64,000 nt of DNA from Chitinophagales bacterium (GTDB taxonomy: Bacteria; Bacteroidota; Bacteroidia; Chitinophagales; JADIYW01). Within the stretch, counting starts at the first letter, position 1; each line of letters begins with the position of its first letter. The position numbers were made by a program, and so were the translations under genes. Location of the stretch: positions 12,764 through 76,763 of the forward strand of contig CBDCGV010000017.1 in the NCBI GenBank assembly GCA_965216955.1, read 5' to 3'. Positions 1 through 64,000 of the stretch are shown here, one piece after another. The notes under the pieces were generated by a model, which saw nothing but the letters and a program-made list of their open reading frames with translations, was not told the DNA's origin and did not search any database.

Positions 1-1627
<1,627 letters not shown>

Positions 1628-1704
1628 TTTTATTCTTTTATTTCAACATCTACTTAAGACACTGTAAAATTACTTGTTATATTAATTAAATTTTTAATTA
1701 CATG

Positions 1705-4428
1705 TTAAGAAAAAGAAGTCTCTATAATTCTCTTCTGTTCTTCTTGATGTATATGATTAAAGCCAGTCGCTGGGGATGCACTTGACTTGCGACAAACCAC
1801 TTCTAATTCAACTGTTCTATAGCAACTTCTCATATACGACCATGCTCCCATATTAGCTGGTTCTTCTTGTACCCAAACATATTCCGCATTAGAGTATTTA
1901 TCAATTATCTCGTCCATTGCATTAAATGGCAATGGATATAACTGTTCTATTCTAATTATTGCTACATCTTGCCTCTTATCCTCTTCCTTTTTTGCCAACA
2001 AATCAAAATAAACTTTTCCTGAGCAAAAAAGTACCTTTTTTACATTGGTAGCTGCTGTTGTATCTTCATCATCTATTAAAATTTCAAACTTGCCCTTATA
2101 AATTTCTTGTATATCAGAAACACATTTAGGGTGTCTTAATAAAGATTTAGGAGACATGACCACTAGAGGTTTTCTAAAAGGCCATATCAACTGTCTTCTG
2201 ATGACGTGAAAAAAGTTTGCAGGACTCGTAATGTTCACTATACACATATTAAATTCTGCACACATCTGTAAAAATCTTTCCAATCTAGCACTTGAATGTT
2301 CTGGCCCCATTCCTTCATAGCCGTGAGGCAGCAACATTACTAACCCGCTATTTCTCTGCCACTTACTTTCTGAAGAGGATATAAACTGGTCAATAATTGT
2401 TTGAGCACCATTAGAAAAATCTCCAAATTGCGCCTCCCAGATCGTTAGAATATCTGGGTCAATCAAAGAGTATCCATATTCAAATCCCAATACTGCAAAT
2501 TCTGACAAGTGAGAATTAAATACTCTAAATTTCCCTTGCTCCTCTTCTATTGCCAGATTGTTTAAACGATTATACTCTTCTCCTGTATTTTGATCATAAA
2601 TAGTAGAGTGCCTATGAGAAAAAGTACCTCTTTTTACATCTTCACCACTCATTCTCACGTCTTTACCTTCTAAAAGAAAGGAGCCATACGCTAATAATTC
2701 TGCAGCTGCCCAATCAACACTTTTATTCTTTCGCATTATTTCTCGCCTATTGTCCAACATCTTTTGGATTTTCCTTAATGGCTCAAAATTTTCCGGTTTT
2801 TTAATTAATCCCTTTACAATCGTTGAGATTTTATCTTTTGTAATTGAGGTCTTTGGAGATATTTGAAAATCATCAGGAATAGACTTTCTGTGTTCTTGCC
2901 ATGCAATCTCAGGGTTTTGATACGTATATGGCCTAGGTTTTTCTTTAACCATATTTAACCGATCTTGAAGATCTTGCCAGAACCGCTCGTTTAGTTTAGT
3001 AACCAATTCGTTACCTATAGCTCCTGAAGCTTCTAATTTTTGAGAATATAATTCACGAACTCCCAGATGATTTTTAATTGCTTTATACATTTGGGGTTGC
3101 GTGTAAGAAGGGTCGTCTCCCTCATTATGGCCATGTTTCCTATAGCAAACCATATCGACAAAAATGTCTTTGTTAAACTTTTGTCTGTATTCTGCTGCCA
3201 TATCAGCTGCAAAAACTACCGCCTCTACATCATCTCCATTTACGTGAATTACCGGTGCAAGTACAGTAGCTGCTACAGAAGTACAATAGTTTGAAGATCT
3301 TGCATCATCAAAGTCTGTAGTAAACCCAATTTGATTATTAATTACAAAATGTATGGTCCCCCCTGTTCTATAACCTTCCAAATCGGTCATTTGCAATGTT
3401 TCATACACCACGCCTTGACCCGCAATTGCTGCATCACCATGTATACTTATTGGTAATATTTTATCATAGTCAGAATCATAAACAGAGTCCGCTTTAGCCC
3501 GGCAAAATCCTTCAAGAACTGGTGTTACAGCTTCAAGATGCGATGGATTAGGTAACAATTTTAGATAAACCTGATCACCATTCATCGTATTATATAAAGA
3601 AGAATATCCTACGTGATATTTCACATCTCCATCTCCCATATTTAAATCTACCTTTGTAGTTCCTTCAAATTCGGAAAAAATATCTTCATAGGTCTTTTGC
3701 ATAATATTAGTAAGCACGTTCAAACGTCCTCTATGTGCCATACCAATCGCCACTTCTTTAACTCCCAGAGCTGCTGCTGTATTGATAATTGCATCCAAAG
3801 CGGGGATTGTTGCCTCTCCTCCTTCTAATGAAAACCTTTTTTGACCTATGTATTTGGTTCCCAAAAATTTTTCTAATACAGCTGTATCATTCAATTTCTT
3901 AAGCACTCTCCTTTTCTTGTCTATAGACAATTCATAATCAAGGTAGACTTTCTCAGCAATGTTTTGGAACCATTTTTTCTCTTCTGTTTCAACAATGTAA
4001 TCGTATTCAAAACCTATTGTTCTAGCATAACATTTTTTGAGATACGTAATGATTTCCCTTAAAGTGACTTTCCCTAAACCCAGTTCATTCCCTGCAAAAA
4101 AGGAAATGTCCAAATCTTCATCTGATAAACCAAAATTTTCTAATTCTAAATTTGCATGTCTGTCCTTACGCTGCTTTATTGGATTTGTATCAGAAATCAG
4201 ATGCCCCTTTTCTCTATAAGCCTGAATTAATTTAATAACACTAAACTCCTTAGGAGAAAGCACCATTGCTGTATTGCCATTTTCTTTACTCTCTGCTAAA
4301 GCAAATTCAAACCCTGCAAAAAACTTTTTCCATTCTTCCTCGATACCATTAGGATTGTCTAAATATTGCTTATATAATGACTCTATATAATTAGGATGGG
4401 CATTAGCTATAAAGGATAAGTCTTCCAT
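1705..4428 (-). CDS. sucA: 2-oxoglutarate dehydrogenase E1 component
   Basis: 907 aa ORF with typical E1o sequence (GMAHRGRLNVL, HGDAAIAGQGVV, LLPHGYEGMGPEHSSARLERFLQ). Upstream of sucB on the same strand. Confidence 0.92.
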   Translation of the reverse strand: MEDLSFIANAHPNYIESLYKQYLDNPNGIEEEWKKFFAGFEFALAESKENGNTAMVLSPKEFSVIKLIQAYREKGHLISDTNPIKQRKDRHANLELENFGLSDEDLDISFFAGNELGLGKVTLREIITYLKKCYARTIGFEYDYIVETEEKKWFQNIAEKVYLDYELSIDKKRRVLKKLNDTAVLEKFLGTKYIGQKRFSLEGGEATIPALDAIINTAAALGVKEVAIGMAHRGRLNVLTNIMQKTYEDIFSEFEGTTKVDLNMGDGDVKYHVGYSSLYNTMNGDQVYLKLLPNPSHLEAVTPVLEGFCRAKADSVYDSDYDKILPISIHGDAAIAGQGVVYETLQMTDLEGYRTGGTIHFVINNQIGFTTDFDDARSSNYCTSVAATVLAPVIHVNGDDVEAVVFAADMAAEYRQKFNKDIFVDMVCYRKHGHNEGDDPSYTQPQMYKAIKNHLGVRELYSQKLEASGAIGNELVTKLNERFWQDLQDRLNMVKEKPRPYTYQNPEIAWQEHRKSIPDDFQISPKTSITKDKISTIVKGLIKKPENFEPLRKIQKMLDNRREIMRKNKSVDWAAAELLAYGSFLLEGKDVRMSGEDVKRGTFSHRHSTIYDQNTGEEYNRLNNLAIEEEQGKFRVFNSHLSEFAVLGFEYGYSLIDPDILTIWEAQFGDFSNGAQTIIDQFISSSESKWQRNSGLVMLLPHGYEGMGPEHSSARLERFLQMCAEFNMCIVNITSPANFFHVIRRQLIWPFRKPLVVMSPKSLLRHPKCVSDIQEIYKGKFEILIDDEDTTAATNVKKVLFCSGKVYFDLLAKKEEDKRQDVAIIRIEQLYPLPFNAMDEIIDKYSNAEYVWVQEEPANMGAWSYMRSCYRTVELEVVCRKSSASPATGFNHIHQEEQKRIIETSFS

Positions 4429-4556
4429 TTTTCAAATTCTAGTCTAAATGTAATAAAGCTCTGCATTTTATAAACGATTCTATAACTAAATTTTAGGCAT
4501 TTTAGTTTTACAAAATCTCTAATATTTTATTAATGTGGATTTTTTACATTTATTAT

Positions 4557-4564
4557 TAACTTTG
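4557..4564 (+). promoter_or_regulatory. candidate Bacteroidota -7 promoter box (TAACTTTG) for rpsT
   Basis: Exact match to the TAnnTTTG consensus, ending 22 nt upstream of the rpsT ATG. Confidence 0.35.
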
Positions 4565-4586
4565 CAGTCCGAAAAATTCTAAATAT

Positions 4587-4841
4587 ATGGCGCATCACAA
4601 GTCAGCGAAAAAAAGAATAAGACAATCTGCAGTAAGAAGATTGAGAAATAGATATAATGGTAAGACGACAAGAAACGCCATTAGAAAAATTTATGGTTTA
4701 ACAGATAAGAAGGAAGCTGAAGAGCTGTTTCCAAAAGTTACTTCTCTTATAGATAGGCTTTCTAAAAAGAATATCATCCATAAAAATAAAGCCGCTAATA
4801 TTAAAGGTAAAATTGCTAAACACATCAGCAAGTTATCTTAA
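4587..4841 (+). CDS. rpsT: 30S ribosomal protein S20
   Basis: 84 aa basic ORF beginning MAHHKSAKKRIRQSAVRRLRNR, typical of S20. Confidence 0.9.
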   Translation: MAHHKSAKKRIRQSAVRRLRNRYNGKTTRNAIRKIYGLTDKKEAEELFPKVTSLIDRLSKKNIIHKNKAANIKGKIAKHISKLS

Positions 4842-4858
4842 TTAAAGTGTATTGAATA

Positions 4859-4898
4859 AATAAAAAAGGTTCATCTAGCTAGATGAACCTTTTTTATT
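4859..4898. terminator. rho-independent terminator after rpsT (perfect 40-bp palindrome)
   Basis: AATAAAAAAGGTTCATCTAG/CTAGATGAACCTTTTTTATT. GC-containing stem flanked by an A-run and a T-run, 18 nt after the rpsT stop. Confidence 0.75.
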
Positions 4899-5030
4899 AG
4901 CAGCACCCCATTTAAATACCTATAATTGCTGTAATTTCTTTCTTATATTACTTTTCCTTATTTTCGGTTCCTCAATGTTGAAAACTTTGACATATAAAGA
5001 GCAACGAATCAATAATTAAACAATAAATCT

Positions 5031-6347
5031 ATGGAACTGACCATTACCCTTTTAGCTATGAGTAATAAAATCCTTATTATGCTTATAGCCATTCCCTTTA
5101 TTAACGGTTTTATAGGATGGATAACCAATGTAATCGCTCTAAAGATGACTTTCTATCCAATCGAATTATGGGGTTTTAAAATTGGAAACGTTCCAATTGG
5201 TTGGCAGGGGATTATTCCCATGAAGGCAGAGAAAATGGCAAGAACATCTGTCCAAATTATGACAGAAGATCTGGTTCGAATAGATGAGCAATTTGAAAAA
5301 TTAGATCCGCAAGATACCGCTGATGCTATGTATGAGCATACAACTGCCTACGGTAAGGAAACAATAGACAAATCTATGGCAAAAGAATTTCCAATTTTAT
5401 GGAGTTCCATTTCGCAAGCCGGTAAAGAGCTGATTTTTAGAGAGGCCAATAAGGAGCTTCCAATGGTTACCAAGCACTTGATGGAAGATCTCAATCCAAT
5501 TATTGCGGATGTTTTAGACCTTGAAGAAATGACTGTAAAAGTTTTTGAAGAAGATAAGGAATTATTAAACAGGACATTTTTAGAAGTAGGAGATAAAGAA
5601 TTTAGATTTATAGAGCGTTCAGGATTTTACTTTGGGTTTTTATTTGGTATTGCGCAAGCCGCTCTGTGGTACTTTACTACTCAGGCTGGCAAGGACTTTT
5701 GGTGGATATTACCTGTTGGAGGATTGGTCGTTGGGTTTATGACAAATTTTTTGGCTATTAAGCTCATTTTTAACCCTGTTAATCCAATTAAAATCTTTGG
5801 AATGACCATACAAGGCATGTACATCAAAAGGCAAAAAGAAATTTCTGAAGCATATGCAGATATTGTAACCAAAGAAGTAGTTACAACGGATAATATGTTC
5901 GGGGTGATTTTTGAAGGAGAGAAAAGTGATTTGGTGATGGAAATGGGAAAAAAGCATGTTCAATCTGCTGTTGATAGAGGGTTAAGATATTTAGATGTTG
6001 TAGACAGGTTGAAAAGAGCCGCCCATGATATTCCAGGTTTAAGGAACATTAAAACCATTCAAAGAAATTTAGATTCTGCAACAGAAAAGATAGAAAAAAT
6101 TAGAACCAAGCTGGTTGATGAATTTGCAAATTTCTTACCTCAAGGATTTAAAAAAATATTCCCTTTTATAACGGTACAACTAGATTTAAGAGAAACCATT
6201 AGAACAAGGATGGCTGCCTTGCCACCAGATAGGTTTGCAGGATTTCTAAGACCCGTTTTCCAGGAGGATGAATGGAAGTTAATTGTTACAGGAGCAGCTC
6301 TTGGCTTTGTAGCTGGATTGTTGCAAATGTTAATGGTAAACCTGTAA
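5031..6347 (+). CDS. DUF445-family membrane protein
   Basis: 438 aa. The N-terminus (IPFINGFIGWITNVIALKMTFYP) and the C-terminal hydrophobic segment resemble DUF445/YheB-like proteins. The true start may be the internal Met at about 5058. Confidence 0.55.
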   Translation: MELTITLLAMSNKILIMLIAIPFINGFIGWITNVIALKMTFYPIELWGFKIGNVPIGWQGIIPMKAEKMARTSVQIMTEDLVRIDEQFEKLDPQDTADAMYEHTTAYGKETIDKSMAKEFPILWSSISQAGKELIFREANKELPMVTKHLMEDLNPIIADVLDLEEMTVKVFEEDKELLNRTFLEVGDKEFRFIERSGFYFGFLFGIAQAALWYFTTQAGKDFWWILPVGGLVVGFMTNFLAIKLIFNPVNPIKIFGMTIQGMYIKRQKEISEAYADIVTKEVVTTDNMFGVIFEGEKSDLVMEMGKKHVQSAVDRGLRYLDVVDRLKRAAHDIPGLRNIKTIQRNLDSATEKIEKIRTKLVDEFANFLPQGFKKIFPFITVQLDLRETIRTRMAALPPDRFAGFLRPVFQEDEWKLIVTGAALGFVAGLLQMLMVNL

Positions 6348-6356
6348 TTTCCAGTT

Positions 6357-7193
6357 TTACCACCAAAACCCTTTATCTGGGTCTGTTTTTATATCCTTAT
6401 TAAAAGGGATTTTTAATTGGTATAGAATGTCTTCATCAGTATCATTGTCTAGTATATCTAACCCATAGATTACATCTTTAGGGTCTTTATATGTTAATGT
6501 ACCTAAAATTCGGTCCCAAAAAGAAAAAATATTTCCAAAATTAGTGTCAGTCCAAGGACGCTCAAAGTGATGATGGAATTTATGCATATTTGGAGTTACA
6601 ATGATTTTACTAAGCATGCGATCCAAAAAATTTGGCAAACTAATATTTGCATGTGTAAAATATCCAAAGAAAATTGTCATCATTCTATAAAAGATGTAGT
6701 AAGAAAAAGGAATTCCAAATAATATTATGGCTATTAATGCAAATACCTCTCTTGATATGTAATCTCCCGGATGATGCCTAGTTGCTGTAGTTGCATCTAC
6801 ATGTGTATCTGAATGATGTATCATATGAAATCTCCACATCCATGGAACACGATGTAGCAACCAATGCACACAATATTGCGCAATAAAATCAAGTATTAAT
6901 ATTGCAATAATTAATTCTACCCAAATTGGAAAATCAACTAAAAAAAGCACCCCAAATTCATTGGCTTTAGCCCATGAAAACAAGCCTATGGTTACTAGTC
7001 CAAAAGCAACATTTATTAGCATGTCTAAAAACAGAAAAAACAAGTTAACACTAACATGCCTTATTTTTTTATAATCAAAACTAAATAGTGGTTTTAAAAA
7101 CTCTCCTATCCAATTAAACGACAGGCAAATAAAAATCCAAACTAATTTTTGCCAAGAGGGCATTTGCTCAAAAAAACTTAAAAAGGCTTCCAT
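6357..7193 (-). CDS. fatty acid hydroxylase / sterol desaturase family membrane protein
   Basis: 278 aa with several TM segments and the di-iron histidine boxes HWLLH, HMIHH and HKFHHH. Confidence 0.7.
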   Translation of the reverse strand: MEAFLSFFEQMPSWQKLVWIFICLSFNWIGEFLKPLFSFDYKKIRHVSVNLFFLFLDMLINVAFGLVTIGLFSWAKANEFGVLFLVDFPIWVELIIAILILDFIAQYCVHWLLHRVPWMWRFHMIHHSDTHVDATTATRHHPGDYISREVFALIAIILFGIPFSYYIFYRMMTIFFGYFTHANISLPNFLDRMLSKIIVTPNMHKFHHHFERPWTDTNFGNIFSFWDRILGTLTYKDPKDVIYGLDILDNDTDEDILYQLKIPFNKDIKTDPDKGFWW

Positions 7194-7292
7194 TATTTAT
7201 TGTATTATTTAAATGAAGCAACAATATTAATAGCGAAAAATAGGAATACCATTATCAAATGTTAATAAGTAGCAGGCCATAGGATTTAAGTT

Positions 7293-7978
7293 TTACTCAG
7301 CATAGTTATTAAATGCTTTAGACCAATTATACTTTCTAAAGCTGATTTTTGTTATAGATTCATCTATATAATTGTACTTTCTTAAAAATTGCAATATTCC
7401 TCTCTTACCTCTAAAATCTCCAGGATATAACCTAAACAAAGCTGTAGCATTTACCTTATTATTAATGACTTCAATATCCTGATCTAAATAACTTTGTGTT
7501 GCCCAATTTAACTGGCTATCTATTCTTTTATAATTATAAAAACGTATTGGCGGACAACTTACTGCACCGCAATTCAAGGCAAAATGAATCCGAGGATCTA
7601 ATTGATCAACCATAGCTCTCTTTAAAAAAGAATTTATGAGTGGGTTTTTTATATAACCAAAACCTAGTGCAAAGTTACCTCTTCTTAAAATGTCATTTTC
7701 TATATTCGAAAGGCTAAGTAATTCGTTTGCTACCATAAATTTTGTTCTCCAAAACAAAGCATACCTTTTCTCAAATAAAGCAGGTGATTCTAGAACTGCA
7801 ACCTGAAAAAAGGCATTATATAAATTGATCCAAAAAGCTTTTTCTTGTCATCGCTATTGATTTCCCTGTATAGTCTCTTACTATCTATTTGCGCAAGTAA
7901 ATCAATATACTCATCGTATTTTTCTTTTGACTTTACTGCAGACAAAAATGCTTCTGAAACGCCAATCAAATTCTCCAT
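7293..7978 (-). pseudogene. DUF547 domain protein interrupted by one frameshift
   Basis: ORFs 7790..7978 and 7293..7757 are two pieces of one gene. Shifting frame at the A5/T5 run (7839-7843) restores ...DDKKKAFWINLYNAFFQVAVLESPALFEKRYALFWRTKFMVANE... The DUF547 hallmark DPRIHFALNCGAVSCPPI lies downstream. Confidence 0.65.
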
Positions 7979-8064
7979 CTTCTAAAATTATGATATTAAT
8001 CAATACAAATGCTGAATACTTATATCTATATTCAGACTATTAATAACTTTAAAAACAACAAGCT

Positions 8065-9519
8065 TTGGCAAGAAGAGTTCCTTTTTTTACAGACATCCAT
8101 TTACATGTAACCTTAAAATCTTCTAATTCAGGTCATCCTAAGCCAATGTATAATATTTGGGAGGACTTTGATCATTTAATTCCTCAATATAGAACAGCAA
8201 GATATGTATCAAGAAACTCTCTAGAAATAGCAAAGTACACACAAGCTAATTTATATAAACTAGCAAAAGGTAAAGTTCGAGTATTTTTTAACTCTCTATA
8301 CCCAATAGAAAGAGGCTTTATAAATTTAAGAAATATCCCCAAAGCACTGACAAGAAACAAAGTACAACATGAATTAATCGGACTTCTTACAGGTATGTCT
8401 GCTGATAGAGTTGCACACCTCAAAAAAAATACTGATTATTTCAAAGAGGTTCATGAAGAGTATGAATATTTTAAAAGTCAACAAGGCCTTTCTCCTGATA
8501 AGCAACATCGATTTGAGATTGCAAAGAATTTTAACCATTTAAAAGAAATTTTAAAAGACAAAACAGCATTATCATCTATCGTTACTATTGAAGGTGCTCA
8601 TGTTTTTTTAGATAAAAAAATGTTATCTGGGAAACTGACTAGAGGAGAAATGAAAGTTGCCGTAAAAAATAACATTGAATCCATTAAACAATGGGAACAC
8701 CCTCCTTTTATTGTTAATGTAGCTCATCATTTTTATCATGGATTTTGTGGACATGCTAAAAGCTTTTTTAAAATAGAAATTGCCGAAGGGCTACTGAATC
8801 AAAAAAGAGGATTAGATTTAGGGATTAATGGGCTTGGCACAAAAATTATGACTGAGATGCTAAGCAATAGCAACGGGAAACGTATTCATATAGATACAAA
8901 ACATATGAGCTTAAAAGCTCGAAAAGAATATTATAAATGGTTACGAGGATACAATTACATTAATAAAAATAACAACATCCCAATTATCTGTAGCCATACA
9001 GGTGCAAGTGGTTATAAAACCATGAAAGGGAACATGCTCACAAAAGACAATACCTCAAAAAAGAATGAAGGGTACTTGTTTAGATGGACTATAAACATTT
9101 CTGATGAAGAGATTCGATTAATTCACGAAAGCAAGGGACTAATCGGAATTATGGTTGATAAAACAAAATTGGGAGGTGGTAAGTTTTACGCAGCATTATC
9201 CAAAGCAAAAGATGATGTTGCTATAAAAGATTTATTTATGAAAATTTTGTGGGATAATATATTTCAAATAATACACGCCATAGGCGATAAATCAGCATGG
9301 GATATTATTACTATTGGCTCAGATTATGATGGTGCTATACAGCACATCGATTATTACGATTCTGCGGATAAAATGCCTGATCTTTTTGACGACATGAGAG
9401 ATTTTATTGAAAAGAATAACTACCAAAAAGACTTATGGTTTGATTATGAGCCTGTGGAGATTTTAAATAAAATCTTTCAGAAAAATACAATGGATTTTTG
9501 CGAACGGTACTTTGTATAA
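8065..9519 (+). CDS. amidohydrolase-fold protein distantly resembling membrane dipeptidase (peptidase M19 family)
   Basis: 484 aa with a TTG start. Motifs seen by eye: DIHLH near the N-terminus, IEGAH, HIDTKH, CSHTG, IGSDYDG. Assignment is tentative. Confidence 0.4.
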   Translation: MARRVPFFTDIHLHVTLKSSNSGHPKPMYNIWEDFDHLIPQYRTARYVSRNSLEIAKYTQANLYKLAKGKVRVFFNSLYPIERGFINLRNIPKALTRNKVQHELIGLLTGMSADRVAHLKKNTDYFKEVHEEYEYFKSQQGLSPDKQHRFEIAKNFNHLKEILKDKTALSSIVTIEGAHVFLDKKMLSGKLTRGEMKVAVKNNIESIKQWEHPPFIVNVAHHFYHGFCGHAKSFFKIEIAEGLLNQKRGLDLGINGLGTKIMTEMLSNSNGKRIHIDTKHMSLKARKEYYKWLRGYNYINKNNNIPIICSHTGASGYKTMKGNMLTKDNTSKKNEGYLFRWTINISDEEIRLIHESKGLIGIMVDKTKLGGGKFYAALSKAKDDVAIKDLFMKILWDNIFQIIHAIGDKSAWDIITIGSDYDGAIQHIDYYDSADKMPDLFDDMRDFIEKNNYQKDLWFDYEPVEILNKIFQKNTMDFCERYFV

Positions 9520-9549
9520 AATCTACAATTGAAGCTTTGGTCTCTACAT

Positions 9550-9582
9550 AAAAAAGCCGCTATAGTAACCAACTACAGCGGC
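9550..9582 (-). terminator. rho-independent terminator on the minus strand, about 195 nt downstream of the cysH stop
   Basis: On the minus strand, GCCGCTGTAG-TTGGTTA-CTATAGCGGC is followed by TTTTTT (6 bp + 3 bp stem with one mismatch). Confidence 0.5.
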
Positions 9583-9775
9583 GACACCAAGCCATGAAAA
9601 CAAATTCTTATATAGCTTTACATACTTTCTTAAAAAATCGCAATTAGTGTTAGTGTCTATAGACAAGTGTTAGTGTTTGCAATTTTGTACTCTTTTGACG
9701 CAAAAAGAAAATTTGGTCACATTTTTTGTGAAAAAATTTTAAACCCCTTAAATACATTGACAATAAAAGGTATCG

Positions 9776-10501
9776 CTATCCTTTTGAATAACCGTTTTTC
9801 TGTAGTTCTTTAACTTCTTTTTTAATATGAAGCCCACATTCCGTTTTTGTAGAATTATTCCACCTTCCAGATCGATTTTGACCTTTTAAAGTACAGTGTG
9901 TACAACCTACGGAACCATAACCAAGTTTTTGCAAAGGATGTCTCGGTAAATTGTGTTCTTCAAAATAATCGCGAACAAAAGATGGTGCAACATCTATTAA
10001 AGGATAAAATTTTAGAACGTCATCCACTTTTTCAAAGACGTCGAGGTTTTGTCTAAAAGGAGTTGAATACGCTAATAGACCAGAAACCCACACTTTATAA
10101 TTAGCCCGAACAGCATCTAAGGGTTCAACCTTATTTACCGAACAACATAGATCTTGGTCTTTTTCCCAAGTTTTATCTTTATTAGTGAAATCATTTTTCC
10201 ATTGTTCAGGAGTTAAAGTAACAACATCGAAGCCAAATCTTTCACTCAGTTCGTTTTTATAATTATGTGTTTCCTTAAAAAGATACGTCGTGTCAATAAA
10301 ATGAATTTTTTGTTTCTTATTTACATTACTTATTAAGTGTAACATAACCGCTGAAGAAGTTCCAAAAGAAGAAGTAATAAGGACATCGTCCTCATAGAAA
10401 TCCTTATAGAATTGTACGATTCTTTCTTGAGGAGATAAAGGATTGTACTTTTCTACCAAGTATTTTACATTCATAATATTTTCCCCTTTTACATGCTTCA
10501 T
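9776..10501 (-). CDS. cysH: adenylyl-sulfate / phosphoadenylyl-sulfate reductase (thioredoxin-dependent)
   Basis: 241 aa PAPS-reductase fold (ITSSFGTSSAVMLHL). It carries the CC...CxxC pattern (DLCCSVNK, GCTHCT) typical of Fe-S APS-type enzymes. Last gene of the sulfite reductase operon. Confidence 0.85.
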   Translation of the reverse strand: MKHVKGENIMNVKYLVEKYNPLSPQERIVQFYKDFYEDDVLITSSFGTSSAVMLHLISNVNKKQKIHFIDTTYLFKETHNYKNELSERFGFDVVTLTPEQWKNDFTNKDKTWEKDQDLCCSVNKVEPLDAVRANYKVWVSGLLAYSTPFRQNLDVFEKVDDVLKFYPLIDVAPSFVRDYFEEHNLPRHPLQKLGYGSVGCTHCTLKGQNRSGRWNNSTKTECGLHIKKEVKELQKNGYSKG

Positions 10502-10504
10502 CTG

Positions 10505-11089
10505 TTAATTCTTCCCAACAAGTACAGAAGTAATTTCATTCAATTGATCTACTTTATTTTTAAAGTCCCCTTTTAAACTATTTCTGATCGTTCTTAAATT
10601 TTTTAGAATCTCCGGAATCGACTCAGGTAATGAATCTTCCAAAAGCATCCTAAATCGCTTGGCAAATGTTGGAGATTTTCCATTCGTAGAAATAGCAATT
10701 TTTAAATCTCCTTTGGTAACTATAGAGCCTAAATAAAAATCACATAATTCAGGTGTGTCTGCAACATTTACAAGCAAGCCCTTTTTTTTAGAACTTACTC
10801 TTATAAATTCATTAATTGTTTTGTTATTAGTTGCTACAATTACAATATCTATTTCTTCTAAATCCTTTTCATCGAATTTCTTTTTATGAATTTCAATCGT
10901 ATTATATGACTTATTTGAACTTATCCTTTCTGAAACTTCTTCCGCTACAAGTTTTACTTGGGCAAAAGGACTACTTTTTAAAAGAAAGTGTAGTTTTTCA
11001 TCAGCAACAACTCCTCCTCCAACAATTAAAAATCTTAACTGCTCTGTTTTTAGGAAAACTGGAAATAAGTTATTACGAGAAATCTCCAT
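10505..11089 (-). CDS. precorrin-2 dehydrogenase / sirohydrochlorin ferrochelatase (siroheme synthase N-terminal-domain type)
   Basis: 194 aa with Rossmann motif FLIVGGGVVADEKL, as in CysG-N/SirC/Met8. Overlaps cobA by 17 nt. Confidence 0.75.
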   Translation of the reverse strand: MEISRNNLFPVFLKTEQLRFLIVGGGVVADEKLHFLLKSSPFAQVKLVAEEVSERISSNKSYNTIEIHKKKFDEKDLEEIDIVIVATNNKTINEFIRVSSKKKGLLVNVADTPELCDFYLGSIVTKGDLKIAISTNGKSPTFAKRFRMLLEDSLPESIPEILKNLRTIRNSLKGDFKNKVDQLNEITSVLVGKN

Positions 11090-11846
11090 TTAAATAATTT
11101 TCTTCGATGTAAACCCAATTAATTTCAGGATGCTCATTAACAACGTTCCCAATAATTATAATGGCAGGGGTTCCTATTTTTTGGAGTTTCACTTCTTCTA
11201 AAATACTGTCTACTGTCCCCAATGCTTTCTTTTCTGAGGAAAGACTTCCATTTTGGATAACTGCAATTGGCGATTCAGATTTACCCTCTGCTTTTAAAAG
11301 CTCAACAATCAAAGACAATTTTCCTAACCCCATTAAAATCACTAGTGTCGCACTACTTTTGACAGCCAAAGCCAAGTCTTCTGCAAATCGGCCTTTTTTA
11401 GCCGTTGCCGTTAACACCCAAAAACTTTCATTTACTCCTCTTTTAGTAAGCGGAATTCCTTGCAACGCAGGAACAGCAATTGCACTTGAAATGCCAGGAA
11501 CAATTTCTACCGCAACATTAAATGCCTTGGCATATTCCAATTCTTCATGCCCCCTGCCAAAAACAAATGGATCTCCCCCTTTTAAACGAACTACATGTCC
11601 ATAATTAAATGCATAGGCCACTAGCATCTCATTGATTTTATCTTGAGTATACCTATGCTTATTTGCGCGCTTACCCACAAAAACAACAAGCGCATCCTTA
11701 GCTGCATTTTCCAAAAGCACTTTATTGACCAGTGCATCGTATAAAATAACATCAGCTGTTTTAATCGCTTTTAAACCTTTGATACTAATTAGATCAGGAT
11801 CTCCCGGACCCGCTCCTACTAATGTTATTTTAGGTGTTTTATTCAT
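11073..11846 (-). CDS. cobA: uroporphyrinogen-III C-methyltransferase
   Basis: 257 aa; LVGAGPGDPDLISIKGLKAIKTADVILYD is typical of SUMT. Its ATG directly abuts the upstream stop (TAGATG). Confidence 0.85.
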   Translation of the reverse strand: MNKTPKITLVGAGPGDPDLISIKGLKAIKTADVILYDALVNKVLLENAAKDALVVFVGKRANKHRYTQDKINEMLVAYAFNYGHVVRLKGGDPFVFGRGHEELEYAKAFNVAVEIVPGISSAIAVPALQGIPLTKRGVNESFWVLTATAKKGRFAEDLALAVKSSATLVILMGLGKLSLIVELLKAEGKSESPIAVIQNGSLSSEKKALGTVDSILEEVKLQKIGTPAIIIIGNVVNEHPEINWVYIEENYLNGDFS

Positions 11847-13988
11847 CTACGCTTTGTAATAATTTTCGATCACTTCTTTATCCTTTTCGCTTCCTTCTTC
11901 ATTTCTCTGGCGTTCTCTATAAGCCTTTATCTCATTTAAAAAATGACTCAATTGGTTTAAATAACCCTCCACAAATGATTGACTTGGTTCATTCGCCTTA
12001 ATGCTCAACACTAATTCTCCAAAGTCTTTTCCTTGTGCTGAGAAACTACCTTGATCTGCAAGATGTTCATTAAAATCTTTAATGATATTGATTTGGGTAT
12101 TGCAAGCAATATCTTTAGATAAAAGTAACGCCTTCGCTCCAATTACAAATCCTGTATAAGCACTGTAAGCAGCCTGCGGATAAAGTTTTTCTTTTTTGTA
12201 TGCTTCTGCTTCTTCTTGTTTAATTTCTGCATCTCTTATGATGCCCCCCACTAAGTCTGTCATTACACCTGCACATTCTCCTACCCCTATCTCTGGAACA
12301 AAGTTTTCCGTATGTCCCCAATCTTGGAATTCTTCTGGCCTAAAGGTTTCTTTATCGCCTAATTCCTTTAGAATTCCATAAAAATACCTCTTCCCTTGTC
12401 TCCTAAAGTAGCTATTAAAGTACTCTCCTTCAGTACCATTATCTTCATAATCTTGAAGGATTGTTCTCAGTACATCAGGGATCCTCTTAGTAGGTAATTT
12501 GATAACCTTTTCTCCTATATTTCCTGCACCATCTGGATCCACACCTCCACCAAGTATTACTTGCATAGCAGGAGCCACTAAATCTCCTACCTTTATAGAG
12601 CTGCCATGAAATCCTATTTGGGCAGCCATATGTTGCCCGCAAGAGTTCATGCAACCACTCATCTTTATTTTAATATTTTTCTCATGTGCCAAATCCTCAT
12701 ATTCTTTCTTTAATACATCCTCAAGCACTTTTGCAAGCTCCATACTATTTGTTACTCCCAACATACAAGTGTCTGTTCCTGGACACGTTGTTATATCCAA
12801 AATTGTATCAAACCCAGGATTTGCGAAATTCAATTCATCTAGTTTTTGATATAGATAAGGCAAGGCCTCTTCTCTAACAAAACGCAATAAAAGTCCTTGG
12901 TTAACAGTTACACGCATGTCATCAGCAGCAACTTCTTCAACTATTGCGGCCAGTTTACGAGCAATTTTATGGTCGATATCCCCCTTTAATACTTTGAGAT
13001 AAACTCCGAAAAAGCCCTTTTGCTTCTGCTCAAAAACATTCGTTGCTAACCAATCTTTATATTTCTTCTGGTCTTCAATATTTATACTCGGTAAATCTTT
13101 AGTTGCTTTTGGCACTGCAGAAGGAAAATCATCTGTTTCAATAGCGACAGTCTGATTCGCTAAAGATTGTAATTCTTCTTTTACCAATTCCATCCAAGCT
13201 TCTAATCCCATTTCTCTTACTAGAAACTTCATTCTAGCCTTAAACCTTTTCGCTCTTTCGCCATATCTATCAAAGACCCTTATGGCTGCCTCCATAAATG
13301 GAAGAATTTTCTCTTCTTCAAGAAACTCATATGCTGTCGGGGCAATAATAGACTGTGCTCCTAACCCACCACCAACTAGAACTTTAAAGCCCCTTTTACC
13401 ATCTCTAACTCTTGGTATAAAACCAAAATCATGGAAATAGGCAAACGCTGTATCTTGCTCATTTGAAGAGAACGCAATTTTTATTTTCCTTCCCATATCC
13501 TGGCAAATAGGATTTCTCAAGAAATACTCAAACGTCGCATGAGCGTATGGCGTTATATCAAAGGGTTCTTCTGGATCAATTCCTGCAGTAGCAGAAGCGG
13601 TAACATTACGAACCGTATTACCGCAAGCCTCTCTTGCTGTTACTTGAACGTCTGCTAATTCTGTCCAAACTTTTGGTGAATCATCCAATTTCACATAATG
13701 AAGTTGAATGTTTTGTCTCGTTGTAAGATGTAAATTACCTGTAGCATATTTTTCGGATACATCAGCCAATCGAACCAATTGTTTTGGTGTTATTTTTCCA
13801 TAAGGAAGTTTTGTCCTAAACATTTGAACTCCAAATTGTCTCTGTCCATATACTCCCCTTGTAAGCCTATAAGCCTTAAACTTATCCTCTGGCATCTTTT
13901 CATCCTTAAACAACTGAATCTTATACTCTAATTCGCGAATATCTTCCGCAGCCTTTTTAGATACATTATTACTAATTTCAACTCCCAT
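11847..13988 (-). CDS. sir: assimilatory sulfite reductase hemoprotein (ferredoxin-NiR/SiR type) with a C-terminal helical extension of about 150 aa
   Basis: 713 aa. Duplicated NiR/SiR ferredoxin-like and 4Fe-4S/siroheme modules (TTCPGTDTC, SGCMNSCGQH). First gene of an operon with siroheme synthesis genes and cysH. Confidence 0.85.
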   Translation of the reverse strand: MGVEISNNVSKKAAEDIRELEYKIQLFKDEKMPEDKFKAYRLTRGVYGQRQFGVQMFRTKLPYGKITPKQLVRLADVSEKYATGNLHLTTRQNIQLHYVKLDDSPKVWTELADVQVTAREACGNTVRNVTASATAGIDPEEPFDITPYAHATFEYFLRNPICQDMGRKIKIAFSSNEQDTAFAYFHDFGFIPRVRDGKRGFKVLVGGGLGAQSIIAPTAYEFLEEEKILPFMEAAIRVFDRYGERAKRFKARMKFLVREMGLEAWMELVKEELQSLANQTVAIETDDFPSAVPKATKDLPSINIEDQKKYKDWLATNVFEQKQKGFFGVYLKVLKGDIDHKIARKLAAIVEEVAADDMRVTVNQGLLLRFVREEALPYLYQKLDELNFANPGFDTILDITTCPGTDTCMLGVTNSMELAKVLEDVLKKEYEDLAHEKNIKIKMSGCMNSCGQHMAAQIGFHGSSIKVGDLVAPAMQVILGGGVDPDGAGNIGEKVIKLPTKRIPDVLRTILQDYEDNGTEGEYFNSYFRRQGKRYFYGILKELGDKETFRPEEFQDWGHTENFVPEIGVGECAGVMTDLVGGIIRDAEIKQEEAEAYKKEKLYPQAAYSAYTGFVIGAKALLLSKDIACNTQINIIKDFNEHLADQGSFSAQGKDFGELVLSIKANEPSQSFVEGYLNQLSHFLNEIKAYRERQRNEEGSEKDKEVIENYYKA

Positions 13989-14067
13989 ATTTACTATAGT
14001 TTCGAATTATTAATCAATACTTTTGTTCAAAAAAAATGGTCAAAAGTCTATTTTTTGTCGCCTTATT

Positions 14068-14103
14068 AAAAAAGCCTTCCCACTAATACGCTTTGGAAAG
14101 GCT
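14068..14103 (-). terminator. intrinsic terminator between the Cys-rich leader ORF and the sulfite reductase gene (candidate attenuator; could also serve as the oxyR terminator)
   Basis: Minus-strand RNA AGCCUUUCC-(13 nt loop)-GGGAAGGCU forms a 9-bp stem with one G-U pair, followed immediately by UUUUUU. Confidence 0.65.
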
Positions 14104-14133
14104 CTACTAATATGCTATTATAAAATCAAATAC

Positions 14134-14196
14134 CTATCCAGCAATTGTTGTAAAACAACAACAGCAACAAGTAGTTATTTGATATTTTTCTCCCAT
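14134..14196 (-). CDS. candidate leader peptide MGEKYQITTCCCCCFTTIAG (five consecutive Cys codons)
   Basis: Read directly: ATG GGA GAA AAA TAT CAA ATA ACT ACT TGT TGC TGT TGT TGT TTT ACA ACA ATT GCT GGA TAG. It lies 30 nt upstream of the terminator hairpin and 145 nt upstream of the sulfite reductase ATG. It is below the ORF-track length cut-off. Confidence 0.45.
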   Translation of the reverse strand: MGEKYQITTCCCCCFTTIAG

Positions 14197-14306
14197 TTCT
14201 ATTATAAAACTAACTTGTTATTAGAATAATTCCAAATAAGCCTTATTTTTTTTGTTGGATTAATGTTTTTTTAATCAGGTTCTGAAGAACCATAGAAAAG
14301 TATAGT

Positions 14307-15245
14307 TTATTTCCATTGAACAATTGTCCCTCTTTTTTTATTAGATAATTCTTCTGGAATATTCGATAATATATAGGACTTTAGGTGATCAATAAGGGAT
14401 ATTTTGGCCATATTTCTATAATAAACCAAACTAATTTCTCTTAAGGGCTTTGGACTAATAAACCCTTTTACTTGTTTTAGTTTTCTTGTCGACAGCTCTA
14501 AAACTGCTAATTCCGGCAAAAGAGTAGCCCCACCTTCTATTTCTACCATTTTCTTTAACGTTTCTATCGATCCGCTTTCATATCTTAAATTTCTTCCTTC
14601 TTCGTTTAAATCTAAGTGGCAAAGATTTATTACATGGTCTCTAAAACAATTACCCTGAGAAAGCATCCACAATTCTTTTTTATTAATACGTGTTGGATCA
14701 ATTCTTTTTCGTTCTGTTAAAGGATGCTTTGGGTGTACGTACAACATTATTTCTTCATAAAAAATAGGGTCTTCTTTCAACTCATCCTCTAAAAGAGGTG
14801 TCGCTACAATTCCAACGTCCAAAGCATCTTTTTTTAAAAGACCAATAATGTCTTCGGTCATCAATTCTCTTATACTCAATTGAACTTTAGGGTTTTTCTT
14901 AATTAAATCTCCAAGAAAATAGGGCAATAAATAGGGCGCTAAAGTCGGAATTATTCCAATTTTCAAATGACCTTGTATATTTTGTTTATGATCTGAAATT
15001 ATTTGCCCAATTTTACCCGATTCTCTTAATACATTTCGTGCTTGTTCTATAATTAGTTTTCCAATGGCAGTGGGAATAACTGGCTGTTTTGTTCTATCAA
15101 AAATGGATACTTTTAATGCTTCTTCTACCTTTTTTATTTGCATACTTAATGTTGGTTGGGTTACCATACATTTTTCAGCTGCAGTTGCAAAATGCCTATA
15201 AGTATCAATGGCTACAATGTACTCAAGTTGAGTTAGAGAAATCAT
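14307..15245 (-). CDS. oxyR: LysR-family peroxide-sensing regulator OxyR
   Basis: 312 aa with an N-terminal LysR HTH. The redox pair is spaced as in OxyR (GNCFRDHVINLC, C-x8-C). Divergent from ahpC. Confidence 0.8.
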   Translation of the reverse strand: MISLTQLEYIVAIDTYRHFATAAEKCMVTQPTLSMQIKKVEEALKVSIFDRTKQPVIPTAIGKLIIEQARNVLRESGKIGQIISDHKQNIQGHLKIGIIPTLAPYLLPYFLGDLIKKNPKVQLSIRELMTEDIIGLLKKDALDVGIVATPLLEDELKEDPIFYEEIMLYVHPKHPLTERKRIDPTRINKKELWMLSQGNCFRDHVINLCHLDLNEEGRNLRYESGSIETLKKMVEIEGGATLLPELAVLELSTRKLKQVKGFISPKPLREISLVYYRNMAKISLIDHLKSYILSNIPEELSNKKRGTIVQWK

Positions 15246-15282
15246 TATAATTATTTTCTATCAAGATATAAAAATTATTGAT

Positions 15283-15313
15283 TTTGTTTATACGCATTTA
15301 TGTTGCAAATTTG
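15283..15313 (+). promoter_or_regulatory. candidate ahpC promoter (TTTG -33 element, 19 nt spacer, CAAATTTG -7 box) in the oxyR-ahpC divergent region
   Basis: TTTG at 15283-15286 and CAAATTTG at 15306-15313 (one mismatch to TAnnTTTG), 27 nt before the ahpC ATG. Confidence 0.35.
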
Positions 15314-15340
15314 TGCTCTCATTAATTAAAAACAAAAAGA

Positions 15341-15901
15341 ATGGAAACAACAAATAGACTGATTACGGTAGGACAGCCATTCCCAACTTATGAAAAATTG
15401 GCTGCTGTCTCAATAGAAAAAGGGAAAGAATTTGCCACAATAACTAGTGAAGATCATAAAAAAGAAGGTCAATGGATGGTAATGTTCTGGTATCCAAAGG
15501 ATTTTACTTTCGTTTGCCCAACTGAAATTGCAGAATTCAATAATCAATATGAAGAATTCAGAGATAGAGATGCTGTTTTAATTGGCGCTTCTACGGATTC
15601 GGAATTTGTGCATGCGGCATGGAGAAGAGATCACGATGATTTAAGGGGTTTAAAATTTCCTTTGTTAGCTGATACTTCTAAATCTCTAGCAGAAGATTTA
15701 GGTATTTTGGAAACGAGTGAAAAAATTGCTTATAGAGCTACATTTATTGTTGATCCTCAAGGAATTGTTAGATGGGTAAGTGTTTATGATCTTTCTGTAG
15801 GAAGGAACGTAGAAGAGGTTATTCGAGTTTTAGATGCTCTTCAAACTGACGAATTATGCCCTTGTAATTGGGAAAAAGGACAAGAGACTTTACAAGTTTA
15901 A
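15341..15901 (+). CDS. ahpC: peroxiredoxin, AhpC-type 2-Cys
   Basis: 186 aa with the peroxidatic Cys motif FTFVCPTE and resolving Cys region ELCPCNW. Confidence 0.9.
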   Translation: METTNRLITVGQPFPTYEKLAAVSIEKGKEFATITSEDHKKEGQWMVMFWYPKDFTFVCPTEIAEFNNQYEEFRDRDAVLIGASTDSEFVHAAWRRDHDDLRGLKFPLLADTSKSLAEDLGILETSEKIAYRATFIVDPQGIVRWVSVYDLSVGRNVEEVIRVLDALQTDELCPCNWEKGQETLQV

Positions 15902-15924
15902 AAGCAAAATTAGAATTTCAATTT

Positions 15925-15964
15925 AAAGCCTCGGATTTAATACTAATTCGAGGCTTTATTTTAC
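15925..15964 (+). terminator. rho-independent terminator after ahpC
   Basis: AAAGCCTCG-(15 nt)-CGAGGCTTT followed by ATTTT, 24 nt after the ahpC stop. Confidence 0.6.
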
Positions 15965-15981
15965 TACTTAAATAACTTATC

Positions 15982-16560
15982 ATGCAAGAAACAAAAATAG
16001 ATTTACTAAACGATCTTCAGTTAGGAGAAAAATTTTAGTGCAGAAGTACTTAGACAATTTAACAGCAGCATCTTCAAGGTATGTCAGAGATTTAAGAATG
16101 AATTTAAAAGCATCTATAAATCAAAGGTATTATCTGCCAAAAGAGATTGCCCTAATTGCATTATCTATTGCTACGAACAACAAAAAACAATGCTCTAATA
16201 AAGACTTATAGCGCACATGCTAAATCATATGAAGCCAATAATGAAGAAATTGCAGAAGCGCAAGCATGTGCTTCACTATTAAGTGCCAATAATGTTTTGT
16301 ATCGTTTCAGACACTTTGTTTCTAAAGAACCCTATGACCAAATGCGTGCAGGTATTAGAATGAATATTATGATGAACCCACTACTTGGTAAGGAATTGTT
16401 TGAATTAATAAGTTTGGCTGTTTCTTCAGTAAACGGTTGTGAAATGTGCGTCAAATCTCATGAAGTATCTGTATTAGAAGCTGGAGGAAGCGAGGAAAGA
16501 ATTTGGGATGCCATCAAAATTGCCTCCATTGTAACTAGCGCGGATCGGGTGATTAATTAA
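15982..16560 (+). pseudogene. ahpD: alkylhydroperoxidase AhpD-family (carboxymuconolactone decarboxylase family) gene with two frameshifts
   Basis: Three in-order pieces: MQETKIDLLNDLQLGEKF* (frame 1), VQKYLDNLTAASSRYVRDLRMNLKASINQRYYLPKEIALIALSIATNNK (frame 0), and NNALIKTYSAH...NGCEMCVKSHE... (frame 1, ORF 16156..16560). The shifts sit at the A5T4 run 16028-16036 and the A6 run 16182-16187. The CxxC active-site motif (GCEMC) is present. Confidence 0.7.
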
Positions 16561-16615
16561 ATTTTCATCTTATTGCAAGAATAAATAATGATAAATTTGC
16601 TCAGAAAAAAATACT

Positions 16616-16987
16616 ATGGATAGAATCATTAATGCAAAGCTGAAATTACTGGAAAAAGGCACCGGAAACCCCTTAACCAGTGAAAATATAATTGTAAAAT
16701 TATATGATAAAGATCTATTGGAAGATGATTTACTTGCTGAAAGCAAATTAGATAATGAAGGAAATGCGCTTTTCACATTTTCAGAAGCAAAGTATAAATC
16801 TAAAGACTCTCCTTTGGAAACTAAAGGAGATTTTTATTTTATCGTTTTTGAAGAAGGAAAGGAAATATATAAAAGTAGCGTTAGTGAAGATATTGACTTT
16901 ATGAAAACAGGCACTCTTGATACTCAAAAAGGGGTTCCAACTAGATTTAGGTCAATTTTTAATTTAAAACTTCAAGAGAGAATATGA
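16616..16987 (+). CDS. hypothetical protein; 3' end uncertain
   Basis: 123 aa ORF with no motif I can name confidently. An alternative frame after the A5G4 run at 16926-16934 reads QLDLGQFLI*, so the C-terminus may also be frameshifted. Confidence 0.3.
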   Translation: MDRIINAKLKLLEKGTGNPLTSENIIVKLYDKDLLEDDLLAESKLDNEGNALFTFSEAKYKSKDSPLETKGDFYFIVFEEGKEIYKSSVSEDIDFMKTGTLDTQKGVPTRFRSIFNLKLQERI

Positions 16988-17470
16988 CTACCGGAGAATT
17001 TTTGGCTGATATGATGGACAATACTCGTCGTTTAACAAAATGGTATCTCAAGACATTAGACAAAAGTCATTGGCACATTCGACCAACATTCAATAATCAA
17101 AAATTAAACAGTCCATATTGGTTGATCGGTCATCTAGTTTGGGCAGATCAATTCCTTTGTCTAGAAGCTTTAAACCCAAATTTCAAACCTATAGAATGGA
17201 CTAAAGCATTTGGATTTAATACTTCTGGAGATGTCGAAAATGGTCCAGACATAGATGTTTTAATAAATACTTTTAATGAAATTCACGATCAAAAAACTAT
17301 CCTTTGTGAAAAATTTAGATAATGAATTTCTAGCTAACCCTTTTCCAATCACTTCATTAAATTTTAGAGATAACCGAAGAGGCCTGATGCATATAATCAG
17401 GCATGAAGGCACACATCAAGGACAACTTACCGTTTCTATCAAATTGATAAAAGCATACATTAAAGGTTAA
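16984..17470 (+). pseudogene. DinB-superfamily protein with one frameshift
   Basis: ORFs 16984..17322 and 17276..17470 overlap in different frames and read as one protein (N-terminal ...WLIGHLVWADQF..., C-terminal ...HIIRHEGTHQGQL). The shift lies in an A-run at 17291-17296 or 17309-17313. Confidence 0.6.
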
Positions 17471-18378
17471 TCGCTACCCCAAAGTTTTTCGGGATAAACT
17501 CCCTCGCTTATTAAATCTTTCAGTTTTTGTTGGACAATCGGTTTATCCTCTTTATAAGTTACACCAAACCATTGGGCATCACTATTAAGTACTTTCATTT
17601 TTCCAGTACCTTCTTCAAATCATTTTATTAATGACTAAAGGAATAAAAAACTCAGACTTAGGTTCATTAATTCGTGCAGTCAAAAATTGAATAAAATCAC
17701 TTTCCATCAAATTAAAAAGTGCAGGAGTAAAGCCAAACATATTCATAGAAACTACAGAATTGATATTTATTTCAATTCGATTATCTCCATCAGGGCGTAA
17801 AAAGCTTTATCGTCTTCTTTTGAAATATTAATACGCTCTACTATGCCACTTAAATAACCTTCTGCATCTGTTGTACAAACCCCTCTATTTACAGAACCAT
17901 GATCAGAAAGTGTGCTTCTTAAATAATACCCAACCATGCTTTGCTCCATACTTTCATTATCAGATGCTGAAAGAAAATCTGCCAAAACCTTAAAAGCATC
18001 AACACCATAATAATCATCTGCATTAATTACTGCAAATGGTTCATTAATTACTTCCTTTGCAACCAAAACAGCATGTGCCGTTCCCCAAGGTTTTTGTCTT
18101 TCTTCTGGTAAAGTAAATCCTTTAGGTAGCATATCTAACTCTTGAAATACATACTTTACCTCTATTTTATCGGAAAATTTATTTCCAATGGCCTCTTTAA
18201 AAGCATCTTCAATATTTCTACGTATAACAAAAACTATTTTACCGAATCCCGCTCGTATAGCATCATAAATTGAATAATCAATAATCGCCTCCCCCGACGG
18301 CCCTACTTGATCTATTTGCTTTAATCCTCCGTATCGGCTTCCCATACCAGCTGCTAAAATCAATAATGTTGGCTTCAT
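17468..18378 (-). pseudogene. sugar-phosphate nucleotidyltransferase family protein with two frameshifts
   Basis: The N-terminal 203 aa are intact (LILAAGMGSRYGGLKQ). The remainder is readable in two other frames: RPDGDNRIEININSVVSMNMFGFTPALFNLMESDFIQFLTARINEPKSEFFIPLVINKMI, then EEGTGKMKVLNSDAQWFGVTYKEDKPIVQQKLKDLISEGVYPEKLWGSD*. The shifts are at 17799-17803 and 17617-17619. Confidence 0.65.
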
Positions 18379-18451
18379 TTATCTATGTTATTAATTGACT
18401 CGAAAGTAATTAAAAAAAAATATCTAATTTCAACGAGATATATCAACAATT

Positions 18452-20230
18452 ATGCAATTACAATTTATTGATTGGACCATTATAGTCAGTTTTTTTGTTT
18501 TCTCCATTCTAGTAGGACTATGGGCATCAAAGAAGGCAGGGTCTAATACTTCTGAATTTTTTTTGTCAGGAAAAAATATGCCTTGGTGGTTGTTGGGAAT
18601 ATCAATGGTAGCCACTACTTTTTCAGTTGACACGCCCAATCTTGTCACTGATTTGGTTAGACAAAATGGTGTGGCAGGAAACTGGAGTTGGTGGGCTTTT
18701 TTAGTTACGGGGATGCTCACCGTTTTCGTTTATGCAAAATTATGGCGAAGATCAGATGTCTTAACAGATATTGAATTTTATGAATTACGATACAGTGGCA
18801 AGCCTGCTGCCTTTCTAAGAGGTTTTAGAGCGTTATATCTTGGCTTAATCTTTAATGTTTTTGTAATGGGGGGTGTTTCGCTGGCAGCTATTAAATTCGG
18901 TGAAATTATTTTAGGGTTACCTGGTTGGCAAACATTACTAATTGCAGGTTTTGTAACACTTGTTTATAGTACTATAGGTGGGCTAAGAGCAGTTATTGTT
19001 ACAGATTTTGTGCTTTTTATATTAGCCATGATAGGTTCAATATGGGCTACTATTTACATTCTAAATTTGGAACAAATCGGTGGACTTTCTTCACTGCTTC
19101 AGCAAGATGTCGTTAGAGCAAAAATGGATATTTTCCCAGATTTTTCTAATCCTGATGTATGGATACCCTTAATGTTAATCCCTTTAGCGGTACAATGGTG
19201 GGCCTCCTATTACCCTGGCGCAGAGCCTGGTGGTGGTGGTTATATTGCACAAAGAATGCTCTCTGCAAAAAACGAACGAAATGCGATTGGAGCGACTTTT
19301 TTATTCAACCTATCACATTATGCATTGAGACCATGGCCTTGGATTTTAATTGCTTTGGCTTCTTTGGTTGTTTTTCCAGAACTTAAAGACCTACAACAAG
19401 CCTTTCCAAACTTGAGCACAGATAAATTAGGACATGATGTTGCCTATCCTGCGATGCTAACACTTCTACCTAAAGGCCTTTTAGGTTTAGTAGCTGCATC
19501 TCTAATTGCGGCATTTATGTCTACCATGTCCACACAGCTCAATTTAGGGGCATCTTATTTGGTCAATGATTTTTATAAACGATTTATAAATCCAAATGCT
19601 TCTGACAAACAATTGGTAAAATGGGGAAGAATGTTTTCTGTATTGTCTATGATTCTGGGAGTTGGGTTTGGACTTATTTTGGTAAATGCAAAACAAGCTT
19701 TCGACGTAATTTTATTGTTAGGATCAGGAACAGGGTTAATTTTTATATTAAGATGGTTTTGGTGGCGAATTAATGCTTATACTGAAATTATTGCAATGAT
19801 TTCTTCTTTGATTGTTGCTATTTATTTTACCTTTCTGCATGATAAACTTGGAATGCCTCCTCTAGAGTCATGGCAAAAATTCACTTATGGTACTTTTATA
19901 ACGTCAACAATATGGATGCTCTCAACTTTTATAACTCCAGCAACATCAAAAGAAAAGTTAATTAATTTTTACAAAAAAATACAGCCTGGTGGATGGGGGT
20001 GGAAAGTAATCTCACAAGAAATCGAAGAAAACGATACAGTTAAGAAAACACATAGTTTCGCATATGAGATTTTATCTATGTTAATTGGGTGTTTAACCGT
20101 ATATGGTGCATTGATAGCAACAGGAAACTGGATTTACGGTAATACAAAATTGGCTTCTATCTTAACAATCATAACAATTGCAGCTATTATCATCTTATCA
20201 AAACTTTGGAAAAAAATTAAAGTGCAGTAA
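18452..20230 (+). CDS. sodium:solute symporter (SSF) family transporter
   Basis: 592 aa with about 13-14 hydrophobic segments and an SSF-like N-terminal region (FFLSGKNMPWWLLGISMVATTFS). Confidence 0.8.
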   Translation: MQLQFIDWTIIVSFFVFSILVGLWASKKAGSNTSEFFLSGKNMPWWLLGISMVATTFSVDTPNLVTDLVRQNGVAGNWSWWAFLVTGMLTVFVYAKLWRRSDVLTDIEFYELRYSGKPAAFLRGFRALYLGLIFNVFVMGGVSLAAIKFGEIILGLPGWQTLLIAGFVTLVYSTIGGLRAVIVTDFVLFILAMIGSIWATIYILNLEQIGGLSSLLQQDVVRAKMDIFPDFSNPDVWIPLMLIPLAVQWWASYYPGAEPGGGGYIAQRMLSAKNERNAIGATFLFNLSHYALRPWPWILIALASLVVFPELKDLQQAFPNLSTDKLGHDVAYPAMLTLLPKGLLGLVAASLIAAFMSTMSTQLNLGASYLVNDFYKRFINPNASDKQLVKWGRMFSVLSMILGVGFGLILVNAKQAFDVILLLGSGTGLIFILRWFWWRINAYTEIIAMISSLIVAIYFTFLHDKLGMPPLESWQKFTYGTFITSTIWMLSTFITPATSKEKLINFYKKIQPGGWGWKVISQEIEENDTVKKTHSFAYEILSMLIGCLTVYGALIATGNWIYGNTKLASILTIITIAAIIILSKLWKKIKVQ

Positions 20231-20238
20231 TAACGACT

Positions 20239-20757
20239 ATGCCATATTCAAAATACAACAACTGGCCCAAAGAATCACATCCTAATAAGTCTATTGTCTA
20301 CATATGTAATTCCATAGATATAAATGCAAGTACTGAACAAACTTGGAGTTGGTTAGTATCTGCAGGGATGTATCATCAATGGTACAAACATTGGAAGAAT
20401 GTCAGATTCGATGATAAAAAGCAAATAGCAATTAAAAAAGTCGGAGACGTTTTCACTCCGAAAATCAAGGGAAACAGTGTGCCTACAACTGTTATAGATT
20501 TTCATCCAATGAAGCAACTTGCTTGGACAGGAAAAGATATGGGTATTCGAGGTGTTCATTCATGGATATTACACGAGACACCTAATGGTTGCCATGTTAT
20601 TACAGAAGAAACTTTAATTGGGTGGCCATTATATTTAGTTAAAAAAGCCGTACGCTATCAAATTTCGAAATGGCACGATTACTGGCTACAACAATTAAAA
20701 ACACATGCTGAAAAGGGTGCAATTCAAACGATACCTGAATCAGAAATGCATTTTTAA
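20239..20757 (+). CDS. SRPBCC (START/Bet v1-like) superfamily protein
   Basis: 172 aa. The N-terminal segment INASTEQTWSWLVS and the overall size are typical of polyketide cyclase/dehydrase-like SRPBCC proteins. Confidence 0.5.
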   Translation: MPYSKYNNWPKESHPNKSIVYICNSIDINASTEQTWSWLVSAGMYHQWYKHWKNVRFDDKKQIAIKKVGDVFTPKIKGNSVPTTVIDFHPMKQLAWTGKDMGIRGVHSWILHETPNGCHVITEETLIGWPLYLVKKAVRYQISKWHDYWLQQLKTHAEKGAIQTIPESEMHF

Positions 20758-20837
20758 CAAACACTTTCAAAGGCATTATCCTTTAAATAAATGATTAACT
20801 TGCATTTTAAATCACATCTAATAAAGATTTAAATACA

Positions 20838-21770
20838 ATGAGAAAACTTAATTACTTACTTGGGCTTTTATCCTTACTTACTGTATTGGTTATTATAAAT
20901 GCTTGTGATGAAGATGAAGAAACCTGTGCGGGTACAATTGATGTATGTGGCATTTGTGATGGAAATGGTGCTACTACGTGGTATCAAGATGCAGATTGTG
21001 ATGGAAAGGGCAACCCAAGTGTTAGCTTATCAGCTTGTAATCAACCAGATGGGTATGTATCGGACAATACAGATACAGATGACGTAAGTTCGACGAATTG
21101 TGATGGAAGTAACAACGATTATGGAACGCTCGCTCCAATCATTTGTAAATTTGGCAACGATGTTTCAATAACTGTCAGTGGCAATAATTTAATTATTACA
21201 ACTGAAGGAGTTCCTGATCATAAAAGTCCTTATTGGGGAGTTGGGAATGCATTGTACGAAGCTTATAACGGTACTAATACTAGTTTTAATCTCAATCCAA
21301 ATCGTATCTCTGAACAAGATAACACCTATACAATCCCTAAAAACCCATCTGAGGCTGCGAATAAATCGGCAACCAGTTTAGGGTCAATCGGAGTATCTTT
21401 GAATGGTGTTGCTTTCTTTAATCAATATGCAGGCCCCAACAATCAACCTTTAACTAATGAAATAAATTCTTTTGATCAATACAATGGACACCCTCAAAAC
21501 TCAGGCGTTTATCACTATCATATTGAACCGACCTATTTGATTAGTGAAAAAAGCGATAGTGCTTTTTTAGGATTATTACTTGATGGGTTTCCTGTTTATG
21601 GACCTGTCGAAAGAGGAATAACGTTGAGCAGTGATGACTTAGATGATTATCATGGACATTTTGGAGCAACTGCTGACTTCCCTTGTGGTATTTATCATTA
21701 TCACATTACTGAGGATGACCCATATATTAATGGAGATGGATACTATGGATCTCCAGGAAGTGTGAACTAA
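20838..21770 (+). CDS. YHYH-domain lipoprotein with a Cys/Asp-rich N-terminal module
   Basis: 310 aa with lipobox IINAC and two YHYH motifs (GVYHYHIEP, GIYHYHITE). N-terminal region reads CAGTIDVCGICDGNGATTWYQDADCDGKGNP. Confidence 0.7.
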   Translation: MRKLNYLLGLLSLLTVLVIINACDEDEETCAGTIDVCGICDGNGATTWYQDADCDGKGNPSVSLSACNQPDGYVSDNTDTDDVSSTNCDGSNNDYGTLAPIICKFGNDVSITVSGNNLIITTEGVPDHKSPYWGVGNALYEAYNGTNTSFNLNPNRISEQDNTYTIPKNPSEAANKSATSLGSIGVSLNGVAFFNQYAGPNNQPLTNEINSFDQYNGHPQNSGVYHYHIEPTYLISEKSDSAFLGLLLDGFPVYGPVERGITLSSDDLDDYHGHFGATADFPCGIYHYHITEDDPYINGDGYYGSPGSVN

Positions 21771-21783
21771 TAATAAAGAAGGT

Positions 21784-22383
21784 TTGGTCCATAAGATTAT
21801 TTGTTTTATAGCTATTGGTCTAATTGCTAAATGTGAAACAAATGATAAATCACTGCAAAAGGATGTTGATTTCCCAAATGGATACATCGGCAAGGAGCTA
21901 CTTAAAACCGATTCATTAATAAAAAAAGTAAACGGAATAATTTATATAAAAAATATTCCTTTTTCAGGAATTTTAGTTGATAAGTACCCTAATGATTCCA
22001 TCAAATCCAAATGCCAATATAGTTTAGGAAAAAGACACGGAAATTATGAAGGGTGGTACCCAGATGGATCGCGATGGTTTAAACGGCTTTATTTGGAGGG
22101 GAAAAAAGAAGGCATCCATTTGACATGGTGGCCCGATGGTGCAAAAAAATCATTCTACCCTTTTAAAAATGGATTTAAAGAAGGCAATCATAAAGATTGG
22201 TTTAATGATGGCACACTCTTTAAAGATTTTAATTACATGAAAGGGTACGAATTTGGTTATCAAAAAATGTGGCGTCCAGATGGTAAAATTAGAGCCAACT
22301 ATTATATAGATGAAAATGGTAGGCGTTTTGGTTTATTGGGGTTAAAAAAATGTGTAACGGTTAAAAATAGTCCCAATGAATAA
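21784..22383 (+). CDS. MORN-repeat-variant (YwqK-like) protein
   Basis: 199 aa with repeated G-x-x-G/W modules (HGNYEGWYPDGS, KEGIHLTWWPDGA, KEGNHKDWFNDGT). The TTG start is uncertain. Confidence 0.55.
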   Translation: MVHKIICFIAIGLIAKCETNDKSLQKDVDFPNGYIGKELLKTDSLIKKVNGIIYIKNIPFSGILVDKYPNDSIKSKCQYSLGKRHGNYEGWYPDGSRWFKRLYLEGKKEGIHLTWWPDGAKKSFYPFKNGFKEGNHKDWFNDGTLFKDFNYMKGYEFGYQKMWRPDGKIRANYYIDENGRRFGLLGLKKCVTVKNSPNE

Positions 22384-23002
22384 GTATTTAATTTTTCTCT
22401 TTTGCATTACTATAATTTCAGCTTGTACCAATCCAAAAAAAAGGCTCCCTTATTATAATGGAAAGGCATTTACTCCAGAATGGAACTCAAAAAAACATGA
22501 ACAGCACAAGATTCAACCCTTTAGTTTTACTAACCAAAATGGAAATGAGATAACTCATCACACTTTTAAAAATAAAATTTACATTGCTAATTTCTTTTTT
22601 ACGACTTGTCCGGGGATATGTCCAAAAATGGAAGTTAGGATGAGTGAGTTACAAGATTTTTTCATAGATGATGATGAAGTACTCTTCCTTTCTCATTCTG
22701 TTACTCCTGAGATTGATTCAGTATCAGTTTTGAAAAGATACGCTGATGACCATAAAATTATCACGCATAAATGGCATTTAATAACAGGTCATAGAGATGA
22801 ATTGTATCGTCATGCTCGTTTCTCCTATTTTGCTGATGAAGACTTTGGTAAAACCTATTCTCCAGAAGAAGATTTTATCCATACCGAAAATTTTTATTTA
22901 ATTGACAAAAAAAGAAGAATAAGGGGGGTGTATAACGGTACACTTAAAATAGAGATGAAGAGAATAATAGAAGATATTACTGCATTAAAAAAAGAAAATT
23001 AA
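22376..23002 (+). CDS. SCO1/SenC family copper chaperone-like lipoprotein
   Basis: 208 aa with lipobox IISAC and thioredoxin-fold CxxxC motif FFFTTCPGICP. Overlaps the upstream gene by 8 nt. Confidence 0.8.
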   Translation: MNKYLIFLFCITIISACTNPKKRLPYYNGKAFTPEWNSKKHEQHKIQPFSFTNQNGNEITHHTFKNKIYIANFFFTTCPGICPKMEVRMSELQDFFIDDDEVLFLSHSVTPEIDSVSVLKRYADDHKIITHKWHLITGHRDELYRHARFSYFADEDFGKTYSPEEDFIHTENFYLIDKKRRIRGVYNGTLKIEMKRIIEDITALKKEN

Positions 23003-23541
23003 GACGCTGATGCCTCCGAAACTTGTTTAAAAAGCTCATTAAACCCTTCAAACACTTCCTTTAAACTTGGAAGTATTACAGAAAAAATCTTAAAAACTGA
23101 AGGTCCTAGCTCAATTAGAAAAGGGTAAATTATTGATGAAGTCAACAATTGATTACCATTAATAATGTTGTTTTTTTCTAAAAAGAAAATGCCTAAAGAA
23201 AAAGCTACTAATGGAATAATACACCAAATCACCCCCCCAGCAATCTTATTAAAAAAATTCAAATAGAGGGTCTTCAATATCTTTTCAATAACCCAACTAA
23301 CTAGCTTAAAAGCAATAATAATCCCAATAAAAAGTATTCCAAAAGCAATTAAGACTAATACCTTAGGATTTAAGGTAATGGTCGCTGCAAGCTTTACAGA
23401 TAAAGGATAACTTAGATGAAAAGCTGCTATAATACCAATCAACAAGGCAACCAATGAAATAACAGATCTAATAATGCCTTCTCTAAAACCTTTATAAAAG
23501 GCAATTAATGAAGCAATCAAAAAAGCAATATCAAGTCCCAC
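22999..23541 (-). CDS. cvpA: CvpA family membrane protein
   Basis: 180 aa with four hydrophobic segments and an N-terminus MGLDIAFLIASLIAFYKGFREGIIRSV typical of CvpA. Confidence 0.6.
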   Translation of the reverse strand: MGLDIAFLIASLIAFYKGFREGIIRSVISLVALLIGIIAAFHLSYPLSVKLAATITLNPKVLVLIAFGILFIGIIIAFKLVSWVIEKILKTLYLNFFNKIAGGVIWCIIPLVAFSLGIFFLEKNNIINGNQLLTSSIIYPFLIELGPSVFKIFSVILPSLKEVFEGFNELFKQVSEASAS

Positions 23542-23557
23542 AAAAAATAAGTAATAA

Positions 23558-24010
23558 CTATGAAGAAAGTAATGTTCTCACTAAAGAAGAAATACGTTTA
23601 CCATCTGCTTTACCAGATAACGCTTTAGTTGCTAAACCCATAACTTTTCCCATTTCTTTTGGTGAAGACGCTCCAACTTTAGTAATAATCTCTTGCAAAA
23701 CACTCTTTAGATCTTCATCATTCATTTGAGCAGGTAAAAATGTATCCAGAATCTCTATTTCTTCTATCTCTTTTTTTGCTAATTCACTTCGACCGCTTTT
23801 CTCATAAATATCTACAGAATCTTGTCGTTGTTTTTTCATTTTTTGAAGGATTTTTAACTCCCTCTCTTCCGTTAATTTGTCCGCTGCCCCTTTCTCCGTT
23901 TTCGCGAGTAAGAAAGCCGATTTAATAGCCCTTAGCGTTCGAAGTTTTACTTCTTCTTTTGCCAACATAGCAGCCTTTATATGCGCATTAATTTCTTTGT
24001 CTAAACTCAT
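23558..24010 (-). CDS. GatB/YqeY domain protein
   Basis: 150 aa; ...AMLAKEEVKLRTLRAIKSA... and KEMGKVMG are typical of YqeY. Confidence 0.8.
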   Translation of the reverse strand: MSLDKEINAHIKAAMLAKEEVKLRTLRAIKSAFLLAKTEKGAADKLTEERELKILQKMKKQRQDSVDIYEKSGRSELAKKEIEEIEILDTFLPAQMNDEDLKSVLQEIITKVGASSPKEMGKVMGLATKALSGKADGKRISSLVRTLLSS

Positions 24011-24025
24011 GAATATTGTTTATAA

Positions 24026-24196
24026 TTACTCCACTTCCTCGTAATCAATGTATTCTCCATCGTCATCGGCATTGTTTTGAACTGAAATATCTCCCTCCTT
24101 TTTTTCATTTGAAACTTGAGATGAAGATGTAAATAGCTTTTTGATGTAGGAATATCCTATAAAAGCTAGGACGATATATAAAATTAATCGCAACAA
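24026..24196 (-). CDS. small membrane protein, DUF4834-like (absent from the ORF track, <60 aa)
   Basis: Minus-strand reading from TTG: LLRLILYIVLAFIGYSYIKKLFTSSSQVSNEKKEGDISVQNNADDDGEYIDYEEVE*. It has one N-terminal TM helix and the acidic GEY(I/V)D(Y/F)EEV tail characteristic of DUF4834. It fills the carB-yqeY gap. Confidence 0.5.
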   Translation of the reverse strand: MLRLILYIVLAFIGYSYIKKLFTSSSQVSNEKKEGDISVQNNADDDGEYIDYEEVE

Positions 24197-24202
24197 ATTA
24201 CA

Positions 24203-27022
24203 TTACTTACTTAGATACATCGAACGCTTACTATACAATTCTCTAAAGTAAGGATCCTTTAAATCTTTAATAAAATAAATTGCTTCCCCTGTCGATTTCA
24301 TTTCCGGTCCTAATTCTTTATTGACATTTGGAAACTTATTAAAAGAAAATACTGGTTCTTTTATAGCGTATCCTTCAAGTTTTTCTACAAACTCAAAGTC
24401 TTTTAGTTTATGCGTTCCAATCATTACTTTGGTTGCAACATTTAAATACGGAATCTGATAGGCTTTGCAAATAAAAGGGGTTGTTCTTGATGCGCGTGGA
24501 TTCGCTTCTATAACAAAAACCTTATCGTCCTTTATTGCAAACTGTATATTTATCAATCCTTTAATTTTTAAAGCATGTGCTAATTGTGCAGCATACTCAC
24601 TCATTTTATCGATTACATGCTTTGACATATCAAATGGAGGTAAAACCGAATTTGAATCTCCAGAATGAATTCCTGCAGGTTCAATATGTTCCATAATACC
24701 CATAACTTGAACATCTTCACCATCACATATCGCATCTATTTCTGCTTCAACCGCCCTATCTAAAAAATGATCTATCAGAATAACATTTCCAGGAATGTGT
24801 TTTAACAAATCAATCACAGCTCTTTCTAACTCTGCATCGTTGATGACAATCTTCATACGTTGACCACCTAAAACATATGATGGCCTCACCAATACCGGAT
24901 ATCCCACTTCGTTAGCTACTTTAAGTGCTTCATCAGCAGAAGTAGCTGTTCCATATTTTGGATATGGAATCCCCAGCTCCTTCAACAAATCTGAAAAACG
25001 ACCACGATCTTCAGCTAAATCCATATGCTCAAAATCTGTACCTATGATCTTATAACCATAATTGGATATTTTTTCAGACAATTTCAATGCTGTTTGTCCT
25101 CCAAGCTGAACAATCACCCCCTCAGGTTTTTCTAAATCTAAAATCTCTTTAATATGCTCCCAAAAGATAGGCTCAAAATATAATTTATCTGCTATATCAA
25201 AATCTGTAGAAACGGTTTCAGGGTTGCAATTTACCATGATGGCCTCATAGCCAATTTCCTTAATGGCATTAATACCATGCACACAGCAATAATCAAACTC
25301 TATACCTTGCCCAATTCTGTTTGGCCCAGCACCTAAAACAACAATTTTCTTTTTATCAGAAACGATACTCTCATTTTCATCATCAAATGTAGAATAGAAA
25401 TAAGGTGTTTGTGCTTCAAATTCTGCTGCACATGTGTCCACCATTTTGTATGCTCTCGTTAAACCAATTTCTCTCCTTCTTTTATACACTTCCTCTTCAT
25501 CTATTCTTCCCAGCAAATAGGCTAATTGCTCATCTGAGTACCCCCATTTTTTAGCTTTTTCCAATGTCTCAACAGGAATATTTTGAATGGAATATTGACG
25601 TACTTCTTTTTCAAAATTTACTAAATCCTGAATCTGCATTAAATACCAATTATCCATACCGGTCAGTTTTTGTATGGTATGAATTGGAATCCCTATTTCT
25701 ATAGCATCTTTTAAAATAAAAACACGATCCCAAGAAGCATTTTCAAGGCCATCTAGAATATCTTGTGTTCTGGTCCATGATTTGCCATCTGCACCTAAGC
25801 CAATCTTATTATTTTCTAAAGATTGACACGCTTTTTGAAGCGCTTCTTTAAAAGATCGACCAATCCCCATTACTTCTCCAACAGATTTCATCTGTAACCC
25901 TAGAGTCGTATCTGCTCCCTTAAACTTATCAAAATTCCACCTAGGGATTTTCACAATAACATAGTCTAGTGCCGGCTCAAAATATGCAGAAGTTGTCTTA
26001 GTAATTTGATTGCTGAGCTCATCTAAATTATAACCTATAGCCAGTTTAGCCGCAATCTTTGCAATAGGATAGCCCGTAGCTTTAGAAGCTAACGCAGAAG
26101 ACCTTGAAACTCGCGGATTAATTTCTATAACGATAATTTCTTCTGTCTCTGGGTTTACAGAAAACTGAACATTACACCCTCCTGAAAATTTCCCTAACGA
26201 ACGCATCATTAAAATCGCCTGATTCCTCATTTCCTGAAAAACGGGATCGGATAATGTCATTGCTGGAGCAACCGTAATGGAATCTCCTGTATGAATCCCC
26301 ATTGGATCCATATTTTCAACCGTACAAATAATCACTACATTATCATTATTATCTCTAAGCAACTCTAATTCATATTCTTTCCAACCCAAAACAGCTTTAT
26401 CAATCAATACTTCATGGGTTGGGGATGCTTGCAAACCTCTTGATAAGGACTCTTCAAAATCTTCCTTATTATGAACCAATCCACCACCAAAACCGCCTAG
26501 TGTATATGAAGGGCGAATAACCAATGGAAAGCCTAGTTTTTGAGCGGCATCTTTCCCTTCCAACATCGAATTAGCAATAATAGATGGGGCCACTGAAGTT
26601 CCCAACTTACCCATCAATTTTCGAAATTCCTCTCGATTCTCTGTCAACTCTATAGCATCTATATCGACACCAATAGTTTTTACATTGTATTTGTCCCACA
26701 ATCCAACTTCTTCTGCTTCTTTGCAGAGGTTTAAACCTGTTTGCCCTCCCATAGTAGGTAAAACACTGTCAATCTGTGGATGATTAATTAATATTTCTTC
26801 CAAAGATTCTACCGTAAGTGGTTTCAAATAAACGTGATCAGCAGTAAGTGGATCCGTCATAATGGTAGCAGGATTGCTGTTTATTAAAGTAACTTCAATC
26901 CCTTCTTCCCTTAATGATCTGGAAGCTTGAGTTCCAGAATAATCAAATTCGCATGCCTGTCCAATGATAATAGGACCGCTGCCAATAATTAGTACCGATT
27001 TAATAGATGTATCTTTAGGCAT
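24203..27022 (-). CDS. carB: carbamoyl-phosphate synthase large subunit
   Basis: 939 aa with duplicated ATP-grasp halves and a conserved N-terminus KSVLIIGSGPIIIGQACEFDYSGTQA. Confidence 0.95.
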   Translation of the reverse strand: MPKDTSIKSVLIIGSGPIIIGQACEFDYSGTQASRSLREEGIEVTLINSNPATIMTDPLTADHVYLKPLTVESLEEILINHPQIDSVLPTMGGQTGLNLCKEAEEVGLWDKYNVKTIGVDIDAIELTENREEFRKLMGKLGTSVAPSIIANSMLEGKDAAQKLGFPLVIRPSYTLGGFGGGLVHNKEDFEESLSRGLQASPTHEVLIDKAVLGWKEYELELLRDNNDNVVIICTVENMDPMGIHTGDSITVAPAMTLSDPVFQEMRNQAILMMRSLGKFSGGCNVQFSVNPETEEIIVIEINPRVSRSSALASKATGYPIAKIAAKLAIGYNLDELSNQITKTTSAYFEPALDYVIVKIPRWNFDKFKGADTTLGLQMKSVGEVMGIGRSFKEALQKACQSLENNKIGLGADGKSWTRTQDILDGLENASWDRVFILKDAIEIGIPIHTIQKLTGMDNWYLMQIQDLVNFEKEVRQYSIQNIPVETLEKAKKWGYSDEQLAYLLGRIDEEEVYKRRREIGLTRAYKMVDTCAAEFEAQTPYFYSTFDDENESIVSDKKKIVVLGAGPNRIGQGIEFDYCCVHGINAIKEIGYEAIMVNCNPETVSTDFDIADKLYFEPIFWEHIKEILDLEKPEGVIVQLGGQTALKLSEKISNYGYKIIGTDFEHMDLAEDRGRFSDLLKELGIPYPKYGTATSADEALKVANEVGYPVLVRPSYVLGGQRMKIVINDAELERAVIDLLKHIPGNVILIDHFLDRAVEAEIDAICDGEDVQVMGIMEHIEPAGIHSGDSNSVLPPFDMSKHVIDKMSEYAAQLAHALKIKGLINIQFAIKDDKVFVIEANPRASRTTPFICKAYQIPYLNVATKVMIGTHKLKDFEFVEKLEGYAIKEPVFSFNKFPNVNKELGPEMKSTGEAIYFIKDLKDPYFRELYSKRSMYLSK

Positions 27023-27055
27023 TAAATGAGAAAATTAGCCGTTATAAAATTGAGG

Positions 27056-27063
27056 CAAATATA
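27056..27063 (-). promoter_or_regulatory. candidate -7 box TATATTTG for carB
   Basis: Exact TAnnTTTG match on the minus strand, about 33 nt upstream of the carB ATG. Confidence 0.35.
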
Positions 27064-27120
27064 ATGGTTTTAATTAGCTATTTGATGTTTATATGAAGAA
27101 GAAAAGTAAAGTTAAAATAC

Positions 27121-29478
27121 GTGAGATTTTTTAACGGCTTATTTAAGTCCATTTTTATAATTTGTTTTTTGATATTTCAATCAAAAATAGTCCACTCAAA
27201 TCACCTGGCTGGAGGTGAAATCATTCTTGAATGTAATGGAAATGGCCAATTTAATATGACGTTATATCAATACAGAGATTGTAATGATGGAGGACTTATA
27301 GAAGGAAATAATGACTTGTCATCAATTATATTAATAGTAGACTTAGACAACCCAAGTGGCAATTATGACAAATATGAATTCGATAAAATTGAAGAAAAAG
27401 AAATACCTCCAAATGATTTAGGGCCCTGTTTAGACAATAACAATCCTGTTTGTATAAATAGAGCAACTTTTTCAGGAATAATCAATTTACCACAAAATAT
27501 AAATGGGTATAAAATTATAAATCAAAGATGCTGTAGAAACAATGGAATATCTAACATCAACGATCCCAGCAGTGTGGGTTCAACCTATCAGCTGTTTGTT
27601 TCTCAAAATTTAGTTCGGGATTGTAATTTTGGAAATACTCCCTTGTCTTTAAAATTTAATCAATTCCCTTCTATTCAATTATGCGCTTTGTCAACTTTAG
27701 AAATTGATCATTCAGCAACCATGTCTTTTTCTGACACTATCAACTATAGCATATGTACACCATTTAATGGTGGCTCCCCTGATGAGCCTGCACCTACAGA
27801 ATTGTTGCCTTATTCAAAGATCAATTATGACAATGGCTTTAGTGAGTTCAGCCCTTTAGGAATAACCTCTACTATCAGTATCGATAGTAGCGGTAAATTG
27901 AGCGTCAACCCTGAAAGAGAAGGTCGTTATATGGTAGGTATTTGCGCAGAAGCCTACAAAAATGGAAGCCTATATGGGTCTATTCAAAGAGATTTTCAAT
28001 TCAACGTTTATTTTTGTGAAGGCCCCACCGCTCAAACGGATGCTCCATCTTATAAAAACTGTATAGACTCTACCATTACATTTAAAAGCTTGAGTGTCGC
28101 CAACAATTACTTTTGGGATTTTGGAGTGGCTTCTATTTCTACAGACACTTCATTTTCTAAAGAAGTTTCATTTACCTATCCAGATAGCGGCACCTATTAT
28201 GTAAAACACTTTATAAATGTTGGCGAGCAATGTGAGGATTCTGTTGAAGTCCCTGTTTTTATCTACCCAACATTAGGTGCAGATTTTAATGTAGTTGAAA
28301 CATGTATCTATGATTCTACTATTTTTAATGATGCCTCCTTTTCAAGCTATAATGATATTATACAATGGAGCTGGGATTTAGGAAATGGAAACACGGCATT
28401 TGAAGCCAATCCAAAAGCTCTTTTTACTATCGAAGGATTTTATGATGTAACGTTAGCTATTACTACCAAAAAAGGGTGTCAAGATACTATTCAAAAAGAG
28501 ATTGAAGCATATCCCATACCTACTGCTGACTTTAATAACAATGACGCCTGTTTAAATATAAACTACACTTTTGAAAACTTAAGTAATGTCCCTGATGGTA
28601 TTCAACAACAATTTTGGCAAATTAACAACTCCCCCATTTCTTCTGATGAAAACCCCAACTACATTTTTAATTCAATAGACACTTTTCTAACAACACTTAT
28701 TGTCCAGTCTAATAATAACTGTTTTGATACTATCTCTAAATCAATCATTGTTAGGCCTCCTATAAAAAGTGATTTCATCACTTCAAGCGACACTATTTGC
28801 TCCTCACAAATTGCTTCATTTATTAATAATTCAAGCGGATACTTAGCAAGGTCAGAATGGCTATTTGGTGATGGAACCTCGAGTAATCTTTTTGAACCAG
28901 TTCATGTTTATAGTGTAGCTGGAAATTATCAGGTCCAACTGAATTCATATAGTGCTGTTTGTCCAGCTGATTCTATCAAAAAAATTATAACCGTGAAACC
29001 AACACCCGATGCTTCTCTTGGTAACAATAGAGACCTTTGTGATGGGACTGTTGAATACATTAAAGTAAATAATCGAAACAATGGAAATGTCCTTTGGTCA
29101 ACTGGAGCAACCACAGATTCTATCCCAATAACTAATCAATTAACAAGGCTAAATGTAAGAATTGAAAAAGATGGATGCACAAATAGTGACTTTATATATA
29201 TTAGTAATAAGTGTGATGTATATATACCAACAGCATTTGCCCCAGATGGTGTAAATAATACTTTCAATGTGATCGATGAAAATATTAAAGATTATACGTT
29301 AAGTATTTTTGATAAATGGGGAGAATGCATTTTTTCGACTAATAGCTTTGACGTATCTTGGGATGGAACATATAGAAATAAACCTATGACAATGGATAAA
29401 TATATATATGCTGTTGAAGGGCATAAAGAGGATGGCACCTATTTTAAACTGAGAGGCTCTTTAGTTTTATTACGTTAA
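27121..29478 (+). CDS. secreted multi-PKD-domain protein with T9SS type B (gliding motility-associated) C-terminal sorting domain
   Basis: 785 aa with a GTG start and a signal peptide. At least three PKD-like repeats (WDFG..., WSWDLGNGNT..., WLFGDGTSS...). The C-terminus (YIPTAFAPDGVNNTFNV...WDGTYRNKPM...GSLVLLR) is typical of the type B CTD. Confidence 0.75.
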   Translation: MRFFNGLFKSIFIICFLIFQSKIVHSNHLAGGEIILECNGNGQFNMTLYQYRDCNDGGLIEGNNDLSSIILIVDLDNPSGNYDKYEFDKIEEKEIPPNDLGPCLDNNNPVCINRATFSGIINLPQNINGYKIINQRCCRNNGISNINDPSSVGSTYQLFVSQNLVRDCNFGNTPLSLKFNQFPSIQLCALSTLEIDHSATMSFSDTINYSICTPFNGGSPDEPAPTELLPYSKINYDNGFSEFSPLGITSTISIDSSGKLSVNPEREGRYMVGICAEAYKNGSLYGSIQRDFQFNVYFCEGPTAQTDAPSYKNCIDSTITFKSLSVANNYFWDFGVASISTDTSFSKEVSFTYPDSGTYYVKHFINVGEQCEDSVEVPVFIYPTLGADFNVVETCIYDSTIFNDASFSSYNDIIQWSWDLGNGNTAFEANPKALFTIEGFYDVTLAITTKKGCQDTIQKEIEAYPIPTADFNNNDACLNINYTFENLSNVPDGIQQQFWQINNSPISSDENPNYIFNSIDTFLTTLIVQSNNNCFDTISKSIIVRPPIKSDFITSSDTICSSQIASFINNSSGYLARSEWLFGDGTSSNLFEPVHVYSVAGNYQVQLNSYSAVCPADSIKKIITVKPTPDASLGNNRDLCDGTVEYIKVNNRNNGNVLWSTGATTDSIPITNQLTRLNVRIEKDGCTNSDFIYISNKCDVYIPTAFAPDGVNNTFNVIDENIKDYTLSIFDKWGECIFSTNSFDVSWDGTYRNKPMTMDKYIYAVEGHKEDGTYFKLRGSLVLLR

Positions 29479-29595
29479 ATCACGCCACCATGAACGCAAA
29501 CGTTAATTTAACTATAATAAATTCGATTAATTTTTACAAACAGATAAAAGTTTTTAAATTTATAGTACAATTTTTCATATAAAAAAAAATATAAA

Positions 29596-30618
29596 ATGAC
29601 AAGAGTAAAATTGGAGTACATTTGGTTAGATGGGTACTCTACACAAAACTTGAGAAGTAAAACAAAAGTTGAAGTACACGACAATTTTAAAGGAACTATA
29701 GAGGAATTAGACAATTGGTCATTTGACGGTAGTTCTACTCAACAAGCTGAAGGAGGTTCTTCTGACTGTATTTTGAAACCAGTAAGCATTTATAAAGATC
29801 CTCATAGAAAAAATGGTTGGTTAGTAATGTGTGAAGTACTGAATCCAGATGGCACACCACATGAATCAAACGGAAGGGCTACGATTGAAGATAATGATAA
29901 TGACTTCTGGTTTGGGTTTGAGCAAGAGTACTTTATTATGGATAGAGACACTCAATTACCTTTAGGATTCCCTCCAGGCGGATACCCAGGACCTCAAGGA
30001 TTGTATTATTGTTCTGTTGGTGGCAGAAATACATGGGGAAGAGACTTAGTAGAAGAGCATGCTGATGCATGTATCGATATGGGCTTGAATTTTGAAGGTA
30101 TTAATCAAGAAGTGGCAGCAGGTCAGTGGGAATTTCAAATTTTTGCTAAAGGTGCTAAAGAGGCTGGCGATCAAATTTGGATTGCGAGATATATTCTTCA
30201 AAGATTAACAGAAAAGCATGGTTATTATATTGAGTTTCATCCTAAACCAATTAAAGGAGATTGGAACGGATCAGGTATGCATGCCAATTTTTCAAATTCT
30301 GTATTAAGAGAATGTGGTGATGAGGCTACTTACAACAAAATTTGTGAAGCGTTTGGTGCTTCTCAAGAAGTAATAGATGCTCATATTGCTGTTTACGGTG
30401 AAGATAATGACATGCGTTTGACAGGTCATCATGAAACACAATCCATAGATAAATTCAGTTATGGAATTTCTGATAGAGGTGCTTCTATTCGTATTCCAAT
30501 TGCAACTGTTGAAAGAGGATGGAAAGGATGGTTAGAAGACAGAAGACCTGCTTCTAATGGTGATCCATACAAAATTGCAGCAAGAATCATTAAAACAGTT
30601 AAGACTGCAGATGTTTAA
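29596..30618 (+). CDS. glnII: glutamine synthetase, type II (eukaryote-like)
   Basis: 340 aa; the N-terminus KLEYIWLDG and the motifs FEQEYF, NGSGMHANFS and RGASIRIP are typical of GSII. Confidence 0.9.
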   Translation: MTRVKLEYIWLDGYSTQNLRSKTKVEVHDNFKGTIEELDNWSFDGSSTQQAEGGSSDCILKPVSIYKDPHRKNGWLVMCEVLNPDGTPHESNGRATIEDNDNDFWFGFEQEYFIMDRDTQLPLGFPPGGYPGPQGLYYCSVGGRNTWGRDLVEEHADACIDMGLNFEGINQEVAAGQWEFQIFAKGAKEAGDQIWIARYILQRLTEKHGYYIEFHPKPIKGDWNGSGMHANFSNSVLRECGDEATYNKICEAFGASQEVIDAHIAVYGEDNDMRLTGHHETQSIDKFSYGISDRGASIRIPIATVERGWKGWLEDRRPASNGDPYKIAARIIKTVKTADV

Positions 30619-30635
30619 ATAAGCATTGTAATTTA

Positions 30636-30683
30636 ATAGAATAAAAAAAGCCGTTGTAATTACAACGGCTTTTTTTATTCTAT
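30636..30683. terminator. bidirectional rho-independent terminator (perfect 48-bp palindrome) between convergent glnII and gmhA
   Basis: ATAGAATAAAAAAAGCCGTTGTAA/TTACAACGGCTTTTTTTATTCTAT. GC core stem flanked by A7 and T7. Confidence 0.8.
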
Positions 30684-30702
30684 ATACTATACTCGTAAAC
30701 GA

Positions 30703-31317
30703 TTAGTTAATTCTCTCTTCATAGACCTTTCCATAATTGGGACCATTCTCGCCGTGTAACTCCTTTATTAATGCTTGTTTTACCATATGTAAAACCACCA
30801 TATGCACATCTTCAGTTACCTCCATATCCATAACTTTAGCATGGACAACTATGTCCGACATTTGGCCAATTTTTCCACCTTTAAATCCACACATTGCCAC
30901 CGTTTTAACTCCCTGCTCTTTGGCATATTCCATTGCTTTAACAACGTTTTTAGAGTTGCCGCTTCCCGAAATACCAATTACTAAATCATCTTTAGATAGA
31001 AAGTTTTTCAATTGCTCAACAAAGACATCCTCCCAACCTATATCATTAGCAATCGCAGCAAGCCCTGAATAGTTGTCATTTAAACAAATCATTTTGAAAC
31101 GCTTTTCCAAACCATAGCTTGCTCCTTTTAAAAAGTCGCCACTCATATGTGAAGCAGTTCCTCCACTTCCCCCATTTCCAAATATATAAATAACACCATT
31201 TTTATTATAAGTGTTAAGCATTTCATTTTTTAACTGCTCCAACACCTCTAAATCAATGTTATCACAAGTAGATTTTAATAACTTTAGATACGCCCTAAAC
31301 TGATCAATTGATACCAT
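30703..31317 (-). CDS. gmhA: SIS-domain D-sedoheptulose-7-phosphate isomerase
   Basis: 204 aa SIS domain (IFGNGGSGGTASHMSGDF, GISGSGNSKNV). Last gene of the heptose operon. Confidence 0.75.
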   Translation of the reverse strand: MVSIDQFRAYLKLLKSTCDNIDLEVLEQLKNEMLNTYNKNGVIYIFGNGGSGGTASHMSGDFLKGASYGLEKRFKMICLNDNYSGLAAIANDIGWEDVFVEQLKNFLSKDDLVIGISGSGNSKNVVKAMEYAKEQGVKTVAMCGFKGGKIGQMSDIVVHAKVMDMEVTEDVHMVVLHMVKQALIKELHGENGPNYGKVYEERIN

Positions 31318-32287
31318 AATGTATTAATTTTGAACCTTCATTATCAAATTTAAACTCGAAATGGCGAACTTTCTTTAACGCATCTTTAAGGATTGGCTGC
31401 TTTTCCTTTTCACAATAAAAAAGCAAAAAACCACCTCCTCCAGCACCCAAAAGCTTTCCACCAGTTGCTCCATTTTTCAATCCTCTTTCGTACAATTCAT
31501 TAATTAACGGATTTGTGACTCCTGAAGCCAATTGCTTTTTTAATAACCAATTTTCATGTAAGAGTTTTCCAAAGTCCTCTAACGCATCTTTATATAATGC
31601 TTCTTTCAATTCATCTACCAAAGCAACCATATTTTTTAGCGCATTAAACTTATCTGTCGCATTAGTATTTTTTTTCTGTTCTTCCAAAATACTCGAAGCC
31701 TTACGCTGATTACCAATATAGAACATCATCAAGTTATCTTCAAGCCTTTGCAACGTTTCCATTTTTAAGTGCAATGGCTCTACCTGAACACTACCGTTTT
31801 CTAAAAATCGAATGATGTTCAATCCTCCATAAGCGGCAGCATATTGATCTTGTTTGCCAATTGGTTCCTTAAGAATATTTATTTCTACATTACACGCCTC
31901 TGCTGCCAATTTTTCTTTAGTGACCAACTTCCCTTTTGCAGCATATAAATTATGCAAAACACCTACTGTAAAGGAAGAAGATGACCCCATGCCAGTTCCT
32001 GATGGAACATCCGCAATAGAGCTTACTTCAATGCCTCCACTGATTTGCATATGCTTGAAAACCGTTTTTAAAATAGGATGATCTAAATCACTAATTCCAT
32101 CAACTGTTTCTGTTTTCGAATATTTAACACGGATCTTCTCCTCTTCAAAAAACTGGTGAGAAGAAATGTACATATACTTGTTTATTGTTGTACTTAATAC
32201 AGCTCCAGGGCTTCTACTATAAAAGGCCTCTAAATCAGATCCTCCTCCTACAAAACTTATTCTAAATGGTGTTCTCGTTATAATCAT
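31304..32287 (-). CDS. hddA: GHMP-family sugar kinase, D-glycero-alpha-D-manno-heptose-7-phosphate kinase type
   Basis: 327 aa; N-terminus TRTPFRISFVGGGSDL and GHMP motif PSGTGMGSSSS. Overlaps both neighbours (4 and 14 nt). Confidence 0.75.
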   Translation of the reverse strand: MIITRTPFRISFVGGGSDLEAFYSRSPGAVLSTTINKYMYISSHQFFEEEKIRVKYSKTETVDGISDLDHPILKTVFKHMQISGGIEVSSIADVPSGTGMGSSSSFTVGVLHNLYAAKGKLVTKEKLAAEACNVEINILKEPIGKQDQYAAAYGGLNIIRFLENGSVQVEPLHLKMETLQRLEDNLMMFYIGNQRKASSILEEQKKNTNATDKFNALKNMVALVDELKEALYKDALEDFGKLLHENWLLKKQLASGVTNPLINELYERGLKNGATGGKLLGAGGGGFLLFYCEKEKQPILKDALKKVRHFEFKFDNEGSKLIHYGIN

Positions 32288-34176
32288 AATATCAATGGAT
32301 CAATCACAATATCTGCAAATTGCGCGGTTTCTTCAATTATATCATATTCGTCTTTCTTTCTTGATTGATAAATATGTTCTATTTCTTCCTCCTCTTTACC
32401 TTTCCACTTATAAAAATCAAAAATACGTGCCTTGTGATCAATCTTTTTTGAATTAATATAAATGCTAAAATCACTATAATTTCTCAACGATTCTATTCCC
32501 AATGCTACAACTCCTTCCAAGATGATAATTCTAGCATTTTCAAAATTGTAGGTTATAGGTCCTGTTTGCTGATATTTTATTGGTGTATAGGGAGCTTCTA
32601 TACTTACTTTCTTCTTGGTGAAAAGTTCAGATATCGCCTCTTCTAAAAGGTTAAACTGAAACCGACCATACACATCATCGTTTTCCTCACGACTGGACTT
32701 AGGCTTTATCCAATTATCCAATGAAACTATCAGCGTTTCAGCACCCATCTCCTCCAAGCTCTTTTTCAAGTACATCGCTAACGTACTTTTCCCTGTTCTG
32801 CTATTTCCTCCGATGTTGATTACAAAAGGAGCTTCAGTCTTTCTTTTATTCTCAAATTTCTTTTTTACCTGAACAAAAGCATCTCTAAATGGATCATCCA
32901 TAATAAAACTAACCGCTTCTAAAACATTCGCGAAAAGGTAATCAGGATTAACTCTTCCTGAACGATTGCCCATGCCTGTCATCACACCAATTGTTGTTAC
33001 TCCAACAGCCTTCCCTGCTCCCATATCTCTCCATGAGTCTCCTATTATATATGAAGATTGAAGGTCTATATTAAAAGCCTCCTCTGCCCTCAACAGCATT
33101 CCAGGTGCAGGTTTTCTACAGTCACAATCTACTTTATATGCTTTATTTTCTTCGGGAAATCCTTTGTCAGGATGATGAGGACAATAATAAATAGCATCTA
33201 ACTTCACTCTCTGCTCTCCTAATTCGGTTTCCATTTTATTATGAATTTCCTTCAACCCTGCTATAGAAGTCATATTTCTGGCAATAATTGGCTGATTGGT
33301 CACAACAATTGCCAGAAAATCAGATCGATTAATTTTTTTAACTGCTTCAACCGTATAAGAAAAGAGTGTTAACTGTTCAGGCTTAAATATGTAATCGTTA
33401 TGTTTGTTAATCACGCCATCTCTATCTAAAAAAATAGCTTTTCGTTTATTTTTTAAATTAAACCGCTCTACTTTTCCCGATTCCCAATCACCTTCTACTC
33501 TTGCCAATCTATCAGGAGTACCCATATCCTTAAGGTATTCAGGAGTATTGTAACCGAACATTTTTATTTTATCATAAAGTACCGGAAAGATATCCTTTCC
33601 AAAATCTGCCTTTACATTTTCTTTTAAAAAAGGAAAAACTGCTGGAGAGAATAAATAAAGGCCAGCATTTACCATATTTGAATAATACTTTCCTGATTCG
33701 TGAGGTTTTGAATGAAATGCTGAAATCCTACCATCCTCCTCCATTTCTACTAAATCACTATCATAAGGATGATCATTAGGATGCAAAACTAATGTAGCTT
33801 CACTTTTCTTGTCTTTATGAAATTTAATCAATCTCGCTAAATCCATGTTAACCATTACATCTCCATAAAAGACAAGAAAATCATCATTTAATTGAGACTG
33901 AATAGCTTTAATTCCACCAACTGTTCCAAGTGGTTCTTCTTCGACATAATATTTTATAGAAATGCCATAAGCTTTCCCATCTCCAAAATGAGCTTTTATA
34001 GTTTCGAATAGATGATTTACAATTAGAAAAACTTCTGTTATGCCATATTCTTTAATTAATTCGATTTGATATTCTAATAAGGGTTTCCCTTTTATCGGCA
34101 TCATTGGCTTTGGAATGGTTTTAGTTTTATCTCCGAGCCTTGTCCCCTTACCCCCTGCTAATATTACGGCTTTCAA
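32284..34176 (-). CDS. three-domain fusion: sugar-1-phosphate nucleotidyltransferase (HddC-like) + HAD heptose-1,7-bisphosphate phosphatase (GmhB-like) + uridine-kinase/PRK-like P-loop domain
   Basis: 630 aa. N-terminal ILAGGKGTRLG...KPMMPI. Middle FLDRDGVIN...CPHHP...CDCRKPAPGM...GDSWRD (GmhB with Zn-Cys motif). C-terminal IGGNSRTGKSTLA...SLDNW...IILEG (Walker A, UDK/PRK-like). Confidence 0.75.
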   Translation of the reverse strand: MKAVILAGGKGTRLGDKTKTIPKPMMPIKGKPLLEYQIELIKEYGITEVFLIVNHLFETIKAHFGDGKAYGISIKYYVEEEPLGTVGGIKAIQSQLNDDFLVFYGDVMVNMDLARLIKFHKDKKSEATLVLHPNDHPYDSDLVEMEEDGRISAFHSKPHESGKYYSNMVNAGLYLFSPAVFPFLKENVKADFGKDIFPVLYDKIKMFGYNTPEYLKDMGTPDRLARVEGDWESGKVERFNLKNKRKAIFLDRDGVINKHNDYIFKPEQLTLFSYTVEAVKKINRSDFLAIVVTNQPIIARNMTSIAGLKEIHNKMETELGEQRVKLDAIYYCPHHPDKGFPEENKAYKVDCDCRKPAPGMLLRAEEAFNIDLQSSYIIGDSWRDMGAGKAVGVTTIGVMTGMGNRSGRVNPDYLFANVLEAVSFIMDDPFRDAFVQVKKKFENKRKTEAPFVINIGGNSRTGKSTLAMYLKKSLEEMGAETLIVSLDNWIKPKSSREENDDVYGRFQFNLLEEAISELFTKKKVSIEAPYTPIKYQQTGPITYNFENARIIILEGVVALGIESLRNYSDFSIYINSKKIDHKARIFDFYKWKGKEEEEIEHIYQSRKKDEYDIIEETAQFADIVIDPLIL

Positions 34177-34302
34177 ATATCGATTTTGAGCTAAAATAAT
34201 GCTTTAATTGAGGTAAATCAGTTTTTAACGCTTATTAAGTGTTAATATTATGCAATTGTGGAAAATAATTTTTATATTGGATCAATTATAGTGTAGATAA
34301 GT

Positions 34303-34644
34303 GTGTCTATGATCAAGAATTTGACGATTTTACTTTTTGTATGTGCCCTGAGTATCAGCGTTTTCGCTCAAGGGGATCGTCTTATTTCTCAAGATATTGT
34401 TAAAATATACCCTAACCCATTAAAAAGTGAATCAATCATAAAAATTGATCCTTCTGTTGAAGTTGAAAAAAATAACATCAGCATTCATTTTTATAATTTA
34501 ATTGGAGCTGAAGTGCACAGAATTGAAAGTGTTCAAGCTACCGAAGTCAGAATTGATAAATTCAATTTTGAAAACGGCGTATACCTTTATCAACTAAAAT
34601 CTAATAGTAAAATCCTTTCTACTGGAAAACTAACGGTTAACTAA
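34303..34644 (+). CDS. small secreted protein consisting essentially of a signal peptide plus a T9SS type A C-terminal sorting domain
   Basis: 113 aa. Signal peptide ending SVFAQ, then IYPNPLKSESIIKI...NGVYLYQLKS...GKLTVN (Por secretion tail pattern). Start is GTG at 34303 or ATG at 34309. Confidence 0.65.
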   Translation: MSMIKNLTILLFVCALSISVFAQGDRLISQDIVKIYPNPLKSESIIKIDPSVEVEKNNISIHFYNLIGAEVHRIESVQATEVRIDKFNFENGVYLYQLKSNSKILSTGKLTVN

Positions 34645-34723
34645 CAACCTTATTCAAAATTTTCTTATTCATTTGTTATTAAGTTCTACTTAATAAAACC
34701 AATATAAAATTTAGCTTTATCAG

Positions 34724-35293
34724 TTGATGGATGATCCTACAACTATTATAGGTATAGATCCTGGAACTTTAGTTTCGGGTTATGCAGTAATTAAATCGAA
34801 CAAAAAAAAGATGGATTTAATTGCAATTGGCATCATTAAACTTGAAAAATATAAGACTCCACACAAAAAACTAACTGTTCTTTTTAATAAGGTATATGGC
34901 TTAATTAATCAATATGAGCCGAATCACTTTGCTATTGAAGCCCCATTTTATGCCAAAAACCCACAATCTTTATTAAAATTAGGGCGTGCACAAGGTGTTG
35001 CTATGGCTGCAACGATGACACGTAATCTGCCTGTAACTGAATATTCCCCAAAAAAAGTAAAACAAGCCATTACCGGCAATGGAAATGCTGCCAAAGAACA
35101 AGTTGCCGCTATGCTAAGACAAATATTTTCGAGCAGCCCTCACTTAAAAGAAGATTTGAAGTTAGATGCTACTGATGCTCTTGCAGTTGCTGTATGCCAC
35201 CATTTTTCATTAAGCAACCCCTTGGCAGGATTGGGCAAATCAAAGGATTGGGCAAGCTTTATAAAAAACAACCCTAATAGAATTAAGCGCTAA
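34724..35293 (+). CDS. ruvC: crossover junction endodeoxyribonuclease RuvC
   Basis: 189 aa; IIGIDPGTLVSGYAV and FAIEAPFYAKNPQS are typical of RuvC. Confidence 0.9.
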   Translation: MMDDPTTIIGIDPGTLVSGYAVIKSNKKKMDLIAIGIIKLEKYKTPHKKLTVLFNKVYGLINQYEPNHFAIEAPFYAKNPQSLLKLGRAQGVAMAATMTRNLPVTEYSPKKVKQAITGNGNAAKEQVAAMLRQIFSSSPHLKEDLKLDATDALAVAVCHHFSLSNPLAGLGKSKDWASFIKNNPNRIKR

Positions 35294-35681
35294 AATTATT
35301 ACTTATTTCTTGGGCAATTTCTTTAAAATCTTCTTGTGATAATTGAACTCTCGGATTAGAGAAATTTAAATCATGAACTCCATTAATTGGACATAAGTGC
35401 ACATGTACATGTGGCACCTCTAATCCTATTACTGCAATACCTATTCGCTCACATACAATTGTTTTTTCAATAGCTTGAGCTACCTTTTTAGCAAAGGTCA
35501 TTAAACCTAGGTATATAGAATCTTCAAGATCAAAAATATAATCGACCTCTTTTTTAGGAATTACCAAAGTATGCCCTTTCGAAAGTGGATTAATGTCTAA
35601 AAAAGCAAAGTAATCTTCATTCTCTGCAATTTTAAAACATGGAATTTCACCATTAATAATCTTAGTAAAAATAGATGACAT
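35283..35681 (-). CDS. HIT family protein
   Basis: 132 aa with histidine triad VPHVHVHL and N-terminus IFTKIINGEIP. Confidence 0.85.
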   Translation of the reverse strand: MSSIFTKIINGEIPCFKIAENEDYFAFLDINPLSKGHTLVIPKKEVDYIFDLEDSIYLGLMTFAKKVAQAIEKTIVCERIGIAVIGLEVPHVHVHLCPINGVHDLNFSNPRVQLSQEDFKEIAQEISNNFSA

Positions 35682-35720
35682 ACAATCGATAATTTAGTTT
35701 TCGAGTGCGAGGGATAAGAA

Positions 35721-36200
35721 CTAAAGAGAAATGTCTAGAATTTCTAAAGTCATCATACCCCCTGGTGTTTTAATGTCTACCTTATCACCAACCTTATTAC
35801 CCAATAAGGCTTCTCCAATAGGAGATTTTACAGAAATCTTCATTTCTTTAATATTAGACTCCTTTTCAGAAACCAATGTATACGTGAATTCTTTCTTTAA
35901 CTTATGATTTTTAACCTTAACCCTAGAAAGTATAGTCACTTTGGACGTATCTATTGAGTTTTTATCAATAATTCGAGCATTTGTTAAAACATCCTCTAAT
36001 TTTGATATTCTCATTTCAAGAAGCCCTTGAGCCTCTCTCGCGGCATCATACTCAGCATTTTCTGATAAATCTCCTTTTTCTCGAGCACGTGCTACTGCCT
36101 GTGATGCTTGTGGACGTTCTACCTTCATCAAGTGCTCATATTCTTTTTTGAGTTTTTCTAAACCCTCTTCTGTAAAATATTGTACCTCGCTCATAATCAA
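35721..36200 (-). CDS. greA: transcription elongation factor GreA
   Basis: 159 aa with a coiled-coil N-terminal domain (GDLSENAEYDAAREAQ) and the C-terminal FKBP-like domain. The true start is probably the ATG at 36194. Confidence 0.9.
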   Translation of the reverse strand: MIMSEVQYFTEEGLEKLKKEYEHLMKVERPQASQAVARAREKGDLSENAEYDAAREAQGLLEMRISKLEDVLTNARIIDKNSIDTSKVTILSRVKVKNHKLKKEFTYTLVSEKESNIKEMKISVKSPIGEALLGNKVGDKVDIKTPGGMMTLEILDISL

Positions 36201-36302
36201 TCATTTGCATGAATAAAAAAACAAAACACGCCCAGTTTGGAGCGTGCTTCTATATTCAAATATATATAATTATTTAAAAAATGACCTCTAAGGGGTGTTT
36301 TT

Positions 36303-37244
36303 CTATTTAGTATTCAAAAAAGCGCCTATTTTATTTAACAAAACTTGTGCTAATAATTCTTTAGATTCATTCGTCCAACCTGCAATATGCGGAGTGGCAA
36401 TTACATTTTTATGACCTATCAACTGCTCATAAACAACATATTCATTCATTTTCCCATTATCTAAAGGTTCATCTTCAAAAACATCAATACATAAGCCAGA
36501 GATTGCTTTCGAATTAAGTGCATTTAATACATCGTTTGTATTCATAATACCTCCCCTTGAAGTATTTACAACTATCGGTTTCTTTTTACAGTCATTTATA
36601 AAATGACTATTTAAGTAATGTCTGGTTTCAGTTGTTAACGGAACATGGAAACTTATAATATCAGCGCTTTTCTTAATTTCTTCCAATCCTACTTCTTTAA
36701 CCTCCTTATTTCCAAAACCAGATTTATATTTATCATAAGCTATTATTTCCATGTCAAATCCGGATATCTTTTTAGCCAAAGCTCTTCCTGTATATCCAAA
36801 ACCTATGATTCCCAATGTTTTACCTCTTAATTCAACGCCTCTATTCTCTTCTCTATGCCATTTGCCATTTCGTAATTGAATATGGGCTCTTCCAATGTTA
36901 TTAACTAGTGCTAATAGCATCCCAATTATATGTTCAGCAACCGCATTACAATTCCCTTCTGGGGAGCGAAAACATTCAATTTTTTGGGCCTTGCAATATG
37001 CTATATCTACATGTTCCATACCAGATCCCACTCTTCCGATAAACCTAAGATTTACAGCGGTGTCAATTAAACTCTTATCAACGCCAATCTTACTATTGAT
37101 TATCAAACCTTCGTATTGATCAATAATATCCATTACTTCGGACATACATATTTCAGGCATAAAATCTACTACAAATCCCCACTTTTGAAATTGGTCAATA
37201 ATCATAGCGTGGACATTATCTGTAATTAGAATTTTTCTAACCAT
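36303..37244 (-). CDS. D-isomer-specific 2-hydroxyacid dehydrogenase family protein (PGDH/PdxB-like)
   Basis: 313 aa with NAD site GIIGFGYTGRALA and catalytic region ATPHIAGWT. Overlaps rsmA by 8 nt. Confidence 0.8.
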   Translation of the reverse strand: MVRKILITDNVHAMIIDQFQKWGFVVDFMPEICMSEVMDIIDQYEGLIINSKIGVDKSLIDTAVNLRFIGRVGSGMEHVDIAYCKAQKIECFRSPEGNCNAVAEHIIGMLLALVNNIGRAHIQLRNGKWHREENRGVELRGKTLGIIGFGYTGRALAKKISGFDMEIIAYDKYKSGFGNKEVKEVGLEEIKKSADIISFHVPLTTETRHYLNSHFINDCKKKPIVVNTSRGGIMNTNDVLNALNSKAISGLCIDVFEDEPLDNGKMNEYVVYEQLIGHKNVIATPHIAGWTNESKELLAQVLLNKIGAFLNTK

Positions 37245-38010
37245 TTTTTTCTGCCCATTTTGTTAGCGTTATAAAATCAGCAACACCTAATTCTTCTGGC
37301 CTTTTTTGAAAAAAAATCGACTTAAGTTGCTCCGAATTATAGAACCTTTTCAAAGTATTACGTATCATTTTTCTCCTCTGGTTATAACTTACTTTTACCA
37401 ATCGCTTATACAGTTTAACATTGAAATCCATTTTAAACTTGTTGGTTCTTTTCATTACAATAACTGAAGAGAATACTTGCGGGGGTGGATCAAATGCTTG
37501 AGGAGAAATGTCAAAAAGCTTTTCAGAATCATAATAAAGTTGTGAAAGCATTGTTATAACACCTCTATCTTTCCCCTTCTTATCCGCACAGATCCTATTT
37601 GCAACTTCCCTTTGGAACATACCGATAACAACATCAATTTTTTCCTTGTTTTCTAAAACCTTAAACACTATCTGGCTTGAAATATTATATGGAAAATTAC
37701 CTACTAAACACGAATGACTTGTTAAAATATCTCTTAAATCTACTTGCAAAAAATCAGCATGAATGATCTTCGTCTCAATATTTGGATATGTCTCCTTTAG
37801 CGCTGCAATACAACGATTATCAACTTCTATACATTTGTATTGCTCTTTTTTATATAAGTGTTTGGTTATTGCACCTACACCAGGCCCTATCTCAAGAATT
37901 GGCTTGCATAAATCTGTATATTGATCTACAGCATTAATTATTTTATCAATAATCAACTCATCAATTAAAAAATGTTGCCCTAAATTCTTATTAGGAGTTA
38001 CTTTCTTCAT
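37237..38010 (-). CDS. rsmA: 16S rRNA (adenine1518/1519-N6)-dimethyltransferase
   Basis: 257 aa; KNLGQHFLID, EIGPGVGAIT and NFPYNISS motifs. Confidence 0.9.
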   Translation of the reverse strand: MKKVTPNKNLGQHFLIDELIIDKIINAVDQYTDLCKPILEIGPGVGAITKHLYKKEQYKCIEVDNRCIAALKETYPNIETKIIHADFLQVDLRDILTSHSCLVGNFPYNISSQIVFKVLENKEKIDVVIGMFQREVANRICADKKGKDRGVITMLSQLYYDSEKLFDISPQAFDPPPQVFSSVIVMKRTNKFKMDFNVKLYKRLVKVSYNQRRKMIRNTLKRFYNSEQLKSIFFQKRPEELGVADFITLTKWAEKNG

Positions 38011-38121
38011 CAGAATACCACCTTAATGTGTTACTTTTACCCACTTTCTAAATCAACAACTTATTAGTTAACGTAATGTTTCTCGATGCAAAGTTAACTT
38101 AAACAAATTGAACATATAAAA

Positions 38122-39162
38122 ATGTCGGAAAAACAAAAGCGATTGAAAATTGGGATAACGATTGGAGATATTAACGGAATAGGTCCAGAGTTGATAATAA
38201 AGTCTTTCGAAGACAATAGACTCTTTAAATTGGTTACACCTGTGGTATTTGCTAATCCAAAAATAATAAGCTTCTACAAGAAAGCTCTATCGATAGAGAA
38301 ACTTAACTATGTTACCGTTAAAGATTTAGACAACCTAAATAACAATGGGTTAAATATTATGAGCGCATGGAATGAAGAAGTTACAATAGAAATAGGAAAA
38401 CCTAATAAAACCTCTGGAGAATATGCACTTAAGTCCATTAAAGCTGCCGCAAATGCCTTAAAAGATGGAAAAATTGATGCACTTGTAACATGTCCTATTA
38501 ACAAAAAAGCAGTTAGTGAAAATAAAAATGATTTTATAGGTCATACCGAATATCTACAACAAGAATTTGGGAATCATCCATCATTAATGTTTATGGTTTC
38601 AGAAAAAATTAAAGTTGGTGTTGTCACTAACCATCTACCTGTTCAAAAAATCGCAGATGCAATTAATGTTGAAACGATACAATCCAAGTTACGACTAATG
38701 CATGCTTCTTTAAAAGAAGACTTTGGGATTGAGAAACCTAAAATTGCAGTTTTGGGATTAAACCCACATTGTGGAGATGCAGGGTTAATTGGCGATGAAG
38801 AAGAAAAGATAATTATACCAGCTATAAATCAAATAAAAAAAGAAAATATATTGGCGTTTGGTCCTTATGCTGCAGATGGTTTCTTTGGGAAAGGTGATCA
38901 TTTGAAATTTGATGCTATTTTAGCCATGTACCACGACCAAGGGCTTATCCCATTCAAGTATATTGCTGGCGAAAAAGGCGTTAATTTTACGGCAGGATTG
39001 CCCATAATAAGAACTTCTCCCGATCATGGACCAGCTGAAAACATTGTTGCTAAAAATAAGGCTGATAATACTTCTTTTTTAAATGCGATTTATATGGCTA
39101 TTGATATTCATTCTAATCGTTCTGAATATTTTGAAAGAAAATCAAATGCACTTAAAAAGTAG
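38122..39162 (+). CDS. pdxA: 4-hydroxythreonine-4-phosphate dehydrogenase
   Basis: 346 aa; GDINGIGPE, GHTEYL, LNPHCGD, YHDQGLIP and RTSPDHG motifs. Confidence 0.9.
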   Translation: MSEKQKRLKIGITIGDINGIGPELIIKSFEDNRLFKLVTPVVFANPKIISFYKKALSIEKLNYVTVKDLDNLNNNGLNIMSAWNEEVTIEIGKPNKTSGEYALKSIKAAANALKDGKIDALVTCPINKKAVSENKNDFIGHTEYLQQEFGNHPSLMFMVSEKIKVGVVTNHLPVQKIADAINVETIQSKLRLMHASLKEDFGIEKPKIAVLGLNPHCGDAGLIGDEEEKIIIPAINQIKKENILAFGPYAADGFFGKGDHLKFDAILAMYHDQGLIPFKYIAGEKGVNFTAGLPIIRTSPDHGPAENIVAKNKADNTSFLNAIYMAIDIHSNRSEYFERKSNALKK

Positions 39163-39344
39163 ATGTTGACTTTAAATAAATTTTATCCTAGACGATTTCA
39201 CTATTATTAATTCAGCAATACACTAAAATCTATTTACGCTGTAGTTCGGGTTTTAGCTATAAGAAAAATCTACTTCTTCCCAATCACAAACATTTCTTAA
39301 TAGCAATTAATTGCCTATATGCTACATTTACGACTAAAAATGCG

Positions 39345-39352
39345 TATCTTTG
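39345..39352 (+). promoter_or_regulatory. candidate -7 box TATCTTTG for the yceD-rpmF operon
   Basis: Exact TAnnTTTG match ending 41 nt upstream of the ATG at 39394. Confidence 0.4.
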
Positions 39353-39367
39353 CACCCCCAATAGGGA

Positions 39368-39387
39368 AACAATAATTTGTTATTGTT
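39368..39387 (+). promoter_or_regulatory. 5' UTR hairpin immediately upstream of the yceD-like start codon
   Basis: AACAATAA-TTTG-TTATTGTT, a perfect 8-bp stem ending 6 nt before the ATG and downstream of the candidate -7 box. Confidence 0.3.
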
Positions 39388-39393
39388 CGTGTT

Positions 39394-39930
39394 ATGAAGG
39401 ATATAGATGAGCGTAATTTTAGAATTCCATTTAGAGGATTAAAAAATAAAGTTCATCAGTTTGAGTTTGAATTAGGGAAACAGTTCTTTGAGGATTTTGA
39501 ACATACTTTAGTTGAAGAGTGTACTATAAATGTACATCTTACATTTAACAAATCATCTGAACCTTATGTTATTGATTTTGATATAAATGGAACTTTTAAG
39601 TCTGCTTGCGATAAATGCCTTGCAAACATAGATGTTCCAATAACCGGGAGTTATAGAATTTATGTTGAATTCAATAATAGAGCAGAAAATAAAGAAGGTG
39701 AAGAAGTAATTTTCATAGACAATGAGCAAGATTTTATTAGTGTTAAAAATTTAATTTATGATTTTGTAAATCTATCATTGCCGATCATAAAAAGCTGTGA
39801 TGACCCATTTAAAACACAGTATTGTGACATGGAAGTATCAAAGTATATTCGAGAGTCTGATGAGATAGTTGAAAAAAAAGAAGAAGAGCATGATCCAAGA
39901 TGGGATCAATTAAAAAAATTAAAATATTAG
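39394..39930 (+). CDS. yceD: DUF177 (YceD-like) protein
   Basis: 178 aa. Conserved position directly upstream of rpmF, with Cys pairs (CDKC, ...CD...YCD) typical of DUF177. Confidence 0.75.
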   Translation: MKDIDERNFRIPFRGLKNKVHQFEFELGKQFFEDFEHTLVEECTINVHLTFNKSSEPYVIDFDINGTFKSACDKCLANIDVPITGSYRIYVEFNNRAENKEGEEVIFIDNEQDFISVKNLIYDFVNLSLPIIKSCDDPFKTQYCDMEVSKYIRESDEIVEKKEEEHDPRWDQLKKLKY

Positions 39931-39933
39931 GAC

Positions 39934-40122
39934 ATGGCACATCCGAAACGCAAGCAGTCTAAAACAAGAAGAGATAAAAGAAGAACTCATGTTAAAGCTA
40001 AAACACCTCATGTTTTAGTAGACAAAAATAATGGAGAAGCTTATTTAAGACATAGAGCTTACTTTGTTGATGGAGACTTATACTACAGAGGCAAGTTATT
40101 TAGCGAGGGGGAAAAACTGTAA
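39934..40122 (+). CDS. rpmF: 50S ribosomal protein L32
   Basis: 62 aa beginning [19 protein letters not shown]. Confidence 0.9.
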
Positions 40123-40276
40123 TCATTCCTAATATGTAATTAGTTCATTCAATGAACAGATAGACATTCATTAAACCTATTTGTTTCCTCTAATTCATAC
40201 AAAGTATAATTTCCTTTTAAGAATATTAGAGGTAAATTTTTATCTTCATTTCATCTTTTAATTATTAACTTCATAT

Positions 40277-40840
40277 ATGGCCACTACTGCTGATATTAGA
40301 AACGGATTATGTATTGAACATAATAGTGATATTTTTTCAATTGTTGAATTTCAACACGTAAAGCCTGGAAAAGGACCTGCTTTTGTTAGAACAAAGATTA
40401 AAAGTCTTACTAATGGCAAAGTTTTAGATAATACTTTTCCTGCTGGTCATAAGATAAATGTTGTAAGAATTGAAAGAAGGAAATTTCAATATCTATATCC
40501 AGAAGGAGATCTTATGAACTTTATGGATAATGAAACTTTCGAGCAAATTGCACTAGAAAAATCATTTATTAGTAATGCTCTGCTTTTAAAAGAGGGGGAA
40601 ACTGTTGAAATCTTATATCATGCAGAAAAAGAAGTTCCATTGATTTGTGAGATGCCTCAAAATGTAGTACTTGAAGTTACCTATACAGAACCTGGGATTA
40701 AAGGAGATACAGCCACTAATACCTTAAAACCTGCCGAACTAGAAACGGGAGCCAAAGTTATGGTTCCACTTTTTGTTAACCAAGGAGATAAAATTAAAGT
40801 AGACACTGCTTCAAACTCGTATGTTGAGCGGGTTAAATAA
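40277..40840 (+). CDS. efp: elongation factor P
   Basis: 187 aa; FQHVKPGKGPAFVRTKIK is typical of EF-P. Confidence 0.92.
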   Translation: MATTADIRNGLCIEHNSDIFSIVEFQHVKPGKGPAFVRTKIKSLTNGKVLDNTFPAGHKINVVRIERRKFQYLYPEGDLMNFMDNETFEQIALEKSFISNALLLKEGETVEILYHAEKEVPLICEMPQNVVLEVTYTEPGIKGDTATNTLKPAELETGAKVMVPLFVNQGDKIKVDTASNSYVERVK

Positions 40841-40846
40841 TATTTT

Positions 40847-41371
40847 ATGGAGTACAAACAAATTAAAGAACTCATAAAGCTTGTCAATTCTGATGATTCA
40901 AACATTGGAGAGCTTGTAATCGAAGAAGGAGATTTTAAGTTCAAGATTACGCATAAAAACTATACAAAAAAACTAATCCAAAGTAATGGAGGAAGTATAG
41001 CCGTACCGCAACAATCTATAGCTATTCCAAACTCAACGGAAGGATTAACTATAAAAGAAACGGATACCGCTCTAGATAACTCCAATAAAGGAAAAGACGG
41101 CAAAAACGAACTCTCTGAAGAAAAAGAAAATGGAGTAGAAATAAAATCACCAATGATAGGTACTTTCTATAGATCACCTGCCCCTGATAAAGAGCCTTAT
41201 ATAAAAGTTGGAGATCATGTTAATGAAGGAGATATTCTATGTGTCATTGAAGCGATGAAACTTTTTAATGAGATTGAATCAGAAGTCAGTGGTAAAATCA
41301 TTAAAGTCTTGGTAGACAATTCCTCCCCTGTTGAATATGACCAACCACTTTTCTTAATTGATCCTAGTTAA
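40847..41371 (+). CDS. accB: acetyl-CoA carboxylase biotin carboxyl carrier protein
   Basis: 174 aa with biotinylation motif EAMKLFNEI in the C-terminal lipoyl-like domain. Confidence 0.9.
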
Positions 41372-41484
41372 ATAAATTTCTTATGAATTAGAGAATAGAA
41401 AGAAAATTAACGACCTAGTTCTAAGAATTATTTCTTTGATTTTAGTTTTTTTTCTTCTTCTTTTTCGCAAAATAGCACATTCAA

Positions 41485-42828
41485 ATGTTCAAAAAGATAT
41501 TAATTGCTAATCGAGGAGAAATTGCTTTAAGGGTAATAAGAACATGCAAAGAAATGGGTATCTCCACAGTTGCTGTTTATTCTACGGCTGATAAAGATAG
41601 TTTGCACGTACGCTTTGCAGATGAAGCTGTTTGTATAGGACCTCCACTTAGTAATGAATCTTATTTAAGTATCCCCAATTTAATGGCTGCTGTAGAAATA
41701 ACCAATGCAGATGCTATACATCCCGGATATGGTTTTCTAGCTGAAAATGCGTCTTTCTCTGAAATTTGTAATGAGTATAATATCAAATTTATCGGTCCTA
41801 ATGCGGAGATGATTAACAAAATGGGCGATAAAATTACAGCTAAAGAAACAATGGTTAAGGCAGGTGTACCGGTAATTCCAGGTTCAGAAGGACTAATAAA
41901 TAGTGTTAAAGAAGGGCTTGTTGTAGCAAAGGAAATAGGATATCCGATTATCCTAAAGGCCACTGCTGGTGGCGGAGGCAAAGGAATGCGAATTGTTTGG
42001 GAAGAATCCGAGTTTGAAAATGCATATGAGATGGCGCGCATAGAAGCAGGCTCTTCATTTGGCAATGATGGGATTTACCTTGAAAAATTTATTGAGGAAC
42101 CGAGGCATATTGAAATTCAAATTGCCGGTGATCAGCATGGCAATGTTATTCATCTTTCAGAAAGAGATTGCTCTATACAAAGAAGGCATCAAAAATTAGT
42201 AGAAGAATGCCCTTCGCCTTTTATTGACGACACTTTAAGACAAAAACTCGGAGAGGCCGCTATTAATGCCGCAAAATCTATTGATTATGAAAGTGTTGGA
42301 ACAGTAGAGTTTTTAGTAGACAAACACAAAAAATTCTACTTTATGGAAATGAATACACGTATACAAGTAGAACACCCCGTTACTGAAGAAGTAATGGATA
42401 TAGACCTCATTAAAATGCAAATAGAAATTGCTGCAGGTAAAGCAATTGAAAATAAAAATTACTATCCTACTGCACACGCAATTGAATGTAGAATCAATGC
42501 TGAAGATCCTTATAAGAATTTTATTCCCTGCCCTGGACAAATAACCTCTTTACATTTCAGTAAAGGACAAGGCATTCGTATTGATAGTCATGTTACCGCA
42601 GGATATGCTATAACACCTCACTATGATTCTTTAATTGCTAAAATTATTTGCCGAGCCCATACTAGAGAACAGGCTATTCAAAAAATGATTCGAGCACTAG
42701 ATGAGTTCTACATTGAAGGAATAAAAACTACGATTCCCTTTCACAAGGCACTTATGAAAAATGAAGACTTTATCAATGGAAATTTTGATACTAAGTTTCT
42801 CGAAAAAAACAACCTACTTAAAAGTTAA
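41485..42828 (+). CDS. accC: acetyl-CoA carboxylase biotin carboxylase subunit
   Basis: 447 aa; [20 protein letters not shown]-grasp GGGGKGMR, and [14 protein letters not shown]. Confidence 0.95.
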
Positions 42829-43211
42829 GCTATTGTTTTACTCTCTATATTTTGAATTTGATAGAGTGCAGGGATCTGGAATCCTAAATAAGTTAAAATA
42901 AAGATTAAGACGTCCCATTTATATTCAAACCCAAAAACAAAAGCATAAATTACACAGGCAATAATTAAAAAGAAAAACTTAGCACATAATCCAACCAAAG
43001 CGCTCTCCACTATTTTTTTTCCCGTTTTATTTGATTGCCTTAGGATAACTGCTATAAAGATAAAATGAACTATAAAATTCAAACAACAAAAAAAAATAAC
43101 CGGTGTTTTCCACTTATAGGACTCTGTCAAACTTGGGAACGCCATCGCAATTGCTGCAAAGAGCACCAAGCTGTACACAAGATAACCTCCTAATATATTC
43201 TTTGATTTCAC
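42825..43211 (-). CDS. small four-TM membrane protein (possibly ATP synthase protein I-like)
   Basis: 128 aa, hydrophobic, translationally coupled (4-nt overlap) to the AtpZ-like gene. No diagnostic motif. Confidence 0.4.
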
Positions 43212-43486
43212 TTCTTTTTATCGCCTAATGACCTGAAAAGTCTATAAAAAGAAACAAAAAGTCCAAAAAAAAGAAATAAAATTGTAAACAATGGGACTTC
43301 GAATTGTAGATTTCGATCTATTTTACTGCCAATCCAAACACAAATAAATAGTACAATGAACATTTCAAAAGCCAAACCTGAATACTTCAAGTATTCTAAA
43401 TAAGGCTTTTTGTTCTCGCTAGGCAGTTTGCTCAATTCTATTCCCGGAATTGGATTTTTCAGTACTCTTGTTACTAGAAGAATCAT
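43208..43486 (-). CDS. AtpZ/AtpI-family small membrane protein
   Basis: KPYLEYLKYSGLAFEMFIVLFICVWIGSKID plus a second TM helix resemble AtpZ. The 5' 68 nt overlap the bactofilin gene, so the real start is probably the TTG at about 43435. Confidence 0.5.
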   Translation of the reverse strand: MILLVTRVLKNPIPGIELSKLPSENKKPYLEYLKYSGLAFEMFIVLFICVWIGSKIDRNLQFEVPLFTILFLFFGLFVSFYRLFRSLGDKKK

Positions 43487-43868
43487 TGATATTGGCAGAC
43501 TTAGCAGATTTGGTTGTTAAAGAACCAATTACAACAGCCCCTTCCTCCACTAAAATACGCTTATAATGAATTTCTCCTTCTATTCTACAAGTTTCAGTAA
43601 GACGCAATAATCCGTTTGTCTGGATTTTTCCAGTCATCTTTCCAATAATGCACGCCTCCTTACATTCAATCTCTCCATGAAACTCTCCTGTTTCTCCAAT
43701 AATCACTTTTTCCTTACAAACTAGCTTTCCTTTAATTCTTCCATCCACCCTAAAATCAGTATCAGAAGATATTTCTCCTTGAATAAAACTACCTGAGTTA
43801 ATCCGGTTTGCTACATTACTTTCCACAGTGGTTCTATTTACTTTTTTGTTTTTTGTACTTCCCAACAT
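43419..43868 (-). CDS. bactofilin (polymer-forming cytoskeletal protein)
   Basis: 149 aa with a repetitive beta-helix pattern (FRVDGRIKGKL...IIGETGEFHGEI...IIGKMTGKI...RIEGEIHYKRILVEEGAVVIG). Confidence 0.75.
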   Translation of the reverse strand: MLGSTKNKKVNRTTVESNVANRINSGSFIQGEISSDTDFRVDGRIKGKLVCKEKVIIGETGEFHGEIECKEACIIGKMTGKIQTNGLLRLTETCRIEGEIHYKRILVEEGAVVIGSLTTKSAKSANINDSSSNKSTEKSNSGNRIEQTA

Positions 43869-43891
43869 CTCTTTGCAATTTACAACTTTAA

Positions 43892-44761
43892 TTAAAAATC
43901 AATATAATCTTTAGGGTCAACCGGAACACCATTATACCAAAGTTCAAAGTGTAAATGTGGTCCAGATGATTTTTCTCCTGTGTTGCCAAGTCTAGCAACT
44001 ACTTCCCCAGCTTTCACTAAATTACCAACTTTTCTTAATACTTCAGTATTATGTTTATATATACTTATTAGTCCATTTTCATGCGCAACTGCTAAAACAT
44101 ACCCTTCTTTAATAGTGTAAGAAGACAATATCACTCTTCCATCCAAAATTGTCTTTATTGGAGTATTTTTATTTGCGACAATATCTATCCCAAAATGTCC
44201 CTTATTATAATCAAATTCATCACTAACAATACCTTTAACAGGTCTAACGATCAGATTTTCAAGGGCTTCTAATCCTTTTTTATCGACGCCCTCATATATA
44301 GTGAATTGTTCTTTTTCTTCAATTATCTTTCTAAAAAGACTATCTTCTTCTGAAATACTATATATATCAATACTATCATAATTGAACTGTTGCTCAAGCA
44401 CAGTTATAGAGTGAGTATCTATATCATCCCTTATCAATTTTGATAAATTTTCAATGAAATTATCAGACCGTTCTATTTCTGCTTCCAATTTATCCGTCTT
44501 AATTTTAAGATCTAACATCTCTTTACGGTCTTTATAATTCCCATAACCAGGAATATATTGCTTCATTGGAGTATAAGCTATCAAACTATACACCAATGAG
44601 CTAAGCAATATAAAGATCATACTTAACAAAAAGAGGATGTTTAACCGACTTAATTTGAAAGAAGTCTTAACCTCATAAATATCATCTCGTATTATCATAA
44701 AACGATATTTATTCCTCCATTTTCTTACAAAACCTCTCTTCTTATTTTTATCACGAACCAT
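43892..44761 (-). CDS. M23 family metallopeptidase (LytM-type) with N-terminal TM anchor and coiled coil
   Basis: 289 aa; HFGIDIVA...GNTGEKSSGPHLHFELW is the M23 catalytic signature. Confidence 0.85.
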   Translation of the reverse strand: MVRDKNKKRGFVRKWRNKYRFMIIRDDIYEVKTSFKLSRLNILFLLSMIFILLSSLVYSLIAYTPMKQYIPGYGNYKDRKEMLDLKIKTDKLEAEIERSDNFIENLSKLIRDDIDTHSITVLEQQFNYDSIDIYSISEEDSLFRKIIEEKEQFTIYEGVDKKGLEALENLIVRPVKGIVSDEFDYNKGHFGIDIVANKNTPIKTILDGRVILSSYTIKEGYVLAVAHENGLISIYKHNTEVLRKVGNLVKAGEVVARLGNTGEKSSGPHLHFELWYNGVPVDPKDYIDF

Positions 44762-44842
44762 TATTAAATCTGCTTACTTCTCGAAAAGTAAAATAATTTT
44801 AAGAAATTGCGTTTTTATTATGGTAAATACGCATAAATCGTA

Positions 44843-47800
44843 GTGTACAACTTTAATTTACATAAATATTTTTGCCTAGTGCTTTTGATCACTTTTTGTG
44901 CTACAAAAAACATAAACGCACAAAACAAGAAAAAAAAATACAACAAGGGTAAAAAAAGTGAGGTAAATATCCTTAAGCGAGCATATAACGATGTTACGAC
45001 AAGAAATAATTATTATTTCAATGCAAACATCCTCTTTAACGAAATGCTCAAAAAACAGGAATCCGCACAAACTACAGATTATAGTAAATTATTGCCTTTT
45101 TACTTTCATGATTGGGATGCTGATTTTTCAACCCATTCTGCAGATTTAGAAACAATAGTTAAAAAAACATCTATCGTACTGCAATTACACGATAATATGA
45201 GATGGAAAGACGACTGTTATCTGTTGTTAGCTAAAGCTAGATACCTACAAAAAGATTACACTCAAGCATTAGGAGGGTTTAAGTACATTGTAACAACGAT
45301 GAAGGGAGATATCGCTCGTGAAGAAAGCAAATATGATCATAAAGCACGTTTAAAATATTTAAAAGAAAAACAAAAGGAAATTGATAAGAAGAATAAAGAA
45401 AAGCAAAAAGTAATTGAATTTTTTAAGCAACAAAGAGATGAAGAAATAAAGAAAAAGATAGAAGAAAGGAAAAAGGAGATTGCAGAGATTAAAAAGGCTA
45501 GAGAAAAAGAAATTGCAGAAAAAATAAAGCAGAAAAAGAAAAATCTTAAAAGAAAAAAGAAAGGAAAAAAAATAAAGAAAGATTACCGAGATATTGGCAA
45601 GAATGAACCTACCGTCAAAAAGAAGGGGACAAAAGAAGAAGAAGAAGAGGAAGAAGCAACAGAAAAGAAAAACAGCTCATTAGATAAGTACAAAAATATT
45701 TATTTCGAAAAAATTAGAGAAGAAGAAATCGATAACGATAGTGTAGTTGTCGATACCACAAAAGAGAACCTTGATGATCTAACGCTTTGGGAAAAAATCA
45801 AACATAAAAAAGCACGCCCAGAAGCTATTGTTTGGATGGCTAAAACTTTTATGGATGTTGGGAATTACGCTGATGCAAGAAGTATGATTACTTATGGAAA
45901 AGCTTTAAGAAAATTAACCAAGAAGCAACGTAGGGATATGTATCTAATTGATGCATATTATTATGTACGTCAAAATAGTTATCGACTTGCCATACCTCCA
46001 TTAAAAGAAGCGATAGAATATTCAAAAAAGAAGGATAAAGCGTACTACGGTTTTATACTTGCACAAATTTATAATGAGCTTGATATTCCAAATGAAGCCA
46101 TTGAGCAATACAATGAAGTGCTAGCAACTAAGGCAGATTATGAAATTCATTTATTTGCCAAATTAAATCAGGCAGATATATATAGTAAAAACAATCTTAC
46201 CTCAAATGAAGAGGTATTTAAAATGCTTAATAAAATGCTTAAAAATGGGCAAAACAAAAAATACAAGCATAAAATACATTTTGCCCTTGCTAATTTGCAC
46301 TTAAACATTGGTGAAATAGACCAAGCTAAATATCACCTATCACAAACAATTGAAAAAAGTGAAAACGATATAGATCAAAAAGCATTAGCATTTTTGAAGC
46401 TTGGAGAATTATATTATGATGAAGAAAATTATATGTTGGCATCTGCATATTATGATAGTACAGTTGTAACTGCTGACAAGCAAAAGCTAGATAATTTTTC
46501 AAGAATTGAGGACAAAAGCGCTTCTCTGAAAAACCTTGTAAAAGAATTAAACAATATAACAGTCCAAGACAGTCTGCTCATGCTAAGTGCAATGACGGAA
46601 ACAGAACTCCAAGAATATCTCAAAGAAGCTGAAGAAAAAGGTCCCAAAAAAAGGAAATTTAAGGGCTTAATAGAAGAAGGTGAAAGAGAAGTATTTATCA
46701 ATAATAGTAACAGTTCTTTTTCTACTCTATCTAATACTTCGGGTTTATGGTATTTTTATAATAAGGAGATCATGTCAAGAGGATTTAATGAATTTAAAAG
46801 TATTTGGGGTAATGTAAAGAATGAAGACAATTGGCGAAGAAGCAGTTACAATGCTGAAATTACCACTGAAGAAACTATAGTTATAGAAGATACTACTATA
46901 TCAAACGGGGCAAATACAGAAAAAGAGGTATTGGAAATTCCTAAGAGCAAAGAAGATATTAAAAATGCAAATGAAATTATTGCTCAGGCATATTACAATA
47001 CTGGAACCATCTTTATGCATAATTTGGAAAATAGACCAAAAGCTATCAATTACTTTGAAAAACTAATAAGCAAGTATCCTGATCATGAATTGAACGATAA
47101 AGCAAGATATGCCCTTTACTTATTGCATACAGAAGAAAACAACCTAATTGCAGCAAATAGGCACAAGGACTATCTATTAAATAAAGACCCTCACTCGATG
47201 ATTGCGCATGCCATCACTACTGACTATAAGGTTGTAAGAGAAAAGACAAAAAGAGCAAAAGATGAAGTTGAAATAATGTATGCTTCTACGTATAGCTTAT
47301 TTGAAGATGGAGAATATCTAAAAGTATTGGAAAACAATAAGTCCGCACTAGAAAAGTATGGTGAAAATTATTTTACCCCCAAGTTTAAATTTTTAGAGGC
47401 ACTTTCTTTTGGGCATCTTAAAAAAACAATAGAATTAAAAAATAGTCTTTCTGAAATTATTAGAAAGTACCCAGATCATGAAATAAAGGATAAAGCAGTT
47501 GAATATTTAGCCATAATTAATAAAAGCGAAATTCAAGAAAAAGACAAAACGAATAAGGAAGTTTCTTCTCAAGAAGAAAAAGGTAAAGACAAGCCAAAAG
47601 AAGAAGAATCTATTTATAAAATGGACACTAAACCTGGTTTATTTGCTCTGGTTTATATCAGAGATAATAGTCTCCCTATTCAGGAGTTTGTAAAAAATAT
47701 AAATGATTACCACGCCCAAAAATACACCGATAGAAAATTAAAAGTTAGCAATGCCTTTTTAAGTATAAAAGAACCCTTATTAATTATCAAAAGATTTAGA

Positions 47801-47986
47801 GATAAAGCGGATGGTATAGCATATTTTAACACTTTGCAAGAAGAAAAAGCTGATATTTTTGGAAAATATAACTTAGAAGACATAGAACTTTTCATAATTT
47901 CTCAAAATAACTTTCGAACTTTGTTTCAGACAAAAGACGTAAATGCATACAGACAATTTTTTATAAAAAATTATCTACTTAAATAA
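44843..47986 (+). CDS. sprE: TPR-repeat lipoprotein, probable T9SS periplasmic lipoprotein PorW/SprE, with a long K/E-rich insert
   Basis: 1047 aa with lipobox LITFC. The N-terminal RAYNDVTTRNNYYFNAN resembles the conserved SprE/PorW N-terminal motif as I recall it. Multiple TPR-like helical repeats. Family assignment is from memory, not from a search. Confidence 0.5.
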   Translation: MYNFNLHKYFCLVLLITFCATKNINAQNKKKKYNKGKKSEVNILKRAYNDVTTRNNYYFNANILFNEMLKKQESAQTTDYSKLLPFYFHDWDADFSTHSADLETIVKKTSIVLQLHDNMRWKDDCYLLLAKARYLQKDYTQALGGFKYIVTTMKGDIAREESKYDHKARLKYLKEKQKEIDKKNKEKQKVIEFFKQQRDEEIKKKIEERKKEIAEIKKAREKEIAEKIKQKKKNLKRKKKGKKIKKDYRDIGKNEPTVKKKGTKEEEEEEEATEKKNSSLDKYKNIYFEKIREEEIDNDSVVVDTTKENLDDLTLWEKIKHKKARPEAIVWMAKTFMDVGNYADARSMITYGKALRKLTKKQRRDMYLIDAYYYVRQNSYRLAIPPLKEAIEYSKKKDKAYYGFILAQIYNELDIPNEAIEQYNEVLATKADYEIHLFAKLNQADIYSKNNLTSNEEVFKMLNKMLKNGQNKKYKHKIHFALANLHLNIGEIDQAKYHLSQTIEKSENDIDQKALAFLKLGELYYDEENYMLASAYYDSTVVTADKQKLDNFSRIEDKSASLKNLVKELNNITVQDSLLMLSAMTETELQEYLKEAEEKGPKKRKFKGLIEEGEREVFINNSNSSFSTLSNTSGLWYFYNKEIMSRGFNEFKSIWGNVKNEDNWRRSSYNAEITTEETIVIEDTTISNGANTEKEVLEIPKSKEDIKNANEIIAQAYYNTGTIFMHNLENRPKAINYFEKLISKYPDHELNDKARYALYLLHTEENNLIAANRHKDYLLNKDPHSMIAHAITTDYKVVREKTKRAKDEVEIMYASTYSLFEDGEYLKVLENNKSALEKYGENYFTPKFKFLEALSFGHLKKTIELKNSLSEIIRKYPDHEIKDKAVEYLAIINKSEIQEKDKTNKEVSSQEEKGKDKPKEEESIYKMDTKPGLFALVYIRDNSLPIQEFVKNINDYHAQKYTDRKLKVSNAFLSIKEPLLIIKRFRDKADGIAYFNTLQEEKADIFGKYNLEDIELFIISQNNFRTLFQTKDVNAYRQFFIKNYLLK

Positions 47987-47987
47987 A

Positions 47988-50276
47988 ATGTCTGAAAAGA
48001 AAAATCGAAAATTTAGCATGTTTTGGCCTGTATTATGGCTTGGCTTTATTGGAGTGCTTTTATTTATTCCATTGTTCTTTCTTTTTATAAGTAAAGGTGG
48101 TTTGGGACCTCTTCCTGATTTTGAAGAGCTAGAAAATCCTCAAAGTAATTTAGCCTCTGAGATTTACTCTGTAGATAGTGTTTTACTGGGAAAGTTCTAT
48201 ATCGATAATAGAACTAACGTAAGCTATGAAGACCTTTCACAAAATTTGATTAATGCACTTATTTCAACTGAAGATAAACGCTATAGAAAACATGCGGGTA
48301 TTGATCTTGAAGGAACAGCTAGAATGCTTTTTTTTATGGGTAGAAAAGGTGGTGGGAGTACTATCACTCAGCAACTATCAAAATTGCTGTTCACGAAGGG
48401 TTCTAAAAGCAGAATTCAAAGAATCAAGCAAAAACTGCAAGAATATGTCATCGCCATTCGCTTAGAACGTAGTTATACAAAAAATGAAATTATTGCAATG
48501 TACTTAAATACATTCGATTTTATCAATGGTGCGGTTGGTATTAAAAGTGCTTCTAAAATCTATTTCAACACTACTCCTGAAGATCTAACGGAAAGCCAAG
48601 CAGCAACCCTTGTTGGAATGCTTAAAAACCCAAGTTTATATAATCCAATTAGCAGGAATGAGAAATTTAGAGAATATGCATTAGACAGAAGAAACGTGGT
48701 GCTTTTTTTAATGAAAGAACAAAGCCATATCGATCAAACTCAATTCGACACACTTTCTGTAAAACCACTCAATACTAAATATACCAAAGTAGACCATATT
48801 GAAGGTCTTGCCCCTTATTTTAGGAGTGTTCTTGCTGAATATTTGAAAGAATGGTGTACAAATAATTTAAAAGTTGACGGATCTCAGTATAACATTTATA
48901 AAGATGGGCTTAAAATTTATACTACTGTTCATTCTAAAATGCAGCGATATGCAGAAGAAGCTGTAAAGGAACATTTATCGGAATTGCAAGATGCCTTTTA
49001 TAATCAATTTAAGAGATATAGATATTGGAAACCGTGGAAGGAGGACGATGGAAAAAAAGTTTTGAACCTAGCCTTGAAGAACAACGAGACCTACAAAGCC
49101 CTAAAAAAGAAGGGTGCCCCTAAAGACAGTATTGACAGAGTAATGAACCGCCAACGAAAAATGGAAGTTTTTACTTGGGATGGAAAAGTGGATACAACAA
49201 TGAGTATTTTAGACTCGATCAAACACTACAAAATGTTCTTACAAACTGGATTTATGGCCATGGAGCCAAGTACAGGATATGTAAGAGCATGGGTTGGTGG
49301 TATTGATTTCGAACACTTCAAATATGATCATGTAAACATCAATACTAAAAGACAAGTTGGATCTACTTTTAAACCAATTCTCTATGCTTTGGCAGTTGAT
49401 AATGGATGGTCTCCTTGTCTAAAAATACCAAATGTTCCTGTTACCATATACACCGAAACAGGTGATCCTTGGACTCCAAAAAATTCTGATAGAGATGGAT
49501 ATGGTGGAGAGATTTCGTTAAAAAAATGTCTAGCTAAATCAAAAAATAACTGTGCGGCATATATCGTCAAAAACTTAGGTCCATACGCATTAGCAGAAAT
49601 GGCAAAAAGAATGGGGGTTATGAGCCCTCTCACCCCTGTTTATTCTTTGGCATTGGGTTCTGCCGACATTTCTCTTACTGAAATGATGACCGTTTACAGT
49701 ACTTTCGTTAATGGAGGAGTTAGAACCACACCTGTTTTTATAAATAGAATTGAAGACAAAAATGGGAATACTATACAAACTTTCCCAAGTGAACAGGTTG
49801 AAGTAATGAGTGAAGTAACTGCCCATATTATGCTAGAAATGATGAAAGGTGTTGTAAATGCTGGAGGAACAGCTGCAAGTGTAAAATTCAGATATAATAT
49901 TCCGGGAGATGTTGCAGGAAAAACAGGAACAACAAATAATCATACAGATGGATGGTTTATGGGCGTTACTCCAGAGCTCATGGCAGGTGCGTGGGTTGGA
50001 TGCGATGACCCTTTTTTAAGGTTTAGAGAATTAAGGTATGGTGCAGGGGGAAAAATGGCTATGCCTATTTGGGCTAAGTTTTTCCAAAAATCGTTTGCAG
50101 ATAAGTCGTTAGGATTAAACAAAGAGGGTACATTTTTCGAACCTAAACAAGAATTAAATATTGAGTGGGATTGCAGTCTTCATAATCAGGATATTGATCC
50201 TGACATCGATCTAAACCAATCAATAGAAGAAGACGTAAAAGAGCCTCCAAAAGACCTTGATAGTGAATTTGATTAA
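47988..50276 (+). CDS. mrcA: penicillin-binding protein 1A (bifunctional glycosyltransferase/transpeptidase)
   Basis: 762 aa. GT51 motifs EDKRYRKHAGID and GGSTITQQ. Transpeptidase motifs STFKP, SKN and KTGTT. Confidence 0.9.
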   Translation: MSEKKNRKFSMFWPVLWLGFIGVLLFIPLFFLFISKGGLGPLPDFEELENPQSNLASEIYSVDSVLLGKFYIDNRTNVSYEDLSQNLINALISTEDKRYRKHAGIDLEGTARMLFFMGRKGGGSTITQQLSKLLFTKGSKSRIQRIKQKLQEYVIAIRLERSYTKNEIIAMYLNTFDFINGAVGIKSASKIYFNTTPEDLTESQAATLVGMLKNPSLYNPISRNEKFREYALDRRNVVLFLMKEQSHIDQTQFDTLSVKPLNTKYTKVDHIEGLAPYFRSVLAEYLKEWCTNNLKVDGSQYNIYKDGLKIYTTVHSKMQRYAEEAVKEHLSELQDAFYNQFKRYRYWKPWKEDDGKKVLNLALKNNETYKALKKKGAPKDSIDRVMNRQRKMEVFTWDGKVDTTMSILDSIKHYKMFLQTGFMAMEPSTGYVRAWVGGIDFEHFKYDHVNINTKRQVGSTFKPILYALAVDNGWSPCLKIPNVPVTIYTETGDPWTPKNSDRDGYGGEISLKKCLAKSKNNCAAYIVKNLGPYALAEMAKRMGVMSPLTPVYSLALGSADISLTEMMTVYSTFVNGGVRTTPVFINRIEDKNGNTIQTFPSEQVEVMSEVTAHIMLEMMKGVVNAGGTAASVKFRYNIPGDVAGKTGTTNNHTDGWFMGVTPELMAGAWVGCDDPFLRFRELRYGAGGKMAMPIWAKFFQKSFADKSLGLNKEGTFFEPKQELNIEWDCSLHNQDIDPDIDLNQSIEEDVKEPPKDLDSEFD

Positions 50277-50330
50277 TTAAGTTCAACTCTCCGCAACTTT
50301 ATTTAACTTCATCTTGTTTGCAAATGTGCA

Positions 50331-52124
50331 ATGATGATTTCGATAAAACAGCAAGTAAGTAATCTACCACAGAAACCAGGGATATACAAATACTATGGCG
50401 CTGAAGAAAAAATCTTGTATATCGGAAAAGCAAAAAATCTTAAAAAGAGAGTGGCTTCCTACTTTACTGAAAAACGTTCTACCAGTGCACGATTAAAACT
50501 CTTAGTTAAGAAGATTGAAAAAATTGAATACACTATAGTTGATTCTGAGAAAGATGCTTTGTTGTTAGAAAACTCTTTAATAAAACAACACCAACCTAAA
50601 TACAATATCCAATTAAAAGACGATAAATCTTTCCCTTACATAGTTATACTGAATGAAGCATTCCCGAGAATTTTTCTAACCAGAAGAATTAAAGATGACG
50701 GATCATATTATTTTGGCCCTTACACCTCTGTAAAACGGGTACGTAGCATTTTGAACCTCATAAAAAAGATTTACCCTATTAGAAGTTGCTCCTTAAACCT
50801 TGCCGAGAAACACCTCAAAAAGGAGAAATATAAAGTATGTCTTGAATATCACATTGGAAATTGTTTAGGACCTTGTGAATTGAAGCAAAATGTAAACGAT
50901 TATAATAACAATATTGCCCAGATAAAGGAAATCTTAAAAGGGAAAGTTACTGTCGTAAAAAAAGAATTAAGGAGACAACTTGAAGAACAAGTAGAACGTT
51001 TGGAATTTGAGAAAGCTGATTTCACGAAAAAGAAATTAGATTCATTAAGCGAATATATTGCAAGTTCTACAGTTGTAAATCCAAATCTAGGAAATCTACA
51101 TGTATTTGGATATACAGAAAATAAGAATAAATCTTATATAAGTTACTTGCGTATTGTAGATGGAACGATTATCAAAACAAACGGTTTAGTGGTAACAGCA
51201 AAACTTGAAGAAACTAAAGAAGAAATGTTGTTGTATGCAGTAAGTCATTTTGTGGATGATATAGATGATACTAAACTTTGCATTGTTCCCTTCGAACTAA
51301 ATTCCGAATTGACCAACAACTATATAAATTATGCTGTTCCAAAAATTGGCGATAAAAAGAAACTACTCGATTTAGCACTAAGCAATGCTATGCAATTAAG
51401 GAATAAACATACTTCATATAAACTAGGTAACAATAAAGAAAGGTTGTTACAACAAATAAAAGAGGATTTACAACTAAAACAATTACCCTTCCATATAGAG
51501 TGTTTTGACAATTCAAATATGCAAGGAAGTAACCCTGTTGCCTCAATGGTCGTTTTTAAAAATGGAAAACCTTCAAACAAAGATTACAGACATTATCACA
51601 TTAAAACAGTCATTGGCCCTGATGATTTTGCCTCTATGAAAGAAGTTGTTTATAGAAGATACCGAACATTAAAAGAGGAAAAACAAACCTTTCCACAGCT
51701 AATCGTGATTGATGGTGGGAAAGGGCAATTAAATGCTGCTTATGAAGCGCTCCAAGAATTAAAACTCCATAAAGAAATCCAATTAATCTCGATTGCGAAA
51801 AGACTTGAGGAATTATATTTTCCAGGAGATAAATACCCTATACATTTAAGCAAAAAATCTGAAACTCTAAGAGTTTTGCAACAACTAAGAAATGAAGCTC
51901 ATAGATTTGCTATCACTTTTCATAGAAATCTTCGATCAAAAAATACCTTTAAAACAGAGTTGACTGATATACCCGGTATTGGAAAGGTATTAGCTGAAAA
52001 ACTACTTATACATTTCAAATCTGTTAAAGGTGTAATTAGCGCAAACCCTAATGAACTAATAGCAGTACTTGGAAATAAAAAGGCACAACAGTTACTGCAC
52101 TATTTTGAGGGAGAAAAAAAATAG
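50331..52124 (+). CDS. uvrC: excinuclease ABC subunit C
   Basis: 597 aa with the GIY-YIG N-terminus (GIYKYYGAEEKILYIGKAKNLKKR), a UVR domain, and a C-terminal HhH. Confidence 0.92.
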   Translation: MMISIKQQVSNLPQKPGIYKYYGAEEKILYIGKAKNLKKRVASYFTEKRSTSARLKLLVKKIEKIEYTIVDSEKDALLLENSLIKQHQPKYNIQLKDDKSFPYIVILNEAFPRIFLTRRIKDDGSYYFGPYTSVKRVRSILNLIKKIYPIRSCSLNLAEKHLKKEKYKVCLEYHIGNCLGPCELKQNVNDYNNNIAQIKEILKGKVTVVKKELRRQLEEQVERLEFEKADFTKKKLDSLSEYIASSTVVNPNLGNLHVFGYTENKNKSYISYLRIVDGTIIKTNGLVVTAKLEETKEEMLLYAVSHFVDDIDDTKLCIVPFELNSELTNNYINYAVPKIGDKKKLLDLALSNAMQLRNKHTSYKLGNNKERLLQQIKEDLQLKQLPFHIECFDNSNMQGSNPVASMVVFKNGKPSNKDYRHYHIKTVIGPDDFASMKEVVYRRYRTLKEEKQTFPQLIVIDGGKGQLNAAYEALQELKLHKEIQLISIAKRLEELYFPGDKYPIHLSKKSETLRVLQQLRNEAHRFAITFHRNLRSKNTFKTELTDIPGIGKVLAEKLLIHFKSVKGVISANPNELIAVLGNKKAQQLLHYFEGEKK

Positions 52125-52148
52125 CTGCAAAGTTCTCACCATGCAGCT
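52113..52148 (-). terminator. terminator hairpin after gldN (minus strand), overlapping the uvrC 3' end
   Basis: AGCTGCA-(12 nt)-TGCAGCT, a perfect 7-bp stem. On the minus strand it is followed by ATTTTTTTT. Confidence 0.5.
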
Positions 52149-52185
52149 ATCTATCATCAATTATTTATTTCAAAGACACTTTACT

Positions 52186-53067
52186 CTAATAAGACCATAG
52201 ATCGTGCTCAAAATTAAAAATTTCTTCTTTAATTCTTTCTGACTCATACAATGCATCTATACCAGAAGTATAGTCTTGAATCCTATAGTCTTTAACATTT
52301 CCTTCTTTCATTATATAACTGCTAAATAACCTCATTGAGAAAAGATCATCCCATGTCATATTCAGACCATTAGGAAAAGGATTATAGGCTTCTTTACGTA
52401 CGAGAATATTTCTTAAATCAGGAAAATAAGCCCAAAACATTGGAAGCTCCCCTCTAAAATTGCCCCACTCATCGTAACTATCCAAAATAGGTGCAATTCC
52501 CATAATTCTCACCTGCATTGTTGAAGTTTGCTCATCAAAGTACCAAACCTCTTTAATTCTAAACTTATTTACCTTTTGAAAATCAATTTCATTCTTGATT
52601 ACTTGAAGTTCCATATCTCCCGTAATAGGATCTGGCACCCAAATAGAATCGATGCCTGCATCCATTCCTCCAATCTGGCCTGCTTCGATAGGTGTTGTAA
52701 ACTCATCATCTAAACCATCGTATATTGTCACCGAGCCACTCTCAGCTGCACCAACAATGATTTCAATTAAAGGCTCCTTAGGATATTTAAATGGTAGATT
52801 AAGCTTCTCTCTACAATCAATTACTCTCCACAAAGTTTTATGCCAAAATACATCAGCCTCTCTAACTACAGTGTTTGCCAAAGGTACTCGCTCATTAATA
52901 GCACTTTGACTCCATGGAAGTAAATTCCTTACATTTTCCTCTTCTTCAATAGCTCCATCTTCAGAATTCTCAATAACTTCCTCACCTTCACCTAATAAGT
53001 CCTGCGCAAAAACACCGCATGAAATAAAGCTTAAGATAAAACACCATGTTAACTGACGTACATTCAT
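52186..53067 (-). CDS. gldN: gliding motility / T9SS protein GldN (PorN)
   Basis: 293 aa with a signal peptide and a conserved WRVIDCREKLNLPFKYP-type segment. Last gene of the gldKLMN cluster. Confidence 0.85.
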   Translation of the reverse strand: MNVRQLTWCFILSFISCGVFAQDLLGEGEEVIENSEDGAIEEEENVRNLLPWSQSAINERVPLANTVVREADVFWHKTLWRVIDCREKLNLPFKYPKEPLIEIIVGAAESGSVTIYDGLDDEFTTPIEAGQIGGMDAGIDSIWVPDPITGDMELQVIKNEIDFQKVNKFRIKEVWYFDEQTSTMQVRIMGIAPILDSYDEWGNFRGELPMFWAYFPDLRNILVRKEAYNPFPNGLNMTWDDLFSMRLFSSYIMKEGNVKDYRIQDYTSGIDALYESERIKEEIFNFEHDLWSY

Positions 53068-53077
53068 AATTATAATT

Positions 53078-54646
53078 TTAAATCACTTTAATTGTTATAC
53101 CAGGAATCTTTCTTGTTGTTCCATCGGGACCTCTAACACGCAAGTTCTCAATATAAACTAGATCTCCTGGCTTAGCTCTCTGTATATAACTATTCATCTG
53201 TTGGTTAAAGATAGGACCATTGCCTTTCGAAACGGCTAAATCTTGCCTTCTAGCAGCAAAAACCATATCATAGCTCAATACTGAAAATTTTGCATCAAAA
53301 TCAAAATTCTTAAGAATTGCTCTAACACCTTTTTGAACTCTTAACTCAGCCGCTCTCATATTGCCACTACCCTCAAGTTTACCAACTGAAGCAATTGGAT
53401 CAGGAATCATTTTAACTCTAAAAGGAAATGAGCCATAGCGAGTTCCTGCAGCATCGGAAACAGTAATGTTAGCATCACCTTGCTTGCTCACTCTAACGGT
53501 ATAATTTCCTCCACTTCCAGATATTGTTCCATTAGACATGTTAACACGTAAATCTTTACCTAAAACACCCGCAGCAGAAGCTGTAACAGGGTTGTCAACA
53601 CCAATATAAAACACATTCATCTTAGTTGGTGTTACAGTTGCAAATGGATCTGCTACCGTATATTTATAAGTTGTCTTATAAGGCGTTATATCTCCTTTTT
53701 TATTGGTTACATTAACAACTGCATTTATTGTTTTTTCTCCGGTAGATCCTGTATTCCCTTTGAAAACAGCTCGTCCTTCCTTATTAATAGGTAAACGTGC
53801 CCCGTTTGCAGATATTGTAACATTAGAATTATCAGAACTAGATGCTGCAAGGAAAATTTCCGCCTCAAACGGCTTCCCTCTCAATACATAAGAAGAAGGA
53901 GCAACTATTGCTGCACTAAATTGATCTACTTCAACTCTTTGTAAACCGACCATTTGCTTAAGTGCATCAACAATCTTATTCTCTGAAGAACTTGCATCCG
54001 CTTGAATTTGACTAAGCATTGCCATTGCTCCAGCAGCTGGCATATGATCAAAGGTTTCAAACACCCAATCTCCTCCATGTAAACCATCCGCTGCAGTGCC
54101 ATGAGCTTCAGCTTTTAATGGTAATGCTTCCGCTGTTTCCTTATATAGCCCTTCTTTCCAATCTTCCATTTCTTCCTTTGGTAGAAGCGCTAATATCTCT
54201 TCTTTAGTTTTGTTAATTCTCTCTTTTAAAGCATATGCTATTCCATCATTCACTCCATTAGGCTCTCCTTTAACAAGAATTTCAGAAGTCATATTAACTT
54301 CTTCTGGACTTTGAATTTTTCCAGTTTCTGGATCTACCCCAATCTTATCAACTATGCTCTTTTTGATATCTTCGATATACTTATTTAAATCTGCAACTTT
54401 TTCTCTCACCTTCAACGACAATTCAGCATATTTCTCTGCATCAGCGTCCTTTTTCCCTTTCTCTTTTAATCCCTCTATAGTTGCGTTGTTTATTTTATCA
54501 ATAGACGAATTTGATAATTCAATTCCATCATTAATTTTAATAAACGCTTGCGTTACTTCTTTTGGTATTTGCAGTGCTAATAAGGCAAGCAAAACGATAT
54601 ACATCACGTTTATCATTCGTTGCCTGACCGCCTTTGGTATTGCCAT
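53078..54646 (-). CDS. gldM: gliding motility / T9SS protein GldM (PorM)
   Basis: 522 aa; the N-terminus RQRMINVMYIVLLALLALQIPKEV is characteristic of GldM. Confidence 0.85.
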   Translation of the reverse strand: MAIPKAVRQRMINVMYIVLLALLALQIPKEVTQAFIKINDGIELSNSSIDKINNATIEGLKEKGKKDADAEKYAELSLKVREKVADLNKYIEDIKKSIVDKIGVDPETGKIQSPEEVNMTSEILVKGEPNGVNDGIAYALKERINKTKEEILALLPKEEMEDWKEGLYKETAEALPLKAEAHGTAADGLHGGDWVFETFDHMPAAGAMAMLSQIQADASSSENKIVDALKQMVGLQRVEVDQFSAAIVAPSSYVLRGKPFEAEIFLAASSSDNSNVTISANGARLPINKEGRAVFKGNTGSTGEKTINAVVNVTNKKGDITPYKTTYKYTVADPFATVTPTKMNVFYIGVDNPVTASAAGVLGKDLRVNMSNGTISGSGGNYTVRVSKQGDANITVSDAAGTRYGSFPFRVKMIPDPIASVGKLEGSGNMRAAELRVQKGVRAILKNFDFDAKFSVLSYDMVFAARRQDLAVSKGNGPIFNQQMNSYIQRAKPGDLVYIENLRVRGPDGTTRKIPGITIKVI

Positions 54647-54698
54647 TTCTTACTCTTTTTAAAATTTTAAAATATTCAACTCTATATCGAGAAAGAAA

Positions 54699-55499
54699 TT
54701 AAGATCTCATTGCAGTTAACATGTTTCCATAAACACTATTCAACTGCTCTAAATTAGTTGCAAGTTTAGCCATTTGACTTCTGTATTTCTCTGCATCTTC
54801 CAAAGAGTTATCCAAATGACTCATTGCTGTACTTATATTTCCATAGAATTTATTCATTGCTTTAAGATGTGTATCAGCATCCTGCAGTTCCATTTCATAC
54901 ATAGCATTTAAAGAAGCTAAATTCTTTGTTACAATTTGAACTTGCTCATGATACTTTCCTGTATCTTCAGATGCCGATGCCAACTTACCCATTGCATCAG
55001 CAGCATTAGAATATGCTCCTTTAACAGAACTTAAGGCATTGGCTGCTTCTTCAGCATTTCTTGCAAAACTATCTGTTGCTACAGTTGTATTTGCAACAGC
55101 TCCTAATTGAGAAACGTTATCTCCTAAAGACTTAAGATTGGTGCCTAATCTATTAATCGCATCTTGATCTATCTTGGCATTTTCAAGCATTTGATCTAGG
55201 GAAGAAGCATTGTTCCCAGAAGATGATAAAGCAGTCGCACCTTCAACCGAACCGTCATATTCATCTAGCCCTGGATAAAGCTTTTGCCAATAGTAATCTT
55301 CATGTGGTGGTATTATTCCTGAAAAAGCAAATAATAATGCCTCTGTTCCAAGACCTAATAATATCCATATGTTTCCATCAATTCCAAGAATTGCTTGATG
55401 AGTGATTTTTGATGCAGCTCCAATCATTACAATAGCCGCCCCGATTCCAAAAATCAAGTTTTGAAAGTACTTAAATTGCTTCGTTTTGTAAAATGCCAT
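54699..55499 (-). CDS. gldL: gliding motility / T9SS protein GldL (PorL)
   Basis: 266 aa with two N-terminal TM helices (GIGAAIVMIGAASKITH, LGLGTEALLFAFSG), as in GldL. Confidence 0.85.
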   Translation of the reverse strand: MAFYKTKQFKYFQNLIFGIGAAIVMIGAASKITHQAILGIDGNIWILLGLGTEALLFAFSGIIPPHEDYYWQKLYPGLDEYDGSVEGATALSSSGNNASSLDQMLENAKIDQDAINRLGTNLKSLGDNVSQLGAVANTTVATDSFARNAEEAANALSSVKGAYSNAADAMGKLASASEDTGKYHEQVQIVTKNLASLNAMYEMELQDADTHLKAMNKFYGNISTAMSHLDNSLEDAEKYRSQMAKLATNLEQLNSVYGNMLTAMRS

Positions 55500-55569
55500 T
55501 TTAAAAAATTTTGTGGTTAGTTAAGTGAAATAAATAATTAAGATTAATAAATAATGAATGAGACCAATT

Positions 55570-56847
55570 CTATTTAAAATCATTCATTGACCTTCCCATA
55601 AAGGGGAGAATACATCTAAATCCGATATATGATTTAGCAGAATCTTGGTATTCCCAATGTCTTGTACCTGTTTGTAAGAAATATCCAATATCCTTCCAAG
55701 ACCCTCCACGAATAACTTTTCTCTTAAGCACAGCAGGGTCATCTTCTTTAGCATCATATCTAATATCAGGGTTTTTATCATGCATGAAAGAATATGAATT
55801 CTCATAAAATGCAGTCAGTGTCCATTCTGCAACATTGCCTGCCATATTATATAAGCCATAATCATTTGGCCAGTAAGACTGTGCTTTTACAGTATAAAAT
55901 CCACCGTCTTCAGGATAATTACCTCTTCCTGGTTTAAAGTTAGCAAGTAAGCATCCTTTTGAATTTCTTAAGTAAGGTCCTCCCCAAGGGTATGGAGACA
56001 ATTGTCTACCTCCTCTGGCAGCATATTCCCATTCATGCTCAGAAGGTAATCTAAACTCTTCCATCATTGCCTCCCCATTGCTCCTCCTATAGTTATTCCA
56101 ATATTGGGTTCTCCAATAAGAGAAAGCGTTTGCCTGCTCCCAATTCACTCCAACAACTGGATAATCATCGTATGCAGGGTGGGAAAAATAAGCTCTTGTC
56201 ATCGGCTCATTATAAGAATACGTAAAGTCTCTAATCCAAACCAATGTGTCAGGAATAATTCCAACTTCCTTTTTCTCTATAAAGTCACTTCTTGATCTTT
56301 CTGGATTTCTATTTTTTACAGCTTCTCTCCATTTATACCAAGCATACTCGTACTTCAGATTTCTATTATCCATCTCTCTATTCCCATATAACTTGTCTTC
56401 TCCTTGATAAAAAAGGCTTTCTAATGCTTGTCCATCATCACTACCTGCAGACCAATCAATAGGCATATCCCAATTAATTACTTGAGTTCCATCTTCATTT
56501 TCAATTAAATGGTCTCCACCAATCATTTTATGTGCGATAGAGTCTCTAACCCACTGAACAAACTGGCGATATTCGTTATTAGTGATTTCCGTCTCATCCA
56601 TATAAAAACCAACAATGGAAATTGCTTTATTCTTAGAAATCAATGCATAATTCACATCCTGATCTGATGGTCCAGTGTGAAAAGTTCCTGAAGGAACATA
56701 AACCATTCCATAAGGAACAATGTTACTATTCCAAGCAGGCCTATTCTGTACCCCTGTCAATTGTCCATTATCTCCAGTCTTACACCCCCCTAAGAAAATT
56801 AGAGTTAAGAGTGCCAGACCATTTTTTAATAGTTTATTCACTTTCAT
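55570..56847 (-). CDS. gldK: gliding motility / T9SS lipoprotein GldK (PorK), FGE-sulfatase fold
   Basis: 425 aa with lipobox FLGGC. SUMF1/FGE-like region (LPSEHEWEYAARGG, GNVAEW, RGGSW). Confidence 0.9.
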   Translation of the reverse strand: MKVNKLLKNGLALLTLIFLGGCKTGDNGQLTGVQNRPAWNSNIVPYGMVYVPSGTFHTGPSDQDVNYALISKNKAISIVGFYMDETEITNNEYRQFVQWVRDSIAHKMIGGDHLIENEDGTQVINWDMPIDWSAGSDDGQALESLFYQGEDKLYGNREMDNRNLKYEYAWYKWREAVKNRNPERSRSDFIEKKEVGIIPDTLVWIRDFTYSYNEPMTRAYFSHPAYDDYPVVGVNWEQANAFSYWRTQYWNNYRRSNGEAMMEEFRLPSEHEWEYAARGGRQLSPYPWGGPYLRNSKGCLLANFKPGRGNYPEDGGFYTVKAQSYWPNDYGLYNMAGNVAEWTLTAFYENSYSFMHDKNPDIRYDAKEDDPAVLKRKVIRGGSWKDIGYFLQTGTRHWEYQDSAKSYIGFRCILPFMGRSMNDFK

Positions 56848-56942
56848 ATTTTTCGCCAGTTTAAAAGGACTTCAAAAATAAAAATAAAATGACATAATAA
56901 GAAAACTATTTTTTCTTATACATCTTTCTGAAATTCAATACT

Positions 56943-57932
56943 TTATAAAAAACGCGGATTATATATGACTTTTCCGCCTTTAAAAAACCTGCTTTCTGGT
57001 ATTTCATATTTAAATGAAATTTCATGCGTCCCAGATGTTGAGTTTCTCAAACTATTTAAACTTATTTCATAAGAATAATAAAAATTCATGCTTTTTAACG
57101 GTTGAAAGCCGATTACAGGTATTAACGCATCAATTGAAGAACTATTGTATCCTCTAAAAGAAATTCCTGCATCAAACCAGTCATTGTAATTAAATAATGC
57201 ATGCAATTGCATTTGAGACTTCTTAAAGTCTGTATTTAAATCTAGCATGGGAGTTATAGCCAGTTTCCTATTAATATCTATCTTATATGATGTTGTTAAA
57301 TTCAATGATCTGCCATTTGAGGTTTCTAGACCTACCTCTTCTCCATCAAATCTAAGTGGCAAATCAGTAAGATTAATAACTGCAACTCCTACTTCTAACC
57401 CCTTTCCTTTTAAAAAGAACCCCAAATCAATCCCAAAGCCAAAGCTCCCTTGTTTTTCTGCTAATAAATTGGGATCGTTTGGCAAACCATCATTTGAAGA
57501 TGGAGTTGTTAACTTACTACCGTCTAAAGAAGCTTGTCTTAAAGCAATTCCCAATCCCGAGCTAAGGCTAAAATTATTTCCTATTTTTTGAAGAAAAGCA
57601 TACTGGAGTTTAAACGTCGTTGATCTAAAAGCTCCAACAAACTCATTAAAAAGTACGAACCCAACACCACTTTTAATTCTTGATATTGTTAAATCTGCAG
57701 CTATAAGTTGTTCCTGAGGGGCTCCTTCAATCCCAATCCATTGCCCTCTATAATTTGCAAATAAAGAAAGACCATTATTACTCCCCACTTCTGCCGGATT
57801 AAAAAATGCATTATTAACAAAATTATGTGTCGTTTCTCTTTGAAATTGAGCATGACCATTCATGCAAAGCAGCAGTCCTGCTGTAAGCAGATACCACATG
57901 CTACGTACTTGTATGTATTGAATAAACGCCAA
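56943..57932 (-). CDS. T9SS membrane protein PorP/SprF family
   Basis: About 320 aa beta-barrel-like protein with N-terminal AQFQRE...NPAEVG and a C-terminal aromatic residue, directly upstream of gldK. The likely true start is the ATG at 57899. Confidence 0.7.
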   Translation of the reverse strand: MAFIQYIQVRSMWYLLTAGLLLCMNGHAQFQRETTHNFVNNAFFNPAEVGSNNGLSLFANYRGQWIGIEGAPQEQLIAADLTISRIKSGVGFVLFNEFVGAFRSTTFKLQYAFLQKIGNNFSLSSGLGIALRQASLDGSKLTTPSSNDGLPNDPNLLAEKQGSFGFGIDLGFFLKGKGLEVGVAVINLTDLPLRFDGEEVGLETSNGRSLNLTTSYKIDINRKLAITPMLDLNTDFKKSQMQLHALFNYNDWFDAGISFRGYNSSSIDALIPVIGFQPLKSMNFYYSYEISLNSLRNSTSGTHEISFKYEIPESRFFKGGKVIYNPRFL

Positions 57933-57990
57933 ACTATTAAACTAACGATTTAGTTTAGGTGAAATTTTAAATTTGAAAAGATAAATTATA

Positions 57991-58809
57991 TTACCTTTTA
58001 TTTGATTGCTTAAGGTATTTTTTTATGGCCATTGTCATAGAAGGAGTATCTACATCAGGCGCTTTAACATCTAACCTTAACCCATTCTCTTCCAAAGCCT
58101 TGGCAGTATTTTTCCCCCAAGCTGCAATTCTAGTTTCCTCTTGCTTAAAATCAGGAAAGTTTTTATATAAAGATTCTACTCCAGATGGGCTAAAGAAAAC
58201 GATCATGTCATATTTTATATCACTTAAATCGGACAAGTCGCTTACTACTGTCCTATATAAAATCGCTTCAGAGAAATCGATTTCATTTTCCGTTAAGAGT
58301 TTTGATAACCGTTCATTTCTAACATCTGAACAAGGTAGAAGATATTTATGATCCCCTTTGTGCTTATTAATAAGCTCAACTAATTTTGGATATTTCCCAT
58401 CGCCAAAAAATATCTTTCTCTTTCTATATTGAATGTACTTTTGAAGATATAAAGCAATGGCCTCACTTAAGCAATAGTATTTATTTGACTCAGGAATTTT
58501 ATATCTCAATTCCTCTGCTACTCTAAAGTAATTATCAATTGCATTTCTACTAGTCAACACAATAGATCTATATTCATTAAGATATACTCTTGTCCTCCTA
58601 AATTCTTTTCCAGGAACTCCCTCAACATGAATAAAAGGTCTAAAATCCACCTTTATTTTATAATCTTCAGCTATCGCAAAGTATTGAGACCTGCTATTTT
58701 CAGGTTTCGGTTGAGAGACCAATATAGATTTTATCTTTTTCAATGATTTAACTGTTGCACTTCCTCCACTCATAAATTTAAATTTTACTGTTCTTGTGCA
58801 TTTTTTCAA
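57991..58809 (-). CDS. uroporphyrinogen-III synthase (HemD)-like protein
   Basis: 272 aa. SILVSQPKPENSRSQYFAIAEDYKIKVDFRPFIHVEG matches the Bacteroidota HemD-like family pattern. The start may be the internal Met at 58773. Confidence 0.65.
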   Translation of the reverse strand: MKKCTRTVKFKFMSGGSATVKSLKKIKSILVSQPKPENSRSQYFAIAEDYKIKVDFRPFIHVEGVPGKEFRRTRVYLNEYRSIVLTSRNAIDNYFRVAEELRYKIPESNKYYCLSEAIALYLQKYIQYRKRKIFFGDGKYPKLVELINKHKGDHKYLLPCSDVRNERLSKLLTENEIDFSEAILYRTVVSDLSDLSDIKYDMIVFFSPSGVESLYKNFPDFKQEETRIAAWGKNTAKALEENGLRLDVKAPDVDTPSMTMAIKKYLKQSNKR

Positions 58810-58825
58810 ATTAATTCCCTAAAAA

Positions 58826-59761
58826 TTAAGTCCTTAAATAATAGACAAGCATTAATACAGGCATCAATTCGAAACTGCAAAGATAAATAAAAAATAAAAC
58901 AGATATCTTACCATTGACAAGAGAAAAGCATTTATGGCTTCGATATACAAAATATAATGAGCTTAAAAAAGCTATTAAAAGAGCCATAGGCAATACAATT
59001 TTTTGTGCTGCTTGAGATGCCAAAAAAGAAATTAATGCAACAATTCCCATTAATCCAATCAACCAATAAAAGCACAATCTTAAAAAAGCCAAGGCCCTAA
59101 AAAGTTTCAAATTACCAGATGACCATGCTAGTAAATAGGTGATAGACAACTTAATAATCCAATAAGCATTTAGCAGTAGTAAGATTTTTCCAAACAGGCC
59201 AAGTCTTAGTTTAAGTTCATCACTTAAAATAGATCTTTCTAAAAAAAGATAGGAAGCTATTCCTGTTACAACAACTATCGTAACCAAAATAACAAGTGAA
59301 GGTATTAATGGGATTAACTGTTTTTCTCTTAAGGTTTGTGTTAAAAGGTTATGATTAAAAAAGCTATTCCATAAAGATTGCGTGTAATTTTGGAAATTAG
59401 CCCAGATAAAAAAATTAATGACCATTAAGACAAACAATAAGGTTATAAAAAAGTCTGATAGATTTTTTTTCCTCGTCTGAATTTCAAAAGAGCCAGAAAC
59501 TTCTTCAGGCTCTATGAATAAATCCTCGTTGGTCGTAGTTGTAATGTCTTCATAGATAGTTATTTCTGATGAATCTGAACTTGAAGCTCCATTGATAAGC
59601 ATAGATTCACTAATACTATCTGTGTTTGCACTCAAATAACTAAAATGAGCTATTAAAAAAAAGGAAAATAGAAATGGTTTACTAGAAAATATTAATATAT
59701 CCAAAATGAATTTTAGAGTTCTTGGGGTCGATGGATATATTTTCTTGTCTTCCCATTGCAT
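58826..59761 (-). CDS. DUF4271-like multi-pass membrane protein
   Basis: 311 aa ORF with about 6 TM segments in the C-terminal two thirds, in the position next to the HemD-like gene seen in Bacteroidota. The first about 80 nt overlap the upstream gene, so the real start is probably the TTG near 59704. Confidence 0.5.
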   Translation of the reverse strand: MQWEDKKIYPSTPRTLKFILDILIFSSKPFLFSFFLIAHFSYLSANTDSISESMLINGASSSDSSEITIYEDITTTTNEDLFIEPEEVSGSFEIQTRKKNLSDFFITLLFVLMVINFFIWANFQNYTQSLWNSFFNHNLLTQTLREKQLIPLIPSLVILVTIVVVTGIASYLFLERSILSDELKLRLGLFGKILLLLNAYWIIKLSITYLLAWSSGNLKLFRALAFLRLCFYWLIGLMGIVALISFLASQAAQKIVLPMALLIAFLSSLYFVYRSHKCFSLVNGKISVLFFIYLCSFELMPVLMLVYYLRT

Positions 59762-61445
59762 AACTTACACCAAATATTCCTGCTTTTGTTTCAAATGTCA
59801 TACCCGCACCAAAGCCAAAGGGAAAGTCATGAGAGACATTCCCACTTGTTCTTGACTCCTTAAATGCAGCGTCAAAAAAAGTATAAAAATAGGCATTTTT
59901 ATCCAGCAAAAATCTATATTCTAATGTAGCCACATTATAAGTCGATGCTAAAACAGACTCTTCATCAAATCCTCTTAAAAGATTTGTTCCTCCAATTCTA
60001 AAAAGTTCGTTTTTCAATAGGTCCTTGTTTATTAGAGACGCCCCCACTATAGATGTTTTTAAAACCTGACGCTTACCTAAAGAGAAATATTTTGCAATTT
60101 CCCAGCTCAACTCTCCCTTAATACTTCGGGTTGAAATGCTATCATATAAACTTTCGAACGAAAAATCACCTTCCGATAAAGAAGTAATTGAGCTATTCTG
60201 CTTAATTTTTTTTGTTCCCATTGCACCAGAGATCTCTATAAAAAATCCATTAGTTGGGTTATATGGATAGTTTAGTTGATCCATTTTTAATTTTAGTCCA
60301 TACAAAACAGATGATTGATCTAATGTTGTCGGCAACGTTTTTTCGATTCTTACACTTCCTGTATCAACATTTAAAACTATGGTCCGATCATTCTTAACAA
60401 AAAGTGCCACTTTGTTTTGTGCATCTATTAAATAATTGATGCCTACCTTCCAAGTCAAGTCTAAAAAAAGGGTGTCTCTTTTGTCCAATTCAAATGCTAT
60501 ATCTGCACCAATGGGAGATCCTACTATGTATGGATAATCAAAAAACAAATCTAACTTTTGGGAACGCGGTTGTAATCTACTCCATTGAAAAGAAATTCGT
60601 TTACCTGTTCCAAAAGGATTTCTTAAATCCAAAGCCGCTTGTCCAGTAATTAAAAGCTTTTTGGTTTCTTGATTATTAGGCAAAACTCCAATTAAAAAAT
60701 CGAAACGACTTATTTTTTTGTTTTTTAAATATACCTCCGTAACAGATTTGTCATGTTTGTAGTATGTTTTACTTGGTTCTTCCAATTCTAGAAAAGGAAG
60801 TTTCTTTAATGCTACATCTAAATTATTCAATTTGCTTTCACTGTATGGAGCATTAGGTTTTATACCAGTATAAGCTTGTAAATACCTTTGAAATATTTTT
60901 GCCTCCAATCTGTTCTCCAGTGTATCGAAAAGAATAATTGGCCCTTTTTTACCACTGAGTTTTATGCTAAAAGAATCATTTTCAATTTTGACTGCATCAA
61001 AAAAAAGTACTGCAAAAGGATATCCATTGTTTTCCAAATTTGAAAGCGTTTTTTCTTTTATTCTTTCAATATCTTCGTAATGAAACCGTTGCTTTCTATT
61101 TCTTTCCAAGGGACTATAAAAAGGTTGTAACGCTTCATCTACCGATATATCTTTTAAAAAGTATCTTTTGCCAATATATAAATAGGCTTTCACCCTTTCC
61201 TCACTCCATAAAACGCTATCTATAGATGCAGATGCAAATCCATCTGTATATAGCTTTGACAAAAATGCTTTTAAAAAAACATTGATTTCCTCTTTATCTA
61301 TTTCCTTGGTAGTAAAATCGTATTTAGAAAGTTCTTTTCTATGCTCTAAAGGAATTACATCTAATAACATTTTATCTTGTGCTAAAAGACTTGTTTTAAA
61401 AAATAAAAACAAACAAATGATATGTATGATAACCTTAAAATTCAT
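59682..61445 (-). CDS. Omp85/BamA-TamA-family outer membrane protein (POTRA + beta-barrel)
   Basis: 587 aa with a signal peptide, POTRA-like N-terminal region, alternating beta-strand pattern, and a C-terminal ...HFGYINIF ending in Phe. Confidence 0.6.
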   Translation of the reverse strand: MNFKVIIHIICLFLFFKTSLLAQDKMLLDVIPLEHRKELSKYDFTTKEIDKEEINVFLKAFLSKLYTDGFASASIDSVLWSEERVKAYLYIGKRYFLKDISVDEALQPFYSPLERNRKQRFHYEDIERIKEKTLSNLENNGYPFAVLFFDAVKIENDSFSIKLSGKKGPIILFDTLENRLEAKIFQRYLQAYTGIKPNAPYSESKLNNLDVALKKLPFLELEEPSKTYYKHDKSVTEVYLKNKKISRFDFLIGVLPNNQETKKLLITGQAALDLRNPFGTGKRISFQWSRLQPRSQKLDLFFDYPYIVGSPIGADIAFELDKRDTLFLDLTWKVGINYLIDAQNKVALFVKNDRTIVLNVDTGSVRIEKTLPTTLDQSSVLYGLKLKMDQLNYPYNPTNGFFIEISGAMGTKKIKQNSSITSLSEGDFSFESLYDSISTRSIKGELSWEIAKYFSLGKRQVLKTSIVGASLINKDLLKNELFRIGGTNLLRGFDEESVLASTYNVATLEYRFLLDKNAYFYTFFDAAFKESRTSGNVSHDFPFGFGAGMTFETKAGIFGVSYAMGRQENISIDPKNSKIHFGYINIF

Positions 61446-61502
61446 CTTTTAATTAAAAAAACATTTAAACTACTTCAATAACTTCATTTTTAGAAAATAA
61501 TT

Positions 61503-62720
61503 ATGGCAGGACTTTATATTCATATTCCTTTTTGTAAGCAAGCCTGCTCCTATTGCAACTTTCATTTTTCTACTTTTTTGAAACTAAAACCTTTAATTAT
61601 TGAAGCCATAAAAGGTGAAATATTACTTCAAAAGAATTTTTTCAAAGGAAAACCAACAATTGAAACCATTTACTTTGGAGGAGGGACTCCCTCTTTGCTC
61701 TCTATAAAAGAAATCAATAGTGTTTTAGATGTCATCATTAAACATTTTTCCCTTTCAAAAGAAATGGAAGTCACTTTTGAAGCAAATCCTGAGAACTTAA
61801 CAAGTCCATATCTAAAAGACCTATTAAACAATACACTCATAAATAGATTAAGTATTGGAGTACAATCTTTTTTTAATGAAGATTTAGATTTCATGAATCG
61901 AAGTCATAACGGACAGGAGGCTTATAAAGCGATCAAAGAAGCTCAAAACGTTGGATTTGCAAATATCACTTGTGATTTAATTTATGGAACGCCAACTTTA
62001 CCTAATCAAAATTGGGAATACAATTTAAACACCATGATTGATTTAGACATCCTTCATTTATCATGTTACGGTCTCACAGCAGAGCCAAATACGGCTTTAA
62101 CAAAAAATATTGCTAAAGGGAAGATCGCCCCTTTAAAAGATGAGAATATGGCTACTCAGTTTGAAATAATGATTTCAATGCTCCAAAATGCTGCCTATGA
62201 ACACTATGAGATTTCGAATTTTGCAAGAAAAAAAATGTATTCTAAACACAATACTTCTTATTGGTTTAATGCCCCTTACCTAGGCGTCGGTCCAGGAGCG
62301 CACTCATACAATGGTTTAATGCGATTTTGGAATGTTTCGAACAACTCAAAATATATAGCTCAGATACAATCTGGTTGCTTCAATCCCCAAAAAGAAAAGC
62401 TTTCCGAAAAAAATAGTTTTAATGAATATATCATGACCAGAATTAGAACTATGTGGGGGATTCATTTAGATGAAGTTGAAAACCTGTTTGGAAGTAAAAG
62501 AAGTGCGTTTCTATATAAAGCCCTAAAATCTATAAAGCGTGAATGGGTTCAGCATGAAAACGACACTATAAAGTTGACTTCAGAAGGAAAACTATTTAGC
62601 GATTTTGATTACTCAGCAATTAATGCTTCTATAGGTGACTTGCAAAAAAACCAAGCATTGCTTTATAAAACTCAATTCTATTTTCTTCATTTGCAAAACC
62701 ATGCCCTTCATCATACTTAA
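61503..62720 (+). CDS. hemW: radical SAM heme chaperone HemW / oxygen-independent coproporphyrinogen oxidase-like protein; 3' end probably artefactually extended
   Basis: GLYIHIPFCKQACSYCNFHF is the radical SAM CxxxCxxC motif. The last about 35 codons overlap the convergent peptidase gene. An alternative frame after the T4 run at 62604-62607 ends ...GKLFSDLITQQLMLL*. Confidence 0.8.
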   Translation: MAGLYIHIPFCKQACSYCNFHFSTFLKLKPLIIEAIKGEILLQKNFFKGKPTIETIYFGGGTPSLLSIKEINSVLDVIIKHFSLSKEMEVTFEANPENLTSPYLKDLLNNTLINRLSIGVQSFFNEDLDFMNRSHNGQEAYKAIKEAQNVGFANITCDLIYGTPTLPNQNWEYNLNTMIDLDILHLSCYGLTAEPNTALTKNIAKGKIAPLKDENMATQFEIMISMLQNAAYEHYEISNFARKKMYSKHNTSYWFNAPYLGVGPGAHSYNGLMRFWNVSNNSKYIAQIQSGCFNPQKEKLSEKNSFNEYIMTRIRTMWGIHLDEVENLFGSKRSAFLYKALKSIKREWVQHENDTIKLTSEGKLFSDFDYSAINASIGDLQKNQALLYKTQFYFLHLQNHALHHT

Positions 62721-64000
62721 CCATATAAGGAACGTCTATTCCTCTACTTCTTAATTTCTCAACAATTTGATCAGATTCATCGATATTTACACGAACATCA
62801 TTAGCACCTTGAACAACAAATAATGGGCACTTAATTCTGTCTACAAAGTTTACAGGAGAAGCCTCTGCCATTAAAACACTATCTTCTTTGGGATCTCCCA
62901 CCATTTCATACATTATTTTCTTATAAGGTTCCCAGTAAGGTGGAATTGTATTCATGAAGGTATGCAAGTTAGACACTCCTACATAATCTACTGCGCAAGC
63001 ATATAGTTCTGGTGTAAATGTAATTCCAGAAAGCGTGGCATATCCCCCATAGCTTCCACCATAAATAGCAACTCTATCTGGATCAGCAATTCCTTTTTCA
63101 ATCAACCATTTTACACCATCTGTTATATCATTTTGCATTTTTCTTCCCCATTCCTTAAAAGAGGCTTCCCAAAACCTTTTTCCATAACCTGTTGACCCTC
63201 TATAATTCATTTGTAAAACGGCATAACCTCTATCAGCCAAAATTTGATTCGACGGATTAAACCCCCATTCGTCACGCACCCAAGGGCCCCCATGGGGATG
63301 TATAACTACAGGCAAATTTTTAGCCCTTACACCTTTAGGTAGGGTAAGGTATCCATGAATTGTAAGTCCATCTCTGGAGGTATACGTTATAGGCTTCTGA
63401 TCTGCCATTTCTTCCTCGTTAATCCATGGGCTAATGTCAACTAACTTCGTCAACTCATCGGTTTCTTTACTATAGAAATAATAGCCTCCTCTCGATCTAT
63501 CCGAATAGGTTCTTACTAGGAATCGATCCTCATTTCTATTGGAGCTAGATATATTAATTTCATAATTGGGCAATTCCTCTTGAATTCTTCTATAAATGGC
63601 TTCTACCTCTGAATCAAAAAAATGTCGTTTGGGTTTATCCATATTATAGTAAGCATAAGTAGTTACCTTTCTTTTTCTAGAGTAATCGAGCTCTTCAATA
63701 TCAACATCAGGATTCTGATAAAGCACCTCTGTTTCTTTCTTTGCTTCCAAATCAAACTTTACAACGGCGACCTTATCTCTATTTAAGTTAGAAATTGCAT
63801 AAATGACATTTTGATTGTCAAAATCAAAAACATTGGGTTGACATCTGTTTTAAAATTAGTTGTGATGGACTCTTTAAATGGTTCCTCTTCTGTATCTCTA
63901 TAAAGAATCCTTTGATTTACTCCTTCTACCACCTGAACCGCTAATCTTAATTTTCCACTATGGTCTGTTCTCCATCTTATTATCGGATTTTCTGGATCTT
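62629..64000 (-). pseudogene. S9 family serine peptidase (prolyl oligopeptidase/dipeptidyl aminopeptidase type), frameshifted; N-terminus beyond the window end
   Basis: The C-terminal catalytic domain carries GGSYGG (nucleophile Ser), D and H (DEGHGF). Upstream sequence 63751-64000 continues the beta-propeller in another frame (...TNFKTDVNPMFFDFDNQNVIYAISNLNRDKVAVVKFDLEAKKE) if one base is added at the A5 run 63826-63830. Confidence 0.7.

Follow-up and report, generated by a model that had tools for sequence, protein, structure and literature searches.

A polycysteine leader ORF and intrinsic terminator upstream of a Bacteroidota sulfite reductase operon point to a cysteine-sensing transcription attenuator

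In Proteobacteria, the trp, his, leu, thr, ilv, and pheA operons carry leader-peptide attenuators that follow the Yanofsky model, while cysteine and methionine genes of Firmicutes are controlled by the S-box (SAM) riboswitch and the T-box. To our knowledge, cysteine is a conspicuous gap among the amino acids under classical terminator-based leader-peptide attenuation, and the only Cys leader ORFs that we know to have been studied experimentally are mycobacterial and act translationally. Nor do we know of an account of how Bacteroidota regulate sulfate assimilation. In mycobacteria, experiments showed that ribosome transit over leaderless polycysteine short ORFs causes attenuation in response to cysteine (Canestrari et al. 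2020, bioRxiv 10.1101/834739; Mol Microbiol 114:93). The Cys tract of these ORFs base-pairs with the downstream gene's Shine-Dalgarno region, no transcription termination was seen with the reporter, and the authors state that upstream-ORF attenuation for cysteine was undescribed before their work (10.1101/834739). Candidate leader peptides have also been reported for actinobacterial cys/cbs genes (Seliverstov et al. 2005, PMC1262725), and in Rhodobacterales a ribosome-mediated transcription attenuator, the uORFC-8-2 motif, has been predicted upstream of cysS (Brewer et al. 2021, PMC8632094).

Here, we analyzed a candidate Cys leader in a 64-kb stretch of Bacteroidota DNA (the window). The leader lies in the 318-bp gap between an oxyR-like gene and a sulfite-reductase-like gene (sir), the first of four genes identified from the ORF list and NCBIfam:

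11847-13988, minus strand: sulfite-reductase-like gene, ferredoxin-type, first gene of the operon 9776..13988
11073-11846, minus strand: uroporphyrinogen-III C-methyltransferase
10505-11089, minus strand: precorrin-2 dehydrogenase, siroheme-synthase N-terminal-type
9776-10501, minus strand: cysH phosphoadenylyl-sulfate reductase
14307-15245, co-directional with sir: LysR/OxyR-like gene, the upstream neighbor

The same sir-cobA-cysG(N)-cysH gene order was repeated in both of the closest relatives examined (L081 and L082), each of which also carried Cys-run ORFs, and the ahpC-oxyR-sir synteny of L082 was identical to that of the window. The Sir-like enzyme (713 amino acids) is NirA/Sir-like, with all NCBIfam matches below their cut-offs. 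Independently of these matches, the Cys leader upstream marks the enzyme as one of cysteine/sulfur assimilation rather than nitrite reduction.

Six elements were located in the gap:

14205..14236, minus strand: candidate Bacteroidota-type promoter, inferred and read by eye (TTTG 14236-14233, 20-nt spacer, TAGTTTTA 14212-14205)
14134..14196, minus strand: leader ORF of 20 codons plus stop, encoding MGEKYQITTCCCCCFTTIAG (ATG at 14196, stop TAG 14136-14134)
14155..14169, minus strand: five consecutive Cys codons, UGU UGC UGU UGU UGU, the proposed sensing (stall) site
14125..14183, minus strand: predicted 1:2 hairpin, in which region 1 (14183-14156, with the Cys codons) pairs with region 2 (14151-14125, with the leader stop)
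14094..14140, minus strand: predicted antiterminator (2:3), in which 14140-14127 (UGGAUAGGUAUU), across UAG 14136-14134, pairs with 14109-14094 (UAGUAGAGCCUUUCCA)
14068..14104, minus strand: intrinsic terminator (3:4), with 5' arm 14104-14094, 11-nt loop, 3' arm 14082-14072, and U6 14073-14068

Rechecked on the minus strand, every coordinate given for the ORF, Cys run, gap, and hairpin in the initial annotation of this DNA was correct. Neither strand of the 64-kb window contains another run of at least four TGY codons, and the leader run is beyond chance; clustering of cognate codons in a short leader ORF, here five consecutive Cys codons, was also common to the family described below. Two (TGY)3 runs (51226-51234 and 2053-2061) were considered as further leaders and rejected as chance matches inside long ORFs. 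The leader start is not preceded by a Shine-Dalgarno sequence.

The intrinsic terminator follows the leader ORF and precedes the operon, 85 nt before the sir start. The AGCCTTTCC-N-GGGAAGGCT hairpin plus T6 starts 30 nt past the leader stop and has a folding energy of -14.8 kcal/mol in full and -11.6 kcal/mol for the core stem. A generic promoter/terminator scan did not report this hairpin because its loop limit was 8 nt; family terminators were found with a purpose-written hairpin-plus-T-tract finder. Folding also recovered both alternative pairings that had been noticed by eye. The local hairpin of the Cys codons fell within a -17.1 kcal/mol stem-loop (14183-14125), which was present in the minimum-free-energy structure as well and is predicted to sequester the antiterminator strand when the leader carries no ribosome. 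The pairing of the stop-codon strand with the terminator 5' arm was recovered as a duplex of UGGAUAGGU with that arm (-10.2 kcal/mol versus -4.9 for shuffles; P = 0.025). UAGUAGAGCCUUUCCA comprises the terminator 5' arm and the bases preceding it.

When the full-length leader was folded to equilibrium under ribosome masks, the terminator was kept in every ribosome state. Because this fold did not discriminate, we instead folded the nascent transcript as it stands prior to synthesis of the terminator 3' arm. With a ribosome footprint on any Cys codon, the antiterminator was the minimum-free-energy structure of the nascent window RNA (-8.5 to -10.5 kcal/mol); with the ribosome at the stop, or with none, it did not form. 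Constrained folding, which the initial annotation had proposed, thus bore out a computationally predicted, mutually exclusive antiterminator in the nascent RNA and not in the full leader. Since the equilibrium fold always keeps the terminator, the attenuation model depends on folding kinetics during transcription, as does that of the E. coli trp attenuator.

We interpret these elements as a ribosome-mediated (leader-peptide) transcription attenuator that would sense charged tRNA-Cys and control the sir-cobA-cysG(N)-cysH sulfate-assimilation/siroheme operon, a model to which we assign a probability of roughly 0.85. Transcription would start upstream of the 20-codon leader ORF. Were Cys-tRNA plentiful, the ribosome would run to UAG 14136-14134 and cover UGGAUAGGUAUU; the terminator hairpin (14104-14072) and U6 would then form, and RNA polymerase would stop at ~14068. 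Were Cys-tRNA scarce, the ribosome would stall on the five Cys codons (14169-14155) and break the 1:2 hairpin, and the freed UGGAUAGGUAUU would pair with the emerging terminator 5' arm, such that no terminator would form and the polymerase would read into the operon. If the leader were not translated, the 1:2 hairpin would hold the antiterminator strand, with termination as the default.

We infer the promoter's position from TAGTTTTA, a weakly predicted box that matches TAnnTTTG at 7 of 8 positions. Its end is 8 nt from the leader ATG, so that the 5' UTR would be very short. Given this weak box and an equally imperfect one downstream of the terminator (GACTTTTG at 14048-14041), there may be a second, unattenuated promoter there. 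Over the 200 nt preceding the first Cys run, exact TAnnTTTG reached 1.17/kb versus a background of 0.45/kb, a modest 2.6-fold enrichment, and in 34 loci the stretch from the proximal terminator to sir was free of exact -7 boxes, with 14 of these gaps ≤60 nt.

We assembled 80 orthologous sulfite-reductase loci from Chitinophagales, Saprospiraceae, and Cytophagales; at least 41 had a short ATG-initiated ORF with 3 to 11 consecutive Cys codons just upstream of sir, and looser Cys-rich or non-ATG forms were present in 7 more (total of ~50 of 80). Cultivable carriers include Haliscomenobacter, Marinoscillum, and Pontibacter. The initial annotation had named a lack of conservation upstream of orthologous operons as grounds for refutation, and this check did not refute it: Cys-run ORFs with terminators were found upstream of sir in dozens of species. 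Its choice of Flavobacteriia as the comparison group did not fit as well: the nearest relatives found were Chitinophagales/Saprospiraceae-like and not demonstrably Flavobacteriia. Recurrence in dozens of Bacteroidota genomes makes it very likely that the leader and terminator are a real switch, and the attenuator reading is strongly supported by this comparative evidence, all of it computational.

The antiterminator was assessed across the same family. Pairing of the post-Cys spacer with the terminator 5' arm, scored as the best duplex, had a mean z of -1.9 relative to shuffles and reached P ≤ 0.05 in 45% of units, with the antiterminator strand mostly at -28 to +20 nt relative to the stop codon. 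In this pairing, a locus's own spacer outperformed foreign ones (mean rank 0.27 to 0.30; Wilcoxon P = 3-5 × 10−5, optimistic, as are all family P values here, because the loci are phylogenetically related). By this measure, the strand around the leader stop co-varies with the terminator 5' arm between loci. In nascent folds across the family, 75% of 5'-arm bases were sequestered with a stalled ribosome, a share that was 50% when the ribosome was placed at the stop and 52% when the spacer was shuffled (P about 3 × 10−6 for each comparison with the stalled state); with no ribosome, the arm was still paired in 22 of 47 units. The antiterminator strand first proposed across the leader stop was present in the window and has analogs family-wide, although about one family member in three gave little or no signal (e.g., L051, L058 and L060 unit 1, L031 unit 2, and L082 unit 1). 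Within an alignable subfamily, a 21-bp 1:2 hairpin was conserved, the terminator showed compensatory AU/GC changes, and a 7-bp 2:3 helix was 94% paired, only in the correct register. No compensatory change was found in this 2:3 helix in the subfamily, so that its covariation support comes only from between-subfamily comparison. The covariation anticipated in the initial annotation was thus seen in the terminator and in between-locus pairing and was missing from the 2:3 helix within the alignable subfamily.

In one alternative, the leader does sense Cys-tRNA through ribosome stalling, but the output is Rho-dependent polarity, mRNA stability, or translational coupling. In its favor, the studied mycobacterial precedent acts translationally (bioRxiv 10.1101/834739), roughly a third of units have weak antiterminators, and several loci (Pontibacter-type L049, L059, L064, and L076 and a few others) have no canonical terminator within 120 nt of the Cys-run ORF. 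However, a strong hairpin followed by T5-8 starts at a constrained distance, 21 to 60 nt past the stop, in 47 of 58 leader units, including that of the window, and state-dependent sequestration of the terminator arm is significant. Bacteroidota generally do not use Shine-Dalgarno-dependent initiation, which makes Shine-Dalgarno sequestration an unlikely output. Overall, we regard a nontermination output as improbable.

Still less probable is that the short ORF encodes a functional cysteine-rich micropeptide (e.g., metal-binding or redox-active) with its own terminator and no role in the operon. Cys-rich peptides can be functional, the position of the ORF is conserved, and oxyR/ahpC adjoin it in the window. 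Nevertheless, the leader peptides share no common sequence beyond the Cys run (3 to 11 Cys codons) and range from ~15 to ~65 residues; what is conserved instead is the RNA logic, namely the stop-terminator distance and antiterminator complementarity. In addition, the units always lie immediately upstream of, and co-directional with, sulfur-assimilation genes (sir, cysH, and metZ/metY-like).

The initial annotation had itself cautioned that the hairpin might simply terminate the oxyR-like gene, with the (TGT)n run and short ORF arising by chance. The oxyR-like gene of the window does point the same way, with 203 nt between its end and the hairpin, and the generic scan found no other canonical terminator for it. 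Across the family, the ORF-plus-terminator unit recurred where the upstream gene was different or, in 15 loci, divergent, indicating that the hairpin is not merely the upstream gene's terminator, and two complete units stood in series in 13 loci. TGY runs of at least five codons occurred at 0.86/kb upstream of sir versus 0.0044/kb elsewhere in the loci (1.6 Mb), an enrichment of ~200-fold, and the runs were frame-specific. The hairpin may also end oxyR transcripts, yet this would leave the Cys ORF unexplained. The divergent and tandem loci exclude the caveat for the family, and for the window we consider it highly improbable. Equally hard to credit is a (UGY)n tract acting as an untranslated RNA motif bound by a protein or small RNA: UGU triplet repeats could be a binding platform and the leader start has no Shine-Dalgarno sequence, but 93% of runs had an in-frame upstream ATG in the Cys frame versus 6% and 16% in the other frames, the stop consistently followed within a few codons (median of 7 from the end of the run), adjoining the antiterminator strand, and UGU and UGC interchanged within runs as codons predict.

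We therefore return to the attenuator and its place among described elements. Searched with a permissive E value against Rfam, the window gave a best match at chance level (Phe_leader, 19.7 bits versus a gathering score of 55; E = 4.5), and 10 family loci had zero matches at gathering thresholds; the element thus falls outside the Rfam leader and riboswitch families considered (Phe_leader, other amino-acid leaders, SAM riboswitches, and T-box). A literature search that covered few subscription-journal papers found no Cys leader in Bacteroidota, and earlier descriptions (e.g., in Russian-language comparative genomics) are possible. Consistent with the initial annotation's suspicion, the Cys leader switch in Bacteroidota is apparently undescribed. 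What is new is the combination of amino acid, operon, and phylum, each of them novel for a mechanism that is itself textbook. With somewhat better than even confidence, we extend the model to propose that assimilatory sulfate reduction in Chitinophagales, Saprospirales, and Cytophagales is controlled in cis principally by Cys-tRNA-sensing attenuators. They would form an undescribed RNA family, often tandem-duplicated to sharpen the response and recruited upstream of cysH and homocysteine/cysteine-synthase-like genes. Cysteine biosynthesis would thereby gain its first classical terminator/antiterminator attenuator, in a phylum without a known sulfur-assimilation regulator. The leader element is a concrete candidate regulator of sulfate assimilation for a large group of environmental Bacteroidota. 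The tandem units of relatives would be unusual natural serial leader-peptide attenuators, usable for studying ultrasensitive control or as cysteine-responsive parts in Bacteroidota engineering.

Like the mycobacterial elements, those described here are consecutive-Cys short upstream ORFs preceding cysteine/sulfur-metabolism genes, and the window leader may share with the leaderless ORFs an almost absent 5' UTR. In contrast to them, a canonical intrinsic terminator and antiterminator are conserved, in an unrelated phylum and without homology. The Cys tract of the window folds onto the nearby region 2 and not onto a downstream ribosome-binding region, and sir is preceded, at 85 nt, by a terminator with U6. 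The actinobacterial leaders likewise have Cys-codon runs near the stop in short ORFs upstream of cys operons; no terminator hairpins were found for them and Rho dependence was proposed (PMC1262725), whereas here terminators are the rule. The uORFC-8-2 motif resembles our element in its order of parts: an upstream ORF with Cys codons, then a terminator stem, then a U-run (PMC8632094). It differs in having only two Cys codons, in controlling cysteinyl-tRNA synthetase rather than biosynthesis, and in occurring in Alphaproteobacteria; it is a prediction only and gave no match to the window sequence. With S-box and T-box control, the element shares a predicted output, conditional read-through of an intrinsic terminator before sulfur-amino-acid genes, but the sensor there is a metabolite- or tRNA-binding RNA, whereas here we propose the translating ribosome.

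The closest likeness in design is to the leader attenuators of Proteobacteria, in which, as here, four RNA regions pair as 1:2, 2:3 (antiterminator), or 3:4 (terminator plus U-tract) and the stop codon is in or adjoins region 2. As in those systems, termination is the predicted default and a stalled ribosome is predicted to give read-through. The window energies (1:2, -17 kcal/mol; 2:3, about -10 kcal/mol; 3:4, about -15 kcal/mol) are ordered much like those of trp. Unlike the Proteobacterial attenuators, with which it has no sequence homology, the element would sense cysteine and target a sulfate-reduction/siroheme operon, in a Bacteroidota host with no Shine-Dalgarno-led initiation and a different promoter type, and its relatives often carry two units in tandem.

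The initial annotation had placed a Cys-run leader ORF and an intrinsic terminator in the 318 bp that separate oxyR from the sulfite reductase gene. The former is here a LysR-family gene, and the latter encodes a 713-aa NirA/Sir-like protein (sir; 11847 to 13988, minus strand). Read on the minus strand, every element was confirmed:

14307 to 15245: LysR-family gene, closest to OxyR and below the curated cut-off (NCBIfam)
14196 (ATG) to 14136-14134 (stop codon TAG), minus strand: leader ORF, product MGEKYQITTCCCCCFTTIAG, from sequence reading
14169 to 14155, minus strand: five successive Cys codons, TGT TGC TGT TGT TGT, from a codon-run scan
From 30 nt past the leader stop codon to 14068, minus strand: terminator hairpin, AGCCTTTCC, an 11- to 14-nt loop, and GGGAAGGCT, then T6

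A generic terminator scan did not return this hairpin, solely because its loop maximum was 8 nt. Scanning of both strands identified the Cys run as the only run of at least four TGY codons in the 64-kb window, and a chance origin is unlikely. Two other three-codon TGY runs (51226 to 51234 and 2053 to 2061) were checked and lie inside long ORFs.

The OxyR-like LysR gene forms a divergent pair with an AhpC-like peroxiredoxin gene. Directly 3′ of its stop codon are two small hairpins, GGTTCTTCAGAACC (14278 to 14291, minus strand) and TGATTAAAAAAACATTAATC (14255 to 14275, minus strand), and no U-tract was found at either. Downstream of sir lie genes for a uroporphyrinogen-III methyltransferase, a siroheme-synthase N-terminal-type protein, and then cysH. 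The 713-aa protein scored under the curated cut-off for every NCBIfam model (top model, "NirA family," 239 bits versus a cut-off of 523) and is apparently one of a Bacteroidota-specific subfamily whose members are about 705 to 725 aa long; support for a predicted sulfite-reductase role comes from the Cys leader and from linkage to cysH. Just beyond the downstream end of the operon and in the opposite orientation is a 484-aa ORF (8065 to 9519, plus strand) with no NCBIfam match at E ≤ 0.001.

We compared 80 loci encoding Sir orthologues (52 to 62% identity; one genome per species) from Chitinophagales, Saprospiraceae, and several Cytophagales families, searching the sense strand up to 700 nt upstream of sir for ATG-initiated short ORFs with at least three consecutive Cys codons. 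The conservation upstream of orthologous operons on which the initial annotation had made its reading depend was observed: 41 of the 80 loci (42 including the window) carried such an ORF, with runs of up to 11 Cys codons and 58 ORFs altogether, the window's counted. Seven more loci had looser forms (Cys-rich leaders with fewer than three Cys codons in a row at five, non-ATG starts at the other two), and no such leader was detected in the Spirosoma, Fibrella, Larkinella, Runella, Roseivirga, and Cytophaga members of the set. Runs of at least five TGY codons occurred at 0.86 per kb upstream of sir versus 0.0044 per kb in the remainder of these loci, both strands counted (about 200-fold), and several of the few runs elsewhere were themselves leaders, before sulfhydrylase-like genes or cysH. 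An in-frame upstream ATG preceded any stop for 93% of runs in the Cys frame versus 6% and 16% in the other frames, indicating that the runs are read as codons; translation of the leader itself is predicted computationally.

After 47 of the 58 ORFs, a single hairpin followed by T5 to T8 (−9.7 to −30 kcal/mol) began 21 to 60 nt past the stop codon. Two full leader-terminator units stood in series at 13 loci, and the nearest upstream gene was divergent at 15. For the family, these three observations exclude the alternative, raised as a caveat in the initial annotation, that the hairpin is the terminator of the upstream oxyR-like gene and the TGT run a chance repeat. The tandem units lie 300 to 600 nt upstream of sir at the following loci:

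L008, L015, L016, L025, L029, L031, L039, L045, L051, L053, L054, L058, L060

Both of the closest relatives that could be retrieved (L081 and L082; Sir identity, 68%) also carry the element. L082 shares the ahpC-(dps)-oxyR-sir synteny of the window and has two units in tandem, MKSLNHIICCCFCCCKKPN and MNLLKTICCCCCRKFAEKENYT, both followed by a terminator of their own (L082:2181-2471), and L081 has a single unit (...STACCCCCQLTNVG) with an exact TACTTTTG box in front of it. Leader-peptide attenuators in series are an unusual arrangement, one that might sharpen the response.

Both alternative pairings proposed for the window, a Cys-codon hairpin and a duplex between the stop-codon strand and the terminator 5′ arm, were recovered by folding, which gave these regions:

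14183 to 14156, minus strand: region 1, including the Cys codons
14151 to 14125, minus strand: region 2, including the stop codon
14109 to 14094, minus strand: region 3, the terminator 5′ arm and the bases before it

Predicted pairing of regions 1 and 2 (1:2, leader hairpin) was worth −17.1 kcal/mol; the region 2 strand at 14140 to 14127 (UGGAUAGGUAUU) alternatively paired with region 3 (2:3, antiterminator; −9.4 to −10.5 kcal/mol), and regions 3 and 4 formed the terminator (−14.8 kcal/mol). We then folded the nascent transcript as far as the terminator loop for three ribosome states in turn. Whichever of the five Cys codons carried the footprint, the antiterminator was the minimum-free-energy structure. 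A footprint on the stop codon covered the antiterminator strand, and in ribosome-free transcripts that strand was locked in the 1:2 hairpin; either way, the 5′ arm remained free for the terminator. As soon as the 3′ arm was included, the terminator was the equilibrium structure in every case, which implies that the switch would have to be kinetic. The E. coli trp attenuator is likewise kinetic.

Across the 47 terminator-bearing units, we took the spacer, which runs from where the Cys codons stop up to the terminator, and scored its best duplex with the terminator 5′ arm. This duplex was stronger than with shuffled spacers (mean z = −1.9; P ≤ 0.05 in 45% of units), antiterminators being weak in about one third of units. 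The duplex fell mostly −28 to +20 nt relative to the stop codon, where it would be covered by a terminating ribosome and left uncovered by a Cys-stalled one. In nascent-RNA folds of these related loci, a ribosome placed at the last Cys codon left 75% of 5′-arm bases sequestered; the share was 50% for a ribosome at the stop codon and 52% when the spacer was shuffled (P of about 3 × 10−6 for each comparison). Terminator sequences vary by lineage (e.g., GCCTTTCC, GCCTATCT, CCCTTCTTCAC, GCCCTGCCGG, and GCCCCGG), and a unit's own spacer outpaired those of other loci on its own arm (mean rank, 0.27 to 0.30; Wilcoxon P = 3 to 5 × 10−5 per unit and per locus, for loci that share ancestry and are not phylogenetically independent). 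The covariation suggested by the initial annotation was thus found between lineages, where predicted antiterminator and terminator covary, but not as compensatory change in the 2:3 helix of the small, conserved subfamily that could be aligned (leaders of type MKLxVSLxxCCCxCPQ; L001, L002, L007, L010, and L024 in alignment A2). In that subfamily, a 21-pair 1:2 hairpin was conserved, the terminator had compensatory AU-to-GC changes, and the 7-bp 2:3 helix was 94% paired in the correct register versus 26 to 57% in shifted registers. Region 1 (AGCCTATCT) nearly duplicates the terminator 5′ arm, with the V-S-L codons (GTCAGCCTATCT) copying that arm (GCCTATCT) almost exactly; regions 1 and 2 therefore mimic regions 3 and 4, respectively.

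The initial annotation considered the promoter before the leader weak, limited to CTTATTTG, and favored a box past the terminator. TTTG (14236 to 14233) lies within CTTATTTG, and 20 nt downstream is a candidate −7 box, TAGTTTTA (14212 to 14205), matching the Bacteroidota consensus of the Bacteroides promoter literature, TAnnTTTG, at 7 of 8 positions. The box past the terminator (GACTTTTG) is just as imperfect and is without TTTG at the −33 position. The candidate box stops 8 nt short of the leader ATG, so the 5′ UTR would be very short. In the family, the 200 nt leading up to the first Cys run showed a 2.6-fold enrichment of exact boxes, and the stretch from the proximal terminator to sir contained none in 34 loci (14 of these gaps were ≤60 nt), which favors a predicted promoter upstream of the leader.

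Cys-run leaders (4 to 8 Cys codons) also precede other sulfur genes that are upstream of sir and co-oriented with it:

Before O-succinyl/O-acetylhomoserine-sulfhydrylase-like genes: L020:2972-2992, L023:3253-3276, L034:1040-1051, L038:3116-3136, L069:3540-3551, L080:3167-3184
Before cysH: L063:1723-1743, L077:3984-4001

The leader therefore appears to mark a wider sulfur-assimilation regulon in Cytophagales. At four Pontibacter loci (L049, L059, L064, and L076), leaders of 35 to 39 residues lie 290 to 420 nt upstream of sir, and all terminate in CCCCC(C)SC before the stop codon. Within 120 nt, a canonical hairpin followed by a T-tract was not found, and these leaders may have another output, e.g., Rho-dependent or translational control.

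Taken together, the evidence, all of it computational (recurrence, reading frame, terminators, and predicted state-dependent folding), supports a predicted Cys leader-peptide attenuator, as the initial annotation had proposed, and the window finding is real. In an Rfam search at E ≤ 10, the sole cis-regulatory match in this region was Phe_leader (19.7 bits; E = 4.5; gathering threshold, 55), covering 14066 to 14187 (minus strand), nearly exactly the leader-to-terminator stretch; this match is not significant and reflects generic leader-attenuator architecture. Ten family loci gave no Rfam matches at gathering thresholds, and the window element is in no Rfam family. A Bacteroidota Cys leader for sulfate-assimilation genes was not found described in the literature searched, coverage of which was partial; in transcriptome papers on Flavobacterium psychrophilum and Bacteroides thetaiotaomicron, short ORFs resembling leader peptides are mentioned in general terms only. 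Cys-codon leaders in mycobacteria were shown experimentally to act by translational attenuation without termination, and uORF attenuation for cysteine was, according to those authors, previously undescribed (bioRxiv 10.1101/834739); in contrast, the window element has a terminator. Predicted Cys-codon leaders in other Actinobacteria lack terminators (PMC1262725), and a predicted element upstream of cysS in Rhodobacterales has two Cys codons and a terminator (PMC8632094). The window element has the structural features tested for the classical trp, his, leu, thr, ilv, and pheA attenuators and follows the same logic, and its relatives form what sequence comparison indicates is a sizeable new family of this well-known mechanistic kind. 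Terminator-based leader-peptide attenuation would thereby come to include cysteine as well as sulfur assimilation in Bacteroidota, with units in tandem in many relatives.
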